DNA of 64,000 nucleotides from Lama glama (taxonomy: Eukaryota). Below the pieces are notes generated by a model. The model was given only the letters and a program-made list of their open reading frames with translations. It did not search any database and was not told where the DNA came from. The position numbers were made by a program, and so were the translations under genes. Positions 1 through 64,000 of this stretch are shown one piece after another. The stretch covers positions 1,178,001 through 1,242,000 of the forward strand of contig CM052842.1 of assembly GCA_028534125.1 (NCBI GenBank), given 5' to 3'. Positions within the stretch are counted from its first letter, which is position 1, and every line of letters begins with the position of its first letter.

Positions 1-1899
1 AGCTGTGCTGTGTGGAAAGCAGCTGTCTAGGTGGGCACATGCTCAGCCCAGAGTGGGTGCTCAAGAAAGGTTTATCGACGGAATGAGATGGAAATAAATA
101 AATGTAATACATTATTATGAGGGAGGATGTATTATTTTCCAGTTGGAAGGTGGGGGTTAGAAACTCTTACCTGTGAACTTCTGATTCTGGCCTGTGCTCT
201 GCTGGTTCTCCACATAATGATCTAATTTGGTGCTCACAAATTGTGATATAGAATTATTGTTGCCAACTTACTGATGTGGCTCAGAGAGGATATGTATCTT
301 GTCCAAGATGACAGAGAAATGAGTGGCAGAGCTGGGCTACAAAGTAGAGTGAATGTCCCAGGATGCTGGGAGAGCCTTCCTGCCTGCCCACATGCCTGCC
401 TGCTTAGGGGCACATGGCACACAGCAGATGAGCCCACAGACCATGTGTTGGCTCTCCACTCTGGGCCATCACTAATCTAGGGTCTCTCAAAGACTGAAAC
501 CCTGGGGATATGGAGGGAGCCCCAGATGGAATGTTGCATAGCAACTGAAAAAGACAAGCACATAGACAACACTGGTATTGAAAACGTGTGTAGAGGACCT
601 TACGGTTCTGTCTGCCCACTCCAGCATCCTGCGTCTCCTGAGTCAATTCCTAGTAAGACTTGTGCATCTACCTCCCTCCCTCTCCAATTGCTTCTGTTTC
701 TCTGGAGAGCCTGACCAATATATCTTTTTTCTAATTAGGAAACAGATTTGGAGAGATTAATAACTTGTTCAACCTTACGGTTAAGTGTAGATTGGGCTTT
801 AAGTTCCAAAGATTTTCTTAACCATTATGCCACACTGTTTATATTCATATAACAATAAAAACCCTTCTATCCAACTGAAAAGTCTCCACATCAAGGTTCA
901 TTTCTGTCCCTCATTTACTGACCCACAGGCACGTGCAGCCTGCTCCATATTCTGTATTCAGAGTCCAAGATGGTGATTAAGTCAGCTCCTGGGCCCTTGT
1001 GTGGGGTCTAGAAGCTCCTCAGAGGACCACCTTTCTTTAGGACCTTTATTTCTTTCTGGGACCCGAAGCAGATACTTCTACACAAGTGGTCACTTCCTGG
1101 GCTCTGACATTCACAGGGACCGCTTCCCTGGTGCCTTGCTACTTCTCACTCAGTGCCCCCCCCCCCCGTGGCCAGCCCTGGCCCCAAGTGGCTTTCTGCT
1201 GAGACTGTCCACTACCAGTGTCCCTGGCCTGTCCTTAGTTGTTGACAGAGCCTTTCCAGGAGCTCCTCTTATGGAGATTTGCTGTGTTCTTGGTGGCATG
1301 CAAAGGATTCTATAGCCGTCCTGCCAACTATCCTATGCAGTGCCAATAGACTGCTGTTCCTGTTCCCAGAGGAGCAAACAGGCACCATGATGGCCAGCAA
1401 GTGCCTGGGCTGGCATCAGATCCAGCGGACCCTGAACCTGGTCTCCCAGAGACCACTGGGTCACTTCAGGGAAGAGCACGAGGCTGGAGCCAAGGATCCC
1501 GGCCTGGGTGGGAAGGAGAGCAGCAGCCCCAGGTGATAATAGCATCAGCGGGAGGTGCAGGAGAGTGGCGGTTGAACTAGACACACTCTCTCCTAAGCTG
1601 GACAGAGGCTCAGGAGCGGGCCTAGAGCGCAGAGGAGGAACTGGAGGATGACGACGGCCCGGGGGGTGGGTGGGAGGTGAGGCGTGACCCCTGTGCCCGA
1701 GTCACGAGGTAGCGGGACAGCGCACAGACTCCCGGCTGTACCTACGGACCCAGAAGCGGTCAGGGGACGAGAACGATAATGTCTTGTTCAGCCACATGCT
1801 GACAAACCCGGGCGGGCACAACAGGTAGAGAGGGTGCCCTGAGGAGTCCTCGTCTGGGTCCTGCCAGGAGCTAGGGGTTCTCGGGAAATGCTAAATGGA

Positions 1900-2350
1900 T
1901 CAGACGCAACGCTCGAGAATCCGAAAATCCGTCCCAAGCCCGCAAACACACATGCCGTCCAGGCCATGTCTGCGGCATTGCCTGCAAAGGGAGGACAGCC
2001 CGACGCCTAGGCGCTGCGGCTTGGGGCGGCCAGCTCTACGCGCCCGGGAGCTCCCGCCCCGCCTCCAGCCTGGTCCGGCCCGGCCGCCGCGCTCTGGCTC
2101 AGGTGCGCTACCTCCTGGATGGCCCAAGACGGCGTGGAGGACTGCCGGGCTCTGCTCTCGGGTGCCGTGGTGCAGGCATCCGAGTCCAGCCTTGGCGCTG
2201 AGGCTGCGGGACGACCCTTCTGGAGCACAGGCTGCCCCTGCCACTCCCCGCCCGCCCTGCTTGGGGCCTCGCTGCCCCAAGGCCGAAGCCTCACTTTACC
2301 CGCGCAGTATTAGGGACAGAGGGGAGTCGGGAGAAGGCGGGCTTCCCTCG
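1900..2350. promoter_or_regulatory. CpG-rich patch downstream of GLI4, possible promoter or enhancer
   Basis: Elevated CpG and GC boxes (cccgccccgcc); no recognisable protein. Confidence 0.35.
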
Positions 2351-3210
2351 TCTTCTAGGGTGTCACAGTGAACCAGCAAAAACTTAAGGTGCCTTGACCC
2401 TGGTGGGGGAGTCCAAAGCACTTGGTGGCCTCAGGGCCATGGGAGTGTAGCCCGGGGAGGCGAGCAGCCCAACCGCACGGCCCGCTGATCAGAATCACAG
2501 GGACAGGAAGAATGGGGATGTGGGACTCAGAGTTGCAGCCTCCCGAAGTGCCAGTAACTCCTCAGCCGGGGGAGTCTCAAAACTGCCCAGGGGGGAGCAG
2601 GGGGGCAGGGAGAAGTCACCTCACCCTGCTGAGCTCTTCCCTTTACCACAGGGGCTGGAGGTCTGAGAGCTACAGGGCAGTCAGGGCAGATCTGAAGACG
2701 GCCAAAGCCCCACCCAGCTGCAGCTGCCTACACCTGTCAAGAGAGGAACCTCCTGGGCCCCCAGCTTCCCCAGGCAGCTGTTAAGGCTGGGCAGGAGCGC
2801 CCTCCCCTGAAGCTCATGGGCCTCAGGCAGCCACCGTAAGTGCAGAGGCAGGGCGAGAAGGCAAAGAGCAGATCTGAGGGCTTGCCGCAGGGAGAACACA
2901 CTACAGGCGTCCTCCCAGACACGGGAGGGAACGGAATTATCACAGATCGCAGCCCAGGGTGAGAGCCGGTGGCCTGGGCCAGCCCTGTCTTTGCCTGACC
3001 CGCTCTGGGTCTCTGCATCTGGAAACACCCATCTTGGGGTGCCTGACCATCCCTGGCTAGGCTCCGGGTAAGTCCTGACGCCTCCAAGCCTCGGTCCCCA
3101 GTGAGCTCGGTGGGCTCTCCCTTAGGCCTGTCACTCCTCTGCTGAGACAAGCCCTCAGGGATGAGAAGCGACCCTGTGGCCTTCCTCCTGTTTCCATCAA
3201 GTAAAAAGAA

Positions 3211-3216
3211 TTTATT
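3211..3216 (-). terminator. GLI4 polyadenylation signal AATAAA
   Basis: tttatt on + about 120 nt past the stop codon. Confidence 0.75.
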
Positions 3217-3338
3217 CAGGACATGGCACGTGCTACTGGTTGTGCCAGCCAGTAAGGGTGAGAAGGCAGGAGCCCTCCCCGCCATCCAAGGCTGCTGCCC
3301 CACGTCCCTCCGAGGCTCAGCCACGGCCCCTGCGCCCG

Positions 3339-8819
<5,481 letters not shown>

Positions 8820-10049
8820 CTTCCCCCAAGGCCTGCTGAAGGTATGCACACCTGGGACCTGGGGAAATGAAAACCATGGCAGGATGAGGGGGTCAGAGGG
8901 ATGTGCGGGGTGGGGATGAGCGTGGCAACATCAGCTGTCAATCAGCCACAGGTGAGCTGGAGGCTCCTTCACTGGGTGAGAGGAACAAAGTGCCCAAAGG
9001 TGACTGGGATCCCTGGCATGTTAATAACCACGTGGACAGCACCAGCACACCTGCAGGAACTGAATGGAAGCTCTCGTCCCAGCAGTGGTCTGGAGTGTCC
9101 TCCCAACCCACGGCCTTGTCCACAGACAGAAGCAAGCTGGTTCTTCCAGAAAAACCCCCCATATCATAGCTGGGGGCCGCTGGCCCTGAGGAGGGCAAAA
9201 ACATTGAACCTTGCCTGCTGGAGCGTGACCGTTATAGGGTAAATCTTAATGGGACATTTCCAGGGAGAAAAACCCTCCTCAGAGCCCTCAGAGGCTGCGG
9301 CCGTGACACACCACATGCCCGCCCCGCCCATGGCGCCCTCATCCTCTTTTGGGGTCAAAGACACTTTTCTTTACTCAGGTTTGCCAGGACAGCTGGGTCC
9401 AAAGTGAGAAGGACTTGTCTTTCACGCTGTGATGAAGTAGGATTCCTTATCTGGGGCAAAAAAGGGGCAGGGGAAGGAAAACATAACGTGCATCCAGCAA
9501 CAGCACAGACAGTCCCTGCTTCAAAGGACTTCAACAGCACAAGCAGCCCCAACAGGGCTCCTCAACAGTGCTGAGACCTCTGGGGTCAGCCCTCGTCCGA
9601 CCTCACCTCCTAGTGATGGGAAGGGTCACTGGCACCCAGGTAAGTGGACACGGGGTGGGGCTGCAGTCATGACATCTAGGTGCAGGTCCTTACCGCCCCC
9701 ACCATGTCAGAACTTGTTACTCGGTTAATTTCCGGGGGACTTATCTGTGAAAGGGCAGGTTCACCCCTACCCTGGCTGGCTGAGGGGAGGTGGCGGTCAC
9801 ACAGGGACGCCAGGGCAAACTCTTGAGTGCAGGCTCCATGCTCACGCTGCTGCAACGGGCTGAAGGCAGAGGGGACACAAACGCCACGGGCCCAAGAGCA
9901 AACCTTCCTCACCCCCTCTTTCCCAGCTTGAGCCTGCACCCCGTGGGAGAGGGCCCAATCTCGGGGCGCTTGGCAGCAGCGAGCAGGCTGCCCGGCTGAG
10001 TCCAGCAGCGGCCCTCGGGCCAGGGTCAGCTCTTGGGCCTCAGCTTCCC

Positions 10050-10550
10050 AACTGCAAAGTGGGCATCACGACAGCTCGCGTCCCCGGGGTTCCGGGCGCG
10101 TGGGGAGGCGCCCCGCAAACGGACACCTGCGACCGCCAGGGGCCAGGGCGCCCGCTGCGGCCCGCCGCCCGCGCCCCCTTGGCCCGGCGAGGGCCAGGGT
10201 CGCGGTGGCTGCGGGGACGGCGCAGCGGGGGCGGGACCCGGCCCGCCGGGACGCCGGGCGCCCCGGCAGTCGCCAGCGCCACCGCCCGGATCCCACTCAC
10301 CTTCCGAGCGGGAGGCGGCCGCCCGCGCGCCGGCCGGAAATGCACCCGCGCCCCGCCCCGCGCACTTCCTGGACGCTCTGGGCGCCCGGAGGACTGCCGC
10401 CTCGGTGGTCGCGCGAGGCGGGGCTCCCCGGGAGGTGGGCGGGGCCTGTGGAGGCTGGCCACCCCTGGTTCGTCCCCTGGGCTCGCGGTCCCCTGTCCAC
10501 GCGGTTTCAGGGCAGCGCTCGTGTGGCAGGATCCCTCCTTGCGCAGCGAG
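10050..10550 (-). promoter_or_regulatory. GLI4 CpG-island promoter and non-coding exon 1 (exon ends at 10301)
   Basis: Dense CpG, GC boxes, ETS-like CCGGAA/CTTCC motifs, consensus donor AAG|GTGAGT at 10301/10300. Confidence 0.8.
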
Positions 10551-12317
10551 GGCTGGATTGTATACCACAGCAAAGGTCTTGTTACCCCCTGGGATTCTCC
10601 CGTCGGTAATATTAAAAGTTCCGTCCGAATCATCCTCGGAGGGCTCTTGCTTTTTTCAGAATGCTTCTACGAAGGGCCATCATTTGCTGGGAAACTTGCT
10701 GAAAGCAGATTCTTTCTGCCTTTTTTGAGGGTGTCTCGAATGCCTCCTAAACAGCCCTGTCATTGAAATGTGTTCCAAAATCTAGGGGCTTAGGAGTGTG
10801 TTACAGATTTTGCCAAAATCTTTTTGTGGAATTCTTCCTGAATTTCCTGATTTTCATCCAAAGCCTCTTTCTCAGCCCACTTCTTACAACCGGAAGGAGG
10901 GTTTAAGCGTCACCCCCTCTTGTGGGGAAAAGCAAACAGCTGGAGAAGGATTCCATGAAGCAATCCAGCAGGGAAAAACACCCACAGGCGCTACCCCTGA
11001 GCCCGGGCAGGCAGACAGCAAGGAGACAGCAAGGGAGGAACCACTGCCAGCGGCCCCACTCCCGAGGATCTCATCAGGGAGCGAGCGACCTCTGGCCCCA
11101 AGGTGGGTCCTAGGCAGCAGAGAAACTGGAGGATCAAGGACATGTGAAGGACCAAGGGTGTGGGAAGGGGCTGTCCTTGGTGGGTGGTGAGACCAGGGAG
11201 AGAGCTGGGGAAGAGGCTGAAGCGCGCTGAGAGCTGGAGAAAAAGAGCCTGCACCTGGGGCAGCAGATTCCTGCCAATGGCTAGAGGCTGCAGTGGTAGT
11301 GGAACTGCCTGCTCCACCAGCCCCGCTGGTTCTATAGTCACCCCTGCTCCCCTCCGCCTGACCTCGGGCCAGGCTCTGGGCCACAATCTGGGGGACAGTG
11401 TGGAATAGGACAGGCCCCTGCCTCAGAGGGCTCTCTAAGGAGGTGACATCCAGGAGGAAGGGGAGGGAGGAGGGCAGGCTAGTCACACAAAGGCTGGAGG
11501 TGAGAGTATTCAAGTCAGAAGAGTGTGCAAAGGTCCCAAGGCATCATGGACTGTCATCTCTGATGTGGAAGACCAGGCAAGCTGGTGCGTGGTGACAAGG
11601 GGAGGGTGAAACGAGCTGGACTGTGGCTTGAAGCCAATTCGGAACCTGGGTTTCAGTCTGCTTGCACCAGGAGCCACTGAAGGTCCTGAGCAGGGGAGGT
11701 AGGATCCATTAAGTTCAATTTGCAGTTAAGGTCAATTTGAGGCGGCGGGAGAGATGGGCTGAATGGAGGGCCCCATATGGGGACAGAACTGACAGGACTG
11801 GCTGCTGGCTGGGACATGGGGCATAAGGACTCAGTATTCAGGCTGGAGTGCGGCTGATGGCTGCTTTTGGAGATGGGGAGACGGCAGGGTAGAGGAGGGG
11901 GCTTGGGATGGAGGCCATGTCCTCCCCATGGAGGAGAGAGGTAGCTGTGGCCTGGACCTTCACCTGTTCTCTTCAGTCTGTCCGGCCGCTTCAGTTTCAG
12001 AGGGCTGGGGGCACCTTCTGTTTCCCATGAGGCGGGGAGACCTGAGGGGTTCTAATCACTCCTATGGAATCTTCTAGCCAATCACCACTTGTCTGCCTGC
12101 CTCTGCCCCACCTTTGGGGGGACCTAGACGCTGTCCCCAGGCCCTGCCAGGCTTCTCAGAATGAATGGGCACCTTGCCAAGTGCTCAGGCTTCTGCTGAA
12201 AGCTGCCTCTCGTTTTCCAGCTTCTAAAACTTTGCCAACAGCTTGTACCCTCTCTTGCCCTTGAATCGCTTTAGCCTTTACCTATCGTCATGGTCTAGTG
12301 GGTCCCCACCCTCACTT

Positions 12318-12455
12318 TATAGGAAGCTGAGCAGCTTCCCTGCCCCCACCCACCAGATGCCAGTAGCACCTGCCCTCAGCTGACAACCAGAAATGTTCCC
12401 AGGTATGCCAACGTCCCTTCTCAGGGCAGAATCCCCCCTTGTGAGAACAGCTGCT
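12318..12455 (+). mobile_element. MER20-like hAT DNA transposon fragment
   Basis: ccaccagatgccagtagcac...tgacaaccagaaatgtt...cagaatcccccttgtgagaac resembles the recalled MER20 3' half. Confidence 0.65.
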
Positions 12456-15400
12456 CGAACGAAGGCCACATGAGCAGGTGCACAGGGAGGGGGACAGACG
12501 GGAGCCCATCAGGACTCAGGACCCGAGGGCGGTGACCCCAGGGGCTCAGGAAGCGGACAGGGTCACGGCGTGCTGCAGGCACCAAGCAGCCCGCCAGCCT
12601 ACCCTAGTCTCCCAGGGACAGGTGTCCCCGCTTTTGGAGAGTTTACGCCATTTTGTGTTTACAAACAACCTATGTTAGTACCCATTTTCCGACAAATCTA
12701 AAGAGGATTTTAGCTTTGTGAACGCAGGTGAAAAGTGGAAACAGGGCTCAGCGTTCATTCTGCAGCAGCTGTTACAGAGGCAGCGAGAGCCCCCGCCAGA
12801 CTCCTTCCCAGAACTGCACTCAGCACGGAGCCCCCAGCGCGGTGACCCGCTGTGAGCAAGGTGTGTCCCAAGGTAACTGCCCCTTCACCTTGTGCCATTT
12901 CTGCTTTTGCAGGCATCATTCCTACTCTGCTTTGGAGGCAGGGGATCCTGTCTGCAGGGTCAGAAAGGTGGCATCTGTGGAGGGACACGGTACTTTGTGC
13001 AAGGGCTCATGCCCACCCTGAGTTAGCAAGTTCCTTTTCTGACTTGTGTGTTGGTCTCTTACACATTAGGTTAATAGGAGGCGGCCCCCAAGGGACGCAT
13101 CCAGAGGCAGCGACCGGTTGGGTCTCTGGCTCTGCAGGAGGGGGGCCAGACCCTGGGCCGGGAGACGGCACCAATGGTCTCTCCCTGGGAGGCAGTGGCG
13201 CCTTCCCAGGGAATCTTGACTGCAGGGAGAGCAACTGAGTGGTGAACAGGTCAGAATAGATGTTTATTGTGGGAGAAAACAAGATTGCCAGCCAGCAGCA
13301 GGACAAGGGCGCACTGACAGGTGCCGGGGGGCTGGGGGGAGACATGGGGGCCAGTGCAGCCCACCTGGGCTGGGGGAACGCCACGTGACACGTGAGCCCG
13401 GGAAAGCTAGGAGAGAGCAGCTGAGGACATCTGGCCCAAATGCAGAGCACACTTACTAGGGACTGCAGGAAATGAAGATGTAAGAAAGTAGTTGAACAAA
13501 TCTGATTCATTGGAAAGTTGTTTCCAGACAATAAAAATTACAGCAGGGAACACCAGACTGCGTAGTGTCTGCCCTAGCACAGGCCCAAGACCAGCAGCTG
13601 CACGCGGGTGTCTACAGCCCACGGCCACCTCGCGTTGCCAGGGGACCATGAAGAGGAGACCGGTATCCTAAGTGCACAAGTTCTGCAGGAAACAAGCGCA
13701 CAGTAACACCAGGAAGCGGGGACACTAAAAGCACACAAGCCCAGGATGCCGGGTGGGCAAGGCTGCAGTGACACAGGTTACACCTGGGGCCACAGGGAGC
13801 TCGTGGGCTGTGCTGCATGTGCCGATGCTGGGGCCGCCCAGTTCCAGATCGAGCTGTGCACTGTCCTCAGGGTCTGGAAACCTCCCCATCTGTGGAGCTT
13901 GCAGGCAACTGTGGGCAGCAGCAGCCCGGGCCCGTGGCCATGCCTGCACCCCGCCGGGACTCCGGTCAAAGGGAGGGGCCCTGGCTCCGTGGTTTGCTGA
14001 ACAGGTGGCTGGAGTTGGTGAGGGAAGAACCAGCAAACGGTGAACTTCAAGGCATAGGCTGCTGCTCAGAGCTGCAGCCCCAACCTCTGCACTGCTCCCA
14101 ACCTGATCCCCAGCCTGACCCCGCTCTGGTCCCAACACTGCTTCCTTGGGCCTCAGAGACACCCCTTTACCCCTCCATCCTGGCTCACTGAGAACCCTGA
14201 CCTCTCTGTGACCTCCCTGTGCTGCTCCAGAGCAACTGTCCAAGTGCCCCGCCGCCAGCACCTCTGTGAGCCCCGTGACCCAGAGCCTTGGCCTTCCTCC
14301 CTGGCCCACCCCGGCCTTGTTCTGCAGTGTACTTTGGCCTCTAGCTCACTTGCAGAGGGGAGGAACAATCACATCTTGGTGCCCAAGTTGGGGACAGACA
14401 TGAAAGGCCAACAGAAATAAAGCCCAGGTGACACCCTGGTGCCCGGAGTCTCCTCAGGAATGCAGCGGGCCCGGCAAGGGTGACCCAGGCTGGAGCCGGC
14501 CAGACCCGCCTGCCCCAGCCACGCTGCTGGCTCTCCCAGCTCCCACCTTCCCTCCGGGCACCCAGGATGGGCCTGGCACGGCTCACAGGAAGCCAGCATG
14601 AAGGACCACAGACGTCGTGTCTGCCAGACATCCACAGGCATCCCTGCGCCCACCCATGGTCCTCTGTGGCCTTCGCCCTGACATGTGGACATGAGGTGCC
14701 CTGAGGTATTTCTGTGGTCGCTGCTGTTAACAGTTTTCCTGCAACAAAAACCCATGCTCAGCAGGGAGGGGACACCCTGAGGGGCGGTGGTTCTGAAGGG
14801 CATCTCCCGTGGAGAAGGGTCTGACTTTGCTGGCAGGTGTCTGCCTGGAGCCCGCTCTCCCACTCCGTGCTGAGGGAGAGGAGCTGAGTGCTGCCCTGTC
14901 AGGACAGCCCGGCGGGGTCAGGCGGGACGAAGGACGTTCCTACAAGTCTGCACTGTGAACTTCTAAACCTTTGAAAAGGTCTGCGACCCTCCGAAGGCTC
15001 CCTGCAGGTCCTGCCCATTTTCATCTCAGGCTTCCTGGGGCCTCTCAGGTCGAACACTCCCCTCCACCTCAGCCCACCCTGCGCCGCGCCCGCCGCTCCT
15101 GCAGCCCAGGCTGTGGACTGCCAGGTGTCCTTCCTTCTCACCATGGCTTCCCGTTCCTTCCTCCTGGGCCCGTGGCTCCCTGGGGCTCAGGAGCGTGGGC
15201 GCTCTGGCAGTTCTGCGGCTCCTCTCCACGCGCAGCCATCAGGAACTCCCTGCTTTAGGGCTGATCTGCCCTCACAGCCCGAAAAGGGTGGGAAACACCT
15301 TTCGAATAAATAAAGACGTGCAATCGTTACCTGGTTCCTTTCTTGGGAAAAGCCAACCATGTGAGTAAGGAAGTGTTCTGAGCTTGGGGATATGTGGACA

Positions 15401-15989
15401 CTGTCCTCGCTGAGGAAATGGCCACTGGGGTCTCCGGGACAGCAAGGGGGTGTGGCTCCGCCTGGGGACCCTAGGCCTGAGTGGCAACAGGACTGCGGGG
15501 AAAGCGCTTTTCTTTTTAAAAATACTTAAGAAAGTTGGCAGACACATCAAGCCCACGCAAGCCCGGGGTGCCTGCAACGCGATGACGTTGACAGTAGTGC
15601 ACCCAGCCCCGCCCACCCTCCAGAGGCCACCAGACGCCGCGCCTGGCCGGGTGGGGGACTGGTCTTCTCTCCCTGGCTGCACGACAGACGCACCCCCAAA
15701 GGACACACACTGTCCCACTTGCTTGGCTCGCACGTGACGGTGATTAAGTCACACCGCGTGTCTCCCCGTCTCTGCTCAGGGCCGCGTCCGAAGCCCGCAG
15801 ATTTCCCTGTGTGTTTCCCCGCGTCGCCGCTGTGCATCTCTGTCCGCATCTCTTCAGGCTCGTGTACAAAGATCCCCTAAGGTGTGTTCATAAGTGACGT
15901 TTCTGGGTTAATAGGGTAAGCGCATCTTCAACTTGCCAGAAAATGCTGTTTCTGTTGCTAAAATAGATGCTAGCTTTTAAAGGCTGCAT

Positions 15990-17900
15990 TTGTTAATAGT
16001 TTATCAAATTCAATTGACTTTTTTTCCTTGTGGTGAAACATACATAGTATTTGTTTTAACCGTCTGTAGGCGAGTCATTCAGTGGCATTACATATTTACA
16101 TGCTGTTTCCATCACCACCACCTACACCCAAAACCCTTCACCCTAACAGCTGCTCCATTCCCATCAACGCGCCAACGCCCTCTCCGCCACCCACCCTCTG
16201 CCACCCAGGTAACTGCTAGGCCCTGCGATGCATGGGCCTGCTCTAGGAACCTCGTCCAGGTGGACTCACAGTGTCTGACCTCTGTGTCTGGCTTCTTTCA
16301 CTAAGCATCATGTTTCCAAGGCTCATCCGTGCTGCAGCGTGTTGGGACTCCGTTCTTTTTGTGGCCACATAGTATTTCACTGTGTGGAGGTGCCACAGTT
16401 TATCTGTTCGTCTGCGGATGGTCTCTTCAGCCATCTCCACCAACGGCTACTGAGAATTATGCTGCTGGGAACATTCCTGTAAAGGCATCTGTTTGAGTCC
16501 TGGCTTTCAATTCTTCTGGATACACACCTCGGTGACTTCTGTATGTTGATCTACATGACAACTTTGCTAAGTAATTTCATGATGTCAATAGTTTGTGATT
16601 ATTTTCAGATTTCTACACAGACAACAGTGTCCTCCGCTAATGGTGATGATGAAGGTTCCCATTCTGATCCTACTTGTGTGTTTTATTCCTCGTGTCACTG
16701 CACTGGCCAGACTCCTAGCACTGAGCAGAACCAGCGATGGGGGACACTCCAGCGCTGCTCTTGTTTCCACAGGGAATGCTGTTTACCATTCAACTTTAAA
16801 GTATAATTTGCTATAGGTTTTGGTAGATATTCTGTATCACGCTTACAAATTCTATTATGTTCCTTATTTATCAAGAGGTGTGAATCATGAGTGGATGGTG
16901 AATTTTAGCATACTTCTTTGCAGCTGCTGAGATGGTAACATGGCACCTCCTCCTCCACAGATGTGTCACTGTGAGGAATCACATCCATCTGGAGCTGAAC
17001 ATGCCTTCCTGGGATAAACCTGGTCTGTCATGCTCTGCCATCTTCTAACTGTCTCTGGATTTGGTTGCCAGTATTTTGTTTAGAACTTCCGCCCCTACGA
17101 GCACGGGACGCTGAGCTGTTATTTTGCTTTTAAATTAAAAAAAATAATTTTTTTTTAGGAGGGAGGTAATTAGGTTTATTTATTTATTTCTAGAGGAGGT
17201 ACTGGGTACTGGGAACCCAGGACCCTGTGCACGCTAAGCATGTGCTCTACCACTGAGCGACACCCCCCACCTCCCTGAGCTGTTGTTTTGACGTCACACT
17301 GCACTGGCCTCGTAAAACGAGGTGGGCAGTGTTTCCTCTTTTCTGTCTCTGAGTCTCCTGGGAAGGCTGCGAACCACGGATGCTGTCTGATGGTTAAAGG
17401 ATTCTCGAGTCAGCTTCAGTAACTCATCTTTCTCGCGAGCACCCACGTCATCTGAGCGCTCACCTCTGTTGGCTGGTGTTTGTCTCCGGTGTACCTGCCT
17501 GCCCCGCTCAGTCCGCAGCAGCTGTGCTCCTTCTCTAGTCCTGGATGCACGGAAGGTCAGGAAGGTCAGTGTTCACGGTCCTGGCAAAGAACCAACCTTT
17601 ACTTTGTAAATTCTCTCAGCGGTATCCATTCCCATTCGTCGTATTAATTTCTGTAATTTATTTCCTCCCTTCTACTTCGAATTCATTCTGTTGGTCTATT
17701 TTAATTTTTAAAGCTGGATGCTTAGCTCGCTGATTCCCAGCTCTGCTGATCAGAAGGTGAGTACATACGGCTACAAGTTTCCATTTGGCTCTAGCCGCGC
17801 CGGGAGGTTCTTGCAGGATGTATTTTCACTATCATCGAGGTTTAAGTATTTTATAACTTTCACTATGTTTCTTTCCCTTTGCCTCAGGTTACTTATGTTT
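15990..17900 (-). mobile_element. Old L1 (L1M-type) fragments
   Basis: T-rich antisense L1 phrases (ggcttctttcactaagcatcatgtttccaaggctcatccgtg; cctgggataaac). Confidence 0.7.
17127..17274 (-). mobile_element. tRNA-Ala-derived SINE (Vic-1-like)
   Basis: Antisense tRNA-like head (ctctaccactgagc), T-rich tail, 16-bp TSD ctgagctgtt(a/g)ttttg at 17111-17126 and 17275-17290. Confidence 0.85.
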
Positions 17901-19124
17901 TCTCTTTCCTGGAACTTGAGTTTAATTTGCATAACAATAACCAAAAAAACCCCTCATCAAAATAGATTAATCGGAAAGATGTGGCTTCCAGGTACTTGGT
18001 GGTGACGTGGTGTCACTATGGTGAAGTCAGGAGAAATGGGAAATGAGCCCTTCTGTCGGCACCAAAACGGAGGGAGGCAAAAAAGACCGCGAACTGATTT
18101 TAGTTTGTGTGATCTTTCTCATGCCTCTCTTTTTCTAAGGAAGTATTTTTCTGTTGGTGTTTTCCAGGTTGGTTTAATTCTCCTCAGACAGGCACTGAGG
18201 ACTATCAGCCTGCACGGCCAGCTCTCGTGCCTGTGGGCAAACGTCCCCTCAGTAAGGACACTAACACATGACCAGAGCCGACACTGGTGGAACAGTCAGG
18301 GGCCAGCACAGCACTGAGGACGTCACACACAAGTCACGCATCAGGTTAAGCACCGCCAGTGCCCCCATTTCACATCCAGGGAAACCACAGCACAAGGAGG
18401 TGAGGGACAGGCCCGAGGTCCCACACGTCCAAGGCACGGGGATCAAGTCAGTAACCCCTGCTCCGAGACTGTGCTCTCTGCCACCTGCTTCCTCTCTAGA
18501 AATCGAAGATGCCGGACTAGAATGTCTTTTCTTCTCACAACTGGCAAGGGCTGAAACCCACCTGCTGTCTGTGCGCTGCTGGGGCCCTCACGTGGCATAG
18601 CCTGGACGGAGGTGTTTGCCAGAATGACTGCCGCCTGTCACTCCACTTCTGGGGACCCATCCTAAAAGCGGAAGAGATATTTACTACGTTATTTACAATA
18701 ACAATATAATAATTCAGTGGATCATTATGCAGCCGCAAAAATAATGCTTCCCATCAGTGATAAAAAGGGAATAAAACAACACAGAAAGTGGCAGCTCTTC
18801 TGTGGTGCATGTGATGCCCTGTAATCTATGATACACATTGTACAGCAATATTTTATATATAACAATATATACATTGTGGTATATTACAACAACATAATAA
18901 ATCAATACCAAACCAAAACAGAGGAGACCCAGACACCCCCAGGACATGGGAGTGCCACGGCAGACGTCCATGTGTCCACACCCCTCTGCCCCAGCACATC
19001 CAGACAAACAGCAGTGCGCCCTGCTCGGAGCATCTCCCGACCCCTCCCCAGGGTTTCTTTCAGCTTCTGTACCACCTTTTCCCTGCCAACACTAGTTCTG
19101 AAGGACTTTAAGACTCACAGGACT

Positions 19125-19330
19125 GGGGCACTCTCACAAACCCTTCATCTAGGGCAGGCCAAGTCCGGCCCCCGCTTGCTTCTGGAGATAAAGCTTTATT
19201 GGCACAGAGCTGCGATTGTCCGTGTCCGTACTGCAACAGCTGCTGCCAGTCACAGCTGAGCCGAGCCGTGACATAGACCTTACGGCTGCAGAGCCGACTC
19301 AGGACCCAGGGGGCCAAAGTCTGCAGACCA
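19125..19330 (+). mobile_element. MER58A-like DNA transposon in the ZFP41 3' region
   Basis: ggccaagtccggccccg...ataaagctttattggcacagagc resembles recalled MER58A. Confidence 0.6.
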
Positions 19331-19717
19331 AAGTCTTCAAAGGAGCAGGTGGGAGAGCTGAAGCCAGAGTGGACACTGCAGGCAGAGGCACAGCTGGAGG
19401 TGCTGGGTGGCTGCAGGTGTCCGGGCCTCCCCTGCCAGGCCGTGCTCAGGAACGAAGCTGCCCTCTGGCAGCAGCCTGCATGCTTGCCTCCCTGGTACTA
19501 ATGCTGCAAGGAGCTTCCTGGTTATCATGGCGTCTCAACCCAGAGATTCTCTGGAGCAGAGGGGTCTCTGGCCACACTTGGGAGATCGCTTGCCTAGCTG
19601 AGGGCTTTTTCTGGTGAAAGTGGGACCCCCTCGCTGGAAGGGGAGGACCCCAGGCAGGCCGGCCAGGGAGGTTCTTGCGGGCACAGAGCTCAAGCCTGGC
19701 TGACGGCTTCCCCATGC

Positions 19718-20313
19718 TCAGTGCTTCCTCCAAGGACGGCGTTTCCGGTGGCGAATGAGACATGAGCTGTAGGCAAAGGTCTTCCCACACTCCTTACACT
19801 CGTATGGTTTCTCGCCAGTGTGGGTCTTCTGATGTTTTAGGAGATTTGAATGGCAGTTAAAGGCTTTGCCGCACTCACCGCACTTGAAGGGCTTTTCTCT
19901 GGTGTGAATTCTCTGGTGTTTGGTCACGTCAGAGCTGTGTCTGAACGTCTTCCCACACTGAGCACACTGGAAGGGCTTCTCTCCGCTGTGGACTCTCTGG
20001 TGGTGAACGTGGTCGGTCTTGTGCTTAAAGATGCGCCCACACTCGCCGCATTCTTGGGGCTTCTTCCTCTGGAAGGGAGGGAACAGGGGAACCCCTTCCA
20101 AGTCATCTTTAAACGACGCATCGAAGGCCTCAAACATGTGTTCCTCATCATCAGGACTCAGGCTGGGCTCTTTACTGTGCTTTTTAGCCAAAGTGGATCT
20201 CTGGTTTGGCCTTTTTTCTCAGACATTCTCCCTTCTTTGGGAGTGCCCTTCTGCATGCCTGCTTCTTCCTGTGGGGTCTGTGTCTTCTCTTTTTTGCCTA
20301 TGAGCCTTTCCAT
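19718..20313 (-). CDS. ZFP41: ZFP41 homolog (4 C2H2 fingers), frameshifted at 20212-20217; candidate pseudogene
   Basis: ATG 20313 gives [22 protein letters not shown] (cf. recalled human MEKPAGRKKKTPTPREEADVQK). A different frame gives [15 protein letters not shown]...[11 protein letters not shown]...AYSSCLIRH. Acceptor ttttctgtttcAG precedes 20477. Confidence 0.9.
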
Positions 20314-23149
20314 CCTTCTTGTTCCCAGGAGAGAGGAAGGACCACTAGAAGGCAGCCAGGGCCAAGGAGGATGGCCGGCAGCAAAATGCTCCAGCCTTAT
20401 GAACTTTGTAACTCTGCTTCTTCAGAAAGGTCTTGCCTTAGACACAACTCCATTTTTCCAACCTTGCAGCTGCAGCCCTGAAACAGAAAATCTGCACCAG
20501 ACAGAAGAATGTAACCAATACTGAGGCTGGAGAGAAACAAGACCATGAATGTTAGATTAAACAAGTGTTCAGGAAAGGAAAAAAAAAAAGAATGTCCATG
20601 CAGAACACAGCCATGAGCTCTCTAAGCACTGAGCCAGAGGGAAAGACGGATGGATGGATGGGCAGAGGAAGGGGAAAGGAGGTGCGGGAACTCGCCCCTT
20701 CCCTTCCCTGCTCGTGTACCCCACCTGGACATCGAATGAACCTGAGTGGACTCGAGCACTGGATTTCCCTGAACCCCCGCTGCACGACTCTTCCCAGGTT
20801 TCCTGGTCTCAGGAAATGGCATCATCGTTTACTCTGCTGTTAACCAAAGAATTCTTCCTCTGACAGGGGGCAGTGTCTTCGCTTCTGTGTCCAGTAGGCT
20901 CTGGCGCGTTCCATGGACCAGAGCCTGCTGTGTGATCCCCAAGCTGGAGTTTTCCGTGTTCGTTACTCGCTCGTTCTCCACTTCCTGTATTTGGGACCAG
21001 ACAATGGGCTTTTGAGGCTACAGGCCCTCATGGAAGGTACCGTCCATCACCCGGAGCCCAGACTCTGAGCTGGAGGAACTCGGGGTGCCCACTATCCCAT
21101 CCTCGCCGCCATCCTCCACGCAGCAGCCAGTGAACCCCTACCATGTCCCTGCCCAAGTCCCCAGTGGCTCTTCCATACTTAGAAGCCCCACACGCTGCTG
21201 CCCCTGCACCTCCTGGCCCTGGCCCATCACTCAGCACCCTCCTCCCCAATCTAGCCATCTTCAGGTTCACCACCCATTTCCAGTCTTCCTGTCTCAGCAT
21301 CCGGCTGCTCCCAGAAACAGGCCCCTGGAGCAGGTGTCCCTGGTGCTGGCTCCCCACTCATTCAGAACTCTGCTCCCAGGGTTCTTCTCTGAGAGGCCTC
21401 CCTGATCCCAGTCCCTGTTCCCTTACCCAGCTCTAGTCTTCCGTGTGGCAGTTAACTGAAGCTGATTCATCCACTGAAGGCTAAAGCCCCAGGTAACCAT
21501 CAACTGGGATCTTGCCTTAATTGTCCAAAAAGTGTGATACTCTCTGTCCCTAATCCCAGATAAAGCATTCCAGTTTTTTTTGGTTACTTTTTTTTCTTAA
21601 TTGAATTAGTTACAATGTGTCAATTTCTGGTGTACAGCACAACATCCCAGTCATAAAAGTATTCCAATGTCACCACCAACTGGAACAGGCATCAGCTGTG
21701 CTTGTAGGAGCATCACCAGCATGGCTCATGTCTCGTCTATTAAGAACCCTCATCTGCTTCTTTTTTAAAATTACTTCTTAGCTTCCTTGATCTGCCTCTT
21801 CTGTCAGTGCTAACTAGGGGAATTCCAGGATGAAGCTTTTTAACTGCTCACAAAAGAAAGCCCCATCAGATGAAGAAAGAGCACTTTTCTCTCACTGTGT
21901 TCTGAGTCCTCAAGTTATCCTTGGCAAGACTTCTCGCGGCCTGTGTTGGCTACCGAGCCCACCAGGAGGTTCATATCCTGACAGACTGCCCCACCCCCAA
22001 GTGTGGTGCTCTGCACGATAATGTTCCAAGTGACGCGTGTTTTGAGGTCTAAATCCTTCCAGTTCTCTTTAAATCAAAGGGGGTACTTGGGTTTTTGTCC
22101 ATTCTCCCATGCAGAGAGGCAGCACAAAAAATGACTGTTCTGGTTTCCCATCTTGACAAGAGTTTGAGAGTCTGGTTTCTTCTAAATGAAAATGTTCAGA
22201 TGCACCCGATTTGGATTCAGGCCAGCATCACTCTCTGAAGGCTCTACTGGAGGTAGCTTCTGGGAGGAGGCTGCTCTCACCATCAGGTGGGAGCCAGAAC
22301 TGAGGATGATGGAAGGCCATAGGGGCCGAGGGAAGCATGCAGAAATAAGGCAGCCACTCTGATAGGAAGAACAAGGGCAGAGGATCAGAGTCTCAGCCAG
22401 GCTGGAGTTTGAGCTGGGGTCTAGTTTTAGTAGTAAACCAAGAACCAAAAGGAAAAAGTGTCATCAACCCTCTAGCCTGTGGTTCCCCAGGGGAGATGTA
22501 CTCATCTTGACTCTGTGCTGACCCACTTGATGGAGGGGAGTGGTTCTTGAATCCACTGAGGTGGACACCTGCCGGCTGTGCTCCAAGCACTGTTCCCCCT
22601 ACCAGGTCTCCGGTCACTCTACGTGTGGCTTGTCACTTATGTGGCAGTCTCCCAATGAGGTGAGGGTTCTTCAGGGCAAGGATCATGCCTTTTTCATCCT
22701 TGAATCCCTAGTTACTGGGCTGAAGTCTGCACGTGCTGGTGCTCAGGCAACATTCCATATAATCGTCTTGTCTGCCCAACTCAAGCTGGGAGGTGCTTAA
22801 TGGCAGAGATTAGACATTCTCACTTCTCTAAGTCCCATGCACACCAAGGAATAAAATAATTATTAAAAACGGAGCAGACCGCAGGTCATAGTCTTGGGCC
22901 TCTCCTTACTCAGGCCTGTAGACCTGGTGACTCCTACAGCCACACAGAAACTCAACCCGCCTTTCCAGACGGGGCCCAGGCCCAAAGGCCGAGGTGTTGG
23001 CACCTGCTGCGTGGCTTCAGTGGCCACTCTCTGGGCCAGGCCTCCTGTAACATGAAGCCATGGGTACCCACCGGCAGCAGGACTCCCTGGAAATCTGTTT
23101 CCCTCAGAAGCCTGGGTCTCAGGGAGAGACTGGATTACTAGTGGGTTTG

Positions 23150-24010
23150 AGATTCGAGGGCAAACACGCACCCAAGCGGACTGCGGGCGCCGGGCCTGCC
23201 AGCGGCCCCGCAGTGGTGTCGAGGCCGAGAGAGGGGCCCTGAGCGCGCCCGCCAACGACAGAGCCTCGCCAGCCGCGCGTGCAGGGCCCGGGGACTCCTT
23301 CACTTCGATCCGCGCAGAACTGTCCTCGCGCGCCTCGCCCTCCTCCCCGCGGCGCCTGGGAGCCGAGCCCGCTGTCCTGGGCAGGGCCCCCCGAGACCCC
23401 AGAGGGACCCAGTCAGTCCCTGCCTGGAGGGCAGGGTCTCCGGGCTGGAAAGGACGCCCCCTCGCTGAGCCTCTCCGCACCTCCGCCGGCACTGCCCAGC
23501 GAAGAAGTGAGGCGTGCGCGCCCGCCGAAGAGCCCGCCCCCGGGCCCGCCCTTTCCGGTGCCGCTCCAGGAGGAGAGGCGCCCCCACCCCGGCTCCGCCC
23601 CTCAGCTGGTTTTCCCTCTTCTCGCCGGCTTCCGGTGCCCGCAGGAAGAGCCCGCCCCCAGGCCCGCCCTTTCTGGTGCCGCTCTAGGAGGCGAGGGCCC
23701 AGGCTCGGCGGTGCGCCGCGGACTCCGCCCCCCAGCCATTCCCTCCCACTCCGCTCAGGTCCCACATGGCCACTCGCCCCCGCGCCCCCGCTCCCCCGCC
23801 GCTCATCCGAGCCCCACTAACTCCCTCCGGACCCCTCCCTCACACATGCCCTTCCGTCCAGCCACCTGTCTGACTTCTTTGGAAACAGCAGGCGCTCTCT
23901 TGCCGCTCCCTCTGCCTGGGATACCTGTCTGCAGCTGTCGCTTGGCGCAAGCCCACCTCCTGCCTGCGGAGAGCTCGGCCCCTAGTGGGCCCCCGCCCGA
24001 CCGCGGACCG
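23150..24010 (-). promoter_or_regulatory. ZFP41 CpG-island promoter
   Basis: Dense CpG with many GC boxes and CCGGAA ETS motifs, 2.7 kb upstream of the ZFP41 coding exon. Confidence 0.75.
23527..23696. repeat. 52-bp direct repeat in the ZFP41 promoter (23527..23578 and 23645..23696)
   Basis: 48/52 identical; each copy has two GC boxes. Confidence 0.85.
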
Positions 24011-24014
24011 CCCT

Positions 24015-24500
24015 GTGTGTGTTAGTCTCCTGGTTACCGCAAACAGTAGCTTAAAACAACAGCTATTTGTTGTATCACGGTTCTTGCGGGACAGAAATCT
24101 AGGAGACACGTGGCTGGACCTCTGCTCAGTCCAGCAAGGCTGCAGTCATGGTGTCGGCAGGTCCTTGTTCTCAGCTGGGGGCGAAACTGCTTCCACACTT
24201 AAGTGGTTGTTGGCAGAATTCGTTTCCTGGTGGCTGTGAGATTTCTTCTGTGCTGTTGGCAGCCTGACCTTAGGTGTTAACTTAGGGAACCGCCCACAGT
24301 TCCCTGCCACATGGGCAGTTCCTCTCCATGGGCAGTTCGCAGCAGGCTGCTTGCTCCTTAAGGGCTGGCAGACAGCCTTTCTCCCCAGGCTGCTCAGATG
24401 GAGTTTTATGTAACGGAACAATGAGAGCGACCTTCTGGCACCTCTGCCGCATTTTGATAGAAGCTCGTGGGTGCTGCCTGTGCTATTGGGGGTAACACCA
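24015..24500 (-). mobile_element. MLT1-type MaLR LTR
   Basis: tgtgttagt...gcttaaaacaaca...tcacggttct, typical of antisense MLT1. Confidence 0.65.
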
Positions 24501-24946
24501 CAGCATTCTGCCTCGTCTCCGCCCCCCTAGCCCCCATCCTTCCCTACCATTTTTCATAGCAATTTCCACTTTCTATCATACTATGTAATTAACTAACTGT
24601 GTTTTTTATGTTTATCTTCCCCTCCCACGCCAGAGGATCAAGTCTTTGGGGGCACATGACCTCACTTTTTCTGTTCACTGATGTGTCCTTCCAGTTGCCT
24701 GGCATGTGGTGCACTCTCATCATGTGCTGTGTGATGAATGGGCATATGGATGGTTATCTTACCCACTCCGGGGGCCGTGATACCGCCTGGATATTGCCTT
24801 CCCCCACATATCGCAGATTCCAGCCCTTGGTGTCCCACTGTCTCCTGGACTTCACCCTCGCACAAGCTTCAGGGACTTCGATCTCAATATAGTCAAGACC
24901 AAACTCAGCTCTGCTCCCTCTTTGCTGCTACTGTCAACTTCAATAA

Positions 24947-25260
24947 TGTAATAATAGTCAGGTATTTTACCAGCAAAAGCGAGTTTATTCAGGAATAGCC
25001 AGAGGACTTGCAATTCAGGAAATGCAAACTATGGTGGGCCATGGGTAAACCCAGAAAAGAAGGAAGAGGAATTGCTTTTATAGGAGAAAGGGGGGATTTG
25101 GGAGGGGTTGGTCCCATGGATGGTGGGCGAGAGAACTCCGTCTACCAGCTGAAGAGGTCCTCCTACCTTCACCTTCTAGGGGCTTGCGGGCCTCCCTCTT
25201 CGGCCCCTTCCCCTTCCATGAGACCCTAGCAAGGAGTGTGCATTCCTGCACAGCCTGGGC
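24947..25260 (-). mobile_element. ERV-type LTR (right boundary approximate)
   Basis: Minus strand has TATAAAA (25082-25076), AATAAA (24989-24984) and ends ...ttaCA. Confidence 0.5.
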
Positions 25261-25747
25261 TTCAGGCCCCCATGTCCTACACATGTACACACACACACAC
25301 ACTCTCGCTCTCTCTCTCACAGGTATGTGATCTGATTCATTCCAGGGATTGGACCCCATGAGATTGTGGGGCCCCGAGAGTGGCTGTTTTCTCCCCGTCT
25401 GATGCTGGAGCTCCACCAGGCGGATCATCTTAGGCTGTGGGAGGGCTGAGCTGGGTCTGGACGCCTACTTCACACCCCTGGCTCGTGTCGGGGATGAGCA
25501 CTTGCACCCTCACAGTCTCAGTTTTTTTCACCTATACACTGGGGAGAGGAGCTCGACCTCAGGGTCTCTCCATGAGACCCAGGGAGACCCCGTGGGAAGC
25601 GCCAGAGGTTGCGGGGCAACCCACAGGTGCTGATGGACGCTGGTCTGTTTCGCCCTCGCTTGGCAGGACTGCTGCTTCCTTACTTAATTCCATCCTTCTG
25701 TGTCATTTGTTCCCAAACCTGCTCTTCAGAATCATCTCAGAATTCTT

Positions 25748-26450
25748 TTTTAAAATTTAATTTAATTTTTAAATTTTTTTGAGGGGAGAAGTATTAGGTC
25801 TACTTGTTTATTTATTTTCAGAGTGTTGCAGAAAAATGTATTACAGCTCAGTGTTACAGCTCAGTTGTGACATCAGGCGGGAGACCAAGCAGCACTAGGA
25901 GAGTTGGAGAACTCAGGCATATGATGCCAGCGGGTCCAGAGGAGTTAACACTCCAATCTCTGGACCCCATCTATAGGTTTACACAGGCTTTTATAGGCTG
26001 CCAGTTTATACTTTGCAACATCATATGCAAATAAAATATAATAAAAGTTGACTAACTAGGAACAAGCTTTGTAGAAATGGACCAATCAGGTGGGGGAGAA
26101 ATAACCATTTAGGAGTGAGCTTCATGCATAAAGTACTACAAATGGACCAATCAGAAGTTAGGGAAATGGACCAATCAGGAGTGAAGGAAATAACCAATCA
26201 GGAGTGAGCTCAATAGAATTTTAGGGGTAAGTTCCACTTTCCTAGAAGTAAGCAGTCTCAGAGGCAAAAAGTGAGATAAAGCCTCTGGGCCAGGGAACTG
26301 GATGGTGCTGGCAGGAGAGTAGTGGCCCTGCCTGGGGGGTCCTGCAGGTCTTTTTATGGGGCTTCCCACTTCAAGAGGAGATACTGGGAATTGAACCCAG
26401 GACCTGTGTATGCTAAGCACGTGCTCTACCACTTTAGCAACACCCTCCCC
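25748..26450 (-). mobile_element. Vic-1-like SINE interrupted by a solo LTR
   Basis: Head 26378-26450, tail 25748-25819; perfect 15-bp TSD catctcagaattctt at 25733-25747 and 26451-26465. Confidence 0.88.
25824..26373 (-). mobile_element. Solo ERV1-type LTR, 550 bp
   Basis: TG...CA termini, 4-bp TSD AGAG (25820-25823 and 26374-26377), TATAAAA on minus at 25995-25989, four CCAATCAG boxes. Confidence 0.88.
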
Positions 26451-29384
26451 CATCTCAGAATTCTTAAACAGAAGAGCCCTATTTTGTCCGGTGCTGTCCA
26501 AGAGCTGCTGAAACAGAATGCCATGGGGTTGGAACCCCTCATAGTCCAGAAGCTTCCAGTGATTCTGACCGTCAGTCAGATTTGAGCAGCCCCTGAAGGC
26601 AAGATCGCCTCGGAGCAGTGGTAGTCAGCCCGGGCTGTTCTCTTGGAACACCTACGAGCTTAAAGAAAGTGCCACTGGGACCCCTCCCAGGAGTGCTGAT
26701 TTGATGGTGGAGGCAGGGAGCCTGGCACCCATTATTGGTATTTTTTAAAAGCACTCCTTGATGATTCTTACAGGTGGCCGGGGTCCGGAACTGCTGTTCT
26801 TGAGAGCGGGTGCAGGACTACGCACACAAGAGGAGGCACACAGGAGTCGGGCCAGCAGTTCAGTCATTCTTTCAAGACTCACTGATTTCTGCCCTGTGGG
26901 CATGTTCCTCGATTGTGTGTCACACAAATTTACTTAGAAAAACGAATGTCGCCCCTCAGGCTTACAACTGATGAGGAGAGGTGGGTGTAAGTACATTTGT
27001 TCTCCAATTGCATAGCCTTTCCCGTGTTCATCTGCTTGCAGATTTACTAGGAGAGAAATCTTTAGGCGTCCCCTGAGCCAGGGCAGGGTGGGTGAGGGAA
27101 GACGCACTGCAGCCGACATTGCTATTGTCCTTCAGGTCCAACTGGGGCTGAGGCTGTGTTCTGCCTGTGTGGCTTCTTTTCCCTTGTGGCTGGAGGGTAA
27201 CACCCAGCTTGGAGCTTCATTTCCTGTAGCCACTGCATTGAAATGCAGTGGTTCTTGCTGGAGAATGTTCTGAGGTTGGAGCTTCATGGGACAGCTTGTC
27301 TCCAGGACGCACCCTCAGCTGGGCTTTCCCGCGCGCTCACACCTCTGCCCAGTACCCAGTACCCAGTTTCTTTCTGAGTAAGGGGCACCAGTCATAGCCC
27401 CTGCCCACCAATGCTCTAAGGCCGGGAGCCAGCAGCTACCCTGGTCCCATGGGTGAAGGCAGCTTTGCTCAGGTGAGCATCCTTGACACTGAAACGCCTT
27501 TCTGTGTCCCTGAGCGGCCTCCACTCTTTCACCCGCTCTCAGGTGGGAGCCCTTGATGTGTTCAGGCCTGAGGTCTTCCAGTGACATAGCCTCCCTTCTG
27601 AAGCGTTCCTGGTCAGACTGGGTGCTGAGGAATTGGTGGCCTCGCTCCGCTCCCACCACTGACCTGTCCCCACATTCACTGGCTTCTGCAAATCCCAGTG
27701 GCCACTGAAGGGTGCCACTCGGCCTTTCTGGGAATCTCTGTCCTCAGGAATGTCCTGCTTTGGGGGTCACTGTCTTGTCCTCACCCAGTTTTGTAGCCGA
27801 GAACAAGGACAGGAAACGGGACCAGGGCCATCTGCTTCCTGCGTTGGGAGAAAGGAAGTCCCAGGGAAACACTGACGAATGGAGCCTGGGGTGGGGAGGT
27901 GATCAGGGGGGTCCATGGGCTGAAGTGGGACCCCCACAGCCCCTCACCCAGCCAGCAGGCCATGGGGGCCCTGGAGAGAAGGGGACACAGCATTCTCCCT
28001 GAGCTTACTGCCAGTGCCAGGGCTGGGTGGGGACACAGGGCCTGAGGTAGCCCCGGGGGGTGGTTTCCTGGTGGGGTTGATGTGGCAGCCGGGGACAGGG
28101 TCCCTCAACCCAATGGGCTTGCTTGTCCTCTTCCCACTGGGGCTGCTGGTGGGGGAGGGGGCACAGGGACATTGAAGGGAGCAGGGCATGTGGGGCCACC
28201 AGTGCTGGGAAGAGAGACAGAAGCCTGCCTCCAAAGACCAAGAGCAGGGGCCCAGGGACACCCCCCCAGGACAGCTCCAGGGGTCAGAGCAGGAACCATC
28301 GCTCTCAGCATCGGCAGAGCACCAGTGACTGGCACCCAGCACCCAGCACCCAGCCAGCCTCTGCAGGCTCCTAGGAGATGGGCTCTCTGTTTCTCCAGTT
28401 TCCTGGGAGAGAGAATGGAACACAGAGAGGCTAAGGGCTTCCCCAGATCCCTCAGCCAGGAGGGGGCCACTTCAAACTGGAGGCCTACTGGGCATCTCAG
28501 CCTGGGTGATTTTCAGGTCCCTTTCTAGTCTCTGGGTCCCCACGTCATACTGGAAGGTCCAGGGGCCTCAACAGCATTGGAGCCGCAGGGCAGAGTGCTG
28601 ACCGCGGGCCACCAGGCTCCAGCAGTTTCCAGCATCAGACCCTTGAGGAGTGCCATCTGAGGGGCAGGCACCTCTCACAAGCGCTGTGCCGATCTGAAGC
28701 CCATCTCCAGACTCATGCAGAGGATGGCACATTCACTACTTTGATGATGGAAAGTTGGGCCAGGCTCTGTCACTCATGAATGCCACAGCATCCCCGAGGT
28801 GAAGGCCACGTGCAGGGCTGGGGCGGGGACGAGCGGGGAGTGTTGGGGTGAGGGGCTGCCGCAGACCTCCGTGTTGGGGGCGGGGACTCTCAGTGGGAGT
28901 GTACATGGGACCTGACGCAGTGGCAGTACAACCTCACTGGTGGGAGGTGAGCTTAAGCCAAGTCACCACAGAAACCATGCCCTCTGCGGGGCAGGGACAG
29001 CCGGGTGGGGTGGGGGCCGTCTCAGGTGGGCAGAGGCCTGTCTCCGCTTACAGGAAGGTCCGCATGCAGGATCTGGTGCTCTGAGCTTGGCAGCCGCTGC
29101 TACAGAACTTGAGGGGGGACACGGGCACCCTGTCAAACAGGTGGGCAGAGTTTTGAGGAGGCCAGCAGGAGCAGGTGCTCATGAGGGCCACAGGCAGGGC
29201 CCGGTGCTGGTGAGCTCCACGTGCTCCAGCCCTCCCACCTCTGCCTGCAAGGCCCCCCAGGGCCAGGCCCTCTCCGCCAGGCCCCTGCCCTTCCTCCTGA
29301 ATCCTGGCAAATACCTCCTTTACACTCAGTTCAGGGCTGCTGCCCACCTCTGTGCCCCACAGAGCAAGCCCTGTCTCAGCCCAT

Positions 29385-29765
29385 CGTGATGGGCTGAATC
29401 GTGTCCCCTGGATTCATCGGCTGAAGTCCTAACCACAGGAGCTCAGAAGGGGGCCATGTTTGGAGGTGGGGTCTTTAAAGAGGTGATTAAGGGACGTTAG
29501 GGTGGCCCCAATCAGTCTGATTCATGCCCTTATACAAGGAGGAGATGAGGACACGGACACACACTGAGGGACGACCACCTGAGGACATGGGGAGGAGACG
29601 GCTGTCCACTCACCCGGGAGAGAGGCCACAGGAGCAACCAGCCCTGCCCCCACCTGGGGCTCAGACTTCCGGCCTCTGGACTGGGAGAAGCTGCATTCCT
29701 GTCGTGTAACCCCCCAGGCCGTGGGGCTTGGGCACTTCTCAGCGGGGTGGAGTTGGGCACCAGCG
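29385..29765 (+). mobile_element. MLT1A/B-type MaLR LTR
   Basis: tgatgggctgaatcgtgtcccc...ggtctttaaagaggtgattaag...gacttccggcctc. Confidence 0.75.
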
Positions 29766-31314
29766 GACATCAGGGCCTTCTGGGGGAGGAATGCAGATTT
29801 GAGTGGTCCCCAGGCAGAGACTGATCAAGGCCCTGAGGGTGGATACTTCGGAGAAGCAAGGTTTGAGGAGGGGCACGAGGCAGTGGGTGCTTTCCAACAA
29901 GCTTCTGAGCCCCTGGCTTGAATGTCGGAGTGAGAGAGCCTGAGGTCCTGTGGGGGTGGGGGCCCACGGCTGCACCAGGACCACTGTGCTTCCCGGGAGC
30001 TGCTGGGATGCCAGCTGGGAGGGAGGGAGGCAGGGAGCGAGACCTGGCCAGGGTGTGGTGTGGTGTGGCCTGCAGCCCATCTCAGAGCTTTCTGGGGAAG
30101 AGACGACGAGGAACAGAGGCAGGGATGCGGGCTCCAGGAGAGCGGGCTTCTGATCTGCCCCTCCTGGTGGTGCACAGAGGGCACAGTAAGTCCAGTGGGT
30201 AAGAGCCCGCTAGGGAGAAGCCCGGTTCCCCAGACGCCCGTTTCCAAGGCAGCCCTCCGAGGGTGAGTGCTGGCTGGCTTTTGCCGCCGCTGGTCCCCAG
30301 GAGGGGAGTGATGATGCACCTGGTGGCCCTGGGGAGAGTCTGTTCTCCTCCACCTCCCTCACTGTGTCCCTGCCCCGGCCTGGGCTCCACACCCTTACTT
30401 TCTTGTCTGTGGGGACGTCGAATCCCACGAGTCTCTGTGCCTGTGTCCTCAGCTGCTCCGAGCTCGAGGGGAAGGAATTGGGCTTAGAATTTGTCCCACG
30501 AGTTGGGGTCAGGTACCACAGTCGGCTCCGTGACAGCAGTGGTCAGCATATGAGACCAGGCAGAGGAAAGGGCTGTGTGTGTGCGCGTGCCTCCCTCGAG
30601 AATGTTCATGGCCCAGGCAGCTCGGTGGCCTCAGGCTGAGGGTCACCGGAGAGTCCTGGACACAGGCCGGCCATGCCCACAGCAGCAGCATGGGGCAGGC
30701 TGGCCACCATAGATGGCCTGTCTTTCTCTCCTTCCTTCACTGGCTGATCATATATTCAATATTGAAAGTCCCAAATCTCCAGGAGTCTGAATCTAGTAAC
30801 CAGCGAAGGACCTGGCGTCTGAATCTTGTCTGGATGGTGGGAGTGTGGCTAGGAGCCAAGCAGCGGCCAGCGATCATGCCTGACTTCCAGGCTGTGCCCA
30901 GTGACTAGGACTACCCCTCCTGCTGGGCCGCAGAACTGGGTCCAAGCCCAGCACACAGGTGTCTGGTGGGGTCTGATGTTGGAGGATATGCTCAGTTCAG
31001 TGATGGTCCCCCAAATATCCAGGTCCTCATCGCCGGAACCTTGGAATGTACGACCTCACATGGCAGAAGGGACACAGCAGATGTGATGAATCTCGGCTCT
31101 TGAGATGGAGATCGCTCTTGATTCTCTGGTGGGACCAGTGTCACCACAAGGGTCCTCATAGGATCAGCAGGTGGAGGGAGATTTGAGACAGACAGTGATG
31201 AGGAAATCACAGGTTGGAGAGATGCGCTTTGAAGAAGGAGGAGGGGCCACGAGCCAGGAATGCAGCCTGCTTCCAGAAGCTGGGAAGACAAGGAAACATT
31301 CTCTCCCGGAGCTT

Positions 31315-31901
31315 CTGTACCAGGGCGGCAGACAGGAGCAAAAGGACACGCAGAGATACACATGGAGCAGGAGACCGACTGCAGGTTCACATGTCACGGA
31401 GGCCGAGAAGCCCCCCAGCCTGCTCTCTGTGAGCTGGAGAACAGGAAGGCCAGGGGTGTGATTCCCTCTGAGTTCAGAGGCCCAGGAGCCAGGAGAGGGA
31501 GGACAACCCAGCTCAGGAAGAGAGAGCAACGGGACAGCGGCGGGTATAGCTCAGTGGTAGAGCGCGCGCTTAGCATCCGTGAGGTCCTGGGTTCAATCCC
31601 CACCGCCTTTTAATTTTATCAAAATAAATAAATGAATAAACAAACCTAATTACCACTCCCACACCAAAGTAGTACAAAACAAAAAAACAATGAAAAAAAT
31701 TTTTAAAAAAAGAAGAGAGAATAAATTTGCCCTTCCTGCCTTTCTCTTGCCTGGGCCGCGTTGGGGTGATTTCCTCTCAGGCCGTCCATTCAAATGTCAA
31801 GCTTTTCTGGGAACACTGTTACAGACGCGCCAGCAATAAGGTTTTGCAAGCTCCGTGGGCATCCCTTAGCCCAGTCCAGCTGCGCATAAAACTGACCATC
31901 A
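31315..31901 (-). mobile_element. MLT2 (ERVL) LTR
   Basis: ggaggccgagaagccc...gctggagaac...cccagtccagctg...aactgaccatcaca. Confidence 0.7.
31535..31711 (+). mobile_element. tRNA-Ala-derived SINE (Vic-1-like)
   Basis: gggtatagctcagtggtagagcg...cttagcat...gggttcaatcccc (A and B boxes), then aaataaa...cctaattacc body and A-rich tail. Confidence 0.88.
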
Positions 31902-33379
31902 CACACTCTGAAAGGAGCGCAGCCGGTGGCGCCTCCTGCCCTCCAGGACCGCCGGACGATCCACAGGTATGGTCTGAAGCCACTAAGTTTGTGGTTGTTG
32001 GCCACTGCAGCCGAGGGAACGGATGCAGGGACCTGGATGGCTGTGTCCCCGCCAGCCTCCTGGGTAGACACCGGGGCCCTGCCGGACTAGGAGGGAAGGA
32101 GGGGCCTGACCACACTGCCTCCCGAGGCCCCTGGCTGCTCCTTTCTGGACTGGCCTCGTGCGTTGGGCTCTGCGAGAAGACCCAGGCTGTGACTGGCCAC
32201 TGGCACCTCAGACTGGACTCGGCTTGGAGATCCAGCTGGGCCATGGCTGCCATCCAGCCGCTCCCAACCTCTGGCTCAGGTGCCATGGCACTGCTGCCTG
32301 TCTGGCCTGCAGCCTCCTTGGGAAGACGGCTGCTGTTGGCAGGAGGCCCTGGGGCTGGGTCCTGGGCCTGCCACCATGGCTACCTGACCTTGAGCAGAAG
32401 GGTAGCCTCGCTCAGGTGGACGGCCGGTGTCAGGACAGTGACCTTGTTGGGTGGGGGAAGGGGCAGTGTTTGAGGATGGGGCACCCAGCAGGCTGGCTTC
32501 TCTGCCCACATCAGGTCCCCACCCACAGCTGGACCTGCCGGCGCACACCCGGGGCCACCTGCCTCCTGTGCCCTCGGGCAAGGGCAGGTGGAAACCCCAG
32601 CGAGGAGTCAGGTCTGTGCTTTCTCTTCCCCGGGGTGGGAATCGGGGCCCAGCTGCACGCAGGACCCCAGAGAAGAAGCTGTCACCCAAGCAGGAGCCCG
32701 AGGTCAGGGCAGGCCCTGCAGCCAGTGGCCTCAGACTGAGCCTACATCCCGGCTCCCAGCTGCTGCCAAGGTCGTGAAAGAAGTCAGCTCCAGATGCATG
32801 GAGGGGGTCTGTGCACTCAGACCTTCAGGCAGATTTAAGGCGTGGGTTGAAGGAAGAATTCTGTGAATGCAGGTGACAGTGCCCAGCGTTTCTACGGCAG
32901 GTGGGTGTGGTTAAGGAGGCTCGAGCCAGTAAGGGACTCAGGTGGGGCATCTCCCATGAAAGCACACAAGCCGGCGGCGCGCAGGGGCTGGGCCGTCAGC
33001 GTTGCGTTGACAGCAGTAGCTCACGCTGCTGAGAGCTTACTCTCCGCCAGGTGTGGGCTACAAGCAGCCCACTAAGCCGCGTGTCAGTCCGTTCTTATGG
33101 CAGCCCCATGGGGAGGGGTCTCCTACTCTCCCTCTTAGCACGCGAGGAAACTCTGCTGGGGAGGAAGGGGCTCCCCTGGGGCGTGGAGCTGGAGGGTGTG
33201 GGCCTAACATCTGAACCCAGGCAGTGTGACCCCAGAGCTGTGCTCTTACCTGCCGTGCTTTAGCAGGGACTGTGTCTGCAAACGCGTGTGTCCATGAGCG
33301 TGTGCACGAGTAGGGAGCACATGTGAATACACGTACATGCTTGAAAGTGTGTGAAAATCCAAGAGACAGAGAAGCCCAA

Positions 33380-33600
33380 AATAACTAGCTTCAACACAGC
33401 AGTTTACTTCTCTCCCAGGGAAACGGGTCCTGAACTAAGCAGTGCAGGGCTGGTATGATGGTTCCCAGTCATCTGTGATCCAAGCACCTTCCTCCACGCT
33501 GCCCTGCCATTCTCAGGATGCTGCCTCATGGTGCAAGGTGGCTGCTGAGCTCCAGCCATTATTCCAGCCACAGAAAGGAAGAAGGGGAAGAGAAAGCTAC
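33380..33600 (-). mobile_element. Old MLT1 (J/K/L-like) fragment
   Basis: gcagggctggtatg...cctcatggtgcaaggtggctgctgagctccagccat. Confidence 0.5.
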
Positions 33601-34514
33601 ACCACCTCCATCTAGGGGATCTGCTCCACCCTCGCCCCCCGAAACTGGGCCTTGAGGTTTTCATTAGTAAGGAAAGGGGAGAATGCAGAGAGGGAGACTG
33701 CTCTGCCTGCTGGGATACTTGATAAGCAGCACAGGGCTCTGGGCTTCCCAACATCGGGGATGTTGAGTTGGTGAGGATCAGGGGTCCTCTAAGCCTTGTT
33801 CCATACTACCCCGATGGGGAAACTGAGGCCTGGGCCCAGGCCTTCTTCCTCCCATCCCAGGGCTCTCTCCTGGCACCAGTCAAGAAGCCAAGTGTCCAGC
33901 AGCCCAGCCAGAGCAGACACTGGGGAAGCTGAGGTTCTCCTATCCAGCCCCGTCCCACTAGCCCGCTCCTCTTCTCAGGAACCCAGAGGCCACTTCACCC
34001 CTCCCTGATATGGGTGGTCTGGCTGCCCCCTCCACCGTCCCTTTACCCCCACCCCCCACACACATCTATCGGGCTGAGAGTCTGGCTGCAAAGTCCCATT
34101 GCAGCCAACCCTCTGCCTCCTGCTCTTTTCACCTCTTCCAGCTGCCCCCTATTAACTCCGCCCCCAGCCCCCCACAGCCTCCTGGGGTGGGAGCCTCCCT
34201 CCCAAAGCCTCCTCCCTCCCAAAGCCGCCTCCCCAGATGCCTGTCACATAGATGGAGGTGTCTTGTTAGCAGGAAGCTGGGGAGCGATTTGGGGCAGGAT
34301 CCCCCTGGCACATGGGGAGTGTTTTGTCTATGGGGCGGGATGGGGGTGGGCTGTGTGGACCCACCCTAAGAGCGGCTGAAGCCTGGACCTCAGGCCCACA
34401 TGCTGGCCATACCGCCACTCATAGGCATGGAGAGAGGGCCAAGGAGGCCAGAAGAGGGCACTGAGGAAAGACAGTCGTGGCTGGGAGGAACCAGCTCATT
34501 TCAGACACTCCAAG

Positions 34515-34520
34515 TTTATT
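34515..34520 (-). terminator. GPIHBP1 polyadenylation signal AATAAA
   Basis: tttatt on + about 105 nt past the stop codon. Confidence 0.8.
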
Positions 34521-34624
34521 CTCCAAAGCTGGGGTGGGGAGAGGGGCAGGAGGGGACAACACCAGGCAGGATGCTGACCAGCCAGGGTACAAGCCTGGCT
34601 AGGGGTGGAGATGGGACCACCCAC

Positions 34625-34860
34625 TCAGAACCCTGTTGCCAGAAAGCCAGCAAGGAGGCTGAGCAGGAAGGTGGTGGCCACAGTTTTGGGGCTACCCTTG
34701 GAGCTGCCTGCCCAGCTACCCGGGGGGCCCTGCCAGGGTGGTACGTTGCACAACCTGGACTGGCAGCAGGTTATGGTCGTCAGGGTTCCAACCACCGTCT
34801 TGGTGATGGGTTGACATGTGTCTGCACACCACCCCGAGTAGGTGGTCTGAGGATCCGATT
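34625..34860 (-). CDS. GPIHBP1: GPIHBP1 exon 4, C-half of LU domain and GPI signal
   Basis: [44 protein letters not shown]...[14 protein letters not shown]. Confidence 0.93.
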
Positions 34861-36423
34861 CTGGGTGGGAGGGGGTGGTGGAGAAAGGGCATTACACTGG
34901 ACGGCATGGGGCAGGGATGAGGCCCGTCCCCGCAGGTGTGGGTGACGGGCTCCTTCCGCGCGGCTGCCCCAGGGTGGCTGGCTCACCAGTGTTCCAGCGG
35001 TAGATGATGGTTTTGCAGGTCTGGTAGGGGCTGCAGTCCTGCATCTGCTCGCAGCTCTCATTCGTGTGCAGGGACTGGCAGGTGTAGCACTGCAGCAGCA
35101 CTGGGAGGCCAGGCGGCTCAGGCTCCGGGAAGGGGCCCAGCCCCCAGAGCCCCCACCTCACCACGCTTCTCGCCTCCGAACCTCTTCGCCTCCAAGGTCT
35201 CCTCCCAATTCCTGTCCACTGCACTCATTCTCAGTTGATGCCCCCAAACCCTGCCCTGCTGGAGCCTCCCTGTGCCCCCTGCCTCAGGACTGGCCCCTTT
35301 CCTTCCCTGAGCCCTGCCCCACCGGTTCCAGGACGCTTATGTCTTTCTGAACTGGGCTGTAACACAGGGCCTTTGATTCGCTGGTCTCTCCATCCTGGGG
35401 CTGCTATGCCCGGTCTGCCTGGTGAACTCCTATTCAACTGCTCTACCCAGACATCATTGCCCCTCCCAGCAGTGGTTCCTTCTGCAGGCTCCCTACTCTG
35501 GATGGCGGTTGAGGGTCATGGTCAAGTGAGAGGTGAGGGTGTTCTGAATGTTAAGTCCCTTCCTCCCTCCTCCCCCAGCCCTGAGGGAAGACAAGCTCAC
35601 AGCTGGAAGCATTTGCCTGCCAGTTCCTCACTGTCAGCCCCGTGGACCCTGGAGAGACAGTGCCTTCGCCCTAGGGTCAGGGTAGGGGGACACATACCTC
35701 TGCCCCTGCTACCCGCAATCATGATGGCCTCCTCTTCCTCCTCTTCCTCCTCGTCCTCCTCGTCGTAGCCTACCGTCCCAAAGTCCCCGTCGTCATCCTT
35801 GTCTTCCTGCATGCGCCCTCTCCCTGGTTGCGCAGGGATGCCTGTAAACCTCTACTACCCAGCACAGAGGACATGTGCTTGGGGCCCAAGGCCGCTCCCC
35901 CATCCCTAGATCCATCCTGCCCCCACTTCCTGGTCCCTCTGTCTTCCCCCACCCGGCCACCTCCCAAGCTGGTGAGGTCGCAGCCAGGGTTTCAGAGCCC
36001 TGGCCTTGCTTCCTTACCCGTCGCTTTACTGGTACCAGCTTTACAGTAGCCCCCCACCCGCCCCATAAACCCTCAGGTTGGCCTGTCCATTTTACAGAAG
36101 AAGAAACTGAGGCCGGGAGAGGCCAAGCTGAGGGCTGGGTGGGGAAGGGAGCCCGTGTCCCCCCAGGGCCTGGCTGGGGCCAGCATGGGAGGTCTGGCGA
36201 CCTGTGGGAGCCCAGAAGAGCCCCATCAACCTCCCTCTGGCCTTGGCCTCCAGCCACACTTCCTCCTTCCCTCCCAAGTCATGTCTTGCCCCCAGGCTGG
36301 GTGTCCCTGTGGGTCCCATGGGCCTGGACTCTGCGGTCTCCCTTGTTGCAGGCCCCCCTCGCCCCAAGTACCTTGCAGTCCGCACAACAGCAGGGTGAGC
36401 AGGACAGCTGCCAGCTCCTTCAT
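34625..36423 (-). CDS. GPIHBP1: GPIHBP1; CDS join(36423..36372, 35823..35698, 35100..34987, 34860..34625), 528 nt, 175 aa
   Basis: Signal peptide [18 protein letters not shown], acidic domain with Tyr ([14 protein letters not shown]), 10-Cys LU domain (CYTC...[10 protein letters not shown]...CCQSRLCN), hydrophobic GPI signal. Three phase-1 GT-AG introns. Confidence 0.96.
34987..35100 (-). CDS. GPIHBP1: GPIHBP1 exon 3, N-half of LU domain
   Basis: [37 protein letters not shown]; AG and GTGAGC boundaries. Confidence 0.93.
35698..35823 (-). CDS. GPIHBP1: GPIHBP1 exon 2, acidic domain
   Basis: Acceptor caaccAG; donor G|GTATGT; Asp/Glu-rich. Confidence 0.92.
36372..36423 (-). CDS. GPIHBP1: GPIHBP1 exon 1, signal peptide
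   Basis: ATG at 36423; donor G|GTACTT. Confidence 0.92.
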
Positions 36424-38049
36424 CCTGCTGGGGCTGTGGCGTCTCCTTGCCTGGGTCCCTGCCCAGCCTCTGGATCTGTGGGAAGTGGGACAAAGGGCAT
36501 TGCTGGGGCGTCCCGGAGGCCCTGGGCCCCCCAGCTCCAACCTCAAACAATGGGCCTCACACTGCTCCCCAGGCCAGGCATTGGGCCAGGGATGGCCATT
36601 TCCCTCCCTGACTCCAGGGGCCGGGGGAAGGGGAAGTCATTGTGGTCAGCCTTGGGCATCCTGTCCACCTGTGTGGCTTTGCCCTGGCCTCGGTGCCTCA
36701 GCCTTGCAGTGTAGCCGGCCAGCCCCCTGCCCTGTGTCTTGACCCCACAGACCTGGGCCCAGGCCACACAGCTATAGGAGTTTGGCCTCAAGGACCCTCC
36801 AGCTGCAGGCCACTGATCAGGGACCTTCAACCGTGAGACAGCCTCACTGACATTCCAGAGCATCGTTAAGAGTATTTCAAAGAAAAACAGTCATGGTCCT
36901 TCTACTAGGCCTCCTGCCTCAGCCAGCAGTGTGCCTGCTGCCCACCCTCTTGCCTCAGGGCCTTGTCCTCTCTGTTCCCTTGGCCTAGAATGCTGTTCCT
37001 GCCAATGGCCACGAGGCCGTCCCACCTGCACAGGTGTTACCTCCTAGGAGAGCACGTCCCCCCACAACCATCTCACGCCCTCTCCTTCCCTTGAGTCTGC
37101 CCTCTGATCTTGGAGCAGCTGGCACCGGCTGTCCAGGGCTGCGTGGGGGCCACCTGGGGAGCTGCTGGGAGCCTCCCTTTTCTGGCCACTGGTCTCCTGC
37201 CTGGAGACCGTGTGTGAGGACTGGGCTGTCCTCCAGCCCTCTCCCTGGGGTTACCTCTTCCTCCTCTGTGGGCCCAGACTGTGGAGGGTGGGTGCTGAGA
37301 AGCCCCTTCTGGGAGGCCATGGGGAGGTTGGAGCAGGGGCAGGAGGCTGGCCTGGGACTTGGAGGCAGGGATGCAAGGCCTCCCCCCACCCCCGCCCCGC
37401 CGTTTGCCAGGGCCGTTTGCCGGGGCCGTTCCATTAACTCGCCGGCCTGAGCTTTCCTGCCTTCCAGCTGTGGGCGGCGCTCTCCGGGCTGCCTGGGGCC
37501 GAGGGTGAGCAGACACCAATTCCTCCGGGGCCCAGCCCTCAGGGTGGAGTGGATGTGTGCCCACCCCCACCCCAGCCAGATGTCTTCAGACATCCTGACC
37601 TCAAAACCCAGTCAAGAAGCACAATAAAACACTGTGCTACACTGACGACAAAAAAAATGGCCACTTGTGTGATAAGGAAAAAAGAACCTTCAGAAAATGC
37701 GAAGACATACAAGCAAAGTGAACCTGCGCTGCCGCGGAGCTGGGGCCGGAGCCCAGGTCCTTCTCTCCCCAGGCCCCCGTGCCCTCCTGCGACGGGGCCC
37801 GGCGTCCCTGTCCTGGTGTCTGGGACTCTGCGATCTGGGCCAGCTTGAAGGAAGGTAAACCAACTAGCGGCAGAAATGTGGGGAATTTTCTTTACCATTT
37901 TCATGCGGTCACAGAGCTGGGTGGGGACAGGGTCCAGCCCCTCGCCACCTGCGCAGGAGGGGAAAGGTACAAATCTCGTCATGCAAATGTGCGAATGGCC
38001 ACAACAGTCGGGGACTGTGAGGCTGTGACTGATAACGGGAAACGTGTAT

Positions 38050-38650
38050 GTGGTCGTCCCTGGTCCTGGCACAGACTGAAATGTCTCAAGTGAAGAGTCT
38101 TAAAGGTGCCTTTTTTGTGTTGATGAGTTCACTTTGGAAAGCCCCTAGGTCACTGGGGTCACCACCACGGATGGGGCTGGTTGTCAGGAGAACCAACCAC
38201 AGGGTTAGAGGGTTGGAACTTTCAGCCCCACGCGAGGACCTCCTGGGAGGGGAGCGGGGCTGGAGGCTGAATCAGTCGTCAATGGCCAATGATTCTAATC
38301 AATCATGTCTCTGTAGTGAAGCCTCCACAGACCCCCAAGAGGAAGAGGCGTGGGGAGCCTGTGGGCTGGTGAGCCAGGGTGCTTCCACCTGCAGCTGTGC
38401 TGCACCCCAAGCTCCATAGGGACAGAAGCTCCTTCGTTTGGGACTGGTGACCTAACTTAAAATTGAACTTAAAATTGGCGTCTGAAGTGGGGGCAATCTT
38501 GTGGGCCAGAGGCCTTAACCTGTGGGAGCTGCTGTTACCCCCAGCTAGGGGGTATTAGAGCGGAGTTGATTTGTAAGCCCCCCAGCTGGCGTGTGGGGGC
38601 TGCTTGGTGGTGGAGGGAACCCCTACATGCTGGGATTGGATGTCAGAATA
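38050..38650 (+). mobile_element. MER21-like LTR
   Basis: agagggttggaactttcagcccca...ggccaatgattctaatcaatcatg...ccttaacctgtggg. Confidence 0.6.
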
Positions 38651-38695
38651 CTGAGTGTCAGGGGAACCCCAACTCCATCACCCAGCTTGTACAAC

Positions 38696-39319
38696 TGTCA
38701 GAGCAGGCAGGTAGCTAGATCTGAGCAGAGAAAGAGGGCCTGGGCCAAACGGCAGGAAACCGCACATCTTGTGTACAACGGTGCTCTGTGAGAAGACAGA
38801 GGAGAGAAGGCACCTCTGGACTGATAAGAAACCACACATTTTGGGGTGACAAGTGTCCCAGAGGCGGACAAAGAAAGGTGGGAAAAAGCAGGAATGTCCC
38901 GTATCCAAATGTAACCTTCCACGCCCTCATCTGAATGTAAACTTTTGCTCATTGTGCCCTCATTACAGTAAAATTAGCCTTGCAGATAAGAAGTACCCAT
39001 CATGCACCGACACCTGACACTTCCGATCCAGACTAAATAAGGACAAAATCCCTCCTCCCCTCAGGAAGGCGGAGCTGGGATGAAAATCCGGGAATACGAC
39101 CTCAAGCCCCTCCCTCCCCAGTGAATATTGTGCCCATTCATTTTCACACCCCATATAACCAGCTCGCCAAAGAAGCTCAGCGCAGCTGCGCACCTGAGTC
39201 TGCCCGCTCACCTCGTGAGCATGTACCTTCACCTAAAAATAAATCCTCGTTTCGCTTTCCTGACCTCCAGGTTTCGTCTCTGAATTCTTTCTGCAACAAG
39301 AACCTACTCTCCAGTAGCA
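38696..39319 (+). mobile_element. Solo ERV1-type LTR, 624 bp
   Basis: TG...CA termini, 4-bp TSD CAAC (38692-38695 and 39320-39323), TATAA near 39155, AATAAA at 39238-39243. Confidence 0.82.
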
Positions 39320-40540
39320 CAACCACAAGGGCTTTGCTGTCCTGACTCTGTCCCTCCTGTCCTTTCTTGATGGCATATTTAAAGCAAGCCCCAACCTTCA
39401 GTTCACCTGCATCACCACAGCACAAGTCTCTTAAAGAGAATGTCTTCTTACATCATCACAGTGTCTCCCCACACCCACCAAAATGTCAAATAACCCCTTA
39501 CTATCGTCCAAAGCCCTGTCTGTGTTTGTATTTCCCTGCTGTAGAAGTGTCTGTCTAGTTTGACAGAAGCCTGATCCTAACAAGGGCATCTGTGTTTGGT
39601 TGTGTGTCTTAGGTTTTCTTAAAGTCCCTCTTTGCATAAGACCATTGCCTGGGTTTTGTTTTGCATCACAACATTGGCCTTTGAAGAAAGCAGGTCAGTT
39701 CCCTGTGGAACGTTTCACATTCTAGATCCGGTGTCGTCAGGCTCAAGGGCCTGGAGTCTGTGTTCCCCACAGTCTTGATGGCTTGGAGGGATTCTGATGG
39801 TGTCGGCCCCAAATACAAGACAGGGAGCTCTGCAGCACAGCTCAGGCAGGACCCCACCTCGCCCCTCTATGGCCAGGGCCTGACCAGGGGCCAGTCCCCT
39901 GCTTCTGTGGGCTTTGAGACTCCAGATGTAGCGGCAGCCAGTGGCCGAAGAGCCGTGGCCTCTGATGCTGTCCCTGGTTCTGACCACCTGGGAGCTGGCT
40001 CTGTTGTGGGGGCAGTTGGTCACCAATCATCCTGACCCTGAGTAGAACATTGAACTTGGGCCACAGCCATGAAGTCACCCAGGCTGTGGGTGCTTGTTAG
40101 AGTGTCTCTGGGCAGGGTGAGATCCCCAGGCCCTCACCAGCATCTGGGCCTCTGGGCCAGGTCAGGCTGGGAGGAGGGAGGTCAAGGCCCGCTGTCATCA
40201 GCTCCATGTAGGGGCCATCCAGACTGAAAGGACTATGGCCAACAGGGACACATTCTGCCCTTTCTTCTGCTAATCATGACTGATTGTTACTATTGTTTGC
40301 AAAAAATCCTGATAGGGTGACACCATCCCACGTGCATTGGGAAGAAGGCAGAGTAGCCTAGAAACCAGGTTAGGAATCTCTGTCTCCCTGGCAACCAAGC
40401 CCAGCACGAGGAGAGCAGGGTCTTTGCTCTCTGAGGAGCAGGCCCAGAGCTGCACCCCTAGAGGCTGCTCCAGCCTCATGGACATGACTCTGGACATCTA
40501 ACATCCGCCCCCGTCACACCCAGTCCAGGCCCTACTCACC

Positions 40541-41020
40541 TGTACTAGCTTTTGTTGCATAACAAATTACCACCAAACAGGAGGGCCTAAAACAACACTG
40601 TTTACGCTCCGAAAGTGTTCATGGAGTTAGAACCCAGGTACTGGGGCCTGGGTGGGGTTCACATTCTCTCATGAGGCTGCTGTTGAGCTGTCGGCTGGGG
40701 CTGTGATCTCATCTAAGGGCTCGGCTGAGTTCCAAGCTCCCTTACATGGTGGTTGGTGAGCCTTGGTCCCTCTCCACCTGGCTGCCTCTCAATATGGCAG
40801 CTGGCCTCTGCCAGGATGAGCAAACACAGCGGGAGACAGAGCCCACATCAGAAGCCATAGTCTTTGTAAGCTAATCCCAGAGGTGACATCCTGTCACCTG
40901 TGCCCCACTGTCTTCACTAGAAGTGAGTCAGTAAGTCCAGCCATACCCAAGGGGAGGGGGACGCACCAGGACAGAATAGCAGTGAACTCTTGGGGGCTCC
41001 AAGAGCCTGCCCCCCACACC
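40541..41020 (-). mobile_element. MLT1-type MaLR LTR
   Basis: tgtactag...gcataacaaattaccacc...tagaagtgagtca. Confidence 0.65.
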
Positions 41021-43010
41021 TCCAGTCCTAGATGTTGGGGCCTGGCTACCTGGCCCTGGGCCTGACGGGAACCTTCTAGGTCTCCAATGAGAAATTTGGT
41101 AGAGATTCATACCCCAGGAGTGGGTTGGCGCTGGTCAGCAGGGACCCCACCACTGAGTGCCACCCCACCATCACCCCATGCCTGGGCAGGGAACTAGAAT
41201 CCAGCCGACCAAAAGGGTAGAGGCTGTCCTGTAGCAGGGCACCCCGGAATACCTACTCTGCCTCCCGACCCCCGAAAGGCCGTGGTGTGAAATCTGAAAT
41301 GCTTGTGTCAGTTCTGACAAGGATGGCTGGATCCAGACACTGCCCGGCTCAAGCTTTTGCCCGGCCCCTTAGCTTTTAGGATAAAATCCAACCCTTTTTG
41401 GAGTCATGGCCTGAGCCATCCCCACCACCCTCCTCCCCCCGCCCCCTCCTCCTATTTCACTCGGCTCCTCCCCTCAACACTCCTGCTCTCTCTTATCTCA
41501 GGGACTTGGAGCTGGCTGGCCTTCCTCCTCCAGGCTCAGTGGCTCCTTCAGGGAGGCCTTGTCCACGCCCCACTGGATTCTCTCTATGCCGCTCATCCCA
41601 TACTGCAGCCCCCTATCAATTTGTCCAGCCCCTTGCTGCAATGTGAGCTCTGCCGGGCTGGGACCCAGCTCTCCCCACGCTGTCACTGGTGCCAGCTGCA
41701 CCTGGCACGCGGCCGGTGGCTGACTGCTACCCACTGGAGGGGTGGCTGCTGGCGCTTGCCTGGCACTGGGTAAGCACTCTCCTCGTGGGTCTCATGTCAT
41801 CCTCACTAGCTTTCTGTGGTTACTAGCAGTGCCCTCATTTTACAGACGAAGGAACTGAGGCTTGGGGGTCACACAGTGTACCTGAAGCCACACACACTGA
41901 GTGTGGTCCCAGGCTGTCTACATCCTCGCAGAACGGAAGCCCTGGACCAGGCCAGCCCTGGGGACAAGGAACACCCCCAGGAGCCCCGAACGGCACTCAG
42001 GCTGTAGCGATGGGCCGGCCTACTGGGACTGAGTCCTCAGTGAGAGTGTGTAAGTACCCGCAAGTGCGGTGGTGAAGATGCCCGGCAGCGTGAGTGCGCG
42101 CATGCCTGGCTGGTGTGTGCGCCCTGTGCATGAGCGCGCAGGGCAAGCGGAGGACAGCGCCTTCCATGGCGTGGGGCCTGGTTGGCTCCTATGGGTGAGG
42201 TCAGGGGGAGGCGCCTGCAGCCGCCTGGGGAAGGGGGAGGCTCTGTGGGTACAGTGGGACTGGAGAAGGGAAGGGGGCCCCTGTGTGTACCCTTCCTGGG
42301 ACTCGAGCTGAAGTGGGCCTTGTTGGCCAGACTGCAGGGCAGACAGACAGACAGCTCTCGACTCAAGGAGTCAGGCAGCAGTGAGGGGCCGTGGGGGTAC
42401 CTGTCAGCTGGGGGATGGCCAAGCCGCTGTGCCAGGACCTGGTCCTCACCTTAGCAAGAAGGGCCTAGCGTCCGCTTGTCGAGGCTGGGCCCCACGGCCT
42501 GCATGTCCCGGGCCTCTCTCTGCACTTTCTTCCCAGCGATGGCATCTGCTCTCTGTACCAGGCACGCCCAGACCTCCTCGGATCCCGCATGTGCTTGAGC
42601 TGCTCTTACTGTCCTGCTGAGACCTGCCTGCTTCCCCAGCCAGGGCTGGGAGGCGGGAATCCCGGACAGACAGTGCCAAGTCTGTGACCCATCCACCTCC
42701 TCTGTTTCCACTGCCACCCCCAGAAGAGTCACCATCCTCCTCATGGGCCTCCCTGTTCCCCTCTAGAACCTTCCAGCCTATTCTCCATTCGGCAGCCACA
42801 GGGATCTCCTGAATTGTAAGCCAGAGATGTTTTTCCATCCCCATCGCTGACCTCTGACCTCAAAGCCATTCCCAAGTTCTGTTTCCTTTGTTCATCCTCC
42901 TTTGATGAAGAAGGGTAGGCCAAGAGAATCAACAGAAAGGGGCCAGAGCCTCAACCTCGGTGAGGTTTTAGCCCCACTAGCACACACTTGCCTGGGGTGG
43001 AAGCCACTCC

Positions 43011-43447
43011 TGTGTCAGTCAGGATTTTCTAGACAAATAGAACCAATGGGATGTGTGTGTGTGTGTGTGTGTATAGATATAGATACAGAAACAGATATAG
43101 AGAGAGGCACTTATTTTAAGGACTTGGCTCATGTGATTACAGAGGCTGGCAAGCCCAAAATCTGCAGGTGGGCCAGCAGGTAGGAAAGCCAGGAAGAGCT
43201 GATGTTTCAGTTCAAGTTTGAAGGCTGTCTTCTGGCAGAATTCCCTCTTGCTCAGGGGAGGTCAGGCTTTTGTGCTACTCCGACCATCAACTGATTGGAT
43301 GAGGCCCACCCACACCATGGGGGCAGTCTGATTTACTCAAAGTTCATCATTCATCTCACATCCTCACAGAAACATCCAGAATAACATTTGACTAAATATC
43401 TGGGCACCATGGCCCAGCCAAGTTGACATATAGAACTAACCACCACC
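43011..43447 (-). mobile_element. MLT2 (ERVL) LTR containing (GT)n
   Basis: tgtgtcagtcaggattttctagac...ttggctcatgtgatt...aactgattggatgaggcccaccca...ccaagttgacat. Confidence 0.8.
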
Positions 43448-43699
43448 CTCCTCAATGGGCACTTTGCTACCTGCAGTCCAAAGACTTCCCAGCTAGTATG
43501 CTACAGTGCTTAAGACACAGTAACAGGATTTCAAAGTCACAGAAGACCTGATATTTGCCCCTCTTCTCCCAGCCCACCCGGGTCACCGTGTGCCAGGTGC
43601 ACGGACCTCCTCTCCGCTTTCACCTGTGCCGGAGGTGGGCTTCCCCCGTGAACTGCTTCTGCTGGTTGTGCTTGAAACTTTCCTCCACAGCCTCGGTGT

Positions 43700-44700
43700 C
43701 TGAACACGATCTAAAGCTCGTCATGAGCAGAGCTGTCTCCTAAACAACGCAAGGGTCTTTTGCCTCTCGCTATGGTGTACCTAGGTGTACATTTTCTTTA
43801 ATTATTCTCCTTAGTCTATGTATACTGTGCTCTCTGTAAGTACTTATCTCTCACAGTTCTGGAATATTCTCAGGCATCTGCTCTTCAAATATTGACTCTC
43901 TTCCTTTGGGATTTCAACCAGACTCATGGTAGCTCTTGGCACACTGTCTTTCACGTGTCTTCACACCCCTTCACTATTTTCCACCTCCTTATCCCTTGTG
44001 CTACATTCTTGAAAATTTCTTTAGATTTATCTTCCTATTCACAAATCCCCTCTTCAGCAGTGTCTAATTTGTTGCCCAATGCATTGGCTGAGTTTTTTTT
44101 AAACAAGCTTTATTGAAATATAATTCACACACTGTAAAAGTCACCTTTTTAGAGTGTACAATTCAGTAATTTTTAGTTTATTCACAAAGTTATGCCGCTA
44201 TTGTTACTATTATAAGAACATTTTCATCACTCTGAAAGAAAACCTTGACTGTTGGCAGAAACTACCCATTCCTTCCCTCTTCCAGTCCCAGGCAACCACT
44301 ATAACCTACCTTCTGTCTTTCAGATTTTTCTGTTCTGCACACTTCATATAAATGAAAGCACACAATAAATGTTTTAAAATTACTTTTATTTTCACTGAGC
44401 ATGATTCTTTCAAGATCTCTGCTGACCTTTTAATTTCAATGAAGGGTCTCACTTAGAGAGGCTCTATTGTTCCCATGAGGTGTGGTCGGGTTTGATGGTG
44501 CCTTGTTCCTATGGCTTGACAGTGCTTGTTACTGTATCTTAAACCTACAAAACAGATTAACTTTATATTCTGCACCTCTTTGATTGAGAAAGTTTGTGGG
44601 GATTTAAATCTGTCACTCGTCACTGTTTCTGCTGCATTACTTTAGAGCCATATTTCCTTTGGATGTTTGCTAATTTTTGACTTTGAACTCATATTTGAAT
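43700..44700 (-). mobile_element. Old L1 fragments
   Basis: agctttattgaaatataattcac...tgtacaattcagt, an antisense L1 3' end. Confidence 0.6.
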
Positions 44701-44789
44701 TCTACCGAATCCAAGGGAAATCTAGTCCTCAAGCTGGGGTTGCTTTTCTGTCTCCTCCCAAGCAGCAGTGGCACGGTGAGGTGTGCAAG

Positions 44790-44990
44790 CTCCAGAGTTC
44801 CAATACTGGCTGTGCCATCTGGGTGCTGTGAGACCTTGGGCAAGGAGCTCAGCCTTTCTGCGCTGTCTCCCTCATTTGTTAGGATGGGACTGATAACTGC
44901 TGGTAGGACTGTTGTGAGAAGGTAATGAGATAATGTGTATCAAGTGTTTAGAACAGTTAGAACACACAGCATGTGCTCAATCAATACTAG
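44790..44990 (+). mobile_element. MIR SINE
   Basis: gctgtgagaccttgggcaag...gttgtgagaaggtaatgagataatgt...tgctcaat core. Confidence 0.7.
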
Positions 44991-45618
44991 CTACGACTGG
45001 CACGTCTCAAAAGACATATTAGCGACACTCACTTGTCTAAAGTAAGATTCAGAGGGGCAGAAAGCCTCTTACTGTGCTGTCCATGGTCCAGCGCAGCTCT
45101 AGGCCAATAGCGGGTACTCCATAAATATTCGATGGACAAACGAAGGCAGGACTGAAGGAACACCCCAGCATTCACAAGGTGGTTGTCGCTTACTCATGCC
45201 TAGCAAATATGGATTCCAGGCACGGGGTAGGGGGATGGCAGGTGTAAAGGCACAGCACGTCGACGTCGCCTGATGGGGCTGGAAGGTGAGGGACAAAGCT
45301 GAGAAACTGGTCGGGGCAGGTGGCGGAGGGCCTTGAATACCCAGACCAGGATTTGGGACTTGCCTTCGGGTGTGGGCGTGGTTGGAGGCAGCAGTCCATA
45401 GAGTTGCGCTACTGGTGGGGTTCTGCGTGCTTTCAGAAGGAGACCGGCCTCAAGTGGAAGCGGGGTGGGGTTGGAGAGCGGAGGGCCCAAGGCTGCGAGT
45501 CTGTGAACAGGGATCTGTGCTAGCATTCGCCGCGCGTTACTCCCTCCCTCTCTGCGTCTTTGTGCGTTTCGCTTCCTTTCGCAGTAAACGTTCTTCCGAG
45601 AAATTCCAAGGGGGTCTC

Positions 45619-45725
45619 AGCCAAGCAGAGGGGGAAGGGATCCTGCCCACGCCTGGGCAGGGAGAGGTGGAGGTGGGAGGGCGCACGGGGTAGCGGCCCA
45701 GGGAGTGGGAACCCGAGAGGGCGGG
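45619..45725 (+). repeat. Left arm of a perfect 107-bp inverted repeat
   Basis: Exact reverse complement of 46833..46939. Confidence 0.95.
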
Positions 45726-45843
45726 CGCGCGCGGGCGAGCGGGACGCCGGCTAGCAAGGGGGCGCAGGACCGCCCGGGACGGTGACCCGGCGCGGGCCCC
45801 AGGCCCCGGGCGCCCCCGCCCGCGCGTCTCCCGCCGCCCCCGC

Positions 45844-45975
45844 NNNNNNNNNNNNNNNNNNNNNNNNNNNNNNNNNNNNNNNNNNNNNNNNNNNNNNNNN
45901 NNNNNNNNNNNNNNNNNNNNNNNNNNNNNNNNNNNNNNNNNNNNNNNNNNNNNNNNNNNNNNNNNNNNNNNNNNN
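45844..45975. other. N run (132 nt) in the LY6H CpG island
   Basis: Directly visible. Confidence 0.95.
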
Positions 45976-46536
45976 GCCGCCCGCGCCACCCGGAGCCGCG
46001 GAGTCCCGACACCCCAGGGATGTGAGTGCGCCCCCCGACCCGTGGCCCGCGCTCCATGCCCGGGTTCCGCGGTGAGCGCTGTAGCGCGCGCGGGGAGGGG
46101 GCCTGGCGCGGGGTTCCCGGCTCCCCGGCCCAGGGGTGGGGGGTGGGGACGTGGCATGCTCCCCTCCCCCACCGGCAGGTACCGTCCACTCGCACCTTGT
46201 GCTGCCTTTTGCTCTCCGGACGCACCTACCGCTCCCCAAGGAGAAGACGCGCTTCCCGACCCCCCCCCCCATCCCACAGGTGCTGGGCGTGCGGTGGGGG
46301 CATTTCGGGCTGTCACCCCGCTGGAGAGGACAGACCTATTCTCCCTGGAAGGGATGCAGTGATGGTGGACGCTCTGGGGGATGGGCTGGGGGCGGGGCTT
46401 TGGGAGCTTTGGGAGCTTTGGGACGACCCCCGGCCTTGGATTCCAAGGAGGAGGTTGCGTTAGGATGCCAGAAAAGGGGAGGGTCCTTCGAGCTTGGCAG
46501 GGGCTGGATCTCTTGACCGAGGCTTCTCCTTGCCAG

Positions 46537-46664
46537 GCCTGCGCTGCAGACGACCCCCGCCCGCAGCCCCAGCGCATTCCCAAGGCCCGCCTGGAGCATG
46601 TTGCCTGCAGCCATGAAGGGCCTCGGCCTGGTGCTGCTGGCCATCCTGCTGTGCTCTGCGCCCG
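46537..46664 (+). CDS. LY6H: LY6H signal-peptide exon (ATG 46598; fully coding in the long isoform)
   Basis: Acceptor cttctccttgccAG at 46535-46536; donor G|GTGAGT at 46665. Confidence 0.9.
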
Positions 46665-48156
46665 GTGAGTCTGGGGGCGGACCGCGGGGATAGGCCAGGT
46701 CGCCTGAGATCCTGTGAGTGCGCGTCTGCTCTGGAGAGAGCGAGTGTGGGGCCACCCTGCTCCTAGAGGAAGGTGCCCATCAAGCCCACACCCCATCCCT
46801 GCGACCCTAGCCCGTTTCCCTCCGGCTTTGCACCCGCCCTCTCGGGTTCCCACTCCCTGGGCCGCTACCCCGTGCGCCCTCCCACCTCCACCTCTCCCTG
46901 CCCAGGCGTGGGCAGGATCCCTTCCCCCTCTGCTTGGCTCCTCCGGTGTTGCCCCAGAGCTAGTCTGGTCTGTCCTGGCTCCTGGGGGCACTGGGTGCTT
47001 TTCCTCTGGGCCTTGGTCCAGCAGCTCGTCCTGCACGGGTGCCCCTGGCTTAGTTGCGAGGGTTCTTGTGCTCATCTCTTCTCAGCACCGCCTGGCCTCC
47101 CATCAGGACCTGTTTGGTCCTTCCTAGCTTGGAGCCAACTGGATTCGGGGTGTGTGTGCGCAACTGCTATTAGGGCACTATAGGTGTGATACGTGTGGCT
47201 ACGTGTGCACACACTATGCACGTGTGTGGGGCCAGGGAAGGGGACTGGGGCCTCCAGAGTCCCAGTGGTGGGACCTTCGCCCTGAGGTGCCCAAGGCTCA
47301 CGGGTTCTCCCAGCCCTGCTCCACAACTTCCCGGTGCCAGTTCGGCCTGGTCACTCCCGGTCAGGGGTGCCCGGCCTCCTAGGGCTGCATGCTTCTCCTA
47401 GGCCTGCCTGCAGCAGGCAAGTGAAGGGGTTGCGGGGGGCTGACTGGCCTGGCCCCAGTTCTTCAGGCCATCCTCCTCCCTGTGCCCTGCCCAGCTCACG
47501 GTCTGTGGTGCCAGGACTGCACACTGACCACCAACTCCAGTCACTGCACCCCGAAGCAGTGCCAGCCGTCGGACACGGTGTGTGCCAGTGTCCGGATCAC
47601 AGACCCCAGCAGCAGTAAGTCAGGCCCCACGCTGGGGTGGGGGGGGCGGCGGTATCCCTGGAGCCCCTCTGCCCTCAGGCAAGAGCATGGGTTGCGGCAG
47701 GACGCTGCCCTGTTGTGTGATAGCGAGCAGGTGCCTGTCCCTTTCTGGCACCTCTGTGGCCCTTTCCATGTAGCTGGGGACAGCGTGGGTGGGTTGAAGC
47801 CTGGGTTCTGCTGTTTTGGGGTCCTGAGCTGACCTGGAGGGGCCCTAGGCTGGGTCCTGGGCACAAGGCAGAGAGATCCGGGTGGGATTCTAGTCCCAGG
47901 CTCCCCTCCCTCTTCCCCAGGCAGGAAGGATCATTCCGTGAACAAGATGTGTGCCTCGTCCTGCGATTTTGTGAAGCGGCACTTTTTCTCAGACTACCTG
48001 ATGGGCTTCATTAACTCTGGGATCTTGAAAGTAGACGTGGACTGCTGTGAGAAGGATTTGTGCAACGGTGTGGCCCGGGCGGGGCGCAGCCCCTGGGCCC
48101 TGGCCGGGGGGCTCCTGCTCAGCCTGGGGCCCGCCCTCCTCTGGGCTGGGCCCTGA
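46598..48156 (+). CDS. LY6H: LY6H; CDS join(46598..46664, 47495..47614, 47921..48156), 423 nt, 140 aa
   Basis: MLPAAMKGLGLVLLAILLCSAP/AHGLWCQDCTLTTNSSHCTPKQCQPSDTVCASVRITDPSS/SRKDHSVNKMCASSCDFVKRHFFSDYLMGFINSGILKVDVDCCEKDLCNG...WAGP*, near-identical to recalled LY6H. GT-AG phase-1 introns. Confidence 0.97.
46833..46939 (-). repeat. Right arm of the 107-bp inverted repeat, in an LY6H intron
   Basis: Exact reverse complement of 45619..45725. Confidence 0.95.
47495..47614 (+). CDS. LY6H: LY6H LU-domain exon
   Basis: Acceptor ccctgcccAG; donor A|GTAAGT. Confidence 0.95.
47921..48156 (+). CDS. LY6H: LY6H last coding exon
   Basis: Acceptor tcttccccAG; CCEKDLCN motif; GPI signal; TGA. Confidence 0.95.
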
Positions 48157-48476
48157 GGTCCCCTCTCTCCCGCAGGGCTTCTGAGCTTGTCCCCATCCCC
48201 CGAGCCTGTGGCTGCCCCCTCCCCAGCCTGGCCTGGCTGGCAGGGGGGCAGCCTTGGCTCTGCTCCACAGTCTGTGGCCCTCGCCCTTCCCCAGACGTGA
48301 CTTCCTTGTCTCTCCAACAGCTCCAAATCTCAGCCAGCAGGACATCTCCAGGAATCAGGCGTCCAGCAGGAGACTGGGGGTGACGGCAGGGTGCTGGGAC
48401 CCTAGGTCTGTGAGTGCAGTCAGGCTGAGCCAGGCCCAGCCCGATAGCCTGGCTGTGAGGGCCTCCTCTATGGAGA

Positions 48477-48482
48477 AATAAA
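48477..48482 (+). terminator. LY6H polyadenylation signal AATAAA
   Basis: AATAAA about 320 nt past the stop codon. Confidence 0.8.
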
Positions 48483-50559
48483 GTCACTTTTGAGTCCAGA
48501 GACCTGGGTCTGAGCCTGGGTGGGGGTGCTGGGGGGCTTCCTGGCAGAGAAAGCACAAGTGGCAGGGCGGGCAGGCACTGGTACTCTGCAGGCTGTGTGT
48601 GCGCTGGGCTGCTGGGGACATGGACCTGGTAAGGTTTGGGAACAGCCTGAGGGGCAGTGGGAGTTGAGGTGAACAGGATCACAGGGTGCGCCCGAGGGCG
48701 AGGCCTTGCAGCCCTGTGTGCAAACGTTAGGGACATGGGACGAGCAGACTCACACCCAGGTCCACAGAGGGCACACTCCCCACCCACGACACGCTCACGC
48801 CCACAGGCGCCCCCGTGTGCACAAACTAACACGTTCACGTCACACCAGCTCCTGAACCAGCGCGCCCAGTGCAGGCACGTCCACGCCCCCCGTGCATGCG
48901 CGCACACGGGAACAAAACATGCCCCGTGTGTAGGTCTCTCCGCCCCTGAGTGTCAGCTCCCCTGAGAGCTCTCCGGGCCGCTTTTGGCTCACCTGCAGAC
49001 CTTGCGTGCCCTCCCTTGGCCTGGGAACCAGACATCCCCCCACCCCGCCCTGAGTTGGGTGCCATGGGCAGGGTCTCAAAGGCAGTCCCCTGACCAGGAT
49101 TGAGGAAGCCCACGCCCCTGTGTGGGATGGCACAAATGGCCTGGGCACTTACGGTGGGAGGGAGCAGAGGAGGGCCAGTGGAGGTTAACCTGAGGGTGTT
49201 GCTTCTCCGGCTCTTCCTGCTCCAGCAGTGGGTCTGCGGTTCATCCCTGCACCCCGAGTCCAGCCCAGACTCCACACCATCTGGCCAGGTGGCTTGTCCT
49301 GTTTCCCAGGCTCACCACGTGATACCCAGTGATCACTCCAGGCTTTCTCTGGGATCTGGTCTTTGGCTATTTCCTCTTCATTCCTCTGTGGCTGGCCCGG
49401 CCTGTGGTCACTCCTTGGTCCCCGACTCCTTGGAAAGAGTGATAGTTCCTCTACGAGCTGGCCTTGGCATCCGTCCACCTGGCTTCTCTGCGTGAGGGAT
49501 GGAGAGGGGTCTGGGGGTCCCGGGTGAGTGAACCAGAGAGAAGAGTGGGGTTGCTGGAGACTGGTGTCAATTTCCTGCTGGTGGAAACGGCCGAGGGACC
49601 TGTCAGAGGGGCACCTCCTGCTGCGTTTTAAGTTTGCTCTGCTGCTCTGCGATGTACCCACCCCCCCAAGCCTCAGTAAAGCGCTCTACCCATCGAGTGT
49701 GTCTGCTGCTTTCGAGAGCGTGGGGAGGGGGTGGTGCTGACGGGTGGCGTAGAAGGCGGCAGCTGGCTCAGGGGAGACTTGGAGAGAACCTGGGGATTCG
49801 GAGGAGGCTGGGAGCTGAAGCCGTGGGAGATGTGGAGCACTGGAAGCCCTGGTGGTGCTGGGAGGACGTGGACCTGCCACCCCACAGGCTTGGGGTTCAC
49901 ACCAACCTTTACGTCCATCTTTGCTGAATTGATTATTTAAGGGAAGTGCTTAAAACGTAAAAAGGAGTGAAGTTCTTCCAGCTATTTAAGAAAGACACGA
50001 CTAGCAGTGGACGGGGGCTTCCAGGGAGGGCAGCGTGGCCCTGATAACCCGGCCTCGACACCTCAGCTGTGGACCTGAGTGTGTGCCCCACCTCCAAAAC
50101 CCTCTGAGGAGTCCTCGCCTTTGCGAGCTGTGGCAGAAGGGTCGAAGCCCGCCCTCTGTGTGAAGGGCTCGGCCCCTGGGCACGTGCGTGGCACTGGAAA
50201 GCCATGGTGCCACGGATTCCTTCTCTGAACCGCTCAGCAAGGGCGCCTTCCTGGGCCAGCACGTCTGGACAGACCTTTCGCTCAGTGTCTGCTGAGTGCC
50301 CCCTGGACCGACGAGCTGGGGCTCAGCCAGCCACCCTTGTTGGTGGGCATGGGGGTCCACTCAGGCGTTTTCGTCTGCAGCGCTGCCATTACCGTCCTGG
50401 TCCTCATGTCCTCGTGGGACTGGGGAGTTACTTCTGTCGGGTCGATTCTGGGATGGGGGAGCTGAGCCAGGGAGGACATCTACTTGAAAATGAAACATGT
50501 GCCTCAGAAAAGGTCGAGTTGCAGTCACACCACCTCCTTCCGCGTCAGTCACTGTGGGT

Positions 50560-51700
50560 CTTGTCCAGCTTTAAGGACTTTTTCCAGTCTGGTGAGTAGA
50601 ATCTTACTCTGATTGCCGCTTAAGAAGTTATTGGTGAGGTTGAACGTCCTATGTGCTTCCCAGCCACTTCTGTTTCTTCTCTGATTGCCTGATCTCATCC
50701 CTAGCCCATCCTTCCGCTGTGGCATTTGCTTTTGCTATGATCCATAAGCCCCTTTTGTGTGTTAAGGACGCGGTCTTTCCCAGGGTGTATGTTTTGCACA
50801 TATTTCCCAGCATCTTTGTTTTGGGTGTCTTTACTGTCCCTATGCATGTTCTCAAGTTCTGTGTGGTCAAATCTAATTGTCCTTTTATGGTTTCTGAGTT
50901 TCAGGTCTTAGGAGAATGTCCTCTACCCTTATTTGAGGAAAAGAGTCCCCGTGTTTTCTTCTAACGTTGTCACAGATTGCCTGCCACATTCAGACATCCA
51001 GTCACCTGGGGTTTCTTTACGACGTGGCAGGAGGCAGACTTCTTCCACACCCGTGGGCAGTGTTTCTCAATGCTGTTTGTTAGACAAGCCATCTTTCTCT
51101 AGTGACTTGAGCTCCACTTGGTAACAGTATGAATTCGTGTGTGTGTGTGTGAGTGCGCGCACGCACGTGCCCACATGCATGTGCGCTTTGGGCCTGCCAC
51201 CACTGCGAGCGCCTCTGTTTGGGCCCCACCAAGCTGCTTGATTCCAGCAGACAGATACAGCAACTGGCGAGGCACGTGTCTGCCTGGCTCTTCATTTTAA
51301 AAGATTCTGGAGGCTTCTCACAGTTTGTTCTTACAGATAAACTTTAGAACCCATGTGTCCAGTTCCAACACAGCAGTCTTCAGGGTTTTGACTGGAATGT
51401 CGCTCGCTTGGGTATGAAGTTGGAGAGGAAGATGGCTTCACTGTTGGGCTTCTTCCCGCCCAGAGACGCAGTGTGTCTCACCGTGTGTTTAGTCCCTCTG
51501 CACAAGTTCATCATTTTCCTTGTGCGGGTCTTGTATCCACCTTGGTAGATTTATTGCCAGGTAATTTACGGTTCCGTGGTGTCGTAAGTAGGACTGGATC
51601 TCCCTTCCCCCCACGTCCTTTAAGCAGGTCATTTGTGGTGTGGCGAACTGACGTTTTTCATTTTCTTCATGACATTCTTTCCAGAAGTACCTGTCCCCAT
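50560..51700 (-). mobile_element. Degenerate L1 ORF2-derived segment
   Basis: T-rich antisense L1-like phrases (gtggtcaaatcta; ttttgactggaatgt; tagatttattgccaggta). Confidence 0.5.
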
Positions 51701-54700
51701 GGGTTCCCATTTCAGCAGGGTGATCAGGGAAGGGGTTGAGGGAGCCACAGGGACCCTTCGATGGCTGACATCTGTGTGTCCAAAATCTTCAACCCACCGT
51801 GCCACGGGCCTATCTGAGACAAGCTTAGAGACAGAGAAGGCACGTCTGCTGGGAAGACCCTTAGAACACTTCCAGACACAGAGTGGGGGGGGGCCTCCCA
51901 AAAGTAAACAAGAGGTGCCCCTGGGTGGAGGGGGTGGAGGGCGGTGTGGGTCCCAGAGAGACTCCTAGGGGGTGAGGCCTCAGAGTGGGATGGACGAGGG
52001 TGGCGGCAGGTGGGCCACAGATGGCCTTGGGCCCGTCAGCTGGGCACAGGCTGGGGGCAACGCCTGCAGGCAAGGTGTGGGCGACTCGGGGCGGCCAGTG
52101 TGTCTTGGTGGGTGCTTGAGGACCAAAGGGGCATTGCAGGAAATGTGCCCGCTGCTATCGATGGGATGCAGCCCTGGGAAAGAAGACGTGGCCAAGACAA
52201 TCAGGCTTCCACCATCCAGTAGAATGGGTCTCAAGAGACAGAGAAAGGTTAGTTATGCCCCCGGTGACCTGAAGTTGGGACTGTGCTCACACAGTCGACC
52301 CCTGAGCCCGAGTTGGCAGAGCATCTCAGAAGGGACTCCACTGGGAGGACGCGAGGAGCCACTCCGGGTGGCGGGGCTGGCGGGCTGGCCCTCGGCCCTC
52401 CAGCCTCTCTGGGGTGTTGCCTGCTGCATCTCCCCGGCAGAACCGAGGTCATGCGGCGACACCCTCGGGGCTGGGAAGCTGCAGAATATAGCTTCTGAGA
52501 CCTAGAAAAGTGGGGTTCACAGCACAGGGACTATCAGCAATGTGTACAGGGTGCTGGGCGATCCGGAGCAGCCACATAGCACACTGCGGGAAAGCCGCTT
52601 CCTTCCCACTGTGCGTCTGCCTAGTTCCCCTGTTAGCAGAGGCTCCTCAATGTTCAAGGCGCACCGCGGCTACGAATGAAGATGGTTTTGACTGTGCTTT
52701 CCCAGCGTTTCTATTGCTTATTTAACTGCAGCATCCGTTGCGTTAGCCAGGACTTGCAAAGCATCGTTGAATGGTGATAGCGATCCAGGGCCTCTGTGTC
52801 AGTGGAAGGTCTTTCCTGTCGCACCTGGAACTGATGTTTGCTCTTGGATTTGGAAATCAGTCTTTATTCAGCCTTGCTTCTTTGTTTATTCATATTTCAG
52901 TTAGATTTTTTTCACTAGGAATTGCTGATAAACTTAAGGGAGAGCCCCTTTCACGGCCTGTTGATGTAACCACATGGTCCCTCATTTAATTAGCTAATAC
53001 AGGGAGTTCTCTTGCTCCGTGTCTTGATGGTGTTTGGGACACAACCAGACTGCAGTGGATCAGGGGTGCTACGCTTTTAAACCCCGGCCAGATTCAAGTC
53101 TCCCAGATTTGGGTAGGACATTTATGTCATGCAACGGTTGCATCAGATTCCTGATTGAGGTTTGTCTCTAGCTTGCTTTTGGGTGTCTTTGTTGGAGGTG
53201 AGCTCAGATTTTGGCAGCTTCGCAGAACAGATGGGCGATTTCCCACCACCCACGCTCTGGAGCGGTCTGCTCCCGGGGTCCGTGGAGTTCACCTTCTCCA
53301 GTGCCCCCTCGGGGTGGGGCGGGGGCTGCAGGGTGGGCCGCGCTCTGTGCCCTCTCCCTCCCTCCCTGCCCTGTGGGCGCTGTGCCTGCCCTTCTCAGAG
53401 CGTCTGTCTGTCTCGTCCCCGCTTGCACCTGGGAGTGGCTCAATTCTACATCCTGTTATGTCCACTTGACACCTAAGAAACAGACTTAGAGGAGGTAAGA
53501 CACTGATATACCAGACTCTTCACTGGGTCTGCAGAAAATGCCCGCATTCAAGTGTCTCTTCTGCCACTTGCTTGCTGGGTGATTTTGGCTAAGTTCTGTT
53601 TCCTCTCTGAGCCAGATTTCTGTATCTGTGAGGTGGGGACACACCCAGCTTACAGGGCTGAGCTAGAATCCAGGCCTCTGACCCCTTCTGTCTGGCTGGC
53701 AGAATGACCGTGGTGGACGTGTGGGGGTCTGAGAAGATGAACGCCCCTCAGCTCCCTCCGCGGGGTGTGAGGCTTCCCTGACCCCTCCCCTGTTCCATCC
53801 AAGCCCCTTTCGCACTTCAGGGCTCTTAGGCTAGGCCCTCCTGGCCTGTGCTCCCAGCCCCCGGAGGACGCCTTTGCCCTGTCTGATCCGGGCTGGATCT
53901 CTCTCCCACCCCTCCAGACCTCCACCCTAAGGTGGGGTGCAGGAAGCCACCCTCCTCCCTGTGAGCTCCCAGGGCCGTCGTTCAGGGCACCAGTTCTCTA
54001 ACCACCGCAGAATTCCTTCAGGTGAGGTTTCCGATGCAGAGGTCTGGGCCCTGTACCCAGAAATCCCAATTTAAAGTGCCTGGTGTTGCTCCAGGAATGT
54101 GCTCTGTCCACACCCCACAGTCAGCAGAGGAGGGAGGACGAGTTAAGGGTTTTATGTGTTACTTATTCATGGCACTACCTTTCGGGAGCCGAGGGCTAGG
54201 CTCTAGTCCCTGGGGGTAGAGAAGATAGAGCAGGAGGTGGGACAGGTGACGTGACCTGTCCTGTCCCCATGGAGGACGCTGGGGGTGACCAAATCCCCTT
54301 CTAAGGGGAGGGGGTGGTGAGGGGGCACCTGAGAGTGAGGCCCGGGGCTTCCTCAAAGCTAATGGAACAGGGGAGAAGTGCGCCCCCACTCCCAGCCCTC
54401 CTGGGCGTCCCTTCGAGGTGTTTTTATGCAGATACAGGGTCTTGTTCTCCCTTCATTTTCACACACAACGTTCACCTCTGATGTGTGGCCCTGAAGAGCT
54501 GTGCAGGTGTCCCCACGACCCCCGGGAGGGACCCAGCTCTCAGCTCTGGTCCTCCGCCTCTGCTCACGCACACATGGAGGCTGCCTCTCATGTGCTCCTG
54601 TCCCAGCGCTGTGATGTGTCACCAGCAAGCACGTCTGGGGAACAAATCCCTGGACCTGGCCTTCTTGGGCCTTTGTCACTGCCACCGTCTTACCTGCCCG

Positions 54701-55664
54701 ACGGTGGGGCCAGGCCCACTCCCACCAGCAACGCGCCAGCCGCCGGAGGGTCTCTCCAACAGCTGGACCCCGCAATCGAGGGCAGTATTCATACTTTCAG
54801 AGAGCCTTCACTCATCCATCCTCCCTGTTGGTGGTTTACGCAAGTGTCCCTGAGACGTGCAAAGAGGAACAGTTACAATAAAGTGACCTGAGTGAGGAGA
54901 GGGAGGGGCCGTGCCTGGCAGAGCCGGACAGGAATCTTCCTCAATCCACCACTGGCCAAGACGCTTTTGAGAGCCCCCGCAGACTGGGCTGGGCTGAGCT
55001 GGCCACACCCTTCCCCACTGGCTCTTACAGAGTGACAACAAGCCTCTCGCCCTGGACTGGGGAGGGCTTGTTGAGTGGGCCTTCCTGCTGGCTTGCTAGG
55101 GGACAGGATGGGCAATGAGTGACCAAGTTCAAGCCCGAGGAGGCTGGATTTCTGAGCCCCAGCCTGTGGGCAGTGGAGAGGTGACCGTGTATCCAAGTCT
55201 TGGGTCCTCAGAAGGGCCGCTGGTTGTGACGTGGAGGGGGGCATGTGGACTGGAGGGTCAGGACCTGGGGCGCGCATCAGGCATGGTGGCACCGTCTAGG
55301 GCAGCGGGGTGCGGAGACACCGGGAGGGGACACTGGGCAGCTGGGCTGGAGGGAGTGGGGGCTGATCGAAGGCCTGGAGGTGCTCAGGATGCCTGGGCCT
55401 GGCCTGGGGGACGGTCACACAGGAGAGGGACACGGGAGGAGCAGGGGCAGGTGGAACTGATGACAAGCTCGAGGGAGATAGAGGTTGGGGCTGAGAGCCG
55501 GTGAGTGGGGGCGGCATCGTATTACTTGCTCTGCCAGGGGCTCTCCTGGGTGAAGTTCCGAATTCCTAGAATAAAGCCAAGCCTCCTCACCCCTGCCCCA
55601 GCTGTGCCCAAGTCCCCCTGATTTCACAGCAGCTCTTTCCCTTGGCACCAGTTGGGCTGACCAG

Positions 55665-55683
55665 GAGCCGCCAGAGGGCACTG
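55665..55683 (+). promoter_or_regulatory. CTCF-like motif
   Basis: GAGCCGCCAGAGGGCACTG fits the core CCRSYAGRKGGCRS. Confidence 0.55.
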
Positions 55684-58600
55684 CGTCTGGGGAGAGCGAG
55701 GGATTTGGGAACCCTCCCTTGAGCACCCAGCCAGGCGGCCCTGGAGATGGCGCGGGAGGGTTTGGAGCCCGAGCAGCGGGAGCGGGCTTGGGGCTTAGTC
55801 TCTACACCGCCCGTGCCAGGAAGCACTTAGCCTTTTGGTCTGGCTTGTGTGCACTGGAGGCCAGGCTGGTACCCCACCTACCTGCCCTCCACCCCGATCA
55901 GGTGGGCTGCACTCTGGGAGCAGGGACCCCAGCCTCTTCCTTGGACAGAGACTTCTGGAACTCAGGCCTCCCAAGCCAATGCCTGGACCAGCAGTCAGTA
56001 ATTTTGCTGAATGAATGAATGAATGAGTAAAATAAGAAATGAGTGATAGAGGGATGAAGAGTGACAGTTGGATAACTCAGGAATTGATGAGAAGAGGCCT
56101 TCCTGGAAGCGCTGGGGAGTGGCTGTGGGTGGTGGAGTGAGCCCCGCCCGAGGGCTGCAGCCTCAGGGTCAGCATCCCCCCTCCCCCCGCTTCTCCCATC
56201 TCCCTGGGCTGAGGGGGAAACCTGGGGCTCCCGGCTCCACCCCTGCAGAGGGGGCCTTGTCCTCTAACTTGGGACCCAGGGCAGCAGGTGGCCCCAGCCA
56301 GGCAATGAGATGGACAGACTTCAAGATGGACAGAAAGATGCCTTCCTGTGGTGACCTGGGGTCTTGATCCAGGGAGGCCTTGAAGGGGAGGGCTGTTCCC
56401 TCTGAGGGAGCACAGCTGGGAGGAAGGCTTAAAGATTAGCTAATCAACAATCAAGCGATTTTTTGGTAAATGTCCCCCAGTGTTAACTGCAGTGATCACC
56501 ATGGTTACCGGGCTTCCAAATCCCCGGAGTCTCCAGGCAGAGCCCTCCCGCTCAAGCCAGCCATTCCATTTCTACCCTGTGGAGGTTTGATGAGGCCAAG
56601 GAAAGTCCTCAGTGACGGTCACAGACGTGCACAGGCCCCAGGGGCGAAGGCCCAGCGTCCGGGTCAGCGGGGACGTGCCGACCACGGGCACGGATGCAGG
56701 GCTGTGGCCCCTGGGCGCCCGGGCGGCGGTCTGACAAGCCGTGTGAGGAAGACTACGCGCACCCCAGGTTGGAGACGCTCGGGCACGGCCGCCTGGGAGA
56801 ACAGCGTGGCTGGTCTCTGGGGCTGGATGTCTTGCTCCCCGTGATCAAGTGATCTCCTTCTGGCATTTCACCCAGTGCCATGTCTCCAGCGTGTCCACAA
56901 GGAGAATGCGTACGGTCACACTGTTCACAAGAGCAGACATCCTGAAGCAGGCCGAATGCCCACCAACGGGAGGACGTGTTGGTGAGGCGCGATGTGGCCA
57001 CGATGGGTATTTATACAACAGCTGCAAGGAGTGAACGAGCATCGCAGATCAACATGGATGCATGTTGGCAACGCGAAGTTGAGGAGCTAAGTCCCAGCAG
57101 GTTACACAAAGCTGATACTCATACATGCATTACTTTATACTGTCGTTCACGTAAATGTGACAGAAAAAATCGCTTTATAGACAATAAAACTGTGTCAGCT
57201 ATCAACTATCCTCATTACCATCCTCATCATCATCTACCTGCCTGCCTGCCTGTCTGTCTTCATCTTCATCTTCATCATCATCTATCAGTCGTGCATCTGG
57301 AGAAAGCAAGAACAGTCAACTCGAGAGTCCAGAACCTGCGGCTGCTGCCCCAGGACGGGGAGGTACGGCTTGCAGTGGGCCACGGGGGACTGAGAAGGGT
57401 CCCGCAGGGAGCAGCAGGTTGTCAGCAACGCTAGTCTTCCTGTTGGTTGGTGAGTTCGCGGAGGGTTGTTATATTATTAAGAAGAAGAAAGAATCGAGGG
57501 ACCAGTGATGAGTGGGTATCACAGACCAAAGGTTCTGAGTAAGATTTGATTTTATGCACCTGAAGTATCAGAAACGCTCTCACACGGGTATTTCTGACTC
57601 GTTTTACCTCTTCCGTTGTCACAGATTCTCAGGCTGTTTCAGTCCCCCTTTTTACATTTTCTGCACGAGACCTAGAATCAGCCATTTCTCTGAAAAGCTC
57701 TGGCTTCTTTCAGTTTGAAGTGGCATTTCGGGACCGCAGTCTGAGTTCCAGACTTTATGCTTTTATACGGGTTCCTCCAGCCCAGATTTGGGACCCTGGG
57801 GTTTTCTTTTCTTTTTTTCGTATTTCATCTTCCACACTGAGCATTCTGGAACACAGAGGAAAATAAAATTGTTAGAAATTTTTAGAATTAGCATATTTTG
57901 TAATTACTCATTCATTTTATCCCCTATCCCCACACAATAGTCTCAGAATAACAGTACTAAAACCATCACCAGTGATCTTTACTGAGAACATTTGAAATCG
58001 ATTTTTGCGTCCCCTTCACGTTTTCTTCGGTCCTGCTGCAGGCACGTAGTCACTACCTGCCACGCCGGCTGCCTCTGACGCTCACGTGGCTGTGGGTCTC
58101 CCTGTGCTTTGTCTTCAGTCAGCCACCCAGTCTTCACCTCACTGTGTCTGCGCTCCATCCGATTGTCCGGAGCTCTTCCTCTGGGAGATTCCTCAGGAAT
58201 TGCTCATGAAAACAAAATTCCCTGTTTTTCGAGGTTGCTGGATTCAAGCCCTTGAACCACATTTCTTCCCCTGGAGTTTTCCAAGTACGTCCCTCCCCTT
58301 TCTTGTGGCTCAGGGCACCACCCTTCTAACAGTGTGCTGTTGTTAGCGGGGATGAGGTGGGTGGGTGTCTTGGACGGACTCCAAACCCCCTCACCGGCTG
58401 GCCCCCCACCATTCCAGAATCTTTCCATTGGCTTGAGAAAATGCTGCCTCACAAGCTGGTTGACCCCTCTGATCTGCTGACAGTTCCTATAAGCAACAAC
58501 TTGAGAGAGCTGGGACATCAAAAGGATGGGAAAAGAGGGGCCAAATTGGGAGCCCCAAGGCGCTGATGAAGCAGGGAGCAGACATGGCTCCAAAGTGAGG

Positions 58601-59686
58601 GTGTGGGGAGCCCCTCTGAGCTCGCCAGATGCTGTATGTGGGTATGGGTGTGGGTGTGGGTGTGGGTGATGGGGCTGCTGTGGCCTCAGTGCACCCTGCA
58701 CCCTATGCCCGAGCGTCCACAGCTGGGATCCGTCTGCTCTAGAACCAGCTTCTTCTCCCACCTTCTCTGAACCAGCCCTGGTCACAGCCTCACCCCTTGT
58801 CTGTCTGGAAAGTGTACTCCAGCCCCTACCCTTCAAACTGGGATCAGTCTTGAGAGTTGGGGGCCACTAGGTGCACTAGGAAGAGGGGGCTCGTCTCAGA
58901 CCACCTGCATCACATGCGGGACACGCCACGCCCTGGATGCAAGAGCGATAAACGCCACCCCCCCCGCACATACGACATCCCCATGTGAGCAGCAACACCT
59001 GGGGGCTCAGCCCTCGACCAGCTGTGTCCTGTCCACCCTGCCCAGTGGACACACCTGGCTCCATGCACCTGGGACAGCCTCAGGGTCAGAACACCATCCT
59101 TCTCATGGGAGTGGGGGGCACAAGCACCTAGCCCTCCTGCCTCTCCCTCCCTGGACCCCTGTTTTCCTCCACTTAAGTCCCCTTTCCCACTCACCCATTA
59201 GGGTTTTGACCCCCACCTCCAGCCCCATCCAACGGCCTCCCTCCTGGACCACCCTACTCAGGATCCGGCACTGAGGGTGCGGTGGAGGAGTAAGCACGGT
59301 GGAAAGGAGCCCCTGGGAGCCAGTGCAGGTGTCCAGGTGACAGCAGGTGCGGACTGGGGGTTGGTGGCAGGGGTGACCTGGGGGAGGGCGTGAGAAGTGC
59401 TTTGGAGCTGGACATGAAAATAAAGGGTTGGCATCTTGATTCAGAAGTCTCAGCTGGGGGCAGCTGGTGTGACTGAGTGCTCTGACTGGACCAGAAGGAA
59501 GAATTAGAGATTAAATGAGCAAAAATTAAGATTTATTCTTGGTACTTGTTCCTAATCTTTTCCTGGATTTGGCTGATAATTCCAGACATCAATTACCTTA
59601 GCTGCTTCGGCGCACGGTGGTTGGTTTTCTTGGCAAGCACTTCGGGTCCCAAGGGACCACCGTTTATGCCCGTTGAGATTTGTTCA

Positions 59687-61378
59687 CAGTTGATTCTCAC
59701 TTATTCAGATTCCGTATTTGTGAGTTTGCCTACTTTCTAAAATTTATTTGTAACCCCAAACCAACGTCTGTGGCACGTTCATGGCTGTTCACGGACGTGT
59801 CCTGAGCAGCAAAGGTCAGAGCCATCAACGTGCATTCCCAGCTGAGGCTGAACAGGGGAAACTTTATCTTCTTGTTCCCTGGTCTGTTTGGTGCCGTGTC
59901 ATTTTATTTTGCATTTTTGTGCTTTTTGTTGGTGATTATGCTGTTTAAAATGGCCCCTGGTGGTGGAGCTGAGGTGCTGTCTAGTGTCCTGAGCAGAAGG
60001 AAGCGGGGCTGTGCCTTAGAGAGAAAACGCGCATGTCAGAAGGGCTTCGTTCAGATGTGGGTTCCAGTGCTGCTGGTCGTGAGTTCATCGTTAATGAATC
60101 AATGGCATATGTTAAATAAACACGCAAAACAAAGTTATGTTTTTCCCAGTTTAACTGAGCTACAACTGACATATGGCATTACTACGTTGAAGGTACGTGG
60201 CATCGTGACTGGATGTGTGTATACATTGAGGGGATCTGATACATGTGCACCTCAGTGAATGTGCTTAGCATCCATAACCTCAGTTACAGGTTGTGTTTTT
60301 CTAAGGATGAGAAATTTTGAGATCTACTCTCCTGGCAACTTTCAAGCATGCAGCACAGTGTTGCTAACTCTAGTCGCTGTGCTGGGCGCTACATCCCAGG
60401 ACTTGTTTATCTGATAACTGGAACTTGGCACCTTTTGACCAGCTTCACCCGTGTCCTCCACCCTCCACCACTTGCCTGTGGCAACCACCAATCTGTTCTC
60501 TGTGTCTATGAGTGTTTATTTTTTTGTTTCACATGTAAATGAGATCATGCAGTCTTTGTCTTTCTCTGTCTAACTTACTTCACTTTGCATGAAGCCATCA
60601 AGCCCCATCCATGTTTCCCAAGTGTCAGGACGCCCTTCTTTCTTATGGCTGGGTGACTTTCCACTGTGTGCGTCTCACACCTTCATCTGTTCATCCATCC
60701 TCAGATGCTTATGTCGCTTCCTTGTCTTGAGTATTGTAAATAACGCTGCCGCAAACACCGGGGTGCAGGTGTCTCTTCAATATAGTGGTCTTGTTTCCTT
60801 CGGATAAACACCCAGAAGTCACATTGTCGGATCGTAAGGCAGCTCTATTTTTAAACTCTTGAGGAACCTCCACACTGTTTTCCACAGTGGCTGCACCAAT
60901 CTACATTCCCACCAACAGTGTGTGAGGGGTCCCTTTCCTCCACAGCCTTGTCAACACTTGTCATTTGCTGTCTTTTTGACAACAGCCAGTCTGACAGGTG
61001 TGCAGTGATGTCTCAGTGTGGTTTTGACTTGTCTTTCCCCGATGGTTAGTGATGCTGAGCGTCTCCTTGCGTACCTGCTAGCTATCTGCATGTCTCCTTG
61101 GGAGACAAATCTGTTCAGGTCCTCTGCCCATTTTTAAGTAGGATTATTTGGTTTTTGTTTTTGAGTTGTATGCGTTCTCTCTACATTTTGGATATTAACC
61201 CTTACTCAGATGTGTGATTGGCAGACATTTATGTGTTGATCGGCTGTTGGAAAAGAGGCCACAGGTTCCCAGGAACCTAGCCCTGTGTTTCCCTGGGAGC
61301 AGTGACTCCGTACCCCGCAATTCTGTGTTCTTGCTGACTTCATAGAACAGAACCTCTATAAATAATGAAAATCGACTG
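59687..61378 (+). mobile_element. MER82 (Tigger-family DNA transposon) interrupted by L1
   Basis: TIRs CAGTTGATTCTC and GAAAATCGACTG; internal aaaatttatttgtaaccccaaa and gctgtttaaaatggcccc match recalled MER82. Confidence 0.8.
60141..61228 (-). mobile_element. 5'-truncated L1 inserted in MER82
   Basis: Antisense L1 3' end (gaggaacctccacactgttttccacagtggctgcacc); putative TSD TTATGT at 60135-60140 and 61229-61234. Confidence 0.85.
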
Positions 61379-63792
61379 TTTGCAGCCCAGGAGAGTCCTT
61401 TGAAAAATCTGTTACAGGACACTTAAAACGACAGCCTCATTTCCTTCCTTTGCAGCAGAAATGACCTTCCCATATGATACCCATGGTCCCAGTAGCTGGG
61501 CGCCAATGGGAGGCTGTTCGGCATGTTCTGTGCTCCGCCAGGTTTGTAGACGTAACCGTTTCCCAGGTGGTAGCACAGATATTTGCAGATTCAGGCTCCA
61601 GGTGTCCTAGGCAATGCTGGACATTGACACCTGCCTTCCCTCGGATATAACTGCTCATCCCGGCTGGTTCAAGGACAGCAGAGTTGAATTTCCTTTATAC
61701 GGCAGTTCTCAGGCCATCAGAGAACAAGGAGAGAGGCCACACTGACCAGTGATGTCCAGTAAGTGCCCCCTCAATACCACCTGGTCCCTGACCTTTAAAG
61801 GCACCAGATGCCACAGTGAGGAGAAAGCGCAGAGCCCTCCCAAGCGGGGGGAGGCCGGCCCTCCCCCAGGGTTGGTGGTGGTGTGACCTCCTGACTAGTG
61901 CATTGCCCTTTGTTGGTCTCCCAAGCTCACTTCCTGCCAAGGCCAGTCTCCTGGAAGGGACCTCCCTCTGGTGTCCCTACTTGGGACAGCAAGTCATTCT
62001 CATTGTGATCCTGGGTGGAGGAACCCAGGGTGGACTGTAGGCACCCAGGTTGAGGATGGGACTCCGCCTTCCAGTTTCCTTGGGAACCATGGATGCTCTG
62101 GCTCACGCAGTTCCCAGGAACGTGCGTTCGGGCGGGCTGCGTCTGCCAGTCTCCACATGTCACCTCAACTCCTCAACTCCAACAATGACAATTTGCCAGG
62201 AAATCCAAACATACTTGTGGCAGAACAATAACTGTGCATGGACTTCCTTCCGCCAGGATGTACCTGGTGCCTGGCTGCATGTCTGCCACTAGCGAGGAGC
62301 GGGTTTCTCCAGCCTCCGCAGGCAGACCCGCTGGCTGGCCTGCTGCACCCCGAGCCGTGCTGTGTGCGCCCCAGCTCTGGTCTAGAAGACTTCTGTTCTC
62401 TGGCTGCTGTTAGTAGGTAAAAGCTAGACCTTTAGAGGAGCTCGGATAATGAGAAAGAAGTCTTACCGGTTTTCGATCAACGAAAAGTCTTTTCTCTTGT
62501 GACTAATTAAACAGATGCCACACTCATGTGAAAAGTAACTCGGTTAAGAACACCGATTGTTCGGAAACCCATGCTGCGGTTGATGGCCGTGCCAGGTGAC
62601 CATGGCACCCCACAGGCGCTCCGTGAACTGGCAGGACGCTTCGGGGAGAAGTAATAGCAGAAGTGTGACGGCTCCTACTGGCATGACTCATTTTTGGCGC
62701 TTAAACTAACAATGGGAGGGGGCAGGTACGTGGCTAATTCTAGACACCACTGACAGGAGGTGATCATTTGGGTTGACAATCAGTCCTGACGGGGCTACAA
62801 ACTTTTCTGTGCAACATTTCCAGGTGGTTTAACAACTACGGTGCTGCACTGGGTGAAGGGCAGGGGTGGGGGTGGGATGACCCTGAGAGAATCAGCTGCC
62901 TCACCCCCTCACCCACCCGTGAAGACCCGCTTTCTGATGAGCAGGGAGAAAGCTACGTAGTGCCACTGAGGGGACAGAGAGGTGCTGTGATAAAGGGGGT
63001 TTCTCCGTCTCAGGAGCTGACATAACATTACTCTCAGGGCCACTCTTTGGTGGCAATAATAACTGGGTCAAAGTGGTGATGGCTGTTGAGAAACAGGATG
63101 AAGAATGAGGGCACTGACCGCCACCAAGGGGACAGGCGCCAAGGCTAGCAGCCCAGGAGCCACTGCCCCTCAGATGCCCCCCGATCCACTCTGGAGGAAT
63201 CAGATCTAGCCGTGAGGACTGGGGAGACGGTGCTGCGGTCCCAGAGCGTCGCCCCAAACGGGTGAGTTTACATGGGAATGGGGCACTTCGCCCTTAGCCT
63301 CCCTCTGCGGCCCGGACTCGGTTTTGGGGGGTGACGGTGCAGCTGTTGGACCCACCCCCGCGGCTGCAGGAGCGTTAACAGTGCGGCACCCACGAGGCAG
63401 CACGCGGCCACTCCGACCAGAGAGGGCCTGAGGCGGGTTTGTGCCCACTGCCGGCCACAGGCAGAGGAAATGGTCTGTAGGGGGCAGCACACTCGTGGGA
63501 CCACTTCCCCATGGGTGTTGCCCTTCAAGCTCCAGCAGTCACAGGGGAGATGCTGACCCTCTCGGGCCCTGCGCCCCACAGGGCCGGGCCGGCTCCTGAC
63601 AAGCCCAGGCCGGCTGCGTCAGGACACCGCTTTGCCCACGAGCCAGCGCCCCAGGAGCGCTGAGCAGCAGGTTCGCAGCGGGATTTGCCCGGTGTGCCCC
63701 TTTCCTTTCTTCTGACTCTTTTCCTTCTCGATGACATCGTCCCCAGGGGAGGAAAGAAGGCTTGCTACCAGTTGTTAACCCTTCCTTTTCTT

Positions 63793-64000
63793 GTATGTGT
63801 GAGTGTGTATATATGTGTGTTTCTGTGAGTGTGTATATGCGTGTATATGTCTGGTTGTGTGTGTATGTGTGTATACATGTGTATATGTGTGTATATGTAT
63901 GGTCTGTATGTGTGTGTATGTATGTGTATACGTGTGTATGTGTGTGGGTGTGTATCTGTGTGTATATACATCATGTGTGTATGTGTGTGTATATGTGTGT
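63793..64000. repeat. (TG/TA)n low-complexity microsatellite
   Basis: Degenerate tgtgtata/tgtgtg array running to the window end. Confidence 0.9.

What the first reader, a model, noticed from the sequence alone, without database searches (positions are those of the whole stretch)
45619..46939. Perfect 107-bp inverted repeat bracketing the LY6H promoter, first exon and signal-peptide exon
Seen: 45619..45725 is the exact reverse complement of 46833..46939 (107/107, including 6 CpGs), with a 1107-bp spacer. The arms resemble no transposon I recognise and identity stops abruptly at both ends. The spacer holds the CpG-island core, the AT|GT exon (ends 46021) and the signal-peptide exon (46537..46664). 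Inference: this identity in non-coding DNA needs a recent template-switch duplication, ongoing arm-to-arm gene conversion, or an assembly artefact (an N run lies inside the spacer).
Basis: partly seen in the sequence, partly recalled or inferred. Interest (0 to 1): 0.85.

Follow-up and report, generated by a model that had tools for sequence, protein, structure and literature searches.

The report
Perfect inverted copy beside LY6H gap
A 107-base stretch appears twice, in opposite orientation, on either side of the LY6H promoter in this camelid assembly. I could not show that both copies exist in the animal, and the copy next to the assembly gap is slightly more likely an assembly error than a young real duplication.

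Summary
45619-45725 is the exact reverse complement of 46833-46939 (107/107). It is the only exact repeat of 24 nt or more in the 64-kb window. The arms bracket the LY6H CpG island, exon 1, an alternative exon and the signal-peptide exon.

No camelid DNA or ORFs were reachable otherwise.

Indirect evidence:
- The flanks show no decayed homology, so this is not an old repeat kept alike by gene conversion.
- The CpG profile says the sequence belongs in intron 2. That makes arm 1 the copy, and it lies 118 nt from the 132-N gap at a contig end.
- Word shares of 0.99 in eight runs weakly support arm 2.
- Unchecked notes list at least seven similar 84-240-nt inverted repeats elsewhere in this genome.

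My odds are 0.55 for a spurious arm 1, 0.37 for a real template-switch inverted duplication less than about 1-3 My old, and under 0.1 for everything else. An invertible promoter cassette is very unlikely. Interest is low either way.

The parts
45619..45725 (+). Arm 1. G-rich on the + strand, inside the CpG island, 118 nt from the gap edge. Probably the derived copy, real or spurious.
   Evidence: Searches give the exact match; the outer 60 nt have 1 CpG (o/e 0.17), set between L1 (o/e 1.38) and R1 (o/e 1.05), so the block looks like an intruder here.
45726..45843 (+). Contig end between arm 1 and the gap (R1). 88% G+C with 24 CpG, promoter-proximal CpG-island sequence.
   Evidence: It aligns weakly (E 0.002) to the C-terminal part of antisense ORF P0085 from another mammal.
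45844..45975 (.). Assembly gap of 132 N in the CpG-island core. Not filled and not looked up.
   Evidence: Gaps at GC-rich promoters are typical of Sanger/Illumina drafts (PMC9516821).
45976..46021 (+). 3' end of LY6H exon 1 (5'UTR plus the AT of the start codon). The donor is AT|GTGAGT. The 5' limit is unknown because of the gap.
   Evidence: Residue 1 of P0072 is split between exons, and residues 2-43 start at 46538.
46180..46279 (+). Alternative exon used by Camelus LY6H isoform X1 (P0082). Here the position of the start codon reads AGG and the poly-C tract differs.
   Evidence: (94% over 32 residues).
46537..46664 (+). LY6H exon 2: upstream in-frame extension plus the signal peptide. The ATG is at 46598.
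46833..46939 (-). Arm 2 in intron 2, C-rich on the + strand like its flanks, mid-contig. Probably the native copy.
   Evidence: neighbouring CpG o/e is 0.25-0.39, which fits the arm's 0.51; word share 0.99 in 8 runs.

Best explanation
Arm 1 is a spurious read-length inverted copy of real intron-2 sequence (arm 2). It was built into the end of the contig that borders the unsequenced, extremely GC-rich core of the LY6H CpG island. The inferred mechanism is this. Coverage collapses at 76-93% G+C. At such places a single chimeric molecule, or a local contig-end or gap-closing step fed by mates from about 1.2 kb downstream on the opposite strand, can decide the consensus. A strand-switched chimeric molecule can arise from polymerase strand-switching or fold-back pairing during library preparation or cloning. 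The result is a perfect inverted duplicate that exists only in the assembly and has no function. What is shown: the exact repeat, its position at a contig end, and that its composition does not fit site 1. What is inferred: that reads do not support the two junctions of arm 1.
For: (1) Arm 1 lies 118 nt from the gap edge, and the two arms sit on different contigs. (2) Identity is 107/107 including 6 CpG. The length is about one short read (read length is my knowledge). (3) The CpG profile makes arm 1 the copy. Its outer 60 nt hold 1 CpG (o/e 0.17) between L1 at 1.38 and R1 at 1.05. At site 2 the neighbours are 0.25-0.39. My Poisson likelihood ratio is about 8 for site 2 being native. So the derived copy is the one at the low-coverage contig end. 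(4) Arm 2 itself is weakly supported by reads. Eight runs from 3 organisms and 2 studies hold 0.99 of 269 sampled words, so at most 4 are missing. About 6.5 would be missing if both arm-2 junctions were absent (Poisson P about 0.23). (5) GC-rich promoters are the classic places of missing or wrong sequence in Sanger/Illumina drafts, and false duplications often sit beside gaps (PMC9516821 and PMC9516828). Library preparation makes chimeric reads that join a strand to its inverted complement (PMC10908179). (6) As a lead only, unchecked notes on this genome list at least 7 similar 84-240-nt near-perfect inverted repeats of unique sequence in 536 windows. They also list an 8.9-kb 100% palindrome folded round an N gap.
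Against: No read or independent assembly was examined, so absence of arm 1 is not shown. An artefact needs two false junctions, 45618|45619 and 45725|45726, with no N and no shared sequence beyond the arm. Graph assemblers do not normally create such joins without reads that carry them. One in-vivo switch-and-return event explains both junctions at once. A gap in a CpG-island core is expected anyway, so its presence is only weak evidence. The interval holding arm 2 is 72-93 nt longer here than in the ORF of one non-human mammal (P0087). That hints part of arm 2 is itself lineage-specific. I do not know which assembler was used.
Confidence: 0.55

Rival explanations
1. The repeat is a real, very young inverted duplication. 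A replication template switch (switch-and-return; long-range four-point, FoSTeS/MMBIR-like) copied 107 nt of intron 2 in reverse complement into the upstream edge of the LY6H CpG island. It is probably neutral, less than about 1-3 My old, and may be polymorphic or limited to some New World camelids.
For: One event yields exactly this signature: a discrete reverse-complement block with two clean junctions and no flanking homology (model in PMC5453318). The arm is G-rich with 11 G-runs of 3 or more. G-rich sequence of this kind can stall forks (my knowledge). Both contigs read straight through their arm without N. Arm 2 is weakly supported in 8 runs. Perfect identity fits a recent event. CpG-island gaps occur regardless of any repeat.
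Against: At 107 nt copied over about 1.2 kb, it is longer and more distant than the short-range events the cited model was built for. The new copy happens to lie 118 nt from a gap, at the least reliable part of the contig. No independent molecule has been seen. Zero differences over 107 nt with 6 CpG demands a very recent origin.
Confidence: 0.37
2. It is an old inverted repeat whose arms are kept identical by ongoing gene conversion.
For: Only the perfect identity, including the CpGs.
Against: There is no decayed homology outside the 107-110-nt block in either orientation. The arms are shorter than the tracts usually needed for efficient mammalian conversion (my knowledge). The arm's CpG content fits only one of the two sites. 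The outgroup interval at arm 2 is shorter.
Confidence: 0.03
3. Both arms are copies of an interspersed repeat or another multi-copy element.
For: None was found. A genome-wide check was not possible.
Against: There is no other copy in 64 kb. Identity is exact with sharp ends and no TSD-like feature. A 46-mer of the arm is absent from metagenome contigs. No Rfam family matched, with best E 0.38-0.5 at scores far below gathering, and those matches lie outside the arms.
Confidence: 0.03
4. It is an invertible promoter and signal-peptide cassette that flips by recombination between the arms (note s1-860075).
For: Only the geometry: inverted arms bracket the promoter and exons 1-2.
Against: Flipping would turn exons 1-2 away from exons 3-4 and abolish LY6H. 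The arms are short for homologous recombination, and no recombinase system is known for such a switch in mammals (my knowledge). The exons are in the productive orientation here. The existence of arm 1 is itself in doubt.
Confidence: 0.01

Closest known systems
False duplications and chimeric-read artefacts next to gaps at GC-rich promoters in draft assemblies (PMC9516828, PMC9516821, PMC10908179)
   Same: The duplicate is perfect, sits at a contig end beside a gap in a CpG-island promoter, and joins one strand to its inverted complement at read-length scale.
   Different: The described false duplications are mostly haplotype- or read-length copies in direct orientation and far larger. The described library chimeras have a single junction and short distances. 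This case needs two junctions and about 1.2 kb.
Template-switch mutations: the four-point model of Loytynoja and Goldman (PMC5453318); FoSTeS/MMBIR templated insertions
   Same: A fragment is replaced or extended by the reverse complement of nearby sequence in one switch-and-return event, creating a perfect inverted repeat.
   Different: The published model deals with short-range events and states that it does not try to explain long-range switches. This block is 107 nt, copied from about 1.2 kb away. The ancestral state and any microhomology cannot be seen.
Invertible promoter switches of bacteria (fim/hin type)
   Same: Inverted repeats flank a promoter-bearing segment.
   Different: There is no site-specific recombinase and no evidence of both orientations. 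Inversion here would separate exons 1-2 from exons 3-4.
Intronic inverted repeat pairs (for example Alu pairs) that drive back-splicing or make dsRNA
   Same: Complementary arms bracket exons.
   Different: Arm 1 lies upstream of the annotated first exon, so it is not in the main pre-mRNA. No upstream exon was found in the window.

Membership tests
Genuine genomic inverted duplication | Two exact or near-exact arms in inverted orientation at the stated places | tested here: met
   107/107.
Genuine genomic inverted duplication | All four arm junctions are present in independent reads or assemblies, with both arms on one molecule | not testable with these tools
No camelid ORFs were in the protein collections. 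The only indirect result is the 0.99 word share for the arm-2 contig.
Genuine genomic inverted duplication | Not a dispersed repeat | tested here: inconclusive
   No other copy in the window and 0 hits in metagenome contigs. The genome at large was not searchable.
Assembly artefact (spurious copy at a contig end or gap) | The duplicate lies at a contig end or gap in a low-coverage GC-rich region, and is perfect and of read-length scale | tested here: met
   118 nt from the gap, local G+C 73-88%, length 107 nt.
Assembly artefact (spurious copy at a contig end or gap) | The junctions of the spurious copy are unsupported by reads, and depth shows no second copy | not testable with these tools
Old inverted repeat homogenised by gene conversion | Diverged homology continues beyond the identical core, and both arms are present in outgroups | tested here: not met
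   Flank alignments score no better than shuffles. The outgroup interval at arm 2 is 72-93 nt shorter in P0087, though that protein-level alignment is ambiguous.
Short-range template-switch mutation (four-point model) | A reverse-complement copy of a nearby fragment with two switch points, confirmed against the ancestral sequence | tested here: inconclusive
   The reverse-complement block with sharp ends is met. The distance and length exceed the short-range class.
Invertible promoter cassette | Both orientations are observed and a recombination system exists | not tested
   No reads were available. Only the productive orientation is present in the window.

The most novel reading that the evidence does not exclude
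The repeat is real and is one instance of a recurrent germline process in this camelid lineage. In that process, roughly 100-nt reverse-complement copies of nearby sequence are inserted at G-rich CpG-island promoters. Unchecked notes list LY6H, NEMP1 and others. This would be a long-range template-switch signature at fork-stalling promoters. Here it places an inverted G-rich, GC-box-bearing element on both sides of the LY6H promoter and first exons.
Probability: 0.08. Interest if true: 0.55.

Novelty: not a real feature. Interest (0 to 1): 0.15.

Why it matters
If arm 1 is spurious, the lesson is practical. Perfect read-length inverted duplicates beside gaps in this assembly should not be read as biology, whether as invertible cassettes, conversion or RNA duplexes. 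The LY6H promoter model here is also unreliable upstream of exon 1. If arm 1 is real, it is a small, young, probably neutral templated inverted duplication. That would be a clean example of a long-range switch-and-return event and a possible population marker, but it would not be a new kind of element.

Tried and rejected
I also withheld their mirror copy 46896-46939, which I masked with N or X in local comparisons with fetched proteins. Local scripts on the window alone did read them.
- **Metagenome scan** for a 46-nt inner-arm pattern gave 0 hits.
- **Protein-collection route to Logan contigs.** The 306-aa antisense ORF window:45978-46895:- found only ORFs of other mammals at 49-79% identity and no camelid ORFs. 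The graph-branch test therefore could not be made.
- **Outgroup direction test.** The alignments are ambiguous at protein level. P0084 has a signal-peptide region compatible with a primate-type LY6H (inferred from the antisense reading). I cannot exclude a human origin, so I set it aside, do not build on it and did not search for more of it.
- **Representative search** with the L1 ORF window:45203-45526:- gave 0 hits.
- **Upstream MIHR exon** of dromedary isoform X2 was not found in the window.
- **Rfam** on 45663-46895 gave nothing near a gathering score.
- **Earlier-findings searches** for a followed-up inverted repeat or artefact returned nothing.
Exons were searched and compared one by one, by reference.
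- **The gap** was not filled. From ORFs that cross the orthologous region I used coordinates only.

Full report
**Observation.** The repeat is exactly as described. 45619-45725 equals the reverse complement of 46833-46939 at 107 of 107 positions. The repeat finder extends it to 110 nt at 99%. The arm is 73% G+C with 6 CpG. An exact 24-mer index of the whole 64-kb window finds no other direct or inverted repeat. No arm 16-mer occurs elsewhere in the window. The match is therefore far beyond chance and, within the window, is not a dispersed element. The window has three N runs. The one at 45844-45975 (132 N) lies between the arms, so the arms are on two different contigs of one scaffold. Arm 1 ends 118 nt before the gap.

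**Setting.** The gene is LY6H on the + strand.
- Camelus LY6H proteins came from a search with the exon-3 ORF and a cluster look-up.
- They align to 46538-46663 (exon 2, 97.6%; signal peptide 100%), to exon 3 ending near 47610, and to 47914-48153 (exon 4).
- Exon 1 ends AT|GT at 46021 and supplies two bases of an upstream start codon.
- An alternative exon used by Camelus isoform X1 maps to 46180-46275.
- The window reads PALQ where all Camelus sequences read PAPQ, and it differs in a poly-C tract. The animal is therefore a camelid but probably not Camelus (inference).
- CpG o/e is 0.74-1.08 from 45400 to 46199 and 0.33-0.53 downstream. Arm 1 thus lies in the CpG island and arm 2 in a CpG-depleted intron.

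- No LY6H reading frame crosses it, because it lies in the promoter/5'UTR. The long minus-strand ORFs that cross it are spurious.
- One antisense ORF from a non-human mammal (P0085) aligns to the right flank (46400 to 45975) and, weakly (E 0.002), to the left flank (45841 to 45758). Both matches are on the same strand and in the same order. Its signal-peptide region decodes to an LLAAL type; I recall the human sequence as LLAVL (from memory, not checked).
- That ORF has 36 residues (108 nt) in between, where the window has about 134 nt.
- This is weak support that the two contigs are correctly ordered, oriented and spaced. True continuity was not tested.

**The decisive test could not be run.** The look-up of sequencing runs listed 19 holders from five coded organisms and eight studies. 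I masked the mirror copy in comparisons with fetched proteins. That removed access to other camelid assemblies. A metagenome scan with a 46-nt inner-arm pattern found nothing.

I then tried to reach Logan contigs through the protein collection. The query was the long antisense ORF made only of permitted letters (window:45978-46895:-). It returned ORFs of other mammals at 49-79% identity and none from camelids. A representative search with the ORF left of arm 1 found nothing.

**What the indirect evidence says.**
1. There is no residual similarity outside the block. Local alignments of the outer flanks and of the inner flanks, inverted or direct, score like shuffled sequence. This argues against an old repeat with a converted core.
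2. Direction of copying. The arm's outer 60 nt hold one CpG (o/e 0.17) and its inner 47 nt hold five (0.82).
   - At site 1 this creates a CpG trough between L1 (1.38) and R1 (1.05).
   - At site 2 it continues the low values of the neighbours (0.25-0.39).
   - My Poisson comparison favours site 2 as the native context by about 8 to 1. GC skew agrees.
   - Arm 1, the arm at the contig end, is therefore probably the copy.
3. A contrary hint. In the antisense ORF of a non-human mammal (P0087), the interval that holds arm 2 is 72-93 nt shorter than in the window, depending on the anchor used. Protein-level alignment of non-coding DNA is ambiguous, so I give this little weight. P0084 showed a similar difference (96 nt). 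Its sequence is compatible with a primate-type LY6H and I cannot exclude a human origin. I set it aside and searched no further for it.
4. Word shares. Runs X1-X8 (three organisms, two studies) hold 0.99 of 269 sampled 31-mers of 45976-48500, so at most four are missing. If both arm-2 junctions were absent from reads, about 6.5 sampled words should be missing (Poisson P about 0.23). This weakly supports arm 2 and says nothing about arm 1.
5. Leads only. Unchecked notes on this genome list at least seven other 84-240-nt near-perfect inverted repeats of unique sequence with spacers of roughly 0.5-3.5 kb, including one at the NEMP1 promoter. They also list an 8.9-kb perfect palindrome folded round an N gap. 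That pattern could be a systematic artefact or a real mutational process. I could test none of them.

**Weighing the two main readings.**

*For an artefact:*
- The derived copy sits 118 nt from a gap, in 73-88% G+C sequence where coverage in Sanger/Illumina drafts collapses (PMC9516821).
- False duplications often sit beside gaps (PMC9516828).
- Library preparation makes chimeric molecules that join a strand to its inverted complement (PMC10908179).
- The copy is perfect and about one read long.

*Against an artefact:*
- It needs two false junctions with no shared sequence, and assemblers do not make such joins without reads that carry them.
- A single replication switch-and-return event produces exactly this signature (PMC5453318), although that model is explicitly short-range.
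- A gap in a CpG-island core is expected whether or not the repeat is real.

I put a spurious arm 1 at 0.55 and a real young templated inverted duplication at 0.37. If real, zero differences over 107 nt with 6 CpG implies an age below roughly 1-3 My. That estimate uses ordinary mammalian mutation rates from my own knowledge. Such a duplication could be polymorphic among New World camelids.

**Function.** None is indicated.
- Arm 1 lies upstream of exon 1, so the arms do not pair within the main pre-mRNA. I found no upstream exon in the window.
- Inversion between the arms would uncouple exons 1-2 from exons 3-4.
- Rfam finds nothing.
- The invertible-cassette idea is therefore very unlikely.

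**Verdict.** The feature is unresolved but is more likely an assembly error than biology. If real, it is a small member of a known class of rearrangement.

Noticed in passing
window 47404-47480 versus 46601-46663: A degenerate direct copy of the signal-peptide exon lies just upstream of exon 3 in intron 2. tblastn reads LPAAGK*..GLAPVLQAILLPVPCP against LPAAMKGLGLVLLAILLCSAP, and the repeat finder family D2 gives 73% over 37 nt. It may be an old internal duplication of the leader exon.
   Followed up: partly
window 46177-46279: The alternative exon that gives Camelus LY6H isoform X1 its N-terminus (P0082) is present at 94%. The position of its start codon reads AGG here, and the poly-C tract at its end differs, which should shift the frame into exon 2 by my reading. 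That isoform is probably not encoded in this species, or the homopolymer length is an assembly error.
   Followed up: partly
window 3420-3620 and 3740-3873: The other two N runs are separated by a 119-nt island. They appear to lie inside what looks like a tandem C2H2 zinc-finger array on the minus strand (my reading of the sequence, not searched). Such a repeat would be expected to break a short-read assembly.
   Followed up: no
window 45976-47075, minus strand: A stop-free antisense frame of more than 360 codons runs through exon 2, intron 1 and exon 1. Similar antisense ORFs were called on contigs of several other mammals (P0083-P0089). This is a by-product of high G+C, not a gene, but it shows how gene callers populate protein collections with CpG-island ORFs.
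   Followed up: partly
window 44790-45010: The sequence looks like an old MIR-type SINE fragment upstream of the LY6H promoter. I recognised it by eye only.
   Followed up: no
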